64,000 nt of DNA from positions 2,240,001 to 2,304,000 of the forward strand of contig OZ257142.1 of the NCBI GenBank assembly GCA_965279035.1, given 5' to 3'. The notes under the pieces are model-generated. The model searched no databases, was not told where the DNA came from, and worked only from the letters and a program-made list of their open reading frames with translations. The first letter of the stretch is position 1. Each line of letters starts with the position of its first letter. The DNA comes from Bacteroidia bacterium. GTDB taxonomy: Bacteria; Bacteroidota; Bacteroidia; M30B66. Both the position numbers and the translations under genes were made by a program. Below, one piece after another: positions 1 to 64,000 of this stretch.

Positions 1-1
1 T

Positions 2-1291
2 CCGGTTTCACTAACTAATTTCGATGCAGGAGTAAATGCACTTGCGAACTCATACATACGCGGCGCCTACACTTGGATTAGCCTAGATGCATTTAATAAT
101 GGCTGTACGCCTGTTTCGGGAAATCTACAATACTTCTACGACAGTCATTTGCAGTTTATCAGCGCTGTACCACCTCCCGATTTCATTGGCGCCAATACCT
201 TATCATGGAATTTTACTGATTTATCTTACGATTCACCCCATTTGATGCCTTTACTCCGAATGAAAGTTGACAGTACAATACTTGTCGGAACTGAAATTTG
301 TTTTACAGCTTCGATCGGTTCACTAGCAGGTGATGTGGATTCTAGCAATAATTCAATATCATATTGCTCTAATGTTGTGAGTTCATACGATCCGAATTAC
401 ATCTCAGTTTTCCCAGCAGGGAAATGTGTTCCAGCTTATGTTGATGCCAACGAGCGACTTACCTATACAATCCGATTTCAGAATACAGGAACGTATCAGG
501 CAGAAAACATCTATTTGATCGACTCACTTCCATCAGCGCTCAACATGAATTCTGTGAGAGTAACTGGACAAAGTCACGAATCGATACTAACGGAAATTCT
601 TCCAGGAAATGTTCTGAAATTCAGGTTCGATGATATTTATTTACCTGATAGTGCTACTAATGAATCGGCCAGTCATGGATATGTTTCGTTTGATGTGTTG
701 CCGGTTAACGGAGTTGCCGATGGTACTGAAATCTCCAACAAAGCCGGAATTTATTTTGATTTTAATGATCCAGTTTATACAAACACCGTTTCAAATACCC
801 TTATTGCTGAAATTCCTATGGTTAACACCGATGTGGTTCAGTCAAATCTAACACTTACTGCCACGGCAAGCGGAGTTACATATCAATGGATCGATTGCAG
901 CAACCAAAATCAACCCATTGAAGGTGAAACGAGTCAGACATTTCAGGCACCCTTAAATGGCAACTATGCTGTGATTATTTCCGACGGCATTTGCGAAGGT
1001 ACTTCCACATGTTACAGTACAACCTTATTAGGTTTAATCTCATCTCCATCAAACATCCTTTCAATTTATCCGAATCCTTCAGAAAGGGGCTCACTGGTAA
1101 TAGAAGCGTTAGGACTAAATGGACCTTTTCAAATCGAAGTTTTAACTGTTACTGGTCAAACAATTTTGAGCAAATCATCTAACGGAATTGAGAAGACCAT
1201 CCTAGAATTGCCGGATGTTGCAGGTATTTATTTCATTAAAGCAGTAAAGGAGAATCGGTTAATTTCTGTTTCTAGGGTAATCAGAAACTGA
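2..1291 (+). CDS. T9SS type A sorting-domain secreted protein with DUF11/DUF7619-like domain (5' partial)
   Basis: Frame is open from position 2 (PVSLTNFDAG...) into the 149..1291 ORF. SYDPN...YTIRFQNTG...IYFDFN motif; C-terminal IYPNP...GIYFIK T9SS CTD. Confidence 0.8.
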   Translation, partial: PVSLTNFDAGVNALANSYIRGAYTWISLDAFNNGCTPVSGNLQYFYDSHLQFISAVPPPDFIGANTLSWNFTDLSYDSPHLMPLLRMKVDSTILVGTEICFTASIGSLAGDVDSSNNSISYCSNVVSSYDPNYISVFPAGKCVPAYVDANERLTYTIRFQNTGTYQAENIYLIDSLPSALNMNSVRVTGQSHESILTEILPGNVLKFRFDDIYLPDSATNESASHGYVSFDVLPVNGVADGTEISNKAGIYFDFNDPVYTNTVSNTLIAEIPMVNTDVVQSNLTLTATASGVTYQWIDCSNQNQPIEGETSQTFQAPLNGNYAVIISDGICEGTSTCYSTTLLGLISSPSNILSIYPNPSERGSLVIEALGLNGPFQIEVLTVTGQTILSKSSNGIEKTILELPDVAGIYFIKAVKENRLISVSRVIRN

Positions 1292-1804
1292 TCGGTTTTG
1301 ATTCTTTTTATGTTAAGTTTCTAGTAATCTGAGATTGCATTTTCTACTAAAATATTGTTTTTATAATTTCAGTAAACATGCTTGTATTGGTCCGGCAATT
1401 TGCGATTACACGAAACTGTTGAACCCAATTTAAAAACTAGAGAAATGTTTTATTCAGAATTGTCCTTTAGAACGAATATGCCTGCGTATTGCAATTTATT
1501 TGTTAAGTGTCGTACAGATTGGAAAAGCTAACATTTATTTTCCCCGTCAAACTTCCCTTACCAAATGTAAATTCCTTGGTGAACTTAAAATAAGGGGAGA
1601 TTTTTCGATGGTCACGTTGCTATAATCTTAACCGTATTCTTTTTCATCGGGCAGACTGATTTTCTTTAAAATGAAATATGTTTTTAAAATGAAATTATTA
1701 CTGAAGGATAATTCATTTTCAATGGATAAAAAACGTTTCAAGATTAAAATCAAATAATATATTTAGCGAAAGAATAAATAAAGCATGTTTTCGTTTTCAA
1801 TTTC

Positions 1805-2488
1805 ATGCAATTCAAATTTCTATTTTATTTAATCATTTTATTTCTATTTACCACAACAATATCTGCTCAAGGAATCATCAATAAAACAGCTCATATTGCT
1901 TATTATCACAATCAAATTGAATGGAATAAATTCAATGGATTCGCACTATCTGGATCATTAGATATTCATCGGAAAAAGAATAGAAAAACCGAATTGTCGC
2001 TAGGGTTTCAGTATAAACAAACATGGAAGAGTCAGCAATTCAGCAATCCATACGATACCGTTCAAAGTGCTATGGAAAATCCTACATATCCAATATGGCC
2101 ATATGAACGAACCATTTTAACCAAAGAAATAGCATTCCTTTTCGGACTTAAATGGAAATTAGTTCAACGCAAATACTACTCTTTAAAAGCTTCTATAGGA
2201 TTAATCGGCAATTATTATTTGCAATACCGTATGCATGGCTATGGCTATATTCCAGTTTCGCCAATTAGTCCTATGTATTCACCTGATCCTTTTCCCTTTC
2301 GTTACAGTTACAAAGGGAAAGGCAATCCCGAGTCATTCAGTTTTTGTTCCTATGCTTCGATAGAACTTGCTATTGGATCCTCAAAAAACAAGTACCTACC
2401 CGTATTAGTGGGGCAAATATGCAAAGATGTTTTATATGAAAATTGGTGTTATTTAATTGGATTAGGAATAAAGACGAATAGAAAATAG
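1805..2488 (+). CDS. hypothetical exported protein, possibly outer-membrane beta-barrel
   Basis: 227-aa ORF with a signal peptide (TISA|Q) and alternating aromatic/Gly strands. Confidence 0.55.
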   Translation: MQFKFLFYLIILFLFTTTISAQGIINKTAHIAYYHNQIEWNKFNGFALSGSLDIHRKKNRKTELSLGFQYKQTWKSQQFSNPYDTVQSAMENPTYPIWPYERTILTKEIAFLFGLKWKLVQRKYYSLKASIGLIGNYYLQYRMHGYGYIPVSPISPMYSPDPFPFRYSYKGKGNPESFSFCSYASIELAIGSSKNKYLPVLVGQICKDVLYENWCYLIGLGIKTNRK

Positions 2489-2536
2489 ATTACGAATTAA
2501 CAATTACAAATCTAATTCTCTCTACTAAATTCTTTT

Positions 2537-2571
2537 TACTCTATACTTTTTACTTTATACTCTCTACTGCT
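2537..2571 (+). repeat. 5x 7-bp tandem TACTnnn repeat
   Basis: tactcta tactttt tacttta tactctc tactgct, read directly from the sequence. Confidence 0.6.
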
Positions 2572-2584
2572 CTATCTTTATCCC

Positions 2585-3640
2585 ATGGAAGATCAATCGC
2601 CAAAGCGAAGTCGACGTGTGCGTTATTCAGGGACACATCCCAAAGCGTTTAAGGAGAAATACAAGGAATTACAACCTGAACATTACGCCGATGATGTAGC
2701 GAAGGTAATGCAGCAGGGAAGAACCCCAGCAGGAATGCATCGTTCTATTTGTGTGAACGAAATCATGGAATTTTTGCAACTCCAACCGGGACAAATTGGA
2801 ATGGATGCCACTTTAGGTTATGGTGGACATAGTTTGGAAATTCTAAAACGTATCACACCAGGAGGAAAGTTGTATGCCGTGGATGTTGATCCATTTGAAC
2901 TTCCTCGCACGCGTGAACGATTGGCTGCCCAAGGCTTTGGAGAAGATGTGCTTTGTATTCTAAAGATGAATTTTGCTGAAATCGATCAGATTATTGCAAT
3001 GGCGGGAAAACTGAATTTCGTCATGGCTGATTTAGGTGTTTCATCTATGCAGATTGATAATCCTGATCGGGGATTTTCCTTTAAAGTAGAAGGGCCGCTC
3101 GACTTACGACTCAACCCGAAAAGCGGTAAACCTGTTTCTGCTTTTTTGAAGACCGTAACACAATCAAAACTTGAAGAAATATTGCAACTTAATTCCGATG
3201 AGCCACATGCTGCGCTGATTTCTAAACTTATCGTTTCGAAAATTACTAGTGGTAAACCCATCGAAACGACAACTCAATTACAACAAACAATTCAAGAAGC
3301 AATCTCTTTTATTCCAGCTGAAACGCAAAAGGAAGAAGTGAAGAAAGCGTGTCAACGTTGTTTTCAAGCATTAAGAATTGAAGTGAACAATGAGTTTGGT
3401 GTACTTGATAAATTCTTAGATAAACTTCCTGCAGCGCTTCAACCTGGTGGACGAATAGCCATACTTTCCTTTCATTCGGGTGAAGATAGGCGGGTAAAAA
3501 AGTCCTTTCAACAGAATCTTCGATTAGGTATTTATAGTGCTATTTCGGAAGAACCAATTCGTCCAAGTGCCGAAGAATCATTTACTAATCCCCGAGCTCG
3601 TTCGGCAAAATTGCGTTGGGCTATCCTGAACTCGGAATGA
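2585..3640 (+). CDS. rsmH: RsmH/MraW-family 16S rRNA m4C methyltransferase (stand-alone form with N-terminal extension)
   Basis: DATLGYGGH, DLGVSSMQ, GPLDLR, FQALRIEVN, SFHSGEDR and NPRARSAKLR motifs. Confidence 0.85.
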   Translation: MEDQSPKRSRRVRYSGTHPKAFKEKYKELQPEHYADDVAKVMQQGRTPAGMHRSICVNEIMEFLQLQPGQIGMDATLGYGGHSLEILKRITPGGKLYAVDVDPFELPRTRERLAAQGFGEDVLCILKMNFAEIDQIIAMAGKLNFVMADLGVSSMQIDNPDRGFSFKVEGPLDLRLNPKSGKPVSAFLKTVTQSKLEEILQLNSDEPHAALISKLIVSKITSGKPIETTTQLQQTIQEAISFIPAETQKEEVKKACQRCFQALRIEVNNEFGVLDKFLDKLPAALQPGGRIAILSFHSGEDRRVKKSFQQNLRLGIYSAISEEPIRPSAEESFTNPRARSAKLRWAILNSE

Positions 3641-3646
3641 ATCCAT

Positions 3647-3654
3647 TAAATTTG
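3647..3654 (+). promoter_or_regulatory. Bacteroidota -7 promoter box for the metal operon
   Basis: TAAATTTG matches TAnnTTTG, 15 bp before the ATG at 3670. Confidence 0.5.
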
Positions 3655-3669
3655 TTCAACATTTAAAAA

Positions 3670-3891
3670 ATGAAATCAATTCAATTTAGTACGAATATAA
3701 ATTGTGGAAGCTGTGTGAGAGCTGTAACTCCTACATTGAATCAACTTGCTGGTAAAGGAAATTGGAGTGTTGATACCGAAAATCCTCAAAAAATTTTAAC
3801 TCTTATTCAAGACAATCTCGATGAAAATCGCGTTATTCAAGAATTGAAATTCCTTGGTTATACCGCAAATCCAATCCAAGCACTGGTTTAA
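3670..3891 (+). CDS. cytoplasmic heavy-metal-associated (HMA, CopZ-like) chaperone
   Basis: 73 aa with an INCGSC CxxC motif and C-terminal LGY. Confidence 0.8.
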   Translation: MKSIQFSTNINCGSCVRAVTPTLNQLAGKGNWSVDTENPQKILTLIQDNLDENRVIQELKFLGYTANPIQALV

Positions 3892-4269
3892 ATGTTTAAG
3901 CGAATCCTACTTATTCCCATTTTATTGCTTTACTTAATCAGTATTGCAGGAATTCGTATGCAAGCGCATTATTGTCACCAAGAATTTAGCGAACTCAGTT
4001 TTAATCCATTTCACCAAGCTGAGTGCGGATGTTCAAAAGAAGAAAAGTCCTGCTGTGATGATGCTCAATTTCTACTTCAAATTACTACAGTCTATGCACC
4101 ATCACCAGTCATTACAACACCCGATGTGCAATTGATTTCTTCAATCATCTCCAGCTTTGAAGAATTCCATTTTCAATCAATCACACCAATCCAACCCAAT
4201 CCTTTTTGTTTCTCCAACGAATTTCCTCCTCCAGATAAAATAGTTTCTTGCAGACAATTCAAGATTTGA
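3892..4269 (+). CDS. HYC_CC_PP-family protein
   Basis: N-terminal hydrophobic segment, then HYC, CGC, SCC and C-terminal PPP; lies upstream of a TonB receptor. Confidence 0.75.
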   Translation: MFKRILLIPILLLYLISIAGIRMQAHYCHQEFSELSFNPFHQAECGCSKEEKSCCDDAQFLLQITTVYAPSPVITTPDVQLISSIISSFEEFHFQSITPIQPNPFCFSNEFPPPDKIVSCRQFKI

Positions 4270-4320
4270 GATAAAGAAATCCTAACTGATTTTAATTCAT
4301 TCATCTCAACTCTTCAACTC

Positions 4321-4674
4321 ATGAAAACCATTTTATTATCGGGTATTTTTACCCTATTTTTCCTTTCAAGCAATGCACAAGTAATTTCTGAAACTCTTTT
4401 AGTAGCGGGCAATTGCGAAATGTGTAAAAAACACATTGAAACAGCTGTCGATCTAAAAGGTGTTAAAAAAGCAAGCTGGGATTCTAATACGAAACAGCTT
4501 GCAATCCAATACGATTCAAAGAAAATATCTAGGGATAAAATCATATCAGCCATATCTGAAGCGGGCTACGATTCCGAATGGATGAAAGCCGATTCGGCTG
4601 CCTATCAGAAATTAGATAAATGCTGTCAATTCGAGCGAATAGAACCAACAAAAAAAGAATCCGGAAAACCCTAA
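4321..4674 (+). CDS. periplasmic HMA-domain metal-binding protein
   Basis: Signal peptide (SNA|Q), GNCEMC motif, AGY, and a second Cys pair (LDKCCQF). Confidence 0.8.
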   Translation: MKTILLSGIFTLFFLSSNAQVISETLLVAGNCEMCKKHIETAVDLKGVKKASWDSNTKQLAIQYDSKKISRDKIISAISEAGYDSEWMKADSAAYQKLDKCCQFERIEPTKKESGKP

Positions 4675-4718
4675 ATTCATTTCCGATTTGTGATGGATTT
4701 TATTCAATTTCAAGAATC

Positions 4719-6950
4719 ATGAAAACACATGCCATCTTTGTGCTGTTTTTCTTTTTTCTTACTACACATTTATCGTCCCAAACCATTGAGGGGAAAGTGT
4801 TGCAGGAAGAAGAAGATAGAACTATTTCGCCTGTTTATAATGCTACAATTTATTGGCAAGGAACTTCCACTTCCACACAAAGCGATAGTTTAGGTTTTTT
4901 TCAAATTCAAGATCTTCACCTAAATTCTAAACTAATTATTTCATACACAGGCTTTATTGCTGATACGCTTACTCTTTCTGCCAACGATTCCATTACCGTA
5001 AAACTGCATTCTAAAACGCATCTTAAAACGGTTGAGATTAGTGTTCGTCAATCATCAACCTACTTATCTTCTTTAAATCCAATCAACACCGAAATACTCA
5101 CTACAGCCGAATTAAATAAAGCTGCTTGTTGCAATTTATCGGAGAGTTTTGAAACCAATAATTCGGTTGATGTCAGTAGCACAGATGCTGTAACTGGAAC
5201 CAAGAAAATTACCATGCTTGGTTTGTCGGGAATCTACACACAAATCACTCAAGAGAATCTACCTTCACTTCGTGGATTGCTTGGCAGTTCTGGATTACAG
5301 CAATTGCCAGGAACCTGGATTGAATCCATACAAATTAGCAAAGGTGTTGGTTCAGTGGCGAATGGTTTTGAATCGATAACAGGTCAAATCAACATCGAAT
5401 TAAAGAAGCCTTTTGATAAAGAAACATTCATGCTGAACGGCTATTTCAATCAAATGAATCGTTCCGAATTGAACTTGAATAAATCAATTATCCTGAATAA
5501 AAAATGGGCAACCTTGCTTTTTGTTCATGGCGATTACATGAAAAATCCCATTGATCGGAATAAGGATAAATTCATGGATGTTCCCGATGGAAATCAATGG
5601 AATGTGCTTAATCGCTGGATGTATCGAAGTGGTAAAAATTTATCTGCACAGTTTGGAGTTCAAGCAGTTGGCGACAAACGACGCTCAGGAACAGCGCATC
5701 AAGGAACTGCTTTCGATGTAGTGCATGATTGGCGCTTTAACAAAGAAGTTTACCGTATAGATGCATTTGGAAAACTCGGATATATTTTTCCTCAAAAGCC
5801 CAATACAAGCATCGGATTTTTAGGGAATACGCAAGTAAACCGACAAAGGACAGTTCTCGGAAATCGTTGGTACGACGCAGATCAGCAAAGTGCTTATGGA
5901 AGTATTATTTTTCAAAGCTATTTCGGAAATTCAAATCATAAATACCGTCTCGGAACAAATGTCCAATACGATCGAATGGAAGAGTATTTTAGCGGGCAGC
6001 CATTTCTTCGGAAAGAATTTGTTGCAGGTGCCTTTTTCGAATACACGTTAACTGCTGGTAAATCGGTTATTGTTGGTGGAATTCGAGCCGATCATAATTC
6101 ACTCTTTGGAAGTTTTATCACGCCACGTTTACACTATAAATACCAAGTATCAGAGAAAACAACGTTTCGCATTTCGGGTGGAAGAGGACAGAGAACAGCT
6201 AATATTATTGAAGAAAACCTTTCCTATTTAGTAAGTTCTCGTTTGCTCATTCTTCAGCAAAATCAAGCTGCATTGGGCAAAGCCTATGGGTTCTTACCTG
6301 AAATAGCTTGGAATAGCGGAATAGGAATGAATACCTCATTCACTATTTTCGGACAAGAAGGAAGCATTTCAGCTGATGTATTTGAAACCTGGTTTCAGCG
6401 TCAAGTTGTTATTGACGTAGACAATTCCCCTCATCAATTAAGAATATATAATCTTGATGGGAAATCACAAGCAATCAGTTCGCAAGTCGACTACAATCAA
6501 GCAATCGGGCGCCGTTTCGACTTACGTATTTCCTATAAATACACCTATACACAAACCCAATATCTAATTGGAAATCGTTCACGGCCTTTTGTATCTCCGC
6601 ATCGTGCAATCCTAAATCTTGCATTTCATTCACGTCAAGATAAATGGTTGATCGACTTTACTGCAAATTATATCAGCTCTAAACGGCTTCCTTCAAGTGC
6701 TTCCAATCCTTCGGCTTTTCAAATGCCTCTGAATTCGCCCAATTATGTCTTAGATAACACGCAAATCACTCGGAATATTAAACGTTGGTCATTCTATATA
6801 GGAGTTGAAAATTTATTGGATGTATATCAACTGCAGATGATTGTTTCACCCGATGATCCACATTCCCAATATTTCGATGCTTCCTATATCTGGGGACCCA
6901 ATTTTGGACGCATGATTTACACTGGATTTCGATTTAAAATCGCTTCCTAA
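4719..6950 (+). CDS. TonB-dependent receptor (metal-operon type)
   Basis: Likely start MKTHAIF at 4719. CarboxypepD_reg-like N-domain, plug with KAACCNLSESFE and IESIQISKG, and barrel C-terminus GRMIYTGFRFKI. Confidence 0.85.
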   Translation: MKTHAIFVLFFFFLTTHLSSQTIEGKVLQEEEDRTISPVYNATIYWQGTSTSTQSDSLGFFQIQDLHLNSKLIISYTGFIADTLTLSANDSITVKLHSKTHLKTVEISVRQSSTYLSSLNPINTEILTTAELNKAACCNLSESFETNNSVDVSSTDAVTGTKKITMLGLSGIYTQITQENLPSLRGLLGSSGLQQLPGTWIESIQISKGVGSVANGFESITGQINIELKKPFDKETFMLNGYFNQMNRSELNLNKSIILNKKWATLLFVHGDYMKNPIDRNKDKFMDVPDGNQWNVLNRWMYRSGKNLSAQFGVQAVGDKRRSGTAHQGTAFDVVHDWRFNKEVYRIDAFGKLGYIFPQKPNTSIGFLGNTQVNRQRTVLGNRWYDADQQSAYGSIIFQSYFGNSNHKYRLGTNVQYDRMEEYFSGQPFLRKEFVAGAFFEYTLTAGKSVIVGGIRADHNSLFGSFITPRLHYKYQVSEKTTFRISGGRGQRTANIIEENLSYLVSSRLLILQQNQAALGKAYGFLPEIAWNSGIGMNTSFTIFGQEGSISADVFETWFQRQVVIDVDNSPHQLRIYNLDGKSQAISSQVDYNQAIGRRFDLRISYKYTYTQTQYLIGNRSRPFVSPHRAILNLAFHSRQDKWLIDFTANYISSKRLPSSASNPSAFQMPLNSPNYVLDNTQITRNIKRWSFYIGVENLLDVYQLQMIVSPDDPHSQYFDASYIWGPNFGRMIYTGFRFKIAS

Positions 6951-6980
6951 AATTTCGAATACAGCAATCATTTCTTAAGC

Positions 6981-7083
6981 AGTCGAATTGGCATTTCGTT
7001 TTTCAACGAAGCGCCAGAATGGCTGATAATGAAGGGCTTTCCTGACAATTTTACGATATTCGATAGAGGGCTGTATTGTTGCA
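6981..7083 (+). promoter_or_regulatory. putative clpB regulatory region: three TGNCA-N3-TGNCA-like sites and a GG-N10-GC sigma54-like box
   Basis: AGTCGAATTGGCA (6981), CGCCAGAATGGCT (7012), TGACAATTTTACG (7043); GGCTGTATTGTTGCA at 7069-7083. Confidence 0.45.
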
Positions 7084-7111
7084 AAGGGCAGTTCGACATA
7101 AATTATTTCAC

Positions 7112-9730
7112 ATGAATTTTAACCAGTTTACTATTAAAGCGCAGGAGGCCGTGCAACAAGCACAGCAATTAGCTGCTCAGAATGGACAACAAGCTATCGA
7201 AACCGGACACTTGCTCAAAGGTGTTTTGGAAGTAGATGAGAATGTATTGCCTTATTTATTTAAGAAATTAAGTGTCAACTCACCTGCATTGATTGCTGCA
7301 TTGGATAGCATCGTTAAAGGATATCCCAAAGTTTCAGGAGGAACACCTTATTTATCGAATACGGCACAAGCAGCTTTAACCAAAGCAACTACCTTGATGC
7401 AGGAAATGAAAGATGAATTCGTTTCCATCGAACATATTGCCTTAGGAATTTTGGCTGGAAATGATCCCGTAGCGCGACTTTTAAAAGATTCGGGATTGAA
7501 TGATAAAGATATGCGTGCAGCCGTTGCCGAATTACGCAAAGGTGCTCGTGTGACTTCTCAAACAAGCGAAGACACGTACAACGCACTAAACAAATACGCC
7601 AAAAACCTGAACGAAATGGCCCGTAATGGCAAGCTCGATCCAGTGATTGGTCGTGATGAGGAAATTCGTCGTGTGCTGCAAATTTTGAGTCGTCGTACTA
7701 AAAACAATCCCATTTTAATTGGTGAACCAGGAGTTGGTAAAACTGCCATCGCCGAAGGTTTGGCGCATCGGATTGTAAATGGCGATGTTCCCGAAAATTT
7801 AAAAAGTAAGCAGATTTATTCACTCGATATGGGTGCATTAATCGCTGGTGCAAAATACAAAGGTGAATTTGAAGAACGTCTCAAATCGGTTGTGAAAGAA
7901 GTGACCGAATCGGATGGCGATATCGTTTTATTCATTGATGAAATTCACACACTTGTTGGTGCTGGAGGTGGCGAAGGAGCAATGGATGCGGCAAACATTT
8001 TAAAGCCTGCTTTATCACGCGGTGAGTTACGTGCTATTGGTGCAACTACACTCAACGAATACCAGAAATATTTCGAAAAAGACAAAGCTTTGGAACGTCG
8101 TTTCCAAAAGGTGTTGATTGATGAACCTGATGCTGCCGATGCTATTTCGATTTTACGTGGATTGAAAGAGAAATACGAAAATCACCACAAAGTGCTCATT
8201 AAAGATGAAGCAATTATTGCCGCAGTTGAAATGAGTCAACGGTATATCAACGATCGTTTCTTGCCCGATAAAGCCATCGATTTAATTGATGAAGCTGCAT
8301 CGAAACTTCGGATGGAAATTAATTCCTTACCTGAAGAATTAGATGAATTAGAACGTAAAATTCGTCAGCTCGAAATTGAGCGTGAGGCCATCAAACGGGA
8401 GAATGATCAAAAGAAATTATCTTCATTAAGTGAAGAAATTGCCAACCTAGAACAGGATCGTTCTTCCCTTCGTTCAAAATGGCAAAGTGAAAAAGATGTG
8501 CTCGACCAAATTCAGAAAAACAAACAGCTCATCGACGATTATAAATTCGAAGCAGAGCAAGCCGAACGCAGTGGAGATTTTGGAAAAGTAGCTGAATTAC
8601 GCTATGGAAAAATCAAAATTGCAGAAGCCGAAATTGAAACATTACGTGCTCAATTAATCGATACTCAAAGCGGCAAAGCGATGATTAAAGAGGAAGTGGA
8701 TGCCGAAGATATTGCAGGTGTTGTAAGCCGTTGGACTGGAATTCCAGTTTCCAGCATGTTGCAAAGTGAGCGGGAGAAATTACTCAACCTCGAAACCGAA
8801 TTGCACAAACGTGTAGTAGGGCAGGAGGAAGCGATTGAAGCGGTGTCTGATGCGATTCGTCGTGCCCGTGCTGGTTTGCAGGACAAAAAACGCCCAATTG
8901 GATCTTTCATTTTCCTTGGAACAACCGGTGTTGGAAAAACAGAATTAGCCAAAGCGCTTGCTGAGTTTCTCTTCAATAACGATCAAGCCATGACGCGAAT
9001 CGATATGAGTGAATATCAAGAACGTCACACGGTAAGTCGCTTGGTTGGTGCACCTCCTGGATATGTTGGTTATGAAGAAGGCGGACAATTAACCGAAGCC
9101 GTTCGTCGCAAGCCATACAGTGTGGTGTTATTGGATGAAATTGAAAAAGCGCATCCGGATGTTTTCAATATTCTGCTTCAGGTTTTGGATGATGGTCGTT
9201 TGACTGATAATAAAGGTCGTGTGGTGAATTTTAAAAATACCATCATCATTATGACTTCGAATATTGGTTCTCACTTGATTCAAGAGAGTTTCGATAAAAT
9301 TGGAGATAAAGATATCGACGAAGTAATTGCTGAAGCGAAAGTGAATGTGTTTGAACTGTTGAAGAAAACGATTCGTCCCGAGTTTTTAAATCGAATTGAT
9401 GATATCATCATGTTTCAACCACTCAGTCGCGAAAATGTGGAAGAGATTGTTCGCATGCAATTCAAAGGTGTTCAAGCATTGTTGATTGAACAAGGATTTC
9501 ATATTGAAGCAACCGAAGAAGCTATCGATTGGTTAGCTCAATTGGGCTACGATCCACAATTTGGCGCTCGTCCGGTGAAACGATTGTTTCAGAAAAAAGT
9601 GCTGAATGAATTGAGTAAGCAGATTTTAGCTGGAAGTATCAGTCAAGAACAACCCATTGTGCTCGATATGGTTGAGAATCATCTATTCTTCAGAAATAAA
9701 AAAGAAGAGACTTTGATATCTTCCAATTAA
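7112..9730 (+). CDS. clpB: ATP-dependent chaperone ClpB
   Basis: MNFNQFT start, two AAA+ modules ([16 protein letters not shown]), coiled-coil M domain and GARP motif. Confidence 0.97.
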
Positions 9731-9803
9731 TTCCAAAACAATACGCAGGTATTCCTGTTTATTCAATTCATAGTGTAGCAACTACGTTTTAGTTTTCTTC
9801 ATC

Positions 9804-9835
9804 AAGCATCGGGTCATTCCGGTGCTTTTTGTTTT
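9804..9835 (+). terminator. intrinsic terminator after clpB
   Basis: aagcatcgg-gtcatt-ccggtgctt followed by a T-run. Confidence 0.7.
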
Positions 9836-9910
9836 ATAGATATTGATAGATTTTGCATTCCACATCTTCAATTAATTAATTCATTACTTAGTACTATCAA
9901 TTTTAGATCG

Positions 9911-11986
9911 ATGAAAAATCACTACTTCCTCATATTACTCCTTCTCATTTCTTTTTCATGCTCTTCTTTGAAAAAAGAAGATACTTTCAAAATTACTTCA
10001 CCTTCCAAAAATTTGGCAATTGCATTCCACCTAAATGATAAAGGAATTGCCCAATATCAGGTCTTTTACAAAGATGAAGTAGTAATTGATACTTCTTCTT
10101 TGGGATTCGATTTAAAAGATGCACCAGCTATGTTTTCAGGTTTTGAAATTACAGGACATCAAGTAGATTCTCTCAACGAAACATGGGAGCAACCTTGGGG
10201 CGAACAACGTATGGTAAAAAATCATTACAACGAATTAATTGTCAACCTGCAAGAGAAAAATGAACCTCATCGTAAAATGAATCTTCTATTTCGTGCTTAT
10301 GATGATGGTCTTGCTTTTCGATACGATTTCCCTGAACAGGAGAACCTCAAGGAAATGACCATTTTGGATGAAAATACTTTTTTCCGGTTGAAGGAAGATT
10401 ATACCTGTTGGTGGGCACCCGGCGATTGGGACATAACCGAACATTTATATACGATGAGTCCCTTCTCAAAAATTAATGCCTTGAAGAAACGGAATCATCC
10501 GAGTTTAGGACAAACGTACATTCCCGAAAATGCAGTCAATACGCCTCTTACCATGCGTTCGAAATCAGGAATGCATATCAGTATTCACGAAGCGGCTTTG
10601 TACAATTATTCGGATATGACCTTGAAAGTAGATACGACAAATCTGGTACTTCAATCGGAATTGGTTGGTTCGGATCGATTGGGTTATAAAGCCAAATTGA
10701 CTGTTCCATTTCAAACGCCCTGGCGGATGATACTCATTAGTCCAAACGCAGCAGGATTGGTCGATTCACGCATGATTTTAAATTTGAACGAGCCGAATAA
10801 AGTAGGAGATGTTTCTTGGTTTAAACCAATGAAATACACTGGCATTTGGTGGGAAATGCATTTAGGGAAATCGAGTTGGGACATGGCCAGTGGAAAGCAT
10901 GGCGCCACAACGGCAAATGCTAAAAAGTACATCGACTTTACAGCTAAAAATGGATTAGGAGGTGTGTTGATCGAAGGATGGAATACTGGCTGGGAACATT
11001 GGATTGGATTTGATGATCGTGAAGGTGTGTTTGATTTTGTAACTCCCTATGCCGATTACAATTTAGAAGAAGTGGTGAACTACGCCCATTCGAAAAATAT
11101 AGAAATCATCATGCATCACGAAACGTCGTCTGCACCTCAGACTTATGAAAAGCAATTGGATACGGCATTTGCTCTCATGAAGCGGTTGAATTTGCACACA
11201 GTTAAAACCGGATATGTAGGTAAAATTTTACCCAAAGGCGAATATCATCATGGACAATGGATGATCAATCATTATCAAAAAGTGGTTGAAACCGCTGCGA
11301 AATATCACATTGCGGTAGATGCTCATGAGCCAATAAAGGGCACGGGAATTCAGCGTACTTGGCCCAATTTCGTTTCACGAGAAGGCATGCGTGGACAGGA
11401 ATTTAATGCTTGGTCGAGCGATGGTGGAAATCCTCCCGATCATTTGCCTAATGTGGTTTTTACGCGTATGTTGAGTGGTCCGTTTGATTTTACTCCGGGA
11501 GTTTTCAATATTAAATTGAAGCCGTATAAAGAGCACAATCAAGTGAGCACCACGTTAGCGCAGCAATTGGCTTTGTATGTAGTTATTTATAGTCCAGTTC
11601 AAATGGCTTGCGACCTGATAGAAAACTACGAAGGTCAACCTGGATTTCAATTTATTCGTGATGTTGGAACCGATTGGGAAACTTCTAAAACCTTAAAAGG
11701 TGAAGTCGGCGATTATGTAACGATTGTGCGCGAAGAAAAGAAAACGGGAAATTGGTTTTTAGGATCAATTACCGATGAAAATGCTCGTGATATTTCAATT
11801 GATTTTAGTTTTCTACCCGCTGGAATTGAATTTCAAACGGATATTTATAAGGACGGCCTTGATGCCCATTGGGACAGTAATCCCACTAGTTTATCCATTG
11901 AACATTTAGTTATAAATTCAAAAAGTAATATTACCTTTCATTTAGCTCCCGGAGGTGGATTAGCCATAGCGATGAAGAGAAAATAA
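9911..11986 (+). CDS. glycoside hydrolase family 97 (SusB-like alpha-glucosidase), lipoprotein
   Basis: Lipobox SFSC; KYTGIWWEMH, VLIEGWN, MHHET, HEP, REGMRGQE and DFTPG motifs. Confidence 0.92.
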   Translation: MKNHYFLILLLLISFSCSSLKKEDTFKITSPSKNLAIAFHLNDKGIAQYQVFYKDEVVIDTSSLGFDLKDAPAMFSGFEITGHQVDSLNETWEQPWGEQRMVKNHYNELIVNLQEKNEPHRKMNLLFRAYDDGLAFRYDFPEQENLKEMTILDENTFFRLKEDYTCWWAPGDWDITEHLYTMSPFSKINALKKRNHPSLGQTYIPENAVNTPLTMRSKSGMHISIHEAALYNYSDMTLKVDTTNLVLQSELVGSDRLGYKAKLTVPFQTPWRMILISPNAAGLVDSRMILNLNEPNKVGDVSWFKPMKYTGIWWEMHLGKSSWDMASGKHGATTANAKKYIDFTAKNGLGGVLIEGWNTGWEHWIGFDDREGVFDFVTPYADYNLEEVVNYAHSKNIEIIMHHETSSAPQTYEKQLDTAFALMKRLNLHTVKTGYVGKILPKGEYHHGQWMINHYQKVVETAAKYHIAVDAHEPIKGTGIQRTWPNFVSREGMRGQEFNAWSSDGGNPPDHLPNVVFTRMLSGPFDFTPGVFNIKLKPYKEHNQVSTTLAQQLALYVVIYSPVQMACDLIENYEGQPGFQFIRDVGTDWETSKTLKGEVGDYVTIVREEKKTGNWFLGSITDENARDISIDFSFLPAGIEFQTDIYKDGLDAHWDSNPTSLSIEHLVINSKSNITFHLAPGGGLAIAMKRK

Positions 11987-12013
11987 TTTTGTTCTGATTC
12001 AAAGATTAACAAG

Positions 12014-12910
12014 ATGAAGAAACTCTATTTATTCTTAGTTCTTTTTGAGATTATTTCATTTAAATCTCAAGCTCAACTCTCAAACTATTTTGCCAATAAT
12101 CCAGTTTGGAGAATTAATAGTTCCTGCAGTGCTCCATATCCCTGTGTTCGGGATGATCAAGCTGAATATCGTGTTATTACAGATACATTGATGGATGGTG
12201 AAATTTGGCATAAAATGCAGCGCCAAGGAATATCAACCTATTCGTATTTTAGTTCGCCTCCAATTCCTGAAGGATGTAGTGGAACCTTTAGTATTTCAGA
12301 GCAATCGGGTTTTCTTCGACAGGATAGTATGAAGATTTATTTTCGAACTCAATTTAATCCAACTCAATATTTAGTGTATGATTTTAATTTAGAAGTAGGC
12401 GATTCACTTCCAATAACAACAATTAATTTCCAAGATTTTTTAGTTGTAAATGCTGTTGATAGTGTTTTAATTGGTGCCTCATGGCGAAGAAGAATGTTCT
12501 TTAACGATGGTGCATCTTGGCTTATTGAAGGAATAGGACATAATGCAGGATTATTAGAATCAATTCCTCCCATGTTGGAATGTGCTCATTCTTTTATTTG
12601 CTTTAAGTTAGATTCTGTTATTGAGTTTCAGGAGAATATTGGTAATTGTGAAATCCCAAATAGCACTCAAGAAATAAAATGCCCCCAATGGAAATTGTTG
12701 ACAGACATTTCAGGAAATTCGTGGAAGATTATCGGCCCCAAAGAAACTGATCACTTAGCGCTCATTGATCTTTCTGGAAATTTGATTCCAGCGATATCTT
12801 GGTCAAATACTACTTGCGAAATTCAGTTAAGCAATTATTCCCAAGGAATGTATACGCTTATTAATCTTGAGCATCCAAGTCGTTTCGTTAGATTACTGAA
12901 GCTAAATTAA
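12014..12910 (+). CDS. secreted hypothetical protein, probable T9SS cargo
   Basis: Signal peptide, YDFNLEVGDS/LIEGIG motifs typical of Bacteroidota secreted proteins, and a degenerate CTD (DLSG...GMY). Confidence 0.6.
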   Translation: MKKLYLFLVLFEIISFKSQAQLSNYFANNPVWRINSSCSAPYPCVRDDQAEYRVITDTLMDGEIWHKMQRQGISTYSYFSSPPIPEGCSGTFSISEQSGFLRQDSMKIYFRTQFNPTQYLVYDFNLEVGDSLPITTINFQDFLVVNAVDSVLIGASWRRRMFFNDGASWLIEGIGHNAGLLESIPPMLECAHSFICFKLDSVIEFQENIGNCEIPNSTQEIKCPQWKLLTDISGNSWKIIGPKETDHLALIDLSGNLIPAISWSNTTCEIQLSNYSQGMYTLINLEHPSRFVRLLKLN

Positions 12911-12912
12911 TT

Positions 12913-13533
12913 TTAGCCTTTCACGTAAATAATGCGTTTGGTAAGAAAGAATTCTTCATCAAACCAAGTTTGCAATGGAAGTAATTGGAATTTATTTCCA
13001 GTAGCACTTGCTTCTTCTACCAAATCGCCGCCTTTCAAACAAATCCATCCATTTTTAATGGAGTTTTTTTGCTCTTTGCTGAGTTTGTTTTTAGTCCAAG
13101 TAACTAATTCAATCAATGGAGCAACGGCACGGCTGACAATAAAATCGAATTTACCTTCAATTTTTTCTACACGGCCAATATGTGTTTTTACATTTTTCAA
13201 TTCCAACGCTTCTACAATGGCATCTACCACCTTGATTTTTTTAGCAATTGAATCGCACAATGTAAATTCACATTCGGGGAAATAAATAGCCAAAGGAATT
13301 CCAGGAAAACCACCACCTGTACCAATATCTAAAATCCGGCTACCCGGTGTAAAACGATGAAAGCGTGCAATGGCTAAACTGTGTAATACGTGACGTAAAT
13401 ACAGTTCGTCGATATCTTTCCGAGAAATTACATTTATCTGACTATTCCATTCCTGATATAATGGATAAAGTTGTTCAAACTGATGAATTTGTTTATCGGT
13501 TAAATCGGGAAAATAGGACTGAAGCAAATTCAT
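12913..13533 (-). CDS. rsmG: 16S rRNA m7G527 methyltransferase RsmG
   Basis: RHVLHS, LDIGTGGGFPG and SRAV motifs; likely start at 13533. Confidence 0.93.
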   Translation of the reverse strand: MNLLQSYFPDLTDKQIHQFEQLYPLYQEWNSQINVISRKDIDELYLRHVLHSLAIARFHRFTPGSRILDIGTGGGFPGIPLAIYFPECEFTLCDSIAKKIKVVDAIVEALELKNVKTHIGRVEKIEGKFDFIVSRAVAPLIELVTWTKNKLSKEQKNSIKNGWICLKGGDLVEEASATGNKFQLLPLQTWFDEEFFLTKRIIYVKG

Positions 13534-13595
13534 GGAAATAGAGAATGAAGCCATTCAAAGCTTAACAAAATGTAGAATGGATTTAATGATCAGGA

Positions 13596-14204
13596 TTAGA
13601 TTTTTTCCTGAGAATTACGAATGATATTGTAAAGAAATTCGCGCGATCGGAACAACTGTGCTTTCACAGTTCCTAAAGGCAAATCGAGACGTTCAGCAAT
13701 TTCTTCGTACGACAATTCTTGGAAATACCTCAATTCAATAAGCACGCGGTAACGAGGTTTTAGTTTCTCAACCAAAGAACGCATGAATACATTCTTCTGT
13801 TTCCGAATCATGTGTTCTTCCGGATCAGGAGAATCAGAACGAACATCCATTGTCATCTCATCACCATCACCTGAAATAAAGGTTCTGTCTAATGAAAGCG
13901 TGACTGCTCGTTTCTTCCGAATAAAATCGATGCAATTATTTGTCGCAATACGAAACAACCATGTGCTAAAAGCAAAATTGGGAGTGTACTGAGCAATGTT
14001 TTTAAACGCTTTTCCAAAAGCCTCGATCGTAAGATCTTCCGCATCATCCTTATTATTGACCATTTTAAGTAATAAGTAATACACCGATTCCTTATAACGA
14101 TCTAATAATTCTGAATACGCTGCCTGATCATGCTTTTCGATTGCACGATACACCAGCTGAATATCATACTGTGCTTTACTTGAAAGATTTGGTTCTACCT
14201 CCAT
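13596..14204 (-). CDS. ECF-type RNA polymerase sigma-70 factor
   Basis: DAEDL, FSTWLFRIATN and LSYEEIA..LDLPLGTVK (regions 2 and 4). Confidence 0.92.
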   Translation of the reverse strand: MEVEPNLSSKAQYDIQLVYRAIEKHDQAAYSELLDRYKESVYYLLLKMVNNKDDAEDLTIEAFGKAFKNIAQYTPNFAFSTWLFRIATNNCIDFIRKKRAVTLSLDRTFISGDGDEMTMDVRSDSPDPEEHMIRKQKNVFMRSLVEKLKPRYRVLIELRYFQELSYEEIAERLDLPLGTVKAQLFRSREFLYNIIRNSQEKI

Positions 14205-15322
14205 TTGCGTTTTCTAACAAAGAATGTGGAGATGAAATACACCGGATAAATGAATATCCGTTGAAATACCTCCAGAAACGGCGCTTTCCATCCAAGGTCG
14301 GCATCGTCGAGTTTCCTTGCGATTGCGTGCAATATAACAATTTGGAGCAATGCACGCAGAACAAGTCCTGAAATTAATATTAACACATTGTATTGAAGAA
14401 TAAATCCTGCAATACAACTAAAATACAAGAAATACCAAGTCAATGGCTCTGTTACTAAAGCCGATTTATGTGCTGGTTTGTAATATTTAGCCGTTGAAAC
14501 ATGTCGTTTCTTTTGAAGAAACCACGATTTCCAAGTAGTCTTTGGTTCTGAAACAGTGCTCGATCCTTTGTCTATTACAATGGCTGTATTGCTTGGTGTT
14601 GCAACCTCATTGATAAATAAATCATCATCACCCGATTCAATATGAATATGAGAAGCAAAACCTTTTACCTGAAAAAATAAATTCTTGTTATAGGATAAAT
14701 TTCTTCCAACACCCATGTACGCTTTACCTCGCAGAGCCATCGAAAGAAACTGTGCTGCAATAATGAATGTATCAAAGCGAATCATGGTATTCAACAATCC
14801 CGATTTTTTCTCGTATTTCCCATATCCGAGTACAATGTCTTTTCCCGGTTCATATGATTCCATAATACTGCTAATCCAATCTGGACTTGATGGATAACAA
14901 TCGGCATCAGTCAAAATAAGAGTATCGTACAATGCAGCCTTGATTCCAATCGTCATGGCGAATTTTTTCCCATGTTCTCTTCCTTCAACCTCTTTGATAT
15001 TGGCTACTTTTAGGTTGCTATGCGTTAAAGCCATTTCCTTCAACAGGTCATAGGAATTATCCCATGAACAATCGTTTACAACAATGACTTCAAAAGCGGG
15101 GTAATTTTGATTGAGTATAAGTGGTAAAAATTGTTGAATGTTTTCCTCTTCATTTCGGGCACAAATCACCACCGAAACGGGAGGCTTGTTCGTATTTGCA
15201 GGACGTTTATTATAGAGTGCAAGTTTTAGAAAGCCACCCAAATAATAGTAGCATTGAATCAGGAGACAAAGTCCAAAAACAAGCAGAATGCCCAATAAAG
15301 GGGAAATAGTTAAATCAATCAT
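14195..15322 (-). CDS. family 2 glycosyltransferase, membrane-bound
   Basis: VVICARNE, DADC, GDDDL and QKKRH motifs; TM helices at both ends. Confidence 0.88.
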   Translation of the reverse strand: MIDLTISPLLGILLVFGLCLLIQCYYYLGGFLKLALYNKRPANTNKPPVSVVICARNEEENIQQFLPLILNQNYPAFEVIVVNDCSWDNSYDLLKEMALTHSNLKVANIKEVEGREHGKKFAMTIGIKAALYDTLILTDADCYPSSPDWISSIMESYEPGKDIVLGYGKYEKKSGLLNTMIRFDTFIIAAQFLSMALRGKAYMGVGRNLSYNKNLFFQVKGFASHIHIESGDDDLFINEVATPSNTAIVIDKGSSTVSEPKTTWKSWFLQKKRHVSTAKYYKPAHKSALVTEPLTWYFLYFSCIAGFILQYNVLILISGLVLRALLQIVILHAIARKLDDADLGWKAPFLEVFQRIFIYPVYFISTFFVRKRKWR

Positions 15323-15348
15323 TTCAAAACGCCACTCAAAAAGAGCAA

Positions 15349-15401
15349 CAAAAGTAGGACGATTGCATACTACTCAGATGCGGTGGATTGGTCTATCTTT
15401 G
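15349..15401. promoter_or_regulatory. divergent -7 promoter boxes (GT2 on -, tgt on +)
   Basis: caaaagta at 15349-15356 (TACTTTTG on the - strand); TATCTTTG at 15394-15401. Confidence 0.6.
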
Positions 15402-15420
15402 CGCAACTTTTTAACAAAGC

Positions 15421-16551
15421 ATGCGCTTCACACTAGCAGCAACAGATAAGCATTCTAAGGCAAGAGCCGGAGAAATTTCAACAGATCATGGGACCATTCA
15501 AACGCCCATTTTCATGCCCGTAGGTACCGCAGGATCGGTAAAAGCGGTTCATCAACGTGAACTCCGAAACGATATTCAAGCCCAGATCATTTTAGGAAAT
15601 ACCTATCATTTATATCTACGTCCCGGATTGGATGTGTTGAAAAATGCAGGCGGATTACACAAGTTCAACGGTTGGGAAAAACCCATTTTAACCGATAGTG
15701 GAGGCTATCAAGTTTTTTCACTTTCCGACAATCGTAAAATAACGGAAGAAGGTGCTTTATTCAAATCACATATTGATGGTTCTAAGCATATGTTTAGTCC
15801 CGAATCGGTGATGGATATTGAAAGAACAATCGGTGCAGATATCATCATGGCTTTTGATGAATGCACTCCATATCCCTGCACGTACGATTATGCTAAGCAA
15901 TCGATGGAGCGTACACATCGTTGGCTAAAGCGATGTATCGATCATTTGGATAAACAAGAACCAATGTATGGATATAGTCAAGCCTTATTTCCGATAGTTC
16001 AAGGAAGTACAAACCGTGAATTACGTATTCAAAGTGCTGAATTTATCGCTTCGCAAAACCAAGCTGGAAATGCCATAGGTGGATTATCAGTTGGAGAACC
16101 GGTGGAAGATATGTATGAGATGACTGAATTGGTTTGTTCCATTTTACCTGCTGATAAACCTCGTTATTTGATGGGCGTTGGAACGCCAGCTAATATTTTA
16201 GAAGGGATTTCTCAAGGAGTTGATATGTTCGATTGCGTGATGCCTACACGAAATGCGCGTAACGGAATGCTATTCACCAGCGAAGGAATAATCAATATCC
16301 GAAATGAAAAATGGAAAAATGATTTTTCAGCAATTGATCCTCTCTTAATTACGTTTGCCGATCAACAGTATACAAAAGCTTATTTGCGGCATTTATTTAT
16401 TGCAGGTGAATACTTGGCTGGAATGATTGCCAGTGTTCATAATTTAGGATTTTATCTTTGGTTAGTTCGTGAGACACGACTTCGAATTTTAGATGGTACT
16501 TTTGCAACATGGAAACCCGAAATGGTTAAAAAAGTGAGCCAACGCCTATGA
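15421..16551 (+). CDS. tgt: tRNA-guanine(34) transglycosylase
   Basis: TPIFMPVGT, NTYHL, TDSGGYQ and DCVMPTR motifs. Confidence 0.97.
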   Translation: MRFTLAATDKHSKARAGEISTDHGTIQTPIFMPVGTAGSVKAVHQRELRNDIQAQIILGNTYHLYLRPGLDVLKNAGGLHKFNGWEKPILTDSGGYQVFSLSDNRKITEEGALFKSHIDGSKHMFSPESVMDIERTIGADIIMAFDECTPYPCTYDYAKQSMERTHRWLKRCIDHLDKQEPMYGYSQALFPIVQGSTNRELRIQSAEFIASQNQAGNAIGGLSVGEPVEDMYEMTELVCSILPADKPRYLMGVGTPANILEGISQGVDMFDCVMPTRNARNGMLFTSEGIINIRNEKWKNDFSAIDPLLITFADQQYTKAYLRHLFIAGEYLAGMIASVHNLGFYLWLVRETRLRILDGTFATWKPEMVKKVSQRL

Positions 16552-17639
16552 ATGTGAAATTGTATTTGTTGGATCGTTATATCATTCGAAAGTTCCTCGG
16601 TACGTTTTTCTATGCGGTATTGCTATTCGGAGTGTTATTACCGGTGATCTTCGATTTGACTGAAAAAATGGATGATATTCTTGAAAAAGACATTCCAATT
16701 AGTGAATTGATTTTCGATTATTACATCAATTTCATCCCCTATTTTGCCAACCTATTTACACCCATTTTTGGATTTATTAGCGTTGTATTTTTCACTTCGC
16801 GCATGGCCAATCAAACCGAAATTGTAGCCATATTTAGTAGTGGTGTGAGTTTTCGAAGATTGCTTCGTCCATTTATGATTTCGGCTATTGTAGTTGCTTT
16901 ATTTTCTTTTTTACTCGGAAGTTTTATTATTCCACCAGCCAATGCCCGTCGTTTAAAATTCGAATACAAATATTTGAAGTACAATTGGAATCGGAATTTC
17001 AGTAATCTACATCGACAAATTGCTCCTGGAACTTTTGTTTATCTCGAAACCTATACTCAAAATTCGGGAACTGGATTTCGATTTACGCAGGAAGGATTTA
17101 AGGATCAAAAGATGATCTATAAAATGAGTGCTGATTATATTCGATGGGACTCAAGTTCAGGCTCTTGGAAACTAGACAATTTGCTCATTCGGAAATTTAA
17201 AGGGAAAAAAGAAAGCATTCGAAAAGTAGCTTTACTCGATACTACATTATTATTTAAACCAGTCGATTTTGCTTTAGCAGACGATGATGTTGAAATGATG
17301 AATTTCTTTGAGCTTGATCGATTTATTGTGAGAGAAAGAAATAAAGGGTCAGAATTTATCGATTATTATTTGTTGGAGCAACAACGTCGTATGGCGAACC
17401 CAATATCTAATCTGATTTTAACATTAATTGCAGTCCCTTTAGCAGGCAGAAAAGTAAGAGGTGGAGTTGGATTGCACATCGGTATTGGTATTGGAATTAG
17501 TTTCTCATATGTTATGTTGATGCAAGTTTCATCGGTGTTTGCTACCGAGGGTGGCGCTAATCCAGTGATTGCCGCTTGGCTTCCCAATGTATTGTATTTG
17601 TTTGTTGCCATGTGGTTAATTTATAAAGCCCCTAAATAA
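16548..17639 (+). CDS. lptG: LptF/LptG-family LPS export permease
   Basis: LDRYI start, EIVAIFSSGVS and AAWLPN motifs; 3 TM + periplasmic domain + 3 TM layout. Confidence 0.8.
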   Translation: MNVKLYLLDRYIIRKFLGTFFYAVLLFGVLLPVIFDLTEKMDDILEKDIPISELIFDYYINFIPYFANLFTPIFGFISVVFFTSRMANQTEIVAIFSSGVSFRRLLRPFMISAIVVALFSFLLGSFIIPPANARRLKFEYKYLKYNWNRNFSNLHRQIAPGTFVYLETYTQNSGTGFRFTQEGFKDQKMIYKMSADYIRWDSSSGSWKLDNLLIRKFKGKKESIRKVALLDTTLLFKPVDFALADDDVEMMNFFELDRFIVRERNKGSEFIDYYLLEQQRRMANPISNLILTLIAVPLAGRKVRGGVGLHIGIGIGISFSYVMLMQVSSVFATEGGANPVIAAWLPNVLYLFVAMWLIYKAPK

Positions 17640-17759
17640 TTGAGAAGGTTCTTATTACATGTGAAATGCTAAGTCATTTACATTTTCACAAAACAATGTT
17701 TGCATGAGTTTGAATCTAGAATTTGAATTCTTATCAATTGTATGAATTTAAATAGGTTT

Positions 17760-18153
17760 TACCCGTTGTGTGGTTAAAAATTAGAATTATTCTTCAACAC
17801 TATTTATCGCATAGTCCAATAATCAATACTTATGTAATGCCTTTAAATTATATTATTTTAAAATTAAAATTAGGTTTAGAAACGAATCAGTGTGGTGGCT
17901 ATGTCTGGGCGGCGAGGGTGTGTTTCGACATAGATGAGATAAAAGCTTATCCGAGCACAATGGTCGAAAAAAGGCCTTGAGCGTAAGCAGCATCGTCCAG
18001 ACTTGACCTTCTTTGATTACTTTCTTGTGTCAAGACAAGAAAGTAATATGTCGTAGACAAACATGAATGATATAGTGATAAGAAGCATTAACAGCCTTAT
18101 TTCATTAATCGATATGAAAAAAATAAATTGATAATTCAACAGCACAACGGGTA
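17760..18153. mobile_element. putative non-autonomous MITE-like element containing a structured repeat
   Basis: tacccgttgtg (17760-17770) and cacaacgggta (18143-18153) are perfect reverse complements, consistent with TA + TIR. Internal nested stems at 17903-18002 and a 13-bp perfect hairpin at 18016-18047. Confidence 0.45.
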
Positions 18154-18227
18154 GGTATTAATATTCAATTTACAGGCTTGAGGATTTCTTTTTTTATTTT
18201 TTCTTGCTTGTATAAATCTGTCTTTGC

Positions 18228-18235
18228 TATATTTG
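18228..18235 (+). promoter_or_regulatory. -7 promoter box for the NYN-CSD gene
   Basis: TATATTTG, about 200 bp upstream of the ATG at 18438. Confidence 0.5.
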
Positions 18236-18437
18236 CACATAAAGAAATTTTAAAAGGCATAACTGCCATTTATTAAACGATAATTATTAGCTGAATTCGC
18301 TTAATTTAACTGTCACGCACACCAGTTTTATTTTATCAAGCGGCTTTCATTCAACTTAATTATTGGTTGATAATCAGAGAAACCTTTTAAGTCTCTTTCA
18401 TTAATTTTTTCAACCATCCATAAATACAATTTAAATT

Positions 18438-19403
18438 ATGCTTCAACCAAGAGATGGCGTCGTACGTATCGGCGTCTTTTACGACGGAAACTATTTTCTG
18501 CACGTAAGTAATTATTACAACTATTTCCATCAGCGCCGCCGCCGCATTAGTATTGCTGGATTGCACGGTTTTATTCGTCAGCAAATAGCTGAAGAAATGC
18601 AGGTAGATTATAGTTTATGTCATGTAGTAGATGCTCATTATTTCCGTGGAAGAATGAGTGCTTACGAAGCCAGCCAACGTGGCAATCAATTATACAATGA
18701 TCGTTTGTTCGATGATGTATTGATGTCGGAAGGTGTTGTTACACACTATTTACCATTGCGCACACGTGCTGGTAGAAAAGAAGAAAAAGGAATTGATGTA
18801 TGGTTGGCTCTTGAAGCACTTGAGCTAACCTGGATGAAAAAATACGATGTATTGGTATTGATCACTTCAGATGGTGATTTTGTTCCACTAATTCGTAAAG
18901 TAAATACACTCGGAACTCGCGTTATGGTTCTTAGCTGGGATTTTGAATATACCGATGATACAGGTCGTGAAATTATCACACGTACTTCTCAAGATTTATT
19001 AGAAGAAGTAACCTATCCTGTTGCAATGCACGAGATTATTGATAGCCATGTAAAGGGCAATGATTTAATTGTAAGTGGATTATTTGTAACACAAGAAAGT
19101 GCTCCTAAAACCTATGAACACATTATAGATAAAGGAGATGCAAAAGTTTCTAAAACCCTCAATATGAAGAGCGGTTATGGATTTGTTGCTTATCCTCCAA
19201 ACAATTTATTCTTCCATTACCTCGATGTAATAGAAGGTGATTTTAATGAGATTCACGATGGTGACACCGTTGAATTTACTATCGAAATCAACGAGAAAGG
19301 AAATGAAGTCGCTAAGAATGTGCGTAAAGTTGCCGACGACTATTATATTCCTGAATCTATTGATCAGGATTTAGGAGAAGAGGAAGAAGATGATGATATG
19401 TAG
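18438..19403 (+). CDS. NYN (LabA/DUF88, PIN-like) ribonuclease fused to a C-terminal cold-shock domain
   Basis: VFYDGNY, EKGIDV and TSDGDF acidic motifs; CSD RNP1/RNP2-like GYGFV and LFFH, VEF...KG..AKNV; acidic tail. Confidence 0.85.
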   Translation: MLQPRDGVVRIGVFYDGNYFLHVSNYYNYFHQRRRRISIAGLHGFIRQQIAEEMQVDYSLCHVVDAHYFRGRMSAYEASQRGNQLYNDRLFDDVLMSEGVVTHYLPLRTRAGRKEEKGIDVWLALEALELTWMKKYDVLVLITSDGDFVPLIRKVNTLGTRVMVLSWDFEYTDDTGREIITRTSQDLLEEVTYPVAMHEIIDSHVKGNDLIVSGLFVTQESAPKTYEHIIDKGDAKVSKTLNMKSGYGFVAYPPNNLFFHYLDVIEGDFNEIHDGDTVEFTIEINEKGNEVAKNVRKVADDYYIPESIDQDLGEEEEDDDM

Positions 19404-19424
19404 ATTTTATTAATCTATAAATTC

Positions 19425-19467
19425 ATAATAAACCCGGAATCGTCTATAACTTTTCCGGGTTTATTAT
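19425..19467. terminator. bidirectional terminator
   Basis: 15-bp perfect inverted repeat ataataaacccggaa / ttccgggtttattat between convergent genes. Confidence 0.75.
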
Positions 19468-20547
19468 TTAATATTCTATATTGAAATTAACCGTTTTTAC
19501 CGCACGAGTGAGGGTGTTTTCAATTATCACTTCGTTCACTTGGGTTGAATTCTGCTCAAAAACTTCTTCCAAATTAAGAATAGATCCACATGGAATCTGC
19601 ATCGCATGGAATTTTGATGTCCAATATGCTCGTTCCTTTAATTTGAAAACGGGTAAAAATATTTCTGATAATGCTTTTCTATTTTTCACTCTATTGGGAT
19701 TCGAATTAAACCGAACATCTGAATTTAAAGAAACTAATTCCAAACATGTAAGCAGATTTTGAAACTGATGATCATTTCCAATTGCTAAAATGATCCCTTT
19801 TTCATCCTTGCATAAAAACCATTCTCCATACGGAGCAATATTCGGATGCAAAGTTCCTTGAGCTTCAGGAATAACATGACTCATTAAATAATTACTCGCT
19901 TGATTCGCTAATGCACCAATTGCACTTTCCAATAAATTCACACGAACAATACAACCTTTTCCTGTTTTTAGTTTATTGATTAATCCAAGCAATAATCCTT
20001 CTTTCAATTGATGTCCAGCAAGAATATCTATGAATGCAACAGGTAATCGCGCTGGCGAATTTTTATCTCCTGTCATCGATAAATATCCAGCTTCAGCTTG
20101 CAATACAATATCAAATGCAACCCGTGAATTATTTTCTTGAAATGCATCAATTTGTCCAATGAGAAGTTTCGGAAATCGTTGAATTAATTGTTTGGGACTC
20201 AGATTCCAACGGACAGCTGATTGTTCTTTAAAATTGGAAAGAACGATATCGGCCTTTTGAAGATATTGCTCGAGAATTTCAATATCCGTATTAGAATCCA
20301 AATCAAGCATTACGATTTCTTTCCCTTGATTTACAGATGCATAATAGGCAGAGATATTTTGATTATTCTCTGATTTATTTAACCAAGTACGAGTGACATC
20401 ACCGCCTGTTTTTTTGTTTTCAATTTTAATCACCTTCGCTCCACATTCAACAAAGAATAATCCCACCGAAGGACCTGCCAATACGGAAGCTAGTTCTATA
20501 ACGAGCAAGTCTTTGAAAACCGAAAAAGCAGGATTTTCCTTTTCCAT
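19468..20547 (-). CDS. CaiB/BaiF family III CoA-transferase
   Basis: VIELASVLAGP, GAKVIKIE, GGDVTR and HPNIAPY motifs; likely start at 20547. Confidence 0.88.
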   Translation of the reverse strand: MEKENPAFSVFKDLLVIELASVLAGPSVGLFFVECGAKVIKIENKKTGGDVTRTWLNKSENNQNISAYYASVNQGKEIVMLDLDSNTDIEILEQYLQKADIVLSNFKEQSAVRWNLSPKQLIQRFPKLLIGQIDAFQENNSRVAFDIVLQAEAGYLSMTGDKNSPARLPVAFIDILAGHQLKEGLLLGLINKLKTGKGCIVRVNLLESAIGALANQASNYLMSHVIPEAQGTLHPNIAPYGEWFLCKDEKGIILAIGNDHQFQNLLTCLELVSLNSDVRFNSNPNRVKNRKALSEIFLPVFKLKERAYWTSKFHAMQIPCGSILNLEEVFEQNSTQVNEVIIENTLTRAVKTVNFNIEY

Positions 20548-20548
20548 A

Positions 20549-22987
20549 TTAGAATGGATATCCAATTCCAAAATTTAAATTTCCTTGTCCAAGTTTCTGG
20601 TATTTCAAAACCCAACGATCTCCCAGATTTCCTGATGGATCATGCATTTTATATGCGACATCTAAACGAATAATAAAGAAATCAAAATTTAAACGTAATC
20701 CAGTTCCAATACCAACTGCTATTTCTTTATAAAAACGATTTAATTCAAAATCAGCTAATGGTCGTTGATTATCAACTTTTCTCAACCAAATATTTCCAGC
20801 ATCAACAAAAACTGCCCCTTCGAATATCTTGTAAAGCTTAGAACGATATTCCAAATTCCATTCGAGCTTGATATCACCAATTTGATCAAAGCGAACAGTT
20901 GTTGGATTTCGATATCCTCCAGGACCCAATGAACGTGCTATCCATGCCCGATTTCCATTCGCTCCACCACCAAAAAAACTTTTCACAAATGGCATTACGG
21001 TACTATTTCCATAAGGAATTCCTAATCCTACTATACTGCGCATAGCAATGGATGAGCTTTTTCCGAAAAATCGATAATAACGTAAATCAGTATCAAACCG
21101 AAGGTATTGTGAAAATGGAACACCAAATACAATGTATTTATTATTGTCATTCTTAGCTGCATTGGGAAATAATGCGCGCGATGCCCCAAGCACTAATCCT
21201 GAATTTTCAATATTACTTTGAAAGAAAAGGAAATTCTTCATTTCCCCTATTTTTTGTGTATTGTATATAAAGCTATATCGGATAGAAGAAATCAACTGAC
21301 TTTGAAAACTGTTTTTTAGAAATAAATTATTCGATTTATCTAATAAACTGGAGAATTCAGAACCCAGCGTAACATTCACAAAGTTGATTTCAGAAGGATT
21401 AAATGTATTGGTAATTCGAGTTCCCGATTTAGCCGTATAACCAAAAGCCAAATTGAAGATGTTTCTTTTGTAATCGGGACGTTGCTGATAATTGAATGAA
21501 GTAGTAATACTCGTTTTCTGTCCGGTACTGCCCAAGAAATTCATGAATTTTGGAATCTTAGGTAATTTAAATGAAACTACAGGTCCAAGTAAAATGGTAT
21601 TGAAAGGAAGATATTGCTGAATCGTTTGATTTTCTTGATTTACATCTGATATAATACGTTGGACTTCGAGTGTTGTATTTAAACGAAATTCAATTTGTTC
21701 TAATCCTTTAATTAAATTTCTGTTCGACCAAATAAAATCCCCAGAAACCCCTAAATCGCCTGCTTTATTTGTTCCTTGAGTTTGAATTGTAAATGCATTT
21801 CGTTTATATGGACTTATTTGAATTTCACAATCGAGCAAGCCCAATGTGTCGTTTTTCACTTGTTTAAATTGGATGTTTATGAATTTAAACGATTTATATT
21901 CTGAAATTCTTCGATAGGATTTATCAGCTTCCTTTTTACTATATAAATCTCCTCGGTTTATAGTTATAGCTGGTTTTATTGCTCGTGGTCTAAACTTAAG
22001 TTTACCTTCTGTTACATAATGTATATTATCAAAAAATAAAGTATCGGGCGATTCTGATGAATCGCGTCTCAAACTATAATCTGCAAAAACATATATATTA
22101 TTGATTTTATATCGTGTGTGAGGAAGGCTTATCGTACTGTCGACATACCCTGAAATCCTTTTCAATGGATTCGCAATGTCGAGTGTAATATTTACTTGAT
22201 GAGTATTTAATGAACTATCTGCTTTATAGGTTATATAATTTTTTACAAAAGCAAAGTAGCCTTCATTCTTCAGTAAATCAGTGATTCGAACTCGTTCCAA
22301 TTCTAATTCATCCGTATTATATAGACTTCCTGGTTTAATTAAGCAGCGCCCTTTGTCGTTTAAAACCAAACTTTTTATCGTTTCGTCTTCTATATCATAT
22401 TCTATCGATTTGATTGAATATGGAGTTCCAGCATTTATTTTGAAATAAGCATTTTTCATTTGCTTTCGGCCCTTTTGCAAACCAACCGAATCAGTCACAA
22501 TAGCATTGAAATATCCATGATTCTTTAGAAACAATTCAATTTGCTTTGAAGATCGATTTGTAATTGCAGTATCTAAAATGACCGGAGCTTCACCAACATT
22601 TAAGCGCCATTTTGATAAACTCAATGGCTCTTCATTTTTTTGTTTTTTTCCTTGAGCTTTCCGAGTTTCATTTAAGAGTTTTCTTTTCTCAAGTCGTTTC
22701 TCATACTTGGGAATAAACTTTTTTTGATTCACCGTATTGTAAATCCATAAATGAAAACGCCAAAACCCAACAATTTTCCGATTCGGTTTTTGACGTACAT
22801 ATGGCAATAATTCAGAATCAAGTATTCGTGTTTTATTATTTAAAATGATGTTCCGATTGAGTAAGTATTGATCTTTTTGCAGCTTACGTGTGGGATTACA
22901 TGCACTTAGAATGCAGATTACCAATAGAAACAACGTTCCGGAAATCATCCCCTTTGATGGGCTATACGTGGAAAACCGGTTTTGCAT
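20549..22987 (-). CDS. Omp85/TamA-like (TamL-type) outer-membrane lipoprotein with POTRA domains
   Basis: Lipobox ILSAC, GYF POTRA repeats, FFGGGANGNRAW, FVDAGNIW and C-terminal GIGYPF. Start uncertain (22987 or 22948). Confidence 0.85.
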   Translation of the reverse strand: MQNRFSTYSPSKGMISGTLFLLVICILSACNPTRKLQKDQYLLNRNIILNNKTRILDSELLPYVRQKPNRKIVGFWRFHLWIYNTVNQKKFIPKYEKRLEKRKLLNETRKAQGKKQKNEEPLSLSKWRLNVGEAPVILDTAITNRSSKQIELFLKNHGYFNAIVTDSVGLQKGRKQMKNAYFKINAGTPYSIKSIEYDIEDETIKSLVLNDKGRCLIKPGSLYNTDELELERVRITDLLKNEGYFAFVKNYITYKADSSLNTHQVNITLDIANPLKRISGYVDSTISLPHTRYKINNIYVFADYSLRRDSSESPDTLFFDNIHYVTEGKLKFRPRAIKPAITINRGDLYSKKEADKSYRRISEYKSFKFINIQFKQVKNDTLGLLDCEIQISPYKRNAFTIQTQGTNKAGDLGVSGDFIWSNRNLIKGLEQIEFRLNTTLEVQRIISDVNQENQTIQQYLPFNTILLGPVVSFKLPKIPKFMNFLGSTGQKTSITTSFNYQQRPDYKRNIFNLAFGYTAKSGTRITNTFNPSEINFVNVTLGSEFSSLLDKSNNLFLKNSFQSQLISSIRYSFIYNTQKIGEMKNFLFFQSNIENSGLVLGASRALFPNAAKNDNNKYIVFGVPFSQYLRFDTDLRYYRFFGKSSSIAMRSIVGLGIPYGNSTVMPFVKSFFGGGANGNRAWIARSLGPGGYRNPTTVRFDQIGDIKLEWNLEYRSKLYKIFEGAVFVDAGNIWLRKVDNQRPLADFELNRFYKEIAVGIGTGLRLNFDFFIIRLDVAYKMHDPSGNLGDRWVLKYQKLGQGNLNFGIGYPF

Positions 22988-23033
22988 TCGCTCTTTGTGG
23001 TACTTTAGCTGGCTCAAAAATAAGGGCTTTTCT

Positions 23034-23822
23034 ATGCTGGGCAAAAATAGACTTCGTGAACTACAGCAATTACATCAAAAGAAATTCAGAGAAGAACAGA
23101 AAATGTTCCTAGCCGAAGGCGCTAAGATCGTTCCTGAATTGCTTCAATCTGAATTTCCAGTAAAAGAAGTTTTTGCTTTAGATTTTTGGCTTACCAACAA
23201 CCATGCACTTATCCAAATGGCTGGTTGTAAAGCCACTGAAATCACCCAACAAGAATTAGAAAAACTGAGTCAACTTCAAAGCCCGCAGGAAGTAATTGCA
23301 TTATGTGAAACGCCTCAACAAAAGTTGAATGATTTGAAATCGGGACAATTGGCTCTGCTGCTGGATTCTATTCGTGATCCCGGAAACATGGGAACCTTAT
23401 TGCGATTAGCCGATTGGTTTGGACTAGATGCCGTATACGCCACCAACGATTGCGTGGAATGGACCAATCCCAAAGTCATTCAAGCTACGATGGGTTCCTT
23501 TATCCGAATTCAACCTATTTATGTAGATGCAGAAGTGTTGCTTTCACCATTGAAAGGGAAATTTCCGGTTTATGCAGCCGATTTAGATGGAGAAAATCTA
23601 TACACTAGCACCTACACTGCCGAAGGAATTCTCATTATTAGTAACGAAGCTCATGGATTGAATCCCATTTTAGAAAACTATCTAAGTGGAAAAATTCATA
23701 TTCCTGCATTTCCACGAAATGGGAAACAACCTGAATCGCTCAATGCTGCTATGGCTGGGGCTATTGTTTTAGGGGAATTTAGTCGACGAAGACTTTTAAC
23801 CCGAAATCAAGAAAAGGCATAA
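23034..23822 (+). CDS. TrmH/SpoU-family RNA 2'-O-methyltransferase
   Basis: IRDPGNMGTLLR, SNEAHG and ESLNAAMA motifs; likely start MLGKNR at 23034. Confidence 0.9.
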   Translation: MLGKNRLRELQQLHQKKFREEQKMFLAEGAKIVPELLQSEFPVKEVFALDFWLTNNHALIQMAGCKATEITQQELEKLSQLQSPQEVIALCETPQQKLNDLKSGQLALLLDSIRDPGNMGTLLRLADWFGLDAVYATNDCVEWTNPKVIQATMGSFIRIQPIYVDAEVLLSPLKGKFPVYAADLDGENLYTSTYTAEGILIISNEAHGLNPILENYLSGKIHIPAFPRNGKQPESLNAAMAGAIVLGEFSRRRLLTRNQEKA

Positions 23823-23832
23823 TTTTGCAGCA

Positions 23833-24870
23833 ATGTACAAAGGCTTTATTCGTCCCTTTCTTTTCTTATTCTCTGCAGAAAAAGCTCATACAATCTCCGT
23901 TGCAAGTTTCAAATTGCTTCTTTGGATTCCCGGTATGGAAGGTATCATTCGTTGGTATTCTCATGGATTTTCGAGGAATCTTCGATTCGATAAAAAAGGA
24001 CTTCGTTTTCCAAATCGTATTGGACTAGCCGCTGGGTTTGATAAAAATGCCACTTTTTACAAGCAGTTTCGGCACCTTGGTTTTGGATTTATTGAGGTTG
24101 GAACTGTAACTCCATTAGCTCAACCCGGAAATCCCAAACCACGTTTGTTTCGATTGAAAGCTGATGAGGCAATCATTAACCGAATGGGTTTCAATAATGA
24201 AGGGGTAGAAGCCATGGTGAAACGATTGAAAAAACGCCCAGAAGGACTGATCGTAGGAGGAAACATCGGAAAAAATAAAAATACACCAAACGAAAATGCA
24301 GTTAATGACTACTTAATTTGTTTCAGAGCACTTCAGCCGTATGTTGATTATTTTGCTGTCAATGTGAGTTCTCCCAACACGCCAGGATTAAGGGCTTTGC
24401 AGGAAAAGGAACCATTAAAAGCTTTGCTCAAAGCCATTCAAGAAGAAGCTCGACATTTGGGTGCAAATCAACCGGTGCTTTTAAAAATTGCTCCCGATTT
24501 AAGTCAGGAGGAATTGGCTGATATTGTTGAAATTATTCATGAATGCGAACTAGCAGGTGTCATTGCTACTAATACAACAATTTCCAGAGAACATTTAGTG
24601 ACTTCAGCAGAAAAAATAAAAGAAATAGGTGCAGGAGGATTAAGTGGGAAACCTGTTAAATTAAGGTCAACGGAAGTAATTCGGTTTTTACGTGAACAAT
24701 TAGGTCCAGAACCACTTATCATTGGAGTAGGAGGGATCCATTCGGCAACTGATGCATTAGAAAAAATTGAAAACGGAGCGGATCTCATTCAATTATACAC
24801 AGGTTTTATTTATGAAGGTCCATCCTTAATTCGTTCCATTCATCAAAAATTAGATCAACTCAACGCATGA
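23833..24870 (+). CDS. pyrD: quinone-dependent dihydroorotate dehydrogenase
   Basis: GLAAGFDKN, NRMGFNN, NVSSPNTPGLR, KIAPD and GGLSG motifs. Confidence 0.96.
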   Translation: MYKGFIRPFLFLFSAEKAHTISVASFKLLLWIPGMEGIIRWYSHGFSRNLRFDKKGLRFPNRIGLAAGFDKNATFYKQFRHLGFGFIEVGTVTPLAQPGNPKPRLFRLKADEAIINRMGFNNEGVEAMVKRLKKRPEGLIVGGNIGKNKNTPNENAVNDYLICFRALQPYVDYFAVNVSSPNTPGLRALQEKEPLKALLKAIQEEARHLGANQPVLLKIAPDLSQEELADIVEIIHECELAGVIATNTTISREHLVTSAEKIKEIGAGGLSGKPVKLRSTEVIRFLREQLGPEPLIIGVGGIHSATDALEKIENGADLIQLYTGFIYEGPSLIRSIHQKLDQLNA

Positions 24871-25724
24871 TACACATTACCGAATGTCCGCGTGATGCGA
24901 TGCAAGGCATTCATACATTTATTCCTACAAATGAGAAGATTAGTTATCTTCAAAAACTGCTTGCTGTTGGTTTTCCCGTGTTGGATGCAGGAAGTTTCGT
25001 TTCCCCTAAAGCCATTCCTCAGTTAGCAGATACAAGGGAAGTATTTGATGCTTTGGATATGAGTGTATCAAAGACAAAAATATTGGCCATTGTTGCTAAT
25101 CAGCGTGGTGCAGAAGAAGCGTCATCTGTTGAAAAAGTGAGCTATTTGGGTTTCCCTTTTTCAGTGTCCGAAACATTTCAACAACGTAATACCAATTCAT
25201 CCATTCTTCAATCACTTGAACGGGTTGAGCATATTCTTGAAATTTGTGATAAGAATAAAAAAGAGCTCATCGTTTATCTGTCAATGGCATTTGGAAATCC
25301 CTATGGAGATCCTTGGTCGCCCGAATGGGTTGCTGAATGGGCGCAAAAGCTTGAAAATATCGGTGTAAAACATCTTTCCTTAGCCGATACAACAGGAATT
25401 TCGGATGAAGAAACAATCTCATCACTATTCAAAACAATTGTCCCCAAACTTCAACAAGCAACATTATCTGTTCATTTACATACTTTGCCTGGTGATGTTG
25501 CTTTAAAAGCTGAAGCAGCCTACAATGCTGGATGTACACGTTTCGATACAGCCATGAAAGGCTTTGGTGGATGTCCTATGGCAAGTGATTCTCTTACAGG
25601 AAATATGGCAACCGAAGTATTGAATCTTTGGGCTTCCTCAAAAAATATTGAAACCGGAATAAATCAAAATGCGTTTTTAGAAGCTGAAAATGCTGCGTCG
25701 TTTTTATTTGCGCGTTATCTTTAA
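24867..25724 (+). CDS. hydroxymethylglutaryl-CoA lyase family protein
   Basis: ECPRDAMQG, SFVSPKAIPQLAD, HLH, GGCP and GNMATE motifs. Confidence 0.88.
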   Translation: MIHITECPRDAMQGIHTFIPTNEKISYLQKLLAVGFPVLDAGSFVSPKAIPQLADTREVFDALDMSVSKTKILAIVANQRGAEEASSVEKVSYLGFPFSVSETFQQRNTNSSILQSLERVEHILEICDKNKKELIVYLSMAFGNPYGDPWSPEWVAEWAQKLENIGVKHLSLADTTGISDEETISSLFKTIVPKLQQATLSVHLHTLPGDVALKAEAAYNAGCTRFDTAMKGFGGCPMASDSLTGNMATEVLNLWASSKNIETGINQNAFLEAENAASFLFARYL

Positions 25725-25751
25725 AGAATTTTTAAAATTTATCACAAGCAC

Positions 25752-28700
25752 ATGCGAATTCGTTTTCTAATCAATAGTTTGTTCATTTTTCTTGTTTCTT
25801 TCAATCTAAAAGGACAATCTACCAATTCGGATTTTCATTCGGGGCAACTTTTTGTGAAGATGAAGGAAGAATTTCCAAGAGCAATCTCCATTGAAAGTCC
25901 TAAGGATATTCAACAATTTTTTCAAGCCTATCAATCGGAATTTGGAATTACACATGTTAAATCAACTTTTTGGTTTTCAAAAACAGCTAGCAACCGCATC
26001 GTTCGTGTTTATTTCAATCCAAATACAAACGTTGATTTATTCATCAAAAACTTGGAATCCTCTGGAAAAGTGGAGTATGCTGAGCGAATTCCAATTTCAA
26101 AACATCATTTCACCCCTAACGATTTAGGTTCTAATTCTACCATTGCGGGTGGACAGTGGTACATGTATAAAATTCATGCACCCGAAGCTTGGGATGTTCA
26201 AACTGCATCTAATACAGTAGTTGTAGCTGTTGTTGATGATGCAATTCAAGTTACTCATTCCGAATTACAAGGTGTTGCATTAACAGGATATGATGTTGCA
26301 GATTTTGATTTTGATGTGAGTCCTCCCGATGCAACATGGGATCATGGAACACACATAGCAGGATTAATTGCTGCCAAAACGAATAATGGAAACGGGATGG
26401 CTTCATTGGCTTATGGAGTTAAAATCCTACCTATTAAAATTACAACCAATACAGATCCTAATACCATTGTTTCTGAGTATGAGGGCGTTTCTTATGCCAT
26501 TGAGCATGGAGCAAATGTGATAAATATGAGTTGGGGATCACATGTTTCTTCCCAAACAGGATTGGCGATTATGACAGATGCATACAATGCTGGAATTACT
26601 TTGGTTGCTTCCGCTGGAAATGAAGGGACATCTGTAATAAATTATCCTGCAGGTTTTCCACATGTAATCAGTGTTGCCTCTACCAATAATATTGATGTTC
26701 GTTCTACTTTTTCGAGTTATGGTGGTTGGGTTGATATTTCTGCTCCGGGTTCTCAAATATGGTCGCTTGCACCCAATGATGGAACTGCAATAAAAAACGG
26801 GACTTCTTTTGCAGCTCCATTAGTTGCTGCAACAGCGGCATTACTAAAATCCGCTAATCCATTGTTGAGTCAAGATGAAATTGAAAATTGTATTATTTCC
26901 TCAGCCGATAATATTGAAATATTTAACCCCAATTATTTTAACCAATTAGGCTCAGGTCGATTGAATGTAATAGAAGCTCTCAATTGTTTAAATGCCAATG
27001 CAGCAGATATCAATGCATGGCTCGACAAAGTTGTATCACCTGCTACAAGCATTTGTGAAACGAATACAACACCAGTAATTCGCGTTGTTAATTCGGGACT
27101 TGACACTATTCAATCGATGACCATTGCTTGGAAACTCGATAATGGATTCACGAATTATTATACTTGGAATGGTGAAATTCAACATGGATTTTCAGAGAAT
27201 ATCATCTTACCTAATATTAATGTTGCACCCGGTCAACATGTTTTGCAAGTAAATATTCTGAATGCGATTAATACCAATCAACACGATGCGTTCATGCAAA
27301 ATAATGTGTTGGTTTATTCATTTCATGTTTTAGGAAATACGGGCGTTCAATTACCATTTTCAGAAAACTTCGAATCGGGTTCTTTTAACACAAACAATTG
27401 GGTAGTAGAAGATCAAGGTGGTTTTGCAACATGGGAAATTGCCGCTACATTAGGTACAAGTCCTGGAAATAAATCGGCTCGAATCCCATATTTTACTGAT
27501 TTTTCAACTGGAAATCGAGATTATTTAGTTAGCCAAACACTCAATTTTACTGGATATTCTGCTATCAGTATGACATTTAAATATGCGTATCAGCAACGCA
27601 TACCTGGTATCACCGATTCACTTATAGTATCTATTTCTTCCGATTGCGGAAATACCTGGAACCGTTTATGGCAACGTGGTGAAAATGATGCGTATAGTTT
27701 TGCTACTACACCTTATACGGGCTCTTATTTTAGTCCTCAATTTTCGGATGATTGGTGCGGAAATCTTGTAACCAATACAACGTGTGGTACTATTAATTTA
27801 ACTGCTTTTGCAGGAATGACAGGTGTTCGTATCCGCTTTGAAGGTTATAGCAGAGCTGGTAATAATATCTATATTGATAATATTAATATCACCGGAACTT
27901 CGAGTAATCAAGCACCTGTAGCCGATTTTAATGCGAATGGAAATTTACAATCGTGTCAAAATAGCACTGTTGTTTTCACAAATAATAGTTTGAATAATCC
28001 AACTACTTATTCGTGGTTGTTTGAAAATGGAACACCTGCAACGTCCAATCAATTTTCACCACAGGTTTCTTGGGATACTGTTGGAACTTTTGATGTTCGT
28101 TTAATTGCAAGTAATGCAACTGGTTCGGACACGCTTTTATTGAACGACTACATTCAGATTTTACCTAATCCAGTTATAAGCATTCAAAGTTCACAAGATT
28201 CAATTTGTGTTGGATTACAAATTCAATTAGAAGCTCAAGGAGGTTCACTGTATTTATGGAATGCATCTACTGGTTTGGCTTCAACAGATTCTTCCATCGT
28301 TCACGTAATTCCTTCAGGAAATACTACCTATGTTGTTTTTGGAGCATCAAGCAATGGATGTATTAGTAGTGCACAAAAAACAATCACTACATTAAGTCCA
28401 CCTTCACCACCAGTAATAACATTGAACAATCTCACATTGGTTTCTCCAACTGCCCAATCCTATATTTGGTATATCAATGGATTGGAAATTGAAAATTCAA
28501 ATTCAGCTACTTGGGATCCGATTTTAAATGGGAATTACAATGTTCGAATCTATGATCAATATGGTTGTACGGCAATTTCATCAATCTATAATGTGAATTG
28601 GGTTGGCATACATGAAATTAATCAAAAGCAAATCATCTATTCTCCTAATCCAGCTAACAAAAGTGTATTTATCCAATCCGAATCGCTTGTTAAAGACTTT

Positions 28701-28856
28701 CAGATTTTTTCAGTTTCGGGGCAGATAATCCTAAATAAAAGCATTCAGGCATATTCAACTTCAATCAATACTGAAGAAATTCCGAGTGGATTTTATTTCA
28801 TCCGTTTTCGCACTTTGGATGGAGATCAAACACGAAGGCTAGTAATTGCACATTAA
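25752..28856 (+). CDS. S8 subtilisin-like protease with PKD domain and T9SS CTD
   Basis: VAVVDD, DHGTHIAG, ASAGN and NGTSFAAP catalytic motifs; PKD (APVADF...YSWLF); YSPNP...GFYF CTD. Confidence 0.9.
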   Translation: MRIRFLINSLFIFLVSFNLKGQSTNSDFHSGQLFVKMKEEFPRAISIESPKDIQQFFQAYQSEFGITHVKSTFWFSKTASNRIVRVYFNPNTNVDLFIKNLESSGKVEYAERIPISKHHFTPNDLGSNSTIAGGQWYMYKIHAPEAWDVQTASNTVVVAVVDDAIQVTHSELQGVALTGYDVADFDFDVSPPDATWDHGTHIAGLIAAKTNNGNGMASLAYGVKILPIKITTNTDPNTIVSEYEGVSYAIEHGANVINMSWGSHVSSQTGLAIMTDAYNAGITLVASAGNEGTSVINYPAGFPHVISVASTNNIDVRSTFSSYGGWVDISAPGSQIWSLAPNDGTAIKNGTSFAAPLVAATAALLKSANPLLSQDEIENCIISSADNIEIFNPNYFNQLGSGRLNVIEALNCLNANAADINAWLDKVVSPATSICETNTTPVIRVVNSGLDTIQSMTIAWKLDNGFTNYYTWNGEIQHGFSENIILPNINVAPGQHVLQVNILNAINTNQHDAFMQNNVLVYSFHVLGNTGVQLPFSENFESGSFNTNNWVVEDQGGFATWEIAATLGTSPGNKSARIPYFTDFSTGNRDYLVSQTLNFTGYSAISMTFKYAYQQRIPGITDSLIVSISSDCGNTWNRLWQRGENDAYSFATTPYTGSYFSPQFSDDWCGNLVTNTTCGTINLTAFAGMTGVRIRFEGYSRAGNNIYIDNINITGTSSNQAPVADFNANGNLQSCQNSTVVFTNNSLNNPTTYSWLFENGTPATSNQFSPQVSWDTVGTFDVRLIASNATGSDTLLLNDYIQILPNPVISIQSSQDSICVGLQIQLEAQGGSLYLWNASTGLASTDSSIVHVIPSGNTTYVVFGASSNGCISSAQKTITTLSPPSPPVITLNNLTLVSPTAQSYIWYINGLEIENSNSATWDPILNGNYNVRIYDQYGCTAISSIYNVNWVGIHEINQKQIIYSPNPANKSVFIQSESLVKDFQIFSVSGQIILNKSIQAYSTSINTEEIPSGFYFIRFRTLDGDQTRRLVIAH

Positions 28857-28870
28857 TAAAGAAGATACAT

Positions 28871-30028
28871 TTAGCCTTTTGATTCTTCAGCAAGAACCAT
28901 TTCGGCTACTTCTTTTCCGATTAATGAGCCAATGGCTACACCCATTCCACCCATTCGTACTGCACAAAAAACTCCTTTTCTTATTTTTTGAATGATGGGT
29001 AATCGGGTTTCTCCTAAGCCCAATGTTCCAGCCCATCGTTGATCAACTACAAATTCATTTTCAGGTAAAATGACTTCACTCAAGTAACGATCGAGTTGCG
29101 ATTGAATGAGCTCAGTAGTTTCATGAGAATAGGTCGTTTCACCAGCAAAATCGCTGTTTCTTCCACCGCCAAACAAGACTCTATTTCCAACATTTCTGAA
29201 ATAATAGTAGCCTTCTTCCATGTGAAAACAGCCCTTAATTTTCAAATTTTCAATTGGTTGAGTAATCAAAACCTGAGCTCTTCCCGGTTTTACATCGAGC
29301 TCTGGAAGTAATTGTTTAGCAAATCCATTCGTGCAGACTACTAAATGTTTGCAGGATAGTTTTCCCAATTGATCCGTCATGATCTCAACTCCTGCTGATG
29401 ATTCATCGATGGAAAGAACATTGATTCCATTCAGAATATGAGTTCCTTGGTTCTGCACTTTCAATAATAGTGCATCCATCATACTTCCGGTATCAATTTG
29501 TCCTTCTGCTTTATTTAGAATTAAGTGTTGAACTCCTTTAAAACCAAATTCGGCAATACGCTCATCGGCTTTTACAAAAACTTCATCGATTCCAATGCTA
29601 TTTTTTAATAGGCTATTAACGCGATGAAGTATCTGAATACTTCGTTGATATAGTTCTTCTTGCTTTTTGGTGAATACTTCGAAGCTTCCAAATTCTTCGT
29701 ATTTCAACTGCACATCTCCTAAAGTAGATCGCAAAAGTTGAAGTCCATTCCACCGCATTTTAATCAATGAAATCACTTCTTCTTCTTGAAGAATCTCTAA
29801 ATCAGCAGCGATTTCACTTAAACTTCCGAAACACGAAAATCCGGCATTTTTAGTACTAGCTCCACTGGGTAAAATACCTCGTTCGAGGATAAGAATTTTA
29901 AGTGCAGGATTCAGTTTTTTTAGATTATAGGCGGCACTTAATCCCACAATTCCAGAACCTATGATGATGAGATCATTACTTAACCATGTTTGTTTTTCCC
30001 AAAAACTGGTCAACGAAGAATGTATCAT
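28871..30028 (-). CDS. FAD-dependent oxidoreductase (DAO/PuuB-like)
   Basis: IIGSGIVG Rossmann motif, GASTKNAG and GGMGVAIG. Confidence 0.85.
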   Translation of the reverse strand: MIHSSLTSFWEKQTWLSNDLIIIGSGIVGLSAAYNLKKLNPALKILILERGILPSGASTKNAGFSCFGSLSEIAADLEILQEEEVISLIKMRWNGLQLLRSTLGDVQLKYEEFGSFEVFTKKQEELYQRSIQILHRVNSLLKNSIGIDEVFVKADERIAEFGFKGVQHLILNKAEGQIDTGSMMDALLLKVQNQGTHILNGINVLSIDESSAGVEIMTDQLGKLSCKHLVVCTNGFAKQLLPELDVKPGRAQVLITQPIENLKIKGCFHMEEGYYYFRNVGNRVLFGGGRNSDFAGETTYSHETTELIQSQLDRYLSEVILPENEFVVDQRWAGTLGLGETRLPIIQKIRKGVFCAVRMGGMGVAIGSLIGKEVAEMVLAEESKG

Positions 30029-30055
30029 ACACAGGATTTTATTTCAAATAAAAGC

Positions 30056-30083
30056 AAAAAAAATCCCGCCGAAGCAGGATTTT
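30056..30083 (-). terminator. intrinsic terminator
   Basis: aaaatcccgc-cgaa-gcaggatttt with an A-run on the left (U-tract on the - strand). Confidence 0.6.
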
Positions 30084-30100
30084 AAATCGCAAAAAAAATA

Positions 30101-30670
30101 TTAACGACGAACTCGTTGTTTAGCCAATCGTTGGTTTGATGTAGTGAAATAATGAAACAAACCAAAGAAAAGGAAAGAATAAAAAAGATTGCCTAAAAGG
30201 TTGTACCCAAAAAATGGAATTCCTAATTCGTAAGTAGCTAACAAACCAGCTCCTGTTTTTGGAAGTGTATTGATCATCCAATCTCCAAAATTCGAAATGA
30301 CAAAAAACACAATAGCACTTAATAATGAAGCACCGGCAAGGTTTCCCCAACTTTGACGATTTCGCATCCCAAAGCCAATGAATGTCATGAGGATAAAACT
30401 CAAGTATATTAATGCAGTGGAAGGGGAAGTGAAAAATTCTCCTAGACTAATCCATCGGTAATTGATGAATGTAATGGTCAAAATATCACTTATAAATAGT
30501 GCTATCAACGGAATGATAAATCCCATCAAGCGATTGCTAATAAGCGCTCCACCCATTAAGGCAATGGCAGCCATGGGAGTGAAATTCGGCCAGTGTGGAA
30601 TTAATCGAAATACTGCCGCTACTGCTATAGCAGAAAGGACAATGATCAGTTTGGGTTGAAGTATTTTCAT
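30101..30670 (-). CDS. DUF6580-family putative transporter (S-component/BtuM-like)
   Basis: RLIPHWPNFTP, SD, FFVISNFG.W and GIPFF motifs; about 6 TM segments in 189 aa. Confidence 0.7.
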   Translation of the reverse strand: MKILQPKLIIVLSAIAVAAVFRLIPHWPNFTPMAAIALMGGALISNRLMGFIIPLIALFISDILTITFINYRWISLGEFFTSPSTALIYLSFILMTFIGFGMRNRQSWGNLAGASLLSAIVFFVISNFGDWMINTLPKTGAGLLATYELGIPFFGYNLLGNLFYSFLFFGLFHYFTTSNQRLAKQRVRR

Positions 30671-30734
30671 AGGTTTTCTTCACACAATTGGCTGCAAATG
30701 TAACACGGATTTTGTAAATTTTGTTTAATCAACA

Positions 30735-31637
30735 TTAATGAACGTCTTTATTCGATTTCACCGGACTTAAAGTATATCCGTTTTTTCTTAGTAAAGCAAT
30801 AATACCATCGTCTCCAGCAAGATGTAAAGCACCAACGGCAATGAAACAGGATTTATTATTTACTGCTTCTTCAATGCGTGGAATCCATTTCTCATTCCGG
30901 TCTTTCAACAGCAAATCCGACTCAATATCACTGTAACCAGACGATTGCATAAGCGAATCTAAACAGTTTAAATCTTGTGCTTTGTAACAAGCATTCATTC
31001 GATCACTTTCTTGCTCATTGTTTTTGAGTTCATCTTTTCGTAAATACTCCATCAGCATTACAACTTGCTGATTTACAGGTGTACTGTTAAACAATAAATC
31101 TGCTTGGTCTTTCATTGTTTCAAGAGATAGCACATCTTTTTTGTTTTTACGTGCTTCTTGTTGTACATATACATCCATCGGAACTCCTTTGTAATCAGTC
31201 ACCATCGAGGTTTTTTGCATTTCGCTTGAAGCAAATAGTAAGAAGATTCCAATAGGTTTCATCTTCATAAATAAGGTCATCGGCATCCCTAATTTCTCCA
31301 ACATGAATTTGCTTAAGGAATCCATTTGTTGGGGATTTAAATAATCTTCCAATGAACCTTCTGTTAACAACATATAAGGCATCATTTCGGCTGCAATAGC
31401 AGGAGTTACCTCCAATTCACCCATCACCGAATTAGTTTTTTTGAGTGCTTTTTGGCAGCCAGCTATTGAATTCAAAAATTCATCATTCACTAAATGATAG
31501 GTCCCTAAAATATAGGATGGTTTTGTAATCGATTTCCCACTGATCTTCCACAAGAGTGCATTTTCGGCTTTTTGGCCATAAACAAATCCACTACTTAATA
31601 AGAGAATTATTGTTAGTCGTGTGCAGAAGCTCAACAT
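30735..31637 (-). CDS. TraB/GumN (Tiki-like) family protein
   Basis: LLWKISG, GTYH, MD, LET, RNEKW and AVGALHL motifs; likely start at 31637. Confidence 0.88.
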   Translation of the reverse strand: MLSFCTRLTIILLLSSGFVYGQKAENALLWKISGKSITKPSYILGTYHLVNDEFLNSIAGCQKALKKTNSVMGELEVTPAIAAEMMPYMLLTEGSLEDYLNPQQMDSLSKFMLEKLGMPMTLFMKMKPIGIFLLFASSEMQKTSMVTDYKGVPMDVYVQQEARKNKKDVLSLETMKDQADLLFNSTPVNQQVVMLMEYLRKDELKNNEQESDRMNACYKAQDLNCLDSLMQSSGYSDIESDLLLKDRNEKWIPRIEEAVNNKSCFIAVGALHLAGDDGIIALLRKNGYTLSPVKSNKDVH

Positions 31638-31687
31638 CGTTTTAGAGATTTGCACAAACATACGGCAATCGCTTGCTTTTGGATTGG

Positions 31688-34081
31688 ATGAAAGATTCAA
31701 TACGCACCATTTTCTTAAAATTAAGTTCGTTTTTTAAACGGAGAAGGAATCGTATTGGATTTTACTTATTTCTTCTACTTACTTGGTTTGCTTGCTGCTT
31801 GCCCGATCCGCTATTTGAAGAACCTTTTTCAACTGTAATAACAAGTGCTGATGGACAATTACTTGGAGCTCGAATTGCTTCTGATGGACAGTGGCGATTT
31901 CCCGGAAATGATACAGTGCCTGAAAAATTTGAAGCCTGCTTGCTCACTTTTGAGGATCGTCATTTTTATCATCATCCCGGAGTAAATCCAGTTTCGATAA
32001 CACGATCGGCTTTTCGAAATATTAGTCAGGGAAAAGTTATAAGTGGAGGAAGTACAATCACTATGCAGGTGATGCGACTTGCTCGTAAAGGACAAAAACG
32101 AAGTTTTCTTGAAAAGGCAATCGAAAGCATTCAAGCACTTCGACTCGAATGTTCCTATTCTAAACGAAGTATCTTAGCTATGTATGCTCGCCATGCACCT
32201 TTTGGTGGAAATGTAGTTGGATTGGATGCAGCAGCGTGGCGATACTTTGGAAGGCGCGCCGAGGATTTATCTTGGGCTGAATCAGCAACTTTAGCGGTAC
32301 TTCCCAATGCTCCATCACTCATTTTCCCTGGGAAAAACCAAGATAAATTGCTCCGTAAACGCAATGCTTTATTAAATGAATTACTTCAACGGGAACTCAT
32401 CGATTCTACTACACTTGATTTAGCTCTTCAAGAACCTTTGCCCGAAAAACCGTATCCCATTCCTTTGAAAGCCATTCAACTTTTGACGCGAGTTGAACAC
32501 GAAGTTGGAATTGGCAAAATGGTGCAAACATCTGTTGATCGCATACTTCAAGATCGGATTCTTCAAATTGTATCGAATTATCAAGCACGTTGGGAGGCAA
32601 ATGGAGTTTATAATGCTGGTGTTTTAGTATTGGATGTTTCTTCTGGGAAAACACTGGCCTATGTTGGGAATTTGCAGAATGTTGATGGAATGCATGGTTC
32701 GGCAGTCGATATGATTCCTGCTGAACGAAGTACTGGTTCAATTTTAAAACCCTTGCTTTTTGCATCGATGCTTCATTATGGAATGTGTTTGCCCAGCACA
32801 TTAGAAGCTGATATTCCTACTCAAATTGATGGATATGCTCCCAAAAATTACAATTTGACTTATGATGGTGCTGTCCCAGCTAGAAAAGCCATTTCGAGAT
32901 CGCTCAATGTGCCTGCAGTTAGAATGTTGCAGCAATTAGGTATTGAACGATTTAATAATGTATTACGCAAATTGGGTATGACAACCCTACGGAAATCATC
33001 TTCGCATTATGGATTATCTCTCATTTTAGGCGGTGCCGAAGGTTCACTTTGGGATATCTGTGGAATTTATGCTTCGCTAGCTCGGCAGCAAAATCATTTT
33101 GCATTCAATAATGGGCGATATACTATGGATGATATTCATCCACCCAGTTTGATTGAAAATTCTGTGAAATCAACTAATAAGCAAGGAAAGCTGGAGCATT
33201 CAATTCTAGATGCAGGTGCCGTTTTCGAAATGTTTGAAGCCATGTCGGAAGTGAATCGTCCAGATGAAGAAGCGGGCTGGAGTGAATTTCTTTCTTCTCA
33301 AAAAGTAGCATGGAAAACCGGAACATCCTTTGGGCACCGCGATGCATGGGCTATTGGATTAACTCCCAAGTATGTTGTTGGAGTTTGGGTTGGTAATGCA
33401 AGTGGTGAAGGAAAACCATTAATAACGGGAGTTGGTGCAGCTGCTCCGGTTTTATTTGATGTGCTTTCACTTTTGCCACGTTGCGCTTGGTTCAATCGTC
33501 CTTATGATGATGAAGTGTTGACACGCGTATGTCATGAATCAGGTTTTAAAGCAGGGAAATTTTGTGAAATAATTGATAGTTGTTGGGTTCCTAAATCGGG
33601 TTTACGTACAACTGTTTGTCCCTATCATAAACAAATTCATTTGGAACCATCGGGGAAATTCCGAGCAGATGCGGGATGTATTTCACCCGATAAATTAATT
33701 CCACGTTCCTGGTTTGTTTTACCACCGGTGATGGAATATTATTATCGAAATACGCATCCTTCGTATGTTTCCCTACCCGAATGGTTACCCGGTTGCGGAG
33801 AAGAACAAGAGCAGCAGATGATGGAATTTATTTATCCAAGAGCCAATAGCGATATCATTGTACCTCGTTCATATTCAGGATTGCCAACACGAACTGTAAT
33901 GGAAATTGCACATCGAGATCCAGATCGTATTGTGTATTGGCATCTCGATGGGAAATATTTAGGACAAACGCAACATTTTCATCAATTTGCCATTCAACCC
34001 GAATTGGGTGAACACCTTTTAATCGTTGTAGATGAGCAAGGTGAAAAAATTCAGCGTCGATTTAAGATTGTAAAAAACTGA
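31688..34081 (+). CDS. pbpC: penicillin-binding protein 1C
   Basis: Transglycosylase EDRHFY and GGSTITMQ; transpeptidase SILK, SLN and KTG; C-terminal BiPBP domain. Confidence 0.92.
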   Translation: MKDSIRTIFLKLSSFFKRRRNRIGFYLFLLLTWFACCLPDPLFEEPFSTVITSADGQLLGARIASDGQWRFPGNDTVPEKFEACLLTFEDRHFYHHPGVNPVSITRSAFRNISQGKVISGGSTITMQVMRLARKGQKRSFLEKAIESIQALRLECSYSKRSILAMYARHAPFGGNVVGLDAAAWRYFGRRAEDLSWAESATLAVLPNAPSLIFPGKNQDKLLRKRNALLNELLQRELIDSTTLDLALQEPLPEKPYPIPLKAIQLLTRVEHEVGIGKMVQTSVDRILQDRILQIVSNYQARWEANGVYNAGVLVLDVSSGKTLAYVGNLQNVDGMHGSAVDMIPAERSTGSILKPLLFASMLHYGMCLPSTLEADIPTQIDGYAPKNYNLTYDGAVPARKAISRSLNVPAVRMLQQLGIERFNNVLRKLGMTTLRKSSSHYGLSLILGGAEGSLWDICGIYASLARQQNHFAFNNGRYTMDDIHPPSLIENSVKSTNKQGKLEHSILDAGAVFEMFEAMSEVNRPDEEAGWSEFLSSQKVAWKTGTSFGHRDAWAIGLTPKYVVGVWVGNASGEGKPLITGVGAAAPVLFDVLSLLPRCAWFNRPYDDEVLTRVCHESGFKAGKFCEIIDSCWVPKSGLRTTVCPYHKQIHLEPSGKFRADAGCISPDKLIPRSWFVLPPVMEYYYRNTHPSYVSLPEWLPGCGEEQEQQMMEFIYPRANSDIIVPRSYSGLPTRTVMEIAHRDPDRIVYWHLDGKYLGQTQHFHQFAIQPELGEHLLIVVDEQGEKIQRRFKIVKN

Positions 34082-34119
34082 CGCACGACAATTCGTGTAT
34101 TTTTGGAAAAAAATTTCAG

Positions 34120-34551
34120 ATGGATATTTTAAATACTGTACACAATCTTCTTCGTTGGATTATTATACCTGTTATGCTTTTCGTGCTCATTCGGAGCTAT
34201 ATGGGCTGGTTTGGTAAGAAACCGTTTGCCAAGCTAGACAATGCTTTAGGCGGAGCCTTGATTGGATTAGCACACACTCAATTATTGATAGGATTGGTAC
34301 TTTACTTTACAAGTACACGTGGTTATGCTTTATTGACTACCCCAGGTGTGATGAAAGATGCTGTTTCACGTTTGTATGCGCTTGAACATCCTTTAATGAT
34401 GATCATTGCTGTTGTATTTATTCAATTGGGACGTACTTTTTCTAAGAAAGCTACCAATGATGAAAAGCGTTTTAAGACTGTTGCTATTTATACCAGCATT
34501 GCATTGGTATTGATTTTATCTCGTCAGATTCATTGGAATTTTATCTTCTAA
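34120..34551 (+). CDS. conserved 4-TM membrane protein (often annotated cytochrome b-like)
   Basis: HNLLRW, HTQLLIG and EHP conserved His motifs. Confidence 0.65.
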   Translation: MDILNTVHNLLRWIIIPVMLFVLIRSYMGWFGKKPFAKLDNALGGALIGLAHTQLLIGLVLYFTSTRGYALLTTPGVMKDAVSRLYALEHPLMMIIAVVFIQLGRTFSKKATNDEKRFKTVAIYTSIALVLILSRQIHWNFIF

Positions 34552-34703
34552 ATCTCGTTTTTTGGGTGCAGGTTTTTTCTTAGCACCTAAAGAATTCGAA
34601 ATCCTTTGTTAAGTAAATAGCTAACACCTGCATTCGCTAACAACATCGTTGTAACTAAATGTTCAGGGTTTTAATACTATTTTGGAGTAGCTCTAGTTCA
34701 ATC

Positions 34704-35513
34704 TTAATCCAAGAAAGCGGTTAAACCCAATTGGAATACTAACATATTACTTAGACTTGTTTTAACTGGAACGCTAACATTCAAATCCTTTTCATAAAAT
34801 TTATTGTTAAGATTATTTAATTGAATGTCAGGTGAATTTAGTTTGACATTCCAATCATTGGCCGATGTTCGATCTATATAATTCAATTTTCCACCAAATA
34901 AAAAAGCCACATTCGAATTGATATACACATTCGAATTCAATTTCCATAAAAGACCAAAACTTCCTCCAGCAATCCACGAAAAGTCTGATTTTTGGGTATC
35001 ATAATATGCCCTGCTTTTCGAATCTGTTTGAAAGAATTTCCCTGTTTCTTTTTCTGTCAAAGTTACTTGAGTCCAAGCACATTGAACTCCGGCAATTAAG
35101 TCGACAAATGGCTTGAACGTTTGTTGTTCACCCTGAATTCGAGCTAATAAATGAACATTCAGTAATTGATTAACAGTTCGAAGTTTTAGTGGAATTTGTT
35201 GAGTAAACAAAAAGGCAGACCCATTGAAAACGGAAGCATTAACATTAATATCTGATTTTAAATGGCTTGTACGGTAATAGGAAAAGCCAAAGCCCGGAAT
35301 GAATGGACTTGTATGAGGAGTTTTAAATAAGAAATTATAGGTAAGTCCAAAAGGTTGTAAATTGCTTGAACGGTCAAATGCATTCCTTGGGAAACCTAAT
35401 GAGATACAGAAATCAGTTATACGCTGTTTTTCAGAATTTGATGAACTAATCTGAGCAATTGAATAGGGGCAAAGCACAAGAAATAGAATACTAGCTAGGT
35501 AGATTTTATTCAT
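34704..35513 (-). CDS. hypothetical outer-membrane beta-barrel protein
   Basis: Signal peptide, KPFVDLIAG and C-terminal FQLGLTAF strand. Confidence 0.55.
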   Translation of the reverse strand: MNKIYLASILFLVLCPYSIAQISSSNSEKQRITDFCISLGFPRNAFDRSSNLQPFGLTYNFLFKTPHTSPFIPGFGFSYYRTSHLKSDINVNASVFNGSAFLFTQQIPLKLRTVNQLLNVHLLARIQGEQQTFKPFVDLIAGVQCAWTQVTLTEKETGKFFQTDSKSRAYYDTQKSDFSWIAGGSFGLLWKLNSNVYINSNVAFLFGGKLNYIDRTSANDWNVKLNSPDIQLNNLNNKFYEKDLNVSVPVKTSLSNMLVFQLGLTAFLD

Positions 35514-35705
35514 GGGATAGATTTGTTGATTTCAAAACAACAAAATTTGAGAATAGGAGCCTTTTTTTTTATTTGTTGATATGAAATTAATCCTATCTCA
35601 AATTGCAAGTATTTGGTCTTCACTACAATGCAGAAATCCTTCATTTTTATTTGGTGGTAACATAAATGCGTCCTACTTTTGCACTCCTTTTTAATTAAGA
35701 TCCAT

Positions 35706-35787
35706 GCGGATGTGGCGTAATTGGTAGCCGCACCAGACTTAGGATCTGGCGCCGCGAGGCGTGGGGGTTCGAGTCCCTTCATCCGCA
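35706..35787 (+). tRNA. tRNA-Leu (anticodon TAG)
   Basis: GCGGATG/CATCCGC acceptor, CCAGA-CTTAGGA-TCTGG anticodon arm, long variable arm and GTTCGAG T-loop. TACTTTTG promoter at 35674. Confidence 0.96.
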
Positions 35788-35837
35788 CATTGCTTCTCCT
35801 TCGGGAGAAGCATTTTTTATTGTAAAGAAGTTCCAGA

Positions 35838-37205
35838 ATGAACGTAACACAGGAAAATGTTGACGCGCTCAACGCAGTAGTCCGGATCCAATTTTCACCG
35901 GCTGATTATCAACCCAAAATTGACGAACAACTTCGCGATTACGCTAAAAAGGTTCAGATGCCTGGTTTTCGTCCAGGAAAAGTTCCCGCAGGTATGGTGA
36001 AAAAAATGTACGGCAAATCCATCTTGGTGGATGAACTGAACAAACTCACTTCGGATACCCTTTTTAATTATCTGCGCGATCAACAGTTAGATGTATTAGG
36101 AAATCCACTTCCTAAATCTGAAAACGATTCTGCAATCGATTTAGACAATCCAGGAGAAATCAATCTTTCGTTTGAAGTTGGACTTGCTCCTAAATTCGAA
36201 TTGGATCTTTCGACCAATCATCGCTTTAATCACTACAAAGTGAAATTGGATGATTCCTACATTAATGATATCGTTCAAGATTATCGTAAGCGTTTAGGTG
36301 AATTGGAAGAAACAGATACTTCAGCCGAAGGTGATCAAATTCATGGTATTGCTGAAGAGCTCAATGCCGATGGTTCGGTGAAAGAAGGTGGTTTGAATAA
36401 ACACATCACGATTCAATTCGAAGACCTGAAAATGGGCAATCAACAAGCCTTATTTACTGGTTTGAGTAAAGGTTCTGAAATCGTTATTGATTTTAAAACT
36501 GCCGTTGTTAATCCCACTGTGATTGGTGCTATTCTAGCCATTTCAACCGAAGAAGCCGAAGCACTTGAAAGCACTTTTCGTTTTACAGTTGAATGGGTAA
36601 AACGCGGTTCTTTAGCCGAAGTGAATCAAGATTTCTTTGATAAATTGCTTGGACCTGGAGTAATCAGTACGGAAGAAGAACTTCGTGCTCGCATTGCTGA
36701 AGATGGAGAAGCTCGTTACCGCAAAGATGCCGATAATCGTTTTTTCAATGAAGTTGTTGAGCATTTAGTGAATACTTCCCGTTTCGATTTACCCAACGAT
36801 TTTTTAAAACGCTGGTTAGTTTCTCAGAATGAAGGGAAAGTCAATTCGGAAGATATCGAAAGCAATTACGAGAATTACTCCAAAGGAATTCGTTGGCAGT
36901 TAATTGAAGGAAAAATCATTAAGGAAAACAACATTGCTGTGAGCAATGATCAAGTGATTGAATCTTTTACTGAAGATTTCTTAGCCTATATGGGCGCACC
37001 TGGAACTCAAGATGAAACCTTGCGTGAACGTGCTCGTGAAATTGCCAAAGGCATGATGAAGAATGAAAAGGAAGTGAATAAAGTGTACGATCGTTTATAC
37101 AATGAAGCAATGACTACTTTATTTCTCAGTAGCTTTGATGTTCATACAGTTGAGCTTCCATTTGAAGCTTGGGTTGAACAATTGAATAAGCCATTGAATT
37201 CATAA
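35838..37205 (+). CDS. tig: trigger factor
   Basis: MPGFRPGKVP ribosome-binding signature; lies downstream of tRNA-Leu. Confidence 0.93.
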   Translation: MNVTQENVDALNAVVRIQFSPADYQPKIDEQLRDYAKKVQMPGFRPGKVPAGMVKKMYGKSILVDELNKLTSDTLFNYLRDQQLDVLGNPLPKSENDSAIDLDNPGEINLSFEVGLAPKFELDLSTNHRFNHYKVKLDDSYINDIVQDYRKRLGELEETDTSAEGDQIHGIAEELNADGSVKEGGLNKHITIQFEDLKMGNQQALFTGLSKGSEIVIDFKTAVVNPTVIGAILAISTEEAEALESTFRFTVEWVKRGSLAEVNQDFFDKLLGPGVISTEEELRARIAEDGEARYRKDADNRFFNEVVEHLVNTSRFDLPNDFLKRWLVSQNEGKVNSEDIESNYENYSKGIRWQLIEGKIIKENNIAVSNDQVIESFTEDFLAYMGAPGTQDETLRERAREIAKGMMKNEKEVNKVYDRLYNEAMTTLFLSSFDVHTVELPFEAWVEQLNKPLNS

Positions 37206-37223
37206 TTTTTGATTGAGTGTGTG

Positions 37224-37262
37224 AAACGGCGTCAGGGCAACCTCGGCGCCGTTTTTATTTTT
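37224..37262 (+). terminator. intrinsic terminator after tig
   Basis: aaacggcgtc...ggcgccgttt GC-rich stem followed by a T-run. Confidence 0.8.
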
Positions 37263-37274
37263 AGGAACTCGTAT

Positions 37275-38081
37275 TCATTTCAAGGTACCATTCAAATAAT
37301 CTTCGACAGCCTTGTATGCTACTTCTCTTCTCGAACGTTTAAACATTTCGGTGTTTGAAGAGGTGTCGGCCATACGGACTAAATTGCTAAAATACACTAC
37401 ACGTACGGGTGTTTCGGCATAGCCAACAAACCAACCAATTTGCATGTTATCTTGATCTCCCCAACCCGATTTCCCATGGAAAACTACCTGATTGGAATCT
37501 CTTGAGATCATGATTTTTTTAACAATATCCATGGATCGTTTTGAACAAGGCAATTGATCATCATGCAATTTTTTAATGAAATCAATTTGTTCTTTCGGAC
37601 TTATTCTCAGTTTTCCACTCAACCAGAATTGATCAATTCCTCCAGTTGTATCAGCATTTCCATACTGAAATTTATCTAACCACGATTTCATTTTTTCTGC
37701 TCCAATTTGTCGTGCAAGCTCTTGATAATACCAAACCGTTGAATTTTTAAAAGCTTCTTTTAAGGTTTGATCATGATTCCAATCGGGATTTTCTCGAACG
37801 ATGCTATCCCAAGGAAATTGGGTGTTTTCATCTTTCAAAATACCTGTTTCCAATCCAATTAAAGAATTGCAAATTTTAAATGTTGATGCTGGTGTGTAAG
37901 CCGTTGTATAAACAGCTTTATCGGAAACAATGATTGAATTTCGCGCGGGATCTTCAATAGCCAAAAATCCATTAATACGATAAGGCTCATAATAATGACG
38001 CATAGAAGTCCTAATTAAAGGCTCTTGCGACCCTGAACATGAAAATATAAATAGGAGTGCAAAAAATGGTATTAATCGCAT
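37275..38081 (-). CDS. class D (OXA-like) serine beta-lactamase family lipoprotein
   Basis: PASTFK, STV, YGN, FWL and KSG motifs; lipobox IFSC. Confidence 0.85.
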   Translation of the reverse strand: MRLIPFFALLFIFSCSGSQEPLIRTSMRHYYEPYRINGFLAIEDPARNSIIVSDKAVYTTAYTPASTFKICNSLIGLETGILKDENTQFPWDSIVRENPDWNHDQTLKEAFKNSTVWYYQELARQIGAEKMKSWLDKFQYGNADTTGGIDQFWLSGKLRISPKEQIDFIKKLHDDQLPCSKRSMDIVKKIMISRDSNQVVFHGKSGWGDQDNMQIGWFVGYAETPVRVVYFSNLVRMADTSSNTEMFKRSRREVAYKAVEDYLNGTLK

Positions 38082-38169
38082 GATTATTCAAATTTACTAA
38101 GAAACAAGAATACCTGTTTTGTGTTTTATTTCGTAATTTTTCTTTGTTCAACTCATTTGAAAATAAATC

Positions 38170-41100
38170 CTATTCATTGGTGGATGTATTTAAATAGATA
38201 TCCATTTTATTAAACAGGATTTTCTCATCGATGGGTTTGGTTATATAGTCGTTCATTCCAACTTCTTTCGATTTCCGAATATCAAGATCAGTAACATCCG
38301 CTGTTAAAGCTAGGATTGGAACATTGGATTTTAATTTTTCACGAATATAACTTGTTGCTTCAAAACCATTCATTACGGGCATTTGAATATCCATGAGAAT
38401 TAAATCGTATTTCTTTGATTTTATCATGTTTAGGGCTATCTCTCCATCTTCAGCAAAATCATATTTACAACCATATTCAATCAATAGTGTTTTCATTAAT
38501 AGACGATTCAATGCATTGTCTTCGACTACTAAAATGATTTTATCAGTTGAATCAGTCTTTGGTGGATTTGATAAAAGATCTTGTGTTGAATTATCTTCTA
38601 CAGTAATATCTTCAATTTGACCTTTCTCTTTAATAAAGTCAAGTTCAAATAAAAATGTAGATCCTTTTTTCGGACTGCTAACTAAAGAAATTTTACCTCC
38701 TTGCAATTCAATTAGTTTTTTAACTATCGCTAAACCTAAACCAGTTCCACCATACAAACGTGTTGTATTTTCGGATGCTTGTTCAAAATTATCGAAGATT
38801 TGTTTTTGTTTCTCTTTGGGTATTCCTATTCCAGTATCTTTTAATGAAAATAGAATACGAATGGATTCCTTGTTTTCACTTAATAGTTGAATACGAAATT
38901 CAATTTTCCCCTTCTCAGTAAACTTAATTGCATTCTCAATGAGATTGATGATAATTTGTCTTAAACGCAATTCATCACCAACAATCTTACTTGGAAGCTT
39001 TGGATCATAGTGAATATGAAATTTTAAATTTTTATCTTCTAATTTTTGTTCAAAGAGTAGTTTAATTGCTGAAATGGCCTTTCTAATATTAAATGTTTTC
39101 TTTTCGAAAGTCATTTTCCCTTCATCAACTTTAGCTAAATCAAGAATGTCATTAATTAAAACAATTAATGCATCCCCTGACAATTTTATTGCAGTAAGAA
39201 AATCCTTTTGTTCTTTATTTATCGATGTCTTTAAAAGGGCATTTGTAAATCCAATAATGGAATTCATTGGAGTTCTAATTTCATGACTCATGTTCGACAA
39301 GAATAGTTGTTTGGCTTTAACAGCTATTTCGGCAATTTTTTTATCACTAACTGCAATTGTCTTTGCTTCAATCAGTTCATTTTTTATTTTCACTTGGTCG
39401 GTTACATCATACGCAATAATGGTAACACCTGAAATTGTTTCATCTGCCTCACGATAGGGTTGATATACAAAACTAAAATAGACATCCTCTAGTTTTTTAT
39501 TTCGTATTAGCGGTGTATGCATTTCTGTCCCATAAAATGGCTTTCCAGTTAAATAGACTTGACGTAATAATTCTGGAAAAGCGGAGGTTTTAAGTTCAGC
39601 TAAAACATCGAAAAGAGCTTTGCCTTCAATATCATTTCCTTTCCCCCACAATTTCTTAATACTATCATTGGCGAGTGTTATAATCATTTTTTCCCCTTTT
39701 AATATAGAAATTGCGAAAGGAGAATCTAACAGAAGGATATTATAACGTTTATTACTTTCTTCTATGTTTTTTGAATTTAATCGTTCTGTTCTTAAATTTT
39801 CTAGTAACTCATTTTTCTCTTTTAATTGTAATTCAAATGCAAGTTTTTTAGTTTCAGTTATATCATTCATTGTTAAAACAACCAATTCTTCATTGTTTTT
39901 AGGTTGTACAACGATATGTGCATTTAATAGTAGCGTTTTAGTACCGATTTGAGTGAAGTCTTGTTCAACTTCGATTTGATGAAATTCTTTATTTTTATTT
40001 ACTAAATTATCAAGCAGATCTTTAAGAATAGAAATATTCCATTGATTATTTCCAATACTAAAAAAGGAGTTTCCAATACATTTATTTTGACTTGTTTTAA
40101 ATAATGTATAGAAAGATTTATTGGCAGAAATGATCTTAAATTTTTTATTTAAAATAAGCATTGGCTCATAAATAGTGGTTAGAATTGTTTCATAATAATT
40201 ATATAAATCTTCAATTTGCTGAACACGAACGTGCATTTCTTTATTACTAATTATAAGCTCCTCATTTGTTGATTCTATTTCTTCTTTCGATGTTTCAAGT
40301 TCTTCATTTAAACTTTGTAACTCTTCATTGCTTGAAACAATTTCCTCATTCACAATTTGTAATTCATCGTTTGCTTCTTCATGTAAATGAGTAATGGTTC
40401 CCATTTCTGCCCTAACAGCTGCAAGTTCGGCTTCCAACTTCTTTATTCGAATATCCTTATTTGTGGTATAAGACTTTATTCCTTTTTTTGAATGTTCAGA
40501 ATCATCATGGATTTTGTTCCCAGTAAAAACAATAACTAAGAGTGGCTCTTCACCATCAATCATTAAGGGTCTTACTTCTATATTAACTAGTTGAATTGTT
40601 TTATTATTCGAATCCGAATAAATTTCTAAAGCATTTTTGCGAACTGTATTCTTTAATTTTTTAGCCAATTGAATAGCGTTTCTTAACTCAAACGCAAGTC
40701 CAATGTGAACCATTTTTAAAATGTTTAAACTCGCTTTTCCTGATCCATGCTTTAAGTAGTGAGATGTAGCTCCTCGAAACAATATGATTTCTAGGTTATA
40801 ATTAATAACGACACTAGCAGGTATATAATGGTCTAATAATAATGCATCAAAAAAATCATCGATCTTATTCGAATTAGGGAATATTCTTTTGGGAATAGGT
40901 TTAATGGAACTAGTTTTTTTAGAATCAGATTCTAACGAAATACGTGTAATTATTTCAGGTATTCTTTTAGAAACAGAAAGTGATTTGCGACAATAAAGTT
41001 TATGCTTTTTACTACTTAACGAAAAGAGATTAGTTGATGAACCAATGGTTTCTGATTTTCCAAGAAATAAATATCCACCTTGATTTAACGCATAATGAAA

Positions 41101-42507
41101 TGTATTAATGGCTTTCTTTTGAGCCGCAGTATCAAGGTAAATTAGCATATTTCTACAGCTAATTAAATCCATATGCGAAAAAGGCGGATCACTTAGAATA
41201 TCATGCTTTGCAAAAATACACACATCCCGAATTGCTTTATTTATTTGATATACATCTTTCTTTTTAGAGAAAAAAGTAGAGATTCTTTGGGTTGAAACAT
41301 GTTTTAATTGTTTTGCAAAATATTCACCTTTTCGAGCTTCTTGTATTGATTCTTCACTCAAGTCAGATGCAAATAATTGAATTTTGCATGCCGAATTGTT
41401 TTTAACGAATTCTTCGAAAAAGAGCATGGCTATTGAATAAACTTCTTCTCCTGTTGAACATCCTGCAATCCAAACTCGAATCGTATCAGTATGTAATTTC
41501 CCTTTTATTAATTTGGGAATAACTTTTTCTTTTAAATAATGGAATGCTTCTGTATCACGAAAGAAATCTGTAACATGGATGAGCAAATCTTGAAAAAGCA
41601 ATACACTCTCTGTTTCATTTTTCAAATAAAATTCAGCATATTTTTTAACAGTTGTTAATTTCAATAATTGCAACCTTCTAAGTATTCTACGTCTTATCGT
41701 TGTTAATTTGTATAAACTAAAATCAACATTATATTTCTTAAATAGATGATGTAGAATTTTATTGAAATCAGGATTCTCCGTATCAATGGTATCATCTTGA
41801 TGAATAGATTCTTTATTAAATAATGAAAGTTCTTTTGATTGACTTATCTCCATTAATTTATGAGCCATTTCCTCCGGCGAAAGAATATAATCCACAACTC
41901 CAGCATCAATTGAAGATTGGGGCATGCTTTTAAATTTCGCCGAATTATCTTGAGCCATTGTAATGCCTCCAGCTTGTTTTATTTCGGTTAATCCACGTCT
42001 TCCATCACTTGCATTCCCAGAAAGTACAATTCCAATAATATTGCTCTTGTGTGTTAATGCTAGAGATGAAAAAAGAACATCAATGGATAAATTATACGAT
42101 TTGCTTTTCGGTCGTGGAATTAATTTAATATGACCATCGGTAACTTCAATGTCTCGATTATAGGGAATTACATATACATTATCAGGTTCCATTTTCTCCA
42201 TATCCTCAATGTCTTGAACTTTCATTTGAGTGACTTTGGATAGAATTGAAGTCAATATACTTTTATGGTCTGGGCTTAAATGTTGAACATAAATATAGGC
42301 CATTCCAGTTTTTTCCTTCAAGCAATTAAAAAGATTAGTTACGGCTTCTAAACCTCCTGCAGATGCTCCAATTGCGACTATTGTAAAATCTTTCTTTCTT
42401 GCCAATATTTCACTTGCGTTTTCATTTCTCTTAGTATTTAGTGTCTTTTGAAATTTATTATTTTGGATCAATTCGGGGGATTTATTTATTATTTTTTCCT
42501 TGGGCAT
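38170..42507 (-). CDS. CheB-CheR-PAS hybrid histidine kinase/response regulator
   Basis: CheB GASAGG/QH/DG; CheR FFRD, AGCSTGEE and SCRN; coiled coil; PAS domains; SHEIRTP; GGTGLGL; REC with MDIQMP and KP. Confidence 0.9.
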   Translation of the reverse strand: MPKEKIINKSPELIQNNKFQKTLNTKRNENASEILARKKDFTIVAIGASAGGLEAVTNLFNCLKEKTGMAYIYVQHLSPDHKSILTSILSKVTQMKVQDIEDMEKMEPDNVYVIPYNRDIEVTDGHIKLIPRPKSKSYNLSIDVLFSSLALTHKSNIIGIVLSGNASDGRRGLTEIKQAGGITMAQDNSAKFKSMPQSSIDAGVVDYILSPEEMAHKLMEISQSKELSLFNKESIHQDDTIDTENPDFNKILHHLFKKYNVDFSLYKLTTIRRRILRRLQLLKLTTVKKYAEFYLKNETESVLLFQDLLIHVTDFFRDTEAFHYLKEKVIPKLIKGKLHTDTIRVWIAGCSTGEEVYSIAMLFFEEFVKNNSACKIQLFASDLSEESIQEARKGEYFAKQLKHVSTQRISTFFSKKKDVYQINKAIRDVCIFAKHDILSDPPFSHMDLISCRNMLIYLDTAAQKKAINTFHYALNQGGYLFLGKSETIGSSTNLFSLSSKKHKLYCRKSLSVSKRIPEIITRISLESDSKKTSSIKPIPKRIFPNSNKIDDFFDALLLDHYIPASVVINYNLEIILFRGATSHYLKHGSGKASLNILKMVHIGLAFELRNAIQLAKKLKNTVRKNALEIYSDSNNKTIQLVNIEVRPLMIDGEEPLLVIVFTGNKIHDDSEHSKKGIKSYTTNKDIRIKKLEAELAAVRAEMGTITHLHEEANDELQIVNEEIVSSNEELQSLNEELETSKEEIESTNEELIISNKEMHVRVQQIEDLYNYYETILTTIYEPMLILNKKFKIISANKSFYTLFKTSQNKCIGNSFFSIGNNQWNISILKDLLDNLVNKNKEFHQIEVEQDFTQIGTKTLLLNAHIVVQPKNNEELVVLTMNDITETKKLAFELQLKEKNELLENLRTERLNSKNIEESNKRYNILLLDSPFAISILKGEKMIITLANDSIKKLWGKGNDIEGKALFDVLAELKTSAFPELLRQVYLTGKPFYGTEMHTPLIRNKKLEDVYFSFVYQPYREADETISGVTIIAYDVTDQVKIKNELIEAKTIAVSDKKIAEIAVKAKQLFLSNMSHEIRTPMNSIIGFTNALLKTSINKEQKDFLTAIKLSGDALIVLINDILDLAKVDEGKMTFEKKTFNIRKAISAIKLLFEQKLEDKNLKFHIHYDPKLPSKIVGDELRLRQIIINLIENAIKFTEKGKIEFRIQLLSENKESIRILFSLKDTGIGIPKEKQKQIFDNFEQASENTTRLYGGTGLGLAIVKKLIELQGGKISLVSSPKKGSTFLFELDFIKEKGQIEDITVEDNSTQDLLSNPPKTDSTDKIILVVEDNALNRLLMKTLLIEYGCKYDFAEDGEIALNMIKSKKYDLILMDIQMPVMNGFEATSYIREKLKSNVPILALTADVTDLDIRKSKEVGMNDYITKPIDEKILFNKMDIYLNTSTNE

Positions 42508-42739
42508 AATGGTACTATTAGTTCTATAAAGGTATGCACATTCAATCTATTAAAAGTGAAAGAGAAATTAACAGGAATGTCAGTAATATAGATTATTTGA
42601 CTTCAAATTGAATTTGCATTTCTAGTATTGCGCCATTGGTTCAATTAATAATCTATTTAATAGATTATACTAATTCAATTGAATTAAAAAAAATCCCTAA
42701 TGGCTTTTTAAATGAGAAACTAGATTTTTATAATTGGAT

Positions 42740-42991
42740 TCAATGAATCAATTTATTTTGATTCTGAATTTGTTTTAATGAACGAATGATATCCTCTAAA
42801 CCGTTCGACTTAATAACGAGCATCGTTTGTAAAAGTTCTCCAAGTTTGCCTTCGGGAAAACCGTTTCTGCCAAACCATTCTAAATAACTTACTGGTAAAT
42901 CGCATATCAATACACTTTTATATTTGCCAAAAGGCATGCGCATTTTTACTAATTCTAAAAGGAGTTTATGATTAAATTGAGGTATTTCCAT
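42740..42991 (-). CDS. DUF3820-family protein
   Basis: MPFGKYK...LP..YL.WF...GFP.G.LG signature. Confidence 0.85.
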   Translation of the reverse strand: MEIPQFNHKLLLELVKMRMPFGKYKSVLICDLPVSYLEWFGRNGFPEGKLGELLQTMLVIKSNGLEDIIRSLKQIQNQNKLIH

Positions 42992-43245
42992 TTTGGGTTA
43001 TTATAAATCGATAAATGTGAATTTGGTAGAATTTTCAAGAATTGTCAATACTACTTATTTCTGGATGACTATCCTATAAATAAAATAGGCTAAATAAACT
43101 TTACAGCTGTATCAATGTTACATTAATCTTATTCAATCATATTTTAGTTTCTATATCGACTTAAGTAATAGAAATAGATTTGAGAGTTCAATCTACATTG
43201 CTGATAATAAGTAGCTTGGAAATTGTTTGTATGTACATCGATTTC

Positions 43246-43259
43246 TTATCATAAGTCAA
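43246..43259 (+). promoter_or_regulatory. possible Crp/Fnr-type site upstream of yceI
   Basis: TTATC-ATAA-GTCAA resembles TTGAN-N4-NTCAA; a Crp/Fnr gene is adjacent. Confidence 0.3.
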
Positions 43260-43314
43260 TGCACGTTTCGGTAGATAGGCTCAAATTTGCTTTCCTAATA
43301 AATCTAAAAAAAAC

Positions 43315-43893
43315 ATGAAAAAAATTGGAGTTTTTGTTGCCGCAATCATTGCGTTAGTTGCATTTAAACCACATGAGGAATCTACGTGGAATTCGGATAA
43401 GGCTCATGGAAGTCTTAAATTTTCTGTAGTGCACATGATGGTTTCGGATGTGGATGGATCGTTTAAAATTTTTGATGCAACAATTAAATCGAAGAAAGAA
43501 GATTTTTCGGATGCAGTTGTTGAATTGAAAGCAGAAACAAGTTCAATCAATACTGACAATGAGCAACGCGATGGACATTTGAAAAGTGCGGACTTTTTTG
43601 ATGCCGCAAAGTTTCCAGCTTTAAATTTCAAAAGCGTAACATTTACTAAAGTAGCCGATAAAACGTATAAAATAGTTGGTAATTTAACAATGCATGGAGT
43701 AACACGTTCTGTTACACTACAAGCTGTTTTGAAAGGAATGGTAGAAAATCCGATGATGAAGAAAATGGTTGCTGGATTTAAAGTTTCAGGTACTATCAAA
43801 CGTAGCGATTTTGGGATTGGTGCAACAACACCAACTGCAGTAGTAAGCGATGAAATTGAAATTGTATCAAACATCGAATTTATCAAGCAATAA
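43315..43893 (+). CDS. YceI-family lipid/isoprenoid-binding protein
   Basis: W..D.AH, SINTDNEQRDGHLKSADFFD, GNLTMHG and RSDFG motifs. Confidence 0.92.
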   Translation: MKKIGVFVAAIIALVAFKPHEESTWNSDKAHGSLKFSVVHMMVSDVDGSFKIFDATIKSKKEDFSDAVVELKAETSSINTDNEQRDGHLKSADFFDAAKFPALNFKSVTFTKVADKTYKIVGNLTMHGVTRSVTLQAVLKGMVENPMMKKMVAGFKVSGTIKRSDFGIGATTPTAVVSDEIEIVSNIEFIKQ

Positions 43894-43915
43894 GAATTTG
43901 CACACCATACATTGT

Positions 43916-43946
43916 AAAAGGCAGAATTCAATCTCTGCCTTTTTTT
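43916..43946 (+). terminator. intrinsic terminator after yceI
   Basis: aaaaggcaga / tctgcctttt stem followed by a T-run. Confidence 0.7.
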
Positions 43947-43982
43947 ATGTTTAAATGTTCCATTCCTTCTTATTTTTGGAGC

Positions 43983-44561
43983 ATGTTTGAGCATCTGAAA
44001 AAATACATGGTTGACAAATTTCAATTGGATGAAAATCAAGTTGAAAAAATTCGGGATGTATTTATTCCCCACTTTATTAAAAAAGGCGAATCATTTTTAG
44101 TGCAAGGTGAAATTTGCAAGCAGGGTGCTTTTGTTACTCAAGGTTGTTTGCGAAGCTTTGTTACCGATTCAAAAGGCAAAGAGCATGTTATTCAGTTTGC
44201 TCCCGAAAATTGGTGGATTGCAGAACAATTAAGTATGTCGAGAAATAAACCTGCGATGTATGGCATTGATGCAATAGAAGACACACATTGTTTGACGTTT
44301 ACAAAAGAATATTATTCCAGATTGAATGAATTAAATCCACAAGCAAATGAACTTTTCAATTCCTTATTTATGAATAGTTTTCATGCTATGCAGAAACGAT
44401 TAATTAGTCATTTGAGTGCAACTGGAGAAGAACGTTATCTCGATTTTATTAAAACATATGCTGTATTAGCAAACCGAATCCCTCAAAAAATGATTGCTTC
44501 ATATTTAGGAATTACACCCGAAACATTAAGTAGAATTCGGAAGGAACTTGTTCGAAAATAG
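43983..44561 (+). CDS. Crp/Fnr-family transcriptional regulator
   Basis: cNMP-like domain (GCLR...GKEH..QF) and HTH IASYLGITPETLSRIR; likely start at 43983. Confidence 0.9.
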   Translation: MFEHLKKYMVDKFQLDENQVEKIRDVFIPHFIKKGESFLVQGEICKQGAFVTQGCLRSFVTDSKGKEHVIQFAPENWWIAEQLSMSRNKPAMYGIDAIEDTHCLTFTKEYYSRLNELNPQANELFNSLFMNSFHAMQKRLISHLSATGEERYLDFIKTYAVLANRIPQKMIASYLGITPETLSRIRKELVRK

Positions 44562-44615
44562 CCATTCGAAATTTTAAACTTAAATGTATATGTTTGTTTA
44601 AATTCAAAAACGATA

Positions 44616-44942
44616 TTGATGCTAGGAATTTTACTCATTTATTTTATTTGGAAGTATTTTAATGAATTGGCTTTTGATTATGATAAACCCAATCGTTGGA
44701 TATACAGTGTTTTGGGCATTGTGGTATATTATGCTGGTACTTTTTTGGGTGGAATTATTATTGGCTTGATTTCTATTTATATTTTGGAAAAGGATATAGA
44801 TCAAGTAAATGATATTCTTTTAAACTTGATTTCAATTCCTTTTGGGATGGGAACTTGTTGGCTTTTTTATTTCCTCTTAAAAAAGCAATGGGAAAAATCA
44901 AAAAGGCCTATCGATTCTGACATTTTAGATCAGAATTTTTAA
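44616..44942 (+). CDS. small hypothetical membrane protein
   Basis: Three hydrophobic segments and an acidic ILD tail. Confidence 0.6.
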   Translation: MMLGILLIYFIWKYFNELAFDYDKPNRWIYSVLGIVVYYAGTFLGGIIIGLISIYILEKDIDQVNDILLNLISIPFGMGTCWLFYFLLKKQWEKSKRPIDSDILDQNF

Positions 44943-45018
44943 AGAGATTTCTATTTAAAAGGTTGAATTAAATTTTGAAAAAGATTGATTACGATTAAAT
45001 GTCTGTAATTTATCAATG

Positions 45019-45142
45019 AGCAGTAGGTTCCGATAGCTATCGGAATGCAGTGAATAGCCAGCAGCGTATGGCGAAGCCTTGGCGAAGTCATACAAAAGGA
45101 CTAGCCCTATAAGGGCGAGCAGCGAAAAGCCCGGGAACTGCC
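45019..45142. repeat. GC-rich multi-hairpin extragenic (REP/MITE-like) element
   Basis: Perfect palindrome ttccgatagctatcggaa at 45028-45045; gtatggc...gtcatac stem; gccct-ata-agggc hairpin. Confidence 0.55.
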
Positions 45143-45143
45143 C

Positions 45144-45176
45144 AAAAAAAGCCGAAACCATTGCTGATTTCGGCTT
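45144..45176 (-). terminator. terminator of the porin-Rieske-imelysin-DHOR operon
   Basis: A-run followed by the aagccgaaa / tttcggctt stem. Confidence 0.7.
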
Positions 45177-45195
45177 AATACTGCTCGGGTTGGGT

Positions 45196-46581
45196 TTAAA
45201 GCGATTTTAAAAAGGCGAGCAATGCTTGACGATCGTTTGTTGATAGGTTTTTAAATGCTTGACGCGATGCATCTCCTTCGCCTCCATGCCATAGTATAGC
45301 TTCAGTAAAATTACGAGCTCGACCATCATGCAGAAAATTAGTATGTCCATTCACAACACTTGTTAGTCCAATTCCCCAGAGTGGAGCTGTTCTCCATTCT
45401 TTACCATTGGCTTCGAATTCAGGACGATTATCTGCAAGTTCATCGCCCATATCATGGAGCAGTAAATCGGTATAAGGGAAAATGACTTGATTGGAGATTT
45501 CGGGAAATACGACATTCACACCAGTACGTTGCATTGGCGTGTGACAAGAAGCACATCCAATGCTAGTGAAAATGGATTTTCCTTGTTTTACTTCGGCATT
45601 TTCGACATCGCGGCGCGCTGGAACGGCTAAAGTTTGAATATAAAATGAAACAGCATGCAAAATACTATCACTCAGTTCGACATGTGAATTAGCTGCACTT
45701 TGTTGTGGCTGACCGTAAACACTTTCGAGCGTGAAAATAGGATTACTAATGCCCATATCTTCCACATAAGCACCGGCACTTTGTTGAATAATACTAGGTT
45801 GCCCAGCCTTCCATCCAAATCGTCCCATGGAAAATCGATTTTTTTGAACTTCCCAAACACGGTTGGATTTACCAGAAATACCATCGTTGTTCTGATCTAA
45901 AACATCTTCATTCGCTAGGAGATTGGTTTCAGGTATAGCTTCCAATAAACCCAATCCGAAAACGGGAGAAGCAAGACGTGCCGATAGCATCAAATTAGAA
46001 GGAAGGGTTGTATAGCAGTTGATTAGATTAATTACAGGCTGACGGAGTTCATATTCTTCTCCATCATTCAAAATTCCATGAATATAGGAATAGGAATAAT
46101 CCACATCACCTTCTTTGGGAACTCCATAAATAGAACGTGTTTGAAATTGACCACCATACCCTGGAACACCAAGCGGACCGCCATGTTCGTTTGTTCCGGG
46201 AACGCTAATTCGAATAAGTAATGAAGATAGGGCTTCACCTGAATTAGGTGCTTTTCCACGTCCATCTGCAATGTGACAACTTCCACAGGAAACATTGTTA
46301 TAAACAGGACCAAGTCCACCCACATTGGGCACATTACCACTTATAAATGTTTCGGCAAAACCTACATCCCCAATTTCATGTGTGCGATTTTTAGCGGATG
46401 ATAAATTGGGAAAAGCTGAATTAAATGCACCTGCACCAGCATTGAACACGGTTTGACTACCGCCTGAAAGCCATTCATTTTGGGATTCTTCAGGAAATTC
46501 ATCGGGCTTGGTACATGCAGAAAATGTACAAGCAAGTACGATAAAACAAATCGTGTGTGGAAATGGTATGTATCGTAGCAT
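45196..46581 (-). CDS. di-haem oxidoreductase (DHOR/DUF1111-type) lipoprotein
   Basis: Lipobox FSAC; CGSCH and CASCH haem-c motifs; GLGP, GRFGWKA, DLLLHDMG, WRTAPLWG and LHDGRA. Confidence 0.9.
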   Translation of the reverse strand: MLRYIPFPHTICFIVLACTFSACTKPDEFPEESQNEWLSGGSQTVFNAGAGAFNSAFPNLSSAKNRTHEIGDVGFAETFISGNVPNVGGLGPVYNNVSCGSCHIADGRGKAPNSGEALSSLLIRISVPGTNEHGGPLGVPGYGGQFQTRSIYGVPKEGDVDYSYSYIHGILNDGEEYELRQPVINLINCYTTLPSNLMLSARLASPVFGLGLLEAIPETNLLANEDVLDQNNDGISGKSNRVWEVQKNRFSMGRFGWKAGQPSIIQQSAGAYVEDMGISNPIFTLESVYGQPQQSAANSHVELSDSILHAVSFYIQTLAVPARRDVENAEVKQGKSIFTSIGCASCHTPMQRTGVNVVFPEISNQVIFPYTDLLLHDMGDELADNRPEFEANGKEWRTAPLWGIGLTSVVNGHTNFLHDGRARNFTEAILWHGGEGDASRQAFKNLSTNDRQALLAFLKSL

Positions 46582-46584
46582 GAA

Positions 46585-47670
46585 TTATTGAATGCGTTGT
46601 TGAACCAATGGAAGTAATTGATTTTCGAGTGTTTCTTTTAATGTAGTGATTTGATTTTTTGCTTGAATAATCAAGGCTGATTGTGATATGATAGCAAGTC
46701 CAAACGGATCGGTGATCGCATTTAGGGAAGCAATTGCTTGATTGATGTTTTGTTTGATTTGATTATCGAGCGATAGGTTATACACGCGAACAAAATCCTC
46801 GATTCCTTTTCCGTTTGATGCATACGAACCGAGGTAAATATTGTGCACACTTTGAATGTTATTTCTGAAATCATTCATGGAGTTTTGTGCATAAGGAGAT
46901 TCTTCGAGTGCTGGATTTTGGGCTTCGAAAGGTTCTCCAATTTTTCCTGAAGCAACTTCCTCACAAATGGCAATCATTGCATTCACTAATTCTTCGAATG
47001 CCTCTCGTTGGTTTGAATACACATCGCTTCCAATCCCTGCATTTTTAAATTTCAACAAATAATTCCCCGCTGAATTTACATCCCATTGTTTGGAAACCTG
47101 ATAACACAATGCTTGTAAATTTTCAGTTAATGCAAATAGAAAACTAAGTTCCCTAACACTTAATTGATCGGCTGTTTTATTTCCATTGATACCGAAAAGC
47201 AAATATTCAATTGGATGAAAGCCTTTGAGTGCATCTTGCAATTGATCAATGTATTCGGGTGTGAATTCAACAGAAGAATATAAAATACTATCTAGGTCGA
47301 TACAGTTTATTGGCCATGTATCAATACGCGGATCAATGTTTTCGGTAGAAACTGGACCAAATAAAAATCCTTCCGATTGTTCCCAAGCAGCTCGCGTGAG
47401 ACGCCATTCGTTTTGACATTTTTGAAGTTGATCTTCTGTTTTGTTTGATTGAAGCAACAGAATTTCATTTTTCAATGAAACCGAATGGGCATACATATCT
47501 GAATAAGTAGAAGCAATAACATACGAACTCAAATCGGATAAGATTGCTTGCCTGCTTGCTATGTCATCTATCAAATCAGGCTCTTCGTTTTTTTTACAAG
47601 AACCTAATAAGATAAATGTCAACACGACCAATGAGGTATAGTTAAAAAATGATTTCGGGTAAATCATCAT
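46585..47670 (-). CDS. imelysin (peptidase M75)-family iron-binding lipoprotein
   Basis: Lipobox LGSC; WEQSE.FLFGP, DTWP and the GFHPIE (GxHxxE) motif. Confidence 0.88.
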   Translation of the reverse strand: MMIYPKSFFNYTSLVVLTFILLGSCKKNEEPDLIDDIASRQAILSDLSSYVIASTYSDMYAHSVSLKNEILLLQSNKTEDQLQKCQNEWRLTRAAWEQSEGFLFGPVSTENIDPRIDTWPINCIDLDSILYSSVEFTPEYIDQLQDALKGFHPIEYLLFGINGNKTADQLSVRELSFLFALTENLQALCYQVSKQWDVNSAGNYLLKFKNAGIGSDVYSNQREAFEELVNAMIAICEEVASGKIGEPFEAQNPALEESPYAQNSMNDFRNNIQSVHNIYLGSYASNGKGIEDFVRVYNLSLDNQIKQNINQAIASLNAITDPFGLAIISQSALIIQAKNQITTLKETLENQLLPLVQQRIQ

Positions 47671-47679
47671 GGTTTTAGA

Positions 47680-48108
47680 TTAAGTAATATCAATCAAAAG
47701 TGATAAAGCATCATCCGATAGTTTTATAGGAAAATGTTTGAGGGCTTGGGTTGCTGGAGCTTTGGTGACATTTCCATCGAGAGAAAATGTGCTTCCATGG
47801 CTAGGACAGAATATTTGTTGATCAGACACCGAAACAGCTTCATTTCGATGTGTGCATTGGAGCAATGTGGCTCTGAATTGTCCACTTGCAAATTGATGAA
47901 CGAATATGTCGAATTCGAGATCGGGTGTGCGAACGAGCAAACGTTTTCCTTCGGCAAAAGAAGACAAAGGAACGTTAAGTATATTTTTGGTTGGTTTCAC
48001 TTTCACCATAGGATAGCTTGTACAAGCCGATTGTGTTAAAAGCGTTGTTCCAACAAGTGCGCAGGCCCCTATTTTTACCGAATGGTTGATGAAGTTTCGT
48101 CTGTTCAT
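47680..48108 (-). CDS. Tat-exported Rieske [2Fe-2S] lipoprotein
   Basis: MNRRNFI twin-arginine signal, QSAC lipobox, and CTH and CPSHGS Rieske boxes. Confidence 0.88.
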   Translation of the reverse strand: MNRRNFINHSVKIGACALVGTTLLTQSACTSYPMVKVKPTKNILNVPLSSFAEGKRLLVRTPDLEFDIFVHQFASGQFRATLLQCTHRNEAVSVSDQQIFCPSHGSTFSLDGNVTKAPATQALKHFPIKLSDDALSLLIDIT

Positions 48109-48109
48109 A

Positions 48110-49327
48110 TTAGAATGAATATCCAGCTCCTAAATTGATAAAGCCATTGCTGTTGAAATAGGGCAGGGCAGATGGGTAAGGTGTTAAGACAAGTGATGGA
48201 TTAGGTGTTCCAGTTATCCGATGAACATAATCGAGTTTTACAACTACACCACGAACTGGCATATAGGTGATTCCGGATACAAAAAACTGTTTGTTTTGAG
48301 ATGGATCATGGATGCCGTTAATAGGAACTTCAGCATTCAAATCCATAGCTTCGGCACGTGCAAATACCACTAAACTTCGTTCAGTTTTTGGGTTAAAAGC
48401 TTTGAGGATATTATATCCAACTTCTGCATAAGCGCCCCACATTTTGCCTGGAGTATTATTCGCATAAGCACGGTTAATCGAAGCGGCATCTTTGATTGTA
48501 CTTAATGATCCTAAAACTTTAAACTCAAAGCCATTGGGATTTTGATATTGAACATTGGCTTCGGTCAAAAAAACGGGTGTTCCTAAAACACCTGAATTCA
48601 ATTGTAAACTATCTGCTACACGCTTTACCAATCCAGCACTTCCTCCATAATAGGCTGATGCTTGAAAACGAAATCCTTGTCGATAATACAATAGCGCTCC
48701 AGTGAACGCCAAATTTCCAGCACTGGCATTATTTCCTTCAAAACGGCCTTCACGAATTCCATTGCCTCCTCCAAAATTTTGAGAGTTCAATCCGTTCATT
48801 ATGGCGCATGAGTAATTAAATCCCGGAATGCGTCGGCTTCTTCCATAAAGACTTACTCCGATCTCACGCCATGTTGATGGAATGAGTAGTTGTTCTACAA
48901 AAGGACGATCGTTTCCGTTGAAGATTGTTGGCAAGTGATTCTCATTCACAATTCCGATTCTAGGGATGAATAAACCAGCAGTTATGTAAACGTCGTTATT
49001 GATACCAAACTTCAAGAAAAGCTGCTCCATGCTAATTTCGCCGGAAAGACTTCCTCCTACAATTTTAGCATCTTCCAATTCCATTTCAGAGAAAAACGAA
49101 ATGCGCTTATTGAATTTGTGTCCAAAGAAAAGTACGTTCCGAGTTAAGTTCGCTTTCGCCGTTTTATAACGTGTATCATACTCTGCTTTAAACTGACCAT
49201 ATCCCGAAAGAACGGTTGGGTTTGAACTTGGAGTTAATCCTGCATGCAGCGAATCTTCACGGGTAACAAGCTGTGCATTAATTTGGAGACTGATAAATGA
49301 AAAAAGGAAAATAGAAATGCGTTTCAT
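48110..49327 (-). CDS. outer-membrane porin-like beta-barrel protein
   Basis: Signal peptide, LSGYG, SEMELE, EQ, N..HLPT.F and PSTWRE motifs; C-terminal GAGYSF. Confidence 0.75.
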   Translation of the reverse strand: MKRISIFLFSFISLQINAQLVTREDSLHAGLTPSSNPTVLSGYGQFKAEYDTRYKTAKANLTRNVLFFGHKFNKRISFFSEMELEDAKIVGGSLSGEISMEQLFLKFGINNDVYITAGLFIPRIGIVNENHLPTIFNGNDRPFVEQLLIPSTWREIGVSLYGRSRRIPGFNYSCAIMNGLNSQNFGGGNGIREGRFEGNNASAGNLAFTGALLYYRQGFRFQASAYYGGSAGLVKRVADSLQLNSGVLGTPVFLTEANVQYQNPNGFEFKVLGSLSTIKDAASINRAYANNTPGKMWGAYAEVGYNILKAFNPKTERSLVVFARAEAMDLNAEVPINGIHDPSQNKQFFVSGITYMPVRGVVVKLDYVHRITGTPNPSLVLTPYPSALPYFNSNGFINLGAGYSF

Positions 49328-49356
49328 TGATTAGAAATTCTTCTGTTTAGGTGGTG

Positions 49357-49396
49357 CAAATATAGAAAATGAGTCTATTTAGATTTGGTCTAAATA
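49357..49396 (-). promoter_or_regulatory. -7 promoter box plus palindromic operator (candidate iron-repressor box)
   Basis: caaatata at 49357-49364 (TATATTTG on the - strand); TATTTAGA-tttgg-TCTAAATA perfect 8-5-8 inverted repeat at 49376-49396. Confidence 0.65.
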
Positions 49397-49417
49397 AGAA
49401 TAGATTGAATATAAAAT

Positions 49418-49464
49418 AAAAAAATCCTGTTGATAAACGTGTATCTGTCTATCAATCAGGATTT
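49418..49464 (-). terminator. terminator after parC
   Basis: aaatcctg-ttgata / tatcaa-t-caggattt stem with an A-run on the left. Confidence 0.6.
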
Positions 49465-49483
49465 AAAATGGAGTAAAAAAATA

Positions 49484-52144
49484 TCAGGGTTCTTCGAATA
49501 AACGCATCTGAGGTTCATCACCTTCAAGGTCGATGATCACATTGGGTTTGTTGGAAATTGGATTTTCAGCTTCAGATTGGCCATCATTTTCAATTTCATC
49601 AACTTCTTCTGGTTCTGGCTCTGGCAAAGATTCTAGCGGAATAATTTTCTTCGGTTCATGGGTTGAAAGTCTTTTTCCTTTTGCCTTCAAACCTTTTACT
49701 GCTATAAATTCTTCCAATAAAATTTCCTGAGCATTCCGTTCAAATTTGCCCATTTTACCAAATTCCAATTGTACGCGAGGAAACGTATCGGTCGACACAA
49801 ATTCCAAACGCGAATTGGGATGCTCCGAAATAAACACCGTTTTCTTATCAGTGGTTTCAATCAAAAATCGTTTCACCATGTATTCTTTGCTTTCCCCATC
49901 ATAATAGATGGCAGAGACAGGTTGACGTTGATCGAAAAATCCCAATTGAATCAAATCTTCATCGAAGTGAGTACTTGGATCTGGATCGTACAATTTATAT
50001 GTTCCACTTTGCATCAAAGCGAGAATCTTATCGCCCGCGGCAAATGAACCAAGTAATTCGCCTCTGCCTTCTGCATTCAAACGCTTCACAGCATCGTCCC
50101 ACCAAATTTGACGAGCACTCAACGTGGATTGGCCTTTTTCTTTAAGGATGATTTTTCGAATCGGAATTTTGGTCATGATATTTCCACCTGCACCACGTCC
50201 TTTAATAGCCAAAGTTCCAAAATCAAACTCGAACACTGTCTTTTTCAGTTTCGGTCGAGGTTTTAGGAAAATCTGAAGTGTTTCAACTTCTCCATTCGGA
50301 TTCGCACTCAAATAAATAACACGACTGCCTTTGGTTCCTTTGGTCATATCGTATTCCTTATCGCGGATAACGCCGCTAATGGCAAAACGTTTCACATAAT
50401 AAGGACCTGTTTTGCCATCTTGATACACTAAATTGTAGGTTGTACGATCGTCATTTTTCCGAAATACGTTGATGTGTAAAATGTCTTTTCCAACAAAGGC
50501 TTTGTCGCTAATCTTCGAAATGATCATTTTCCCATCAGCACGCATCACTACGATATCATCAATATCCGAACACTCGCATACATATTCATCTTTCTTAATG
50601 TTGAAACCTGCAAAGCCTTCTTCACGGTTTACATACAACTTTTCGTTATTGATAACCACTTTCGAGGCTTCAATCGTATCGAACAAACGAATCTCCGTTT
50701 TACGTTCACGACCAGCTCCATATTTCTTTTTCAGATTCTGATACCAAGCAATGGTATATTCGGTAAGGCTGGCAAGATGATTTTCGCATGTAGCAATTTT
50801 ATCTTCCAATCCTTTGATATACTCATCCGCTTTAAATGCATCGAATTTCGAAATACGTTTAATTCGGATTTCTGTCAAACGAACGATGTCATCTTGTGTC
50901 ACATCGCGACGTAGTTTTTTTCGAAATGGTTTTAATCCTTTGTCGATTGCTTCAATTACAGCTTCCCAGGTTTCGCACTCTTCAATATCGCGATAGATGC
51001 GTTCTTCGATGAATATTTTTTCGAGGGAACTAAACTGCCACTGCTCCTCGAGTTCCATTTTTTCAATCTCGAGTTCGCGCTTTAAAAGTTGTTTCGTATT
51101 CGAAACTGAAAGCGTTAATATTTCTGAAATTCCGACAAAACGTGGTTTATCATTTTCGATGATAACCGCATTGGGTGAAACAGAAATCTCGCAGGATGTT
51201 AAAGCATAAAGTGCGTCAATGGTTTTATCAGGAGAAATGCCTGGCGGAAGATGTACAAGTATTTCTACTTGATCGGAAGTATTGTCTTCAATCTTTTTGA
51301 TTTTGATCTTTTCCTTGTCATTCGCCGCAAGAATAGAATCGATGAGCGATCCTGTAGTTGTACCGAAGGGAAGATCAGTTATGATTAAGGTATTTTTATC
51401 GAGCTGAGAAATTTTAGCACGTATACGCACTTTTCCTCCACGAGCTCCATCGTTGTACTTACTAAAATCGGCCATTCCACCCGTTACAAAATCGGGAAAT
51501 AGTTCGAATGGTTTGTTTTTTAGAACAGCAATACTTGCATCTAACAGTTCAATGAAATTATGAGGCAAGATTTTACAAGCTAGCCCAACAGCAATTCCTT
51601 CCACACCTTGAGCTAACAAAAGTGGGAATTTTACTGGAAGCGTGATTGGTTCTTTATTACGCCCATCGTAACTCAACTGCCAATGCGTTGTTTTGGCGTT
51701 GAAGAGAATTTCACTTGCCAATTTCGACAAACGAGCTTCTATGTAACGAGGCGCTGCTGCTGAATCTCCGGTGTAAATGTTCCCCCAGTTTCCTTGACAA
51801 TCGATGAGTATATCTTTCTGTCCAAGTTGAACTAAGGCATCACCAATAGAAGCATCCCCATGCGGGTGATATTTCATAGTATGCCCAATCACATTGGCTA
51901 CTTTATTATATCGACCATCATCCAACTCCTTCATTGCATGAAGAATCCGACGTTGAACGGGTTTTAATCCATCTTCAATATAAGGTACAGCGCGCTCAAG
52001 AATAACATAGGATGCGTAATCGAGAAACCAATTCTCGTACATGCCAGATACATGCGTGATACGCTCCTGAGAACCACCATCATCGGTTGATTCTCCGTTA
52101 GGTTCAAGCTGTTCGTTTAAGTCTTCAGGTGTTTCTTCGGCCAT
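49484..52144 (-). CDS. parC: DNA topoisomerase IV subunit A (Bacteroidota type)
   Basis: DYASYVILERA, DGLKPVQRR, YHPHGD and AAPRY motifs. Confidence 0.9.
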   Translation of the reverse strand: MAEETPEDLNEQLEPNGESTDDGGSQERITHVSGMYENWFLDYASYVILERAVPYIEDGLKPVQRRILHAMKELDDGRYNKVANVIGHTMKYHPHGDASIGDALVQLGQKDILIDCQGNWGNIYTGDSAAAPRYIEARLSKLASEILFNAKTTHWQLSYDGRNKEPITLPVKFPLLLAQGVEGIAVGLACKILPHNFIELLDASIAVLKNKPFELFPDFVTGGMADFSKYNDGARGGKVRIRAKISQLDKNTLIITDLPFGTTTGSLIDSILAANDKEKIKIKKIEDNTSDQVEILVHLPPGISPDKTIDALYALTSCEISVSPNAVIIENDKPRFVGISEILTLSVSNTKQLLKRELEIEKMELEEQWQFSSLEKIFIEERIYRDIEECETWEAVIEAIDKGLKPFRKKLRRDVTQDDIVRLTEIRIKRISKFDAFKADEYIKGLEDKIATCENHLASLTEYTIAWYQNLKKKYGAGRERKTEIRLFDTIEASKVVINNEKLYVNREEGFAGFNIKKDEYVCECSDIDDIVVMRADGKMIISKISDKAFVGKDILHINVFRKNDDRTTYNLVYQDGKTGPYYVKRFAISGVIRDKEYDMTKGTKGSRVIYLSANPNGEVETLQIFLKPRPKLKKTVFEFDFGTLAIKGRGAGGNIMTKIPIRKIILKEKGQSTLSARQIWWDDAVKRLNAEGRGELLGSFAAGDKILALMQSGTYKLYDPDPSTHFDEDLIQLGFFDQRQPVSAIYYDGESKEYMVKRFLIETTDKKTVFISEHPNSRLEFVSTDTFPRVQLEFGKMGKFERNAQEILLEEFIAVKGLKAKGKRLSTHEPKKIIPLESLPEPEPEEVDEIENDGQSEAENPISNKPNVIIDLEGDEPQMRLFEEP

Positions 52145-52252
52145 GGCTGGCAAAAATAGAAAACAAGGGCGCTTTTTTACCCAGTGTTTCGCAATGAGTT
52201 GTTAACAATAACAGTGATTTAAGCTACTTTCGCTTGGAAACTTTTTTGACAA

Positions 52253-53245
52253 ATGGAATCATTCATGAATAGGAAGAAATACTTGCACATACTGTTCAAA
52301 TGCTTTCTCATCCTGAATTTCCTAATTCTAGATGCTACATTGTTTGCTCAACTCAATGAGATTGAAGATTTCGGATCTAATCCGGGAGCATTGCGTTGCT
52401 ATTATTATATCCCCCAATCTGCACCGAAATCAAATATTCCTTTACTCATCGTTCTGCATGGCTGTGGACAAACAGCCTATGAAGTATCCAACCAATCGGG
52501 CTGGAATAAATTAGCCGATTCGATCGGAATGATTGTCGTTTATCCTCAGCAGCATTTGTTGAATAATCCTTCGCGTTGCTATAATTGGTTTAAAGAAGAA
52601 GATATTGTGCGAGGTCATGGAGAAGTAGAATCCTTGCATCAAATGCTAACATACTTCAAAACACACTATGAAGTAGATGATCGTCGTGTGTTTGTTTTTG
52701 GAATGTCGGCAGGAGCAACGATGGGAACAATTTTGATGGCTGCATATCCAGAGGAAATTACGGCAGGTTGTTCTTTGGCAGGACCTGCAATTGGAACTTG
52801 GGAAGGCAGTTTATCGCAGATGAAATCCTTGTATGAATCGGAAGAATACATACCCAAATCGTTTTTAGACAAACTTCGAAAATGTTACCCCGGTTATAAG
52901 GGACCTTATCCTTTGTTGATAAGTGTACATGGTGGAATTGATATATTGGTAACTGTCGAAGATCAGATGGATCAGATTTCCCAATGGACTGCCGCTTCTG
53001 GTTCTGATGCCATTCCTGAAAAGAGAGAAGTTATCTTTGAAAATCCTCGTGTAACACGAAGTTCGTATTCAAATGTAGATGGAAAGACAGTCGTGGTTGC
53101 ATATCAAATTGACGGTGTTGGACATATTTTGCCAATCAATGTAGGTGATCGATTGGACGAAGGTGGAAAGACAGGCTTGTTTACAAAAGATATTGGTTTT
53201 CATCTTCCTTTTTGGATTGCTAGGGAATTTGGGTTGATTAATTAA
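52253..53245 (+). CDS. PHB depolymerase-family (LpqC-like) exported esterase
   Basis: FGSNPG, LHGC oxyanion motif, GMSAG nucleophile elbow, HG..D and GH. Confidence 0.85.
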   Translation: MESFMNRKKYLHILFKCFLILNFLILDATLFAQLNEIEDFGSNPGALRCYYYIPQSAPKSNIPLLIVLHGCGQTAYEVSNQSGWNKLADSIGMIVVYPQQHLLNNPSRCYNWFKEEDIVRGHGEVESLHQMLTYFKTHYEVDDRRVFVFGMSAGATMGTILMAAYPEEITAGCSLAGPAIGTWEGSLSQMKSLYESEEYIPKSFLDKLRKCYPGYKGPYPLLISVHGGIDILVTVEDQMDQISQWTAASGSDAIPEKREVIFENPRVTRSSYSNVDGKTVVVAYQIDGVGHILPINVGDRLDEGGKTGLFTKDIGFHLPFWIAREFGLIN

Positions 53246-53400
53246 TGTGCTGGTTAGTTAATGTGCTGATTAGTTAATGTGCTGGTGTGCTAGTTTGTTG
53301 ATGTGCTGGTTATCCCGATAACTATTGGGAGATGTGCTGATTCCAATGCTATTGGATTGCTGATGTGAAACAACACGCAGCCCCGGAATTCATTCCGGGG
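53242..53400. repeat. composite repeat tract: ATGTGCTG tandem units, degenerate CCGATAGCTATCGG palindromes and a REP-like hairpin
   Basis: ttaatgtgctggttag / ttaatgtgctgattag / ttaatgtgctgg...; tcccgataactattggga at 53313-53330; ccccggaa-ttca-ttccgggg at 53381-53400. Confidence 0.7.
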
Positions 53401-53513
53401 TCATTAGTGTGCATTACTGCAGCAGTTAAACAAAATCCCTATAGCTTTGGATTAAAATAGTTTTTGAGTTAAATGATGAATGAACTCGATATATTTTGAA
53501 GCTTTCAGATTCG

Positions 53514-53525
53514 GCAAACGCTTTC
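53514..53525 (+). promoter_or_regulatory. possible LacI-family operator
   Basis: GCAAACGCTTTC fits GnAAnCGnTTnC, upstream of a sugar MFS gene. Confidence 0.35.
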
Positions 53526-53605
53526 CCTTTCATTTTATTCCTGATTTGTTGAGGATGTTTCGAATTGTGTATTTTGCGGTGTTAAATTGACACTAATATC
53601 ATTTC

Positions 53606-54958
53606 ATGGGACCACGCACTGAAAACAGACGACTTTCTTTCCGCCAAATTTGGAATATGAGTTTTGGATTTTTAGGGATTCAGTTTGGATTTGCATTGCA
53701 GAATGGAAATGCATCCTCGATCCTTCAAAATTTTGGAGCGCATGTGGAAGAGCTTTCTTGGTTTTGGCTTGTGGCACCTTTTACAGGGATGATTGTTCAA
53801 CCCATTATTGGACATTATAGCGATCGCACTTGGAATCGTTTGGGAAGAAGAAAACCTTACTTTTTAGTTGGCACTTTGATATGTTGTTGCGCGCTTTTGT
53901 TGTTGCCTAATTCGGGAGTGTTTTTCGTGGGTAAAATGGCACTGTTTATTGGTGCGATGTTTTTAATGTTGATGGATGCGAGTATCAATGTAGCGATGGA
54001 GCCATTTCGTGCTTTGGTGGCGGATAATCTTCCAGACAACCAACGAACATTGGGGTTTTCAATACAAACATTTCTCATTGGCGTTGGAGCTGTAGTTGGT
54101 TCTTGGTTGCCTTGGATTTTGAAAAATTGGTTTCATGTTTCAGCATCTGCTCCTGCAGGACAAGTTGCCGATAACGTGATTTATTCCTTCTACTGCGGTG
54201 CTGCAGTTTTCCTCTTTGCTATTTTGGTTACAATCATTCGAACACGTGAATATCCACCTGCAGAATATGCCGAAATACATGGTCATGCAGAAGAAGAAAA
54301 AACAGGATTAAGTCAAATTTTTAAAGACTTCTCTAAAATGCCGAAGACTATGCGGCAGTTAGGTCTTGTGCAATTTTTTAGCTGGTTTGCTTTATTTAGT
54401 ATGTGGGTTTTTACAACGCCTGCTATTGCTCAACATATATATCATCTTCCAGTTGGTGATACTTCTTCTGATCAATTTCGGGATGCTGGTGCTTGGGTTG
54501 GAATTATTTTCGGAGTGTATAATTTGATTTCAGCAATTTATGCTTTGTTGCTTCCTTCTATTGCTGCTCGATTTGGCCGAAGAAATACACATGCATTTTC
54601 ACTTATCTGTGGTGGTTTAGGATTGATATCGATGTATTTCGCTCCGAATAAAGAATTTTTGATTTTCTCAATGATTGGTGTTGGCTTAGCCTGGGCAAGT
54701 ATTTTGGCTATGCCTTATGCCATATTAGCGGGTTCAATTCCTGCAGGAAAAATGGGTGTTTACATGGGAATATTTAATTTTTTCATCACCATTCCTCAAA
54801 TTGTTAACGGTATTTTCGGTGGACCAATCGTCAAATATTTCTATAATTCTGAAGCTATTTACGCCATCATTTTAGCTGGTATTTTCATGATTCTTGGGGC
54901 AGTTAGTTCCTTCTATGTTCAGGATGCAACAACCATTAATATGAATGATAAACGTTAG
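53606..54958 (+). CDS. MFS maltose/alpha-glucoside transporter (MalT/SLC45-like)
   Basis: WNMSFGFLGIQFG, QPIIGHYSDRT, EPFRAL and GVYMGIFN motifs; about 12 TM. Confidence 0.9.
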   Translation: MGPRTENRRLSFRQIWNMSFGFLGIQFGFALQNGNASSILQNFGAHVEELSWFWLVAPFTGMIVQPIIGHYSDRTWNRLGRRKPYFLVGTLICCCALLLLPNSGVFFVGKMALFIGAMFLMLMDASINVAMEPFRALVADNLPDNQRTLGFSIQTFLIGVGAVVGSWLPWILKNWFHVSASAPAGQVADNVIYSFYCGAAVFLFAILVTIIRTREYPPAEYAEIHGHAEEEKTGLSQIFKDFSKMPKTMRQLGLVQFFSWFALFSMWVFTTPAIAQHIYHLPVGDTSSDQFRDAGAWVGIIFGVYNLISAIYALLLPSIAARFGRRNTHAFSLICGGLGLISMYFAPNKEFLIFSMIGVGLAWASILAMPYAILAGSIPAGKMGVYMGIFNFFITIPQIVNGIFGGPIVKYFYNSEAIYAIILAGIFMILGAVSSFYVQDATTINMNDKR

Positions 54959-55069
54959 TTTCAATTCTACTTTTTGAAATTAATTTGATAATTGAAATTC
55001 ATTCGTTAAAAAGCTGGATCTGATTTTCTTTATTTGTTGATTCTTAAATTCATTTCAACTATAGACTCA

Positions 55070-56422
55070 ATGAAAATTCAATACGCTGCATTTCTATTTT
55101 TAGCGGCACTTTCAGGTAATGTAAATGGACAATGGAATGCAATGAATCCCATGTCGACAATACGAGCTGGGCATATTTCAGCTGCATTAAATAATGGAAA
55201 TGTTTTAGTTGCAGGTGGTTGGGATTATACTACCAATCTCAAAACGGCCGAAGTATTTGATGCATCTTCCAATTCTTGGTCGAGCACTCCAGAAATGTCA
55301 AGTGAACATTACAATGCCGCTTCTGTTACACTTGATAATGGACAGGTGCTCGTCATTGCTGGATACACTGGAACATTTAATACAGAAACTTGTGAACTCT
55401 ATGATCCATCAAGCAATACCTGGTCATCGGCAGGCGATTTAACTCAAGGTCGTTCCTTTTTTACTGCCACTAAATTATCCGATGGTAAAGTGCTTGTTGT
55501 AGGTGGATTTGATGGAAGCAATAATTTATCATCATGCGAAATTTATGACCCAGCATTAAATTCTTGGTCAGCTGCAAGTTCATTAAATACAGGTCGATCA
55601 TATCATATTGCTGCATTATTAGGCAACGGAAAAGTGCTTATTGCTGGTGGATATAATCCCAATGCGGGCTACCAATTAAGCTCAACCGAATTGTACGACC
55701 CTGTTGAAAATTCTTGGTCGGCTGGTCCTGATATGCTTACTGCACGCGACTTTCATGCAGCATCAACCTTAGGTGATGGAAGCATTTTAGTGACTGGTGG
55801 ACGTTATTTTAATGGATCTACAAATTTCGCCTACAATGGATTATCATCTGCCGAAAGGTATAATCCAGCAAGCAATTCTTGGACTACGTTTCCTTCAATT
55901 CCCTCTGGTATTTCATATCATCAACAGGTTACATTGGGCGATGGAAATGTATTAGTCATTGCTGGAGTAGATAGTTCTAATTATTCATCCGGAACAGGAT
56001 TTACTACTTTCCCCACAACAACCTATTTGTTACATCCAATTTCGGGTATTTGGGAGGAAACTTCAATGATTCAAGATTCACGCTATGAACATGGAGTAAC
56101 AGTAATGACTGATGGAAATGCCTTGGTTACTGGTGGAGTTGATGCTTCTGTTGAATTATTTGGATCAATTACAAACATTAAATCAGTGAAGAATTCTTCT
56201 ATTGCTTTAAACATTTTTCCAAATCCCGGAAAAGGGTTAATTCGAGTAGAAAGCCCGATTCCATCGAAAGGAATTGTTGTTTATGATCTATTAGGTAAAA
56301 AAGTGAATGTTCCATTTCAATTAATGGAACATGGATTTATTCTCAATACAGAAAATTTAAAAGCTGGTTGTTATTTGGTTTGCTCCGATAATTTAAAGCA
56401 ACGCTTAATCATAGAAAATTGA
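55070..56422 (+). CDS. Kelch-repeat beta-propeller protein with T9SS CTD
   Basis: About six to seven repeats of L.DG.VLV.GG...E.YDP..N.W; C-terminal IFPNP...YDLLG...G.Y; likely start at 55070. Confidence 0.88.
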   Translation: MKIQYAAFLFLAALSGNVNGQWNAMNPMSTIRAGHISAALNNGNVLVAGGWDYTTNLKTAEVFDASSNSWSSTPEMSSEHYNAASVTLDNGQVLVIAGYTGTFNTETCELYDPSSNTWSSAGDLTQGRSFFTATKLSDGKVLVVGGFDGSNNLSSCEIYDPALNSWSAASSLNTGRSYHIAALLGNGKVLIAGGYNPNAGYQLSSTELYDPVENSWSAGPDMLTARDFHAASTLGDGSILVTGGRYFNGSTNFAYNGLSSAERYNPASNSWTTFPSIPSGISYHQQVTLGDGNVLVIAGVDSSNYSSGTGFTTFPTTTYLLHPISGIWEETSMIQDSRYEHGVTVMTDGNALVTGGVDASVELFGSITNIKSVKNSSIALNIFPNPGKGLIRVESPIPSKGIVVYDLLGKKVNVPFQLMEHGFILNTENLKAGCYLVCSDNLKQRLIIEN

Positions 56423-56442
56423 TGAAATTTGATTTCAATAAT

Positions 56443-56475
56443 AAAAGGCTTGGGAAATATTACTCAGGCCTTTTT
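56443..56475 (+). terminator. intrinsic terminator
   Basis: aaaaggcttggg / ctcaggcctttt stem followed by a T-run. Confidence 0.65.
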
Positions 56476-56523
56476 AATTGCTTTATTTCAATTTTAACCT
56501 AATCAATTTCATTAATCAATAAA

Positions 56524-57804
56524 ATGAATTCGACTTACCATTATACCAATGCCGAAGAAGCACTTTTATTAATTCAATCTCAAACACGTGTTTTTCTTCA
56601 TGGCAGCGCAGCTACTCCTATTTATTTAATAAATAAATTGCTTCAGGAGAAAGATCGACTTCAAGATGTTGAATTAATAAGCATTACGCTACAAGGTGTA
56701 GACTTAAATAAGGAAGAACTTCGGGGGCATTTTTACATCAATTCCCTGTTTGTATCGGAGGCAACACGCAAATCGGTGAACAATAGCATGGGCGATTATA
56801 TTCCCGTTTTTCTCAGTGAAATTCCTCAGCTCTTTCGACAAACTATTTTACCTATCGACGTTGCTATCATACATGTTTCTCCTCCCGATAAACATGGCTA
56901 TTGCTCATTAGGAACATCGGTCGATATAGCAAAATCAGTTGTTGAAACTGCATCGAAGATTATTGCTCAAGTAAATCCAAACATGCCGCGTGTTCATGGA
57001 GATTCTTTTGTGCATTTTAGTCGATTCGATGCTGCTGTTTGGGAGAATGAACCTTTACCTGAAATTATTACATCAAAGAAAAATGAAGATATTCATGATC
57101 AAATTGCTCATTATGTTGCCGAATTAGTTGAAGACGGAGCAACCCTTCAATTGGGAATTGGAAGCATACCAGATTCGGTTTTAAAGAAATTGACAAATCA
57201 TAAAAACCTAGGACTTCATACCGAAATGTTTTCGGATGGAGTGATCGATTTAATACAAAGTGGAACAATCAATAACAGTCAGAAAAAAATTGTTCAAGGC
57301 TATTGTGTAACAGCATTTATGTTTGGTACCAAACGCTTGTATGATTTTGCCGATGATAATCCAATCATTAAAGCCATGGATATTAGTTATGTGAACGATC
57401 CAAGGGTAATTTGTTTAAATCCCAAAGTAACAGCTATCAACAGTGCGATAGAAGTGGATATTACAGGACAAGTTTGTTCCGATTCGATTGGAACCTATCA
57501 ATATTCTGGAATAGGTGGACAGATGGATTTTATTCGAGGTGCTGCCTTATCAGAAAGAGGGAAGCCAATCATTGCCATTCCGTCACGAACAAATAAAGGA
57601 ATTTCGCGCATTGTACCTTTTTTAAAACAAGGAGCTGGTGTAGTTACCACTCGTGGACATATTCATTGGGTAGTAACTGAGTATGGTTCGGTGAATTTAT
57701 TCGGAATGAATATGGAACAACGTGCTCAATCACTAATATCTATTGCGCATCCAGAAGATAGAGAATTACTGGAGAAAGAATCGTATGCTCGTTTCAAACG
57801 TTAA
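56524..57804 (+). CDS. acetyl-CoA hydrolase/4-hydroxybutyrate CoA-transferase family protein
   Basis: LQLGIG, HTEMFSDG, SGIGGQMDF and VTEYG motifs. Confidence 0.9.
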   Translation: MNSTYHYTNAEEALLLIQSQTRVFLHGSAATPIYLINKLLQEKDRLQDVELISITLQGVDLNKEELRGHFYINSLFVSEATRKSVNNSMGDYIPVFLSEIPQLFRQTILPIDVAIIHVSPPDKHGYCSLGTSVDIAKSVVETASKIIAQVNPNMPRVHGDSFVHFSRFDAAVWENEPLPEIITSKKNEDIHDQIAHYVAELVEDGATLQLGIGSIPDSVLKKLTNHKNLGLHTEMFSDGVIDLIQSGTINNSQKKIVQGYCVTAFMFGTKRLYDFADDNPIIKAMDISYVNDPRVICLNPKVTAINSAIEVDITGQVCSDSIGTYQYSGIGGQMDFIRGAALSERGKPIIAIPSRTNKGISRIVPFLKQGAGVVTTRGHIHWVVTEYGSVNLFGMNMEQRAQSLISIAHPEDRELLEKESYARFKR

Positions 57805-58083
57805 GATTATTGAATACTTGCTGAATTCAAATATGTTAATTTTGAAATGCACTTCATGTTGAATTAATTTACTTGAATTTATGCAAGAGGTAATATCTAT
57901 AATTTACCAGATAAATGCCAGATATAGTAATAGATTATCATATATAACAGTGAGACTTTCGCTTACTTATAAGTTGCCTTATTTTGTCTATTTATTTTGA
58001 ATGGAATCTAATATAACTCGCAGTATCAAATACATCTTTCCAATTCAATCATAAATTGAATAAACATAGTTATATATAAATGG

Positions 58084-58109
58084 AAAGTCCACCAATGGAT
58101 GGACTTTTT
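58084..58109. terminator. possible bidirectional terminator
   Basis: aaagtcca-N8-tggacttt inverted repeat between convergent genes. Confidence 0.45.
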
Positions 58110-58198
58110 AATATAATTGAAAAAACAATTAAAATGAATTTTGAATGCGAACTTTATAAAAACCCATTTTGCTAATTAAATGATGAGAATAGGCAGAG

Positions 58199-58489
58199 TT
58201 ATTTTTCAGGTTTAATATATTGTTGTAAGGCACTTACATAATTTTGGAAAGCTTGGATTCCTTTTTTTGTGATCGAACATTTCGTTAAAGGATATTTTCC
58301 TTTAAATGTCTTTTCGACTTTTATATAATCGGCCTCTTGTAATTTATCAATTTGCACACTGATATTCCCTGAAGTAGCATTCGTTTTCTCTTTAATGAAG
58401 GAAAACTCAGCTTCTTCAACAGAAACCAACAAAGAAATAATTGCTAGTCTAAGTTGAGAATGAAGTAATGGATCTAAGTTTTGGAACAT
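58199..58489 (-). CDS. winged helix-turn-helix (HTH_34/ArsR-like) regulator
   Basis: LDPLLHSQLRLAI, T.GN.S..KL..A.YI...K.F.G..P.T motifs. Confidence 0.88.
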   Translation of the reverse strand: MFQNLDPLLHSQLRLAIISLLVSVEEAEFSFIKEKTNATSGNISVQIDKLQEADYIKVEKTFKGKYPLTKCSITKKGIQAFQNYVSALQQYIKPEK

Positions 58490-58501
58490 TAAATTCTAGA
58501 A

Positions 58502-59074
58502 TTATTTTGTTTCAGCTTTTTCATTTGACCTTAGTATAATTCCGGGTATAATAAAGGCAAATAAAACTCCGGCAGCCAATAATAGTAATTGAATTTGATA
58601 ATCAACGAAAAAGCCAATTATAGCAAGAATCCAACACACAAGTGCACCTAGTTGAAATGCTTTAATTTTGAAAGCTCCTCCTGAAACAAATGTAGTTATT
58701 GCATAGAAGCATAGAATGATTGGAAACGTATATATTCCAATTTTATTAGCAAAAAATAGGATGATGAAAAGCGATATTCCAAATGCCATCCACATGCTTA
58801 ACAGCAAACTTTCTATATGTGTTTTAACATTCTCTTTTTTCTTCTGTTTGCGAATAAGAATCAATTGAATAAGTATAGCTAACGGGATAAAAATTACCCA
58901 TCCTATACCAGAATTCATATTCTGCCCCACAAGCAAAATATATTGCAAGATACTAGCTAAGAACACTGCACATCCCCAGAGTATATAATAAGGACTATCA
59001 TCGTAAAAACGTCTTTGTGCTGTTTTTACCATTTGCGCAATTAAATCCAGGTTTTGTTTGTTTGAATTTTCCAT
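58502..59074 (-). CDS. membrane protein partner of the wHTH regulator
   Basis: N-terminal L.LI..M, LWG and about 6 TM segments; 12 bp from the wHTH gene. Confidence 0.75.
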   Translation of the reverse strand: MENSNKQNLDLIAQMVKTAQRRFYDDSPYYILWGCAVFLASILQYILLVGQNMNSGIGWVIFIPLAILIQLILIRKQKKKENVKTHIESLLLSMWMAFGISLFIILFFANKIGIYTFPIILCFYAITTFVSGGAFKIKAFQLGALVCWILAIIGFFVDYQIQLLLLAAGVLFAFIIPGIILRSNEKAETK

Positions 59075-59097
59075 TTTGTTAAGTTATAAACATGGCA

Positions 59098-59125
59098 CGA
59101 ATGTAGACTAGTTTATAATATAAAC
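59098..59125 (-). promoter_or_regulatory. -7 box and palindromic operator for the membrane protein-wHTH operon
   Basis: cgaatgta (TACATTCG on the - strand) at 59098-59105; perfect GTTTATA-A-TATAAAC at 59111-59125. Confidence 0.5.
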
Positions 59126-59662
59126 CAAAATTATTAAACGAAATTTTTCAAATAAATGAGATTGCGTGAAGCATGTAGCTGTTTATGAGTAGTTTAGTTA
59201 AGTGTCAATTTGAAATACCATTTGAATTATTCTATTCCTTTTAAGTTTAAAAGGTTATACCCACTAAATGAAATCAATGAAGATTTTATAATCATCTATT
59301 TACAAGCATTTATACTATCAATAATTATTGACTATTAGTTATTGTGAATAAACAAGCATAGCAAAGTCAGTTACCTATAGCATTTTGGGGTTTAAATTTT
59401 CGTGTTTCCTAAAACATTAACTGTTTTCCTCAGTTGATCTCAGAAAGTGATTAATTGAAGGTGGTAAGAATATTAATTTGTTTAAAAATACTAATTCGTC
59501 AAATGAGAAGGGGAATTAGTTTTGGGTAGAGAAAAGCTTCTTCGGAGCAGAGAAATAACCCACAATTTTTTTAGCGATAGAATCGCAATATGCTATTGAT
59601 TTCAAAATAACCTTGTTTCCAGAAATAAGAAAAACCAATTAACATGATGAGCTTTTTGCGTT

Positions 59663-59736
59663 TAGCGGAGAAAGATTCCCTCTGAGCGGATGTATAACAC
59701 TCAACGATTTTTCCTGATGGCACCGCAATCTTCTCC
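59663..59736 (-). pseudogene. degenerate tandem copy of tRNA-Ser
   Basis: Collinear with the intact tRNA: gcggagaaaga, cggatgtataacactcaacg vs cggaggtataaccctcaacg, caccgcaatc vs cgccgcaatc, and ttctcc. T-arm and anticodon are disrupted and the D-arm is largely deleted. Confidence 0.8.
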
Positions 59737-59758
59737 AATTACACTATTGATTAAAATG

Positions 59759-59787
59759 AAAAAGCCCATCAACATGATGGGCTTTTT
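59759..59787 (-). terminator. terminator of tRNA-Ser
   Basis: aaaaagcccatca-aca-tgatgggcttttt perfect stem. Confidence 0.8.
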
Positions 59788-59792
59788 GCGTT

Positions 59793-59880
59793 TGGCGGAG
59801 AAAGAGGGATTCGAACCCCCGGAGGTATAACCCTCAACGGTTTTCAAGACCGCCGCAATCGACCGCTCTGCCATTTCTCC
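59793..59880 (-). tRNA. tRNA-Ser (anticodon TGA), CCA encoded
   Basis: Minus strand GGAGAAA.../TTTCTCC-G-CCA acceptor, GCGGT-CTTGAAA-ACCGT anticodon arm, long variable arm and GTTCGAA. TACTTTTG promoter at 59886-59893. Confidence 0.96.
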
Positions 59881-59960
59881 GGGGGCAAAAGTAGTATTTG
59901 AAAGCGTTTCGCCAAAAAAAAGATTCAATTTTCTTGAAAAGCTTTTGCGATATTGCCGCT

Positions 59961-60860
59961 GTGAAACGGCTTTTTATTCTGAATGTGCTGATTATCTGTG
60001 TACTTGCATTACCCGCAGTAGCACAAATAAAAAATAGTGATTCACTTGAAATCATACAAAATAGAAGGCTAATACGAGCCGAATTGATCACAGGAGCTGT
60101 TTATGTTGGAAGCATGAGCACACTTTATCAAGCTTGGTATCGAGATTATCCGTTTCAAAAGTTCCATTTTTTTAATGATTTTCCAGAATGGAAGTGCATG
60201 GATAAATTAGGTCATGCTACAACTTCTTGGTGGGCTGCCCAGTGTTTATATAATGGTCAAAAATTAAGTGGAATAACGAAAGGAGATGAATTGTTTAGAG
60301 CTGCACTAATACCACTTTGTTTTATGACAACCATTGAAGTATTTGATGGGTTTTCAAGTGGTTGGGGATTTTCTTTAGGTGATATGAGTGCCAATGTTGG
60401 AGGTCTAAGTTTGTTTTTAATCCAAGAACATTATTGGAATGAACAAAAAATCACATTGAAATATTCCTTCCATCATACCGATTTAGCAGCAAAAAGACCT
60501 GCCTTATTAGGTGCTAATAAAATTGAGCAACTATTGAAAGATTACAATGGGCAAACCTATTGGATTAATGCACCAATCAATAGAAAAGGGTGGTTGTGTA
60601 TCAGTTTGGGATATGGTGCTAGTGGAATGTTAGGAGCTCGAAACAATATGTGGACTAACGAAAGTGGTAGTTATGACTATAGTTCGATTCCTCGGTATTC
60701 AACTTGGTCGCTTTCGATGGATATTGACTTATTAAAATTACCCTTTAAAAGTAAAGGTTGGAAATGGTTTTCAACAACGTTTAGGTGGATAAAAATACCA
60801 GCTCCAACAGTGCAATGGTCTTCTTATCATGGGTTTAAAGCTTTTCCTATTTATTTTTAA
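59961..60860 (+). CDS. DUF2279 (YfiM-like) family protein
   Basis: FHFFND..W..MDKLGH, E.FDGFS..WGFS.GD and DYNGQTYW motifs; likely GTG start at 59961. Confidence 0.8.
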   Translation: MKRLFILNVLIICVLALPAVAQIKNSDSLEIIQNRRLIRAELITGAVYVGSMSTLYQAWYRDYPFQKFHFFNDFPEWKCMDKLGHATTSWWAAQCLYNGQKLSGITKGDELFRAALIPLCFMTTIEVFDGFSSGWGFSLGDMSANVGGLSLFLIQEHYWNEQKITLKYSFHHTDLAAKRPALLGANKIEQLLKDYNGQTYWINAPINRKGWLCISLGYGASGMLGARNNMWTNESGSYDYSSIPRYSTWSLSMDIDLLKLPFKSKGWKWFSTTFRWIKIPAPTVQWSSYHGFKAFPIYF

Positions 60861-61043
60861 CTTATTTTCATTGTAAAGTGAAACAAACATTTGCAAATGC
60901 TTCATACTAAGTAGTATATCTTATTCGTTTGTCTTTCTGAACGTACGACAGTCAATATCCTTTAAAACATTCGTATGAAATACACTTGCTTTTCTATATT
61001 TTTGTGTTATTCTTAATGTGTGAAGTTTCAACAGGTCACCACT

Positions 61044-62957
61044 ATGCAACAAATTTCGAAGTTTCAACTTGGGCTGCTCTTACTACTTTGTAGTTTAACT
61101 TTTTCTAAAGTTTCTGCTCAAGCTCCTCAAGCTGGTGATTGCTTAGGCGCCTATACAGTATGTGCTATTTCATACAATCAAGCTTTATCTTTTCAAGGTG
61201 AAGGCAATTATTTAGGAGAAATCAATACCTTATCATCCTGTCTAACTAGCGGAGAGAGAAATAATTCATGGTATATTATTACAGTTCAAACTCCTGGAAC
61301 ATTTGGTTTTAACATTATACCGAATTGCGATAATGCTGATTATGATTGGGCTTTATTCGATTTAACAAACTCTACCTGTGCTGATATTGCTACTGATCCA
61401 ACCTTACAAGTAGGATGTGATTTTTCAGGCTCTACCTTTCCAACTTCCGTTACAGGAATGAATAATGGATTAAATCCACAAGACGAAGCCATGATTAATG
61501 TTGCTGCTGGAAATGTTTATGCATTAAATATCAATAATTTTTCAGGACTTGGACAATGTGGTTATCAGTTAAATATGGCTATTTCTACAGCCGGAATCAT
61601 CGATTTAACTCCACCAACGCTTCAAGCGGTTACTTCTCAAGTTAGTTGTGGTTCAACTGCCATTACATTTAGCTTTAGTGAATTTGTAAAATGCAGTACA
61701 GTAAATGCCTCGAAATTTTACCTGATTGACCCTCTAGGAGTTCAAATTCCGATAACAGGTGTTACAAGTGTAGCCTGTTTAAATGGTGGATTAAACGATA
61801 AGGAATTTACTCTCTTATTAGGTCAACAGCTTGTTCAAGGTGGTGTTTATGAAATTCAAAGTTTCGGTAGAGTCGAAGATAACTGCGGAAATTTTGATCC
61901 AGACACGCAAAGTGTTTTCTTTAGTTTTAATGCTGTAGAAATACAAGCTGTTACACAAACTCAATTAGTAGATTGTCGCGCTAGTAATGGAAAAGCAGAT
62001 GTAACTACTGCTTTTGGTACTGGTCCAGTTAATTATGCATGGATTCCTTCGGGACAAACGAGTCAATTGGCTCAAGGCTTGGCTTTTGGATGGCATTATG
62101 TAACTGTTACTGATGCATTAGGCTGTATAGATCGTGATTCAATTTTTATTCAGGATATCAATAATTTTCAAGTACAAATAGTTGTATTACCAGATACTTG
62201 TTCATTTGGTTTGGGTTCTGCCTATGCTTTAGTTACTGGTGGAACTCCATTTGTACCACGTTATAATCGTCAAGAATATACCTATTTCTGGAATGTGGTT
62301 GGGCAAAGGAGTGATACTACCTTCGTAGATAGTTTGTTAACTGGTTCATATCAAGTTTCTGTTAGAGATAGTTTTGGTTGCATTTATACCGAAGTGGTCA
62401 ATATTCCTGATTATCGTTTTAATTTAATAGCTGATTTTATTTTTTCACCGGACACCATGCCCATTCCGGGTATTTTACCAACAGTATCTTTTCTAAACCA
62501 ATCAATCAACGCAACCAATTTTATTTGGAATTTTGATAGTGGAGATATTTCAACAGAATATGAACCAGATTATATTTTTCCAGGTTCAGGCACTTATGAT
62601 GTCAAGCTCATTGCTATGAATTCTTTTGGGTGCAAGGATTCAATTTCAAAGCCCGTCACAATCGATTTCCTATTAAATTATTTTGCCCCCAATGCCTTTA
62701 CTCCGAATGATGATTTAATCAACGATTCATTCAATATTGTTATAACAGGCATCATGGACTCAACCTATCTGATGGTTATTTTTGATCGATGGGGAAAAGA
62801 GATTTTTGTTTCCAACGACCGCAAACAACCTTGGTCTGGTAAAGATGCTAGTTCAGGTAAAATGTATCCTTCGGGTTGTTATTTATTCCGTAGTAGTTTT
62901 ATTGATCAATCGGGAAAAAAACATGTACTCTACGGGAAGGTATTGTTGATTGGATAA
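61044..62957 (+). CDS. T9SS type B (gliding-motility-associated CTD) protein with SprB-like and PKD repeats
   Basis: Y.VTVTDA.GC repeats, PKD (WNFDSG), and PNAFTPNDD.IND.F...IFDRWG...W.G CTD. Confidence 0.88.
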   Translation: MQQISKFQLGLLLLLCSLTFSKVSAQAPQAGDCLGAYTVCAISYNQALSFQGEGNYLGEINTLSSCLTSGERNNSWYIITVQTPGTFGFNIIPNCDNADYDWALFDLTNSTCADIATDPTLQVGCDFSGSTFPTSVTGMNNGLNPQDEAMINVAAGNVYALNINNFSGLGQCGYQLNMAISTAGIIDLTPPTLQAVTSQVSCGSTAITFSFSEFVKCSTVNASKFYLIDPLGVQIPITGVTSVACLNGGLNDKEFTLLLGQQLVQGGVYEIQSFGRVEDNCGNFDPDTQSVFFSFNAVEIQAVTQTQLVDCRASNGKADVTTAFGTGPVNYAWIPSGQTSQLAQGLAFGWHYVTVTDALGCIDRDSIFIQDINNFQVQIVVLPDTCSFGLGSAYALVTGGTPFVPRYNRQEYTYFWNVVGQRSDTTFVDSLLTGSYQVSVRDSFGCIYTEVVNIPDYRFNLIADFIFSPDTMPIPGILPTVSFLNQSINATNFIWNFDSGDISTEYEPDYIFPGSGTYDVKLIAMNSFGCKDSISKPVTIDFLLNYFAPNAFTPNDDLINDSFNIVITGIMDSTYLMVIFDRWGKEIFVSNDRKQPWSGKDASSGKMYPSGCYLFRSSFIDQSGKKHVLYGKVLLIG

Positions 62958-62972
62958 ATCTTCGAACAACAA

Positions 62973-63734
62973 TTAAAGTTCTATCGTTAATCCGTCGTAA
63001 GCAAGTCGGATAAAATCTGGAATTTCACGTTCAATTTCTTCTTGTCTACCAAGTTGATGACTGATATGAGTTAAGTAGGCTCTCTCGGGTTTTAAATAGT
63101 TAAGAATTGATACAGCTTCATCTAAGGTTAGATGAGATACATGGGTTTCTTTTCTTAATGCATTTAATACAATGACTTTACTGCCCTTCATTTTATCTAT
63201 TTCTTCAGAAGCTATTTTTTTAGCATCGGTCACATAGCAAAAATCGTTTATTCGATATCCATAAACAGGCATTAAATAATGTTCTACTAATATGGGAGTA
63301 AATAATTCTCCAAATAATTCAAAAGGATTAGTTGTGATACGGTGAAGATTTATTAATGGTATTCCTGGATATTTATCTTCAGCAAAAATGTAGGCGAATT
63401 CTCTTCTTAAAGCCTCTTCTACATGAGCACTTAAATAAAGATCCATGTATTTTTTTTGAAAAAAATTGAAGGCACGAATATCATCCAAACCTGCTATATG
63501 GTCTTTGTGTTCATGAGTATACAATACAGCATCGAGTTTTGTGATATGTTCCCTTAACATTTGTTGACGAAAATCTGGACCAGTATCAACTACAACATTT
63601 CTTCCATTCAATTCAATTAAAATCGAACACCTCAAACGTTTATCACGTTGATCTGTTGAAGTGCACACATCACATGAACAAGCAATAACAGGAACTCCCT
63701 GCGATGTACCTGTTCCTAAGAAAGTAATCTTCAT
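62973..63734 (-). CDS. MBL-fold metallo-hydrolase (PhnP/YycJ-like)
   Basis: LGTGTSQGVP.IAC.C.VC, THEHKDH and THISH motifs. Confidence 0.9.
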   Translation of the reverse strand: MKITFLGTGTSQGVPVIACSCDVCTSTDQRDKRLRCSILIELNGRNVVVDTGPDFRQQMLREHITKLDAVLYTHEHKDHIAGLDDIRAFNFFQKKYMDLYLSAHVEEALRREFAYIFAEDKYPGIPLINLHRITTNPFELFGELFTPILVEHYLMPVYGYRINDFCYVTDAKKIASEEIDKMKGSKVIVLNALRKETHVSHLTLDEAVSILNYLKPERAYLTHISHQLGRQEEIEREIPDFIRLAYDGLTIEL

Positions 63735-63807
63735 ATTTCAAACGTACGCGAAAATTCCCATTTATAAGAAAGAGATTGTAAATCCGATTTGTTTCCTTTG
63801 TTAAATT

Positions 63808-64000
63808 ATGAAGTACTATGTAATAGCAGGAGAAGCCTCAGGAGATCTTCATGGGGCCAATTTGTTAAAGGCAATTAAAGCAGAGGATTCTGAGGCAGAA
63901 TTTATCGCTTGGGGTGGTGATTTAATGGAAAAAGCCGGAGCAAGATTAGTCAAGCATTACAAGGATTTGGCATTTATGGGTTTTACCGAAGTGCTTATGA
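63808..64000 (+). CDS. lpxB: lipid-A-disaccharide synthase (3' partial)
   Basis: Translates as MKYYVIAGEASGDLHGANL...WGGDLM...LAFMGFTEV and runs off the window end; not in the supplied ORF track. Confidence 0.92.
   Translation, partial: MKYYVIAGEASGDLHGANLLKAIKAEDSEAEFIAWGGDLMEKAGARLVKHYKDLAFMGFTEVLM

Follow-up and report, generated by a model that had tools for sequence, protein, structure and literature searches.

The closest described counterparts of the locus analyzed here are two proteobacterial DUF2946 proteins, CutF of Rhodobacter capsulatus and CruR (Bp2923) of Bordetella pertussis. CutF, the product of the first gene of cutFOG, is described as acting only in cis, the start region of the following gene being sequestered in a stem-loop until translation of the leader brings in a ribosome that opens it (PMC9973294; bioRxiv 10.1101/2025.02.05.636593). 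CruR precedes a TonB-dependent transporter operon, and the 45 aa between its Cys motif and its PP are reported to be conserved within one or two residues and to matter for regulation (PMC9426467). "CutF-like" proteins have already been reported in Bacteroidota by Öztürk et al. (2023; PMC9973294), so that the idea of such leaders in this phylum is not new. The operational filter given in that report retains proteins of <150 aa with a PP in the last 15 residues, an N-terminal signal, and a same-strand neighbor at <1000 nt (PMC9973294). With its 125 aa, a PPP located 12-14 residues from its end, a helix at residues 2-19, and the next gene 51 nt downstream, the ORF studied here falls within that filter.

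The window, i.e., the whole 64-kb stretch of DNA that was analyzed and in which positions are numbered, harbors the following features around this ORF.

3670..3891, + strand: small CopZ-like HMA gene, 73 aa, with a CGSC motif (CxxC) and without a signal peptide
3892..4269, + strand: HYC_CC_PP / DUF8199 ORF, 125 aa (NF047658, PF26622)
3895..3948, + strand: N-terminal hydrophobic helix, signal peptide or signal anchor (residues 2-19)
3967..4056, + strand: candidate His/Cys sensor region (H26-Y-C28-H29, C45-G-C47, S53-C54-C55)
4057..4224, + strand: CC-to-PPP linker of fixed length and unconserved sequence, which holds most of the C-rich tract 4141-4230
4225..4233, + strand: PPP, residues 112-114 (CCT CCT CCA)
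4234..4269, + strand: conserved C-terminal tail DKIVSCRQFKI and TGA (stop codon 4267-4269)
4261..4278, + strand: 5' arm of a predicted RNA helix, containing the stop codon 4267-4269 (duplex -10.9 kcal/mol)
4296..4314, + strand: 3' arm of the predicted helix, with its end 6 nt upstream of the ATG at 4321
4321..4674, + strand: exported HMA protein, 117 aa, with a signal peptide and a CEMC motif (Pfam HMA, E 1.1e-8)
4719..6950, + strand: TonB-dependent receptor, with CarboxypepD_reg-like (N-terminal) and Plug domains

A preliminary description of this DNA had depicted the 125-aa ORF as a candidate metal-sensing leader heading an HMA/TonB operon. The export signal, the HYCH, CGC, and SCC motifs, and the PPP near the stop codon, followed by 11 residues, are all present as described. 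The position as first gene is not, since the TAA of the CopZ-like gene directly abuts the ATG of the ORF (TAAATG), which makes the CopZ-like gene (3670-3891) probably the first of the unit and the HYC_CC_PP ORF the second. NCBIfam CopZ matches of the 73-aa product are weak (E 0.0016) and below the cut-off, and the CopZ/MerP-type matches of the 117-aa HMA protein are likewise below their cut-offs. Only 51 nt separate the 125-aa ORF from the HMA gene at 4321. A scan of positions 1200-10000 for intrinsic terminators yielded 5 sites in total, against 6.7 expected from shuffles, with just two candidates on the + strand, a good hairpin 3' of clpB (9804-9827) and a weak 5-bp hairpin (4341-4354). The latter lies within the second HMA gene, in keeping with the earlier statement that no such terminator precedes the HMA and receptor genes.

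The nearest homologous locus, L001, was located via the receptor gene; a word search with the 125-aa protein for close homologues returned only the protein itself, and a pattern scan of the genome contigs with it gave no match. The gene order of L001 is identical to that of the window, the receptors sharing 70%, the HMA proteins 62%, and the CopZ-like proteins 53% identity, the last without gaps, and the upstream neighbor in L001 is a divergent gene.

To judge from its sequence, the ORF is an ordinary member of the HYC_CC_PP (DUF8199) family, typical though rather divergent. It scores 31.1 bits against NF047658 (cut-off 28) over residues 11-115, the identical protein carries a precomputed PF26622 (DUF8199) assignment, its nearest Atlas clusters are 100% DUF8199 (score 0.96), and a search of the 64-kb window with an HMM made from A1 recovers it alone (E 5e-25). 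The motifs that give the family its name are found as H26-Y-C28, C54-C55, and P112-P114, which align with invariant or near-invariant columns of 52 members. In that alignment, C28, C45, C54, and C55 never vary, and conservation reaches at least 90% at H26, P112, and P113. The four Cys and the conserved His lie near the signal helix. The family is large, with 12,004 representative clusters at E<=0.001, and literature searches by the names HYC_CC_PP and DUF8199 found no described function. A Pfam scan of the window protein and 52 relatives, with a model set that lacks PF26622, gave scattered chance matches only.

The ORF had also been proposed to be non-homologous to the DUF2946 leaders, and the profile searches bear this out. 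None of the 52 family members matched PF11162 (DUF2946) at E<=10, the window protein had no Pfam match of any kind at that threshold, and an hhalign comparison of HYC_CC_PP with 13 RAPP-type (DUF2946-like) proteins from Bacteroidota gave a probability of 7.7%, confined to the signal region. In that Bacteroidota set, CxxC is present in 11/13 (CALH in the other two) and R[AG]PP in 13/13, with 12 of these motifs lying 2-9 aa from the stop codon; the window protein has CGC and CC instead, and an EFPPP followed by 11 residues, with no Arg before the PP, unlike RAPP. Proteins that combine R[AG]PP with CxxC occur in Bacteroidota, at loci other than those of HYC_CC_PP. Once DUF8199 was set aside, language-model look-alikes included DUF2946 (23% of one cluster), DUF6769, and DUF6660 (score 0.90, ~100 shared features). 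This was a weak lead to DUF2946, and the profile comparison with DUF2946-like proteins then found nothing.

The genomic context of the family was surveyed in 401 Bacteroidota genomes, of which 116 had a family match; 70 loci, together with the window, make up a 71-protein set, from which L074 was left out because the wrong ORF had been picked there. In 69/70 loci, the following ORF has the same orientation. It codes for an RND protein (ACR_tran) in 30, a TonB receptor in 15, and a small HMA, HMBD, or DUF3347 protein in 16, the remainder being an AraC protein (1), a beta-propeller (1), and ORFs with no Pfam match (7). One of the RND, TonB receptor, or HMA-HMBD-DUF3347 domains is encoded at position +1 or +2 in 65/70 loci. 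A position directly 5' of metal genes, noted before for the single locus, is thus a trait of the family, and the metal genes are of several kinds. That importers and exporters alike are preceded by a family member fits a sensor better than a dedicated partner. Some genomes encode up to 5 paralogues, each adjoining its own metal genes. In 31/69 loci, a same-strand ORF lies <=150 nt upstream, so that the family gene does not always head its unit.

The organization of the protein is likewise conserved in parts. The hydrophobic segment has a mean Kyte-Doolittle value of 2.36 over 19 aa, and the AF2 model places a helix at residues 2-19 (pLDDT ~90), followed by strands at 21-28, 31-36, and 55-62 that form one sheet (pLDDT 82-93). 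The N-terminal 62 residues are modeled with confidence, and residues 100-125 have a pLDDT of 49-63. A fold search of the model against the PDB returned 0 matches at E<=0.001. The linker that follows is conserved in length and not in sequence: identity to the L001 protein is 19% over residues 67-108 vs. 65% over residues 1-66. The spacing from CC to P(P) is 53-62 aa in 68/69 scored proteins of the 71-protein set, the lone exception being a scoring artefact, and 54-63 aa in 149/150 further representatives, which answers in the affirmative the earlier question of whether homologues conserve it. The HYC-to-CC spacing varies between 28 and 50 in the 71-protein set. PP itself is present in 65/71 proteins and in 143/150 further representatives, with a single P (xP) in the other 6/71.

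Beyond the PP, 10-20 conserved residues end in F-[L/R/Y]-[I/A] directly at the stop codon. Among the final 24 positions, conservation peaks at the last three (F in 56/71, I in 50/71), whose synonymous codons vary across the family. The stop codon is TGA in 40/71 members (56%) vs. 25/131 background ORFs. As the tail is conserved as protein down to its last residue, a simple stall on PP does not explain it. The preliminary description had made such a stall on the PPP the trigger, which agrees poorly with the replacement of PP by xP in 6/71 proteins and with the geometry of the mRNA. Given the typical footprint of a ribosome, one that holds PPP in its P and A sites ends ~15 nt short of the predicted helix and would therefore miss it.

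This helix is predicted to pair the stop region of the HYC_CC_PP gene with the start region of the next gene, and the pairing is specific to these junctions. In the window, the 5' arm forms a better duplex with the start region than with any of 12 interior control segments of the next gene. L001 has an equivalent helix, with AAG/CUU swapped for GG/CC and with the next ATG itself paired. Across the family, the duplex energy is -10.95 kcal/mol for cognate arms vs. -8.77 for non-cognate ones (p 1.3e-6), and the end of the 3' arm falls between -11 and +9 nt relative to the next start, mechanically assigned as the first ATG/GTG/TTG, in 48/70 loci vs. 33% with non-cognate arms (p 1.6e-9), the best duplex being elsewhere in the other 22/70. 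The stop arm also forms stronger duplexes with the start region than with segments from inside the next gene (p 0.0015), despite GC contents of only 23% and 43%, respectively. The locus L005/L001 was included in the start-position test (70 loci) and not in the cognate-energy or interior-segment tests. No pairing effect was found at 25 control junctions from the same loci (p 0.92; 11/25 vs. 43%), and with the 5' arm moved 45 nt upstream the difference was not significant (p 0.15). Compensatory variants occur between loci, as in TGATTTTAATGT/ACATTAAAATCA of L007 vs. TAATTTATTTGT/ACAAATAAATTA of L014. Minimum-free-energy folds of the junctions did not exceed shuffles in stability (z -0.69 and -1.29), and RNAalifold found no consensus structure for 11 aligned junctions, in an alignment visibly inconsistent between subgroups.

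From these observations, the HYC_CC_PP ORF might be a co-translational metal sensor that acts in cis and gates translation of the HMA and receptor genes, a reading put forward tentatively, with a confidence that falls a little short of even. The downstream start would be masked until a ribosome arrives at the end of the ORF, and the dwell time of that ribosome would be set by metal binding to the His/Cys cluster, which would by then already be outside the translocon, ~57-75 residues from the peptidyl-transferase center. To our knowledge, Bacteroidota mRNAs are generally devoid of Shine-Dalgarno sequences, so that the masked element would be the start region rather than such a sequence. Since the ORF is the second gene of its unit in the window, it would control the HMA and receptor genes and not the upstream CopZ-like gene. 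The CxxC motifs of the HMA neighbors, which are the only basis for naming a metal, suggest copper. In favor of a sensor, the fixed CC-to-PP length, about 57-60 aa, parallels the CXXC-RAPP ruler reported for CruR (PMC9426467).

A stop-start helix of this kind would equally be expected if two partner proteins were simply coupled in translation. The serious rival is therefore a stable metal-binding accessory protein, membrane-anchored or periplasmic, that would serve in trans as a chaperone or thiol/redox partner of the HMA protein, receptor, or pump, the helix keeping the proteins in proportion; this is a real if rather doubtful possibility. The confidently modeled sheet is compatible with a stable folded protein and in that respect counts against a sensor; the N-terminal 62 residues, a helix and a three-stranded sheet, bear the invariant Cys and His. 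A tail conserved to its last residue with varying codons is likewise expected of a functional C-terminus, family members lie beside genes for metal-binding proteins of the HMA, HMBD, and DUF3347 types, and in the window the gene is translationally coupled to the CopZ-like gene. However, the partners of such a protein would have to be very diverse, from outer-membrane receptors and inner-membrane RND pumps to soluble HMA proteins, and a genome can encode several paralogues, each with separate neighboring metal genes. Half of the protein is an unconserved linker of fixed length, its C-terminus is modeled with a pLDDT down to 49-63, and no solved fold resembles the model.

Within the sensor reading, it is conceivable, though unlikely, that the whole C-terminal module (PP, 10-16 residues, F-[L/R]-I, and the stop, with TGA in 56%) is an arrest peptide that halts the ribosome at the stop codon and not at the PP. 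Only a ribosome on the stop codon would cover the 5' arm of the helix and thereby free the next start. The PP would then be deep in the exit tunnel and the His/Cys4 cluster ~70 residues back, just past the translocon, such that the time for which the start is accessible would depend on periplasmic metal binding.

The version of the preliminary description, in which the ribosome stalls on PPP and the segments 4141-4230 and 4291-4320 form a rut site for metal-dependent Rho termination before the HMA and receptor genes, as in CruR, appears improbable. Its counts of 29 C vs. 5 G and 9 C vs. 0 G, respectively, are correct, and the tract is real and extreme for the window: 4141-4230 is the 90-nt stretch with the largest excess of C over G on the + strand of the 64 kb, a level that only 0.013% of such stretches reach, and there are only 6 peaks with |C-G| >=24 on either strand. 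There is no convincing intrinsic terminator within the operon, and CruR is reported to work through Rho (PMC9426467). However, the tract was picked post hoc from the sequence, lies mostly 5' of the PPP, and precedes a PP that lacks the Arg of RAPP, and the 51-nt intergenic region is filled by the helix, compared with the 162 nt given for cruR-bfrG (PMC9973294). The skew of the 3' half of the gene ranks 1 of 71 in the window and is -0.01 (33 C vs. 34 G) in the closest homologue, which has the same gene order. Moreover, about two thirds of the excess (15.1 of the observed C-G of 24) is expected from the protein sequence, which is rich in Pro, Ser, Thr, Ile, and Gln. Given the protein and the codon usage of the window, the synonymous part is significant, with third positions of 11 C vs. 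0 G (P 0.003), but the neighboring HMA gene has a similar synonymous excess (P 0.006), which suggests a local codon preference. Family-wide, C exceeds G by +0.18 in the 3' half vs. -0.10 in the 5' half and -0.07 in the next gene, and the third-position effect is small (0.14 vs. 0.05). A Rho/rut element is not supported, and the preliminary interpretation as a whole is partly supported.

Lastly, that a small, exported, Cys-rich protein encoded beside a TonB-dependent receptor is the precursor of a secreted, chalkophore-like metal-binding peptide taken up by that receptor is very hard to credit, because the unit lacks genes for enzymes of modification or export, family members precede efflux pump operons in 30/70 loci, and conservation is found at the N-terminal anchor region and the extreme C-terminus and not in a core peptide.

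If the ORF is indeed a sensor, periplasmic metal sensing by a nascent exported chain would not be peculiar to the proteobacterial DUF2946 proteins and would have been reached at least twice. A large family of unknown function, present ahead of both metal import and metal export operons, would gain a function, and the switching of Bacteroidota metal operons that have no obvious regulator nearby would be explained. The fixed linker of 56-60 residues would represent a natural ruler for the path from ribosome to translocon. Arrest on the stop codon, if it occurs, would amount to a phylum-wide and independently evolved counterpart of CutF, suited to mRNAs without Shine-Dalgarno sequences. The gain from the window alone is modest, given that its ORF is a typical, rather divergent member. 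Relative to the rest of the family, it is low-scoring (31.1 bits, with other members reaching up to 154 bits), its tail of 11 residues, ending in FKI, is of the shortest type that is common, and it is preceded by a CopZ-like gene.

TnaC and SecM exemplify arrest peptides that work at, or close to, their own stop codon or whose arrest is relieved by the force of export. No sequence similarity between these and HYC_CC_PP proteins is expected. HYC_CC_PP proteins resemble them in having a conserved C-terminal stretch of ~17-20 residues at a fixed distance from the stop, with arrest being putative in their case, and putatively also in that the position of the ribosome would control the downstream gene.

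With CruR, the window ORF shares its location ahead of a TonB-dependent transporter gene, a Cys motif, and a C-terminal PP, and the spacing in HYC_CC_PP, about 56-60 aa, is equally conserved. The motifs themselves differ, CruR having CXXC and a RAPP three residues before its C-terminus, whereas the window protein has CGC, CC, and EFPPP. In the account of CruR, Rho acts in an intergenic region of 162 nt, whereas that of the window has 51 nt with a helix, and its rut-like skew is not conserved.

The likeness to CutF lies in a small exported protein with four Cys in its exported part and a C-terminal PPP, and in a helix over the start region of the next gene, which in the window is predicted from the sequence. 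Homology between CutF and the window ORF is not detectable. The Pro-rich motif of CutF is placed within its C-terminal 10 residues (PMC9973294), whereas in the HYC_CC_PP family a conserved tail of 10-20 residues, in the window 11, separates the PP from the stop codon. CutF is described next to a multicopper oxidase and HYC_CC_PP proteins are found next to receptor, RND, and HMA genes, the window ORF being, in a further difference, second in its unit. Finally, unlike that of CutF, the helix of the window pairs the region of the stop codon itself with the start region of the next gene.

The 125-aa ORF at 3892–4269 (+) is a real and typical, if rather divergent, member of the HYC_CC_PP family (NF047658). 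In the reading that is best supported, to which we give slightly less than an even chance, it is predicted to be a cis-acting, probably metal-responsive leader-like gene, connected to the next gene by an RNA helix between its stop codon and the following start. It would work like CutF and CruR, the proteobacterial DUF2946 (PF11162) leaders that control downstream copper genes, without being their relative.

The ORF scores 31.1 bits with the NCBIfam HYC_CC_PP model (cut-off 28), and an identical protein carries the precomputed assignment PF26622 (DUF8199). The features on which the preliminary description drew were all found where it had placed them: an N-terminal hydrophobic helix, the HYCH, CGC and SCC motifs, and a PPP motif (residues 112–114) followed by 11 residues to the end of the protein. 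The family model matches 116 of 401 sampled Bacteroidota genomes (106 over cut-off), and single genomes carry as many as five copies; at E ≤ 0.001, a 52-member profile retrieved 12,004 representative clusters from 1.84 billion proteins. The 52-member alignment shows four invariant cysteines (C28, C45, C54, C55) and at least 90% conservation of H26, P112 and P113. No mention of HYC_CC_PP or DUF8199 was found in the literature searched. An AlphaFold2 model built with the 52-sequence alignment (mean pLDDT 76.7, pTM 0.43) has block-mean pLDDT values of 82–93 for a helix (2–19) and three strands (21–28, 31–36 and 55–62), intermediate values for a helix at 79–93, and values down to 49–63 for residues 100–125, which comprise the PPP and the tail. 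A structure search found no solved structures resembling this model, according to which the protein may be a small membrane-tethered sheet carrying the Cys and His residues, with a linker and tail of poorly defined structure behind it.

The ORF is surrounded by the following genes:

2585–3640, + strand: rsmH
3670–3891, + strand: CopZ-like gene, 73 aa, CGSC motif, without a signal
3892–4269, + strand: HYC_CC_PP ORF, 125 aa
4321–4674, + strand: exported HMA (small metal-binding domain) protein, CEMC motif
4719–6950, + strand: TonB-dependent receptor with CarboxypepD_reg-like and Plug domains
3' of the receptor gene, + strand: clpB

The TAA of the CopZ-like gene directly abuts the ATG of the ORF (3889–3894), so that another gene precedes the ORF in its unit, and the term leader, in the sense of a first gene, is not supported. 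This arrangement points to putative termination-reinitiation coupling between the two genes. L001, from a Flavobacteriales assembly, is the closest relative found, with a receptor of 70% identity; it has all four genes in unchanged order, preceded by a divergent gene, and the unit is therefore taken to consist of the CopZ-like, HYC_CC_PP, HMA and receptor genes. A small HMA or HMA-sized ORF is also found 5' of the family gene at L001/L005, L057 and L050. Only 29 nt separate the end of rsmH from the CopZ-like gene's start codon, and TAAATTTG (3647–3654), 15 nt 5' of that ATG, is a candidate promoter element, which we take to fit the Bacteroidota −7 consensus TAnnTTTG. The earlier claim that no intrinsic terminator precedes the HMA and receptor genes was borne out: over the stretch from the ORF through the receptor gene, the scan, which overall gave fewer sites than in shuffles, yielded as sole candidate a weak hairpin at 4341–4354, with a 5-bp stem and a T-run, located 20 nt into the second HMA gene, among its signal-peptide codons.

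Neighbourhoods were compared at 70 family loci (30 from the genome survey and 40 added, plus L005; L074 was dropped because the wrong ORF had been picked there). In 69 of them, the next ORF shares the strand of the family gene, at a gap of 28–291 nt (median 93). Classified by Pfam, it encodes an RND efflux pump (ACR_tran) in 30 loci, a small HMA, HMBD or DUF3347 protein in 16, a TonB-dependent receptor in 15, and an AraC regulator and a beta-propeller in one each, with no match at 1e-5 in seven. Transport or metal-binding domains of these kinds occur within two downstream genes in 65 of the 70 loci. The upstream neighbour is divergent or more than 150 nt off in 38 of 69 loci, and in the other 31 the distance to a same-strand ORF is 150 nt or less; these close ORFs include some metal genes (P-type ATPases, HMA, HMA-MauE) and many unrelated ones.

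The spacing between the last CC and the P(P) is conserved, at 53–62 residues (modes 56, 57 and 60) in a set of 71 proteins, an outlying value of 7 being an artefact of a second CC in L015. In an independent set, made up of the 150 best representatives, it is 54–63 residues in 149, and PP is present in 143. The HYC-to-CC spacing varies (28–50 in the 71 proteins). PP is found in 65 of 71 proteins, with a single P in six (RPF, VPF, TPL, VPD), and the residues that follow number 10–20 (modes 15, 16 and 12; 11 in the window). The sequence of the CC–PP linker is not conserved; identity between the window and L001 proteins is 43/66 over residues 1–66, 8/42 over 67–108 and 8/17 in the tail. When the final 24 positions of the 71 proteins are anchored at the C-terminus, the last three are the best conserved, with F at −3 in 56, L, R or Y at −2 and I at −1 in 50. 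Their synonymous codons vary (e.g., TTC 30, TTT 25; five Leu codons), which indicates that the constraint acts on the peptide.

In the window, 4261–4278, which contains the TGA (4267–4269), pairs with 4296–4314, 6 nt short of the ATG at 4321. An equivalent helix at L001 has GG/CC in place of AAG/CUU, and the next ATG is itself paired. These junction folds are not unusual by energy (z −0.69 and −1.29), and RNAalifold found no consensus structure for 11 aligned junctions. When the stop region (−14 to +9) was paired with the intergenic region of its own or of other loci, the best duplex reached −10.95 kcal/mol with the own arm versus −8.77 with foreign arms (p = 1.3e-6), the own arm being the stronger partner in 75% of 69 loci. 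In 48 of 70 loci, the end of the 3' arm falls at −11 to +9 nt from the next start, as called mechanically, versus 33% for foreign arms (p = 1.6e-9); 22 loci do not fit. For stop arms, the start region is a better pairing partner than segments from inside the next gene (−8.95 vs. −7.52; p = 0.0015; 67 loci), although it has only 23% GC versus 43%, and they outperform other ORF arms on the start region (−8.95 vs. −5.90; p = 3e-8; 67 loci). At 25 other same-strand junctions of the same loci there was no effect (−8.91 vs. −8.38, p = 0.92; 11/25 vs. 43%). Counting against the helix, as do the loci that do not fit and the lack of a consensus structure, is a control in which shifting the 5' arm 45 nt upstream gave no significant result (p = 0.15). 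TGA is the stop codon of 40 of 71 family genes, but of 25 of the 131 other ORFs from these loci that are 200 aa or longer (odds ratio 5.5, p = 1e-7); this preference may be due either to termination kinetics or to the helix, the complement TCA lying close to the downstream start. TGAT occurs in 34 of the 40.

Reach at the end of the ORF can be estimated from the usual ribosome footprint. With the PPP in the P and A sites (4228–4233), a ribosome would extend to about 4245 and fail to reach the 5' arm, whose first base is 4261; once the stop codon occupies the A site, its coverage to about 4280 would take in the whole arm. Thus, completing translation of the ORF would free the downstream start, and pausing on the PPP would not. 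A strong rival, somewhat less probable than the leader-like reading, is that the product is a stable accessory protein and that the helix reflects ordinary translational coupling.

The preliminary description had envisaged a ribosome stall on the PPP combined with a C-rich rut site for Rho. Its base counts were exact (29 C and 5 G at 4141–4230; 9 C and 0 G at 4291–4320), and no other 90-nt segment of the + strand in the 64 kb has as great an excess of C over G as 4141–4230. Relative to expectation from the protein sequence and the codon usage of 31 long ORFs of the window, C-minus-G there is 24 versus 15.1 (sd 3.1; P = 0.003), with 11 C and 0 G at third positions; the skew is hence mostly that of a Pro/Ser/Thr/Ile/Gln-rich linker, and the synonymous excess is modest. 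The second HMA gene (4321–4671) has a C-minus-G of +1 versus −14.4 expected (P = 0.006), so that synonymous C preference is not confined to the ORF. Family-wide, C-over-G averages +0.18 in the 3' half of the ORF, −0.10 in the 5' half and −0.07 in the next gene; the 3'-half skew of the window (0.49) ranks first of 71, whereas it is absent from the closest homologue (−0.01; 33 C vs. 34 G). Given that the skew stems mostly from linker composition, that the HMA gene has a similar synonymous excess and that this homologue has no skew, the putative rut site is not regarded as a conserved part of the system. A PPP stall acting through Rho is improbable, since the skew is not conserved and the paused ribosome would stop short of the helix.

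For the leader-like reading, the designation "non-homologous" to DUF2946 stands within the tools used: none of 52 HYC_CC_PP members matches PF11162 at E ≤ 10, and profile-profile comparison with a DUF2946-like alignment gave a probability of 7.7%, in the signal region only. PF11162 itself has weak matches in 22 of 301 Bacteroidota genomes (four over cut-off), and where both kinds were placed (genomes G055, G095, G111, G140 and G205), these matches fall on a different contig or at a great distance from the HYC_CC_PP match. Thirteen of the matching proteins are small and signal-bearing and have R[AG]PP, which lies 2–9 residues before the stop in 12, and CxxC is present in 11; the gene that follows encodes a TonB receptor in 2/12 and a CobW protein (GTPase) in 1/12. 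Such genuine CruR-type small proteins (signal, His-rich stretch, CxxC, R[AG]PP) are those of L077, L079–L086, L088, L091, L093 and L098, in loci separate from HYC_CC_PP genes. Among language-model look-alikes other than DUF8199, the nearest named clusters, with weak scores (0.89–0.90), are DUF2946 (23% of one cluster), DUF6769 and DUF6660, the last two mostly from Bacteroidota; these may represent further small leader-like families.

The functional idea of leader-like Bacteroidota proteins is already in print: 5,334 "CutF-like" proteins were gathered by iterated search and simple filters, and 19% of them (40% normalised) are reported from Bacteroidota, with RND, OEP and TonB-like neighbours (Öztürk et al., 2023; PMC9973294). 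Those Bacteroidota entries may be HYC_CC_PP proteins, RAPP-type proteins or both. In CutF, the Pro-rich motif falls among the last 10 residues (PMC9973294), and a stem-loop is melted by the stalled ribosome (bioRxiv 10.1101/2025.02.05.636593). Here, in contrast, it is completion of the ORF that would open the helix.
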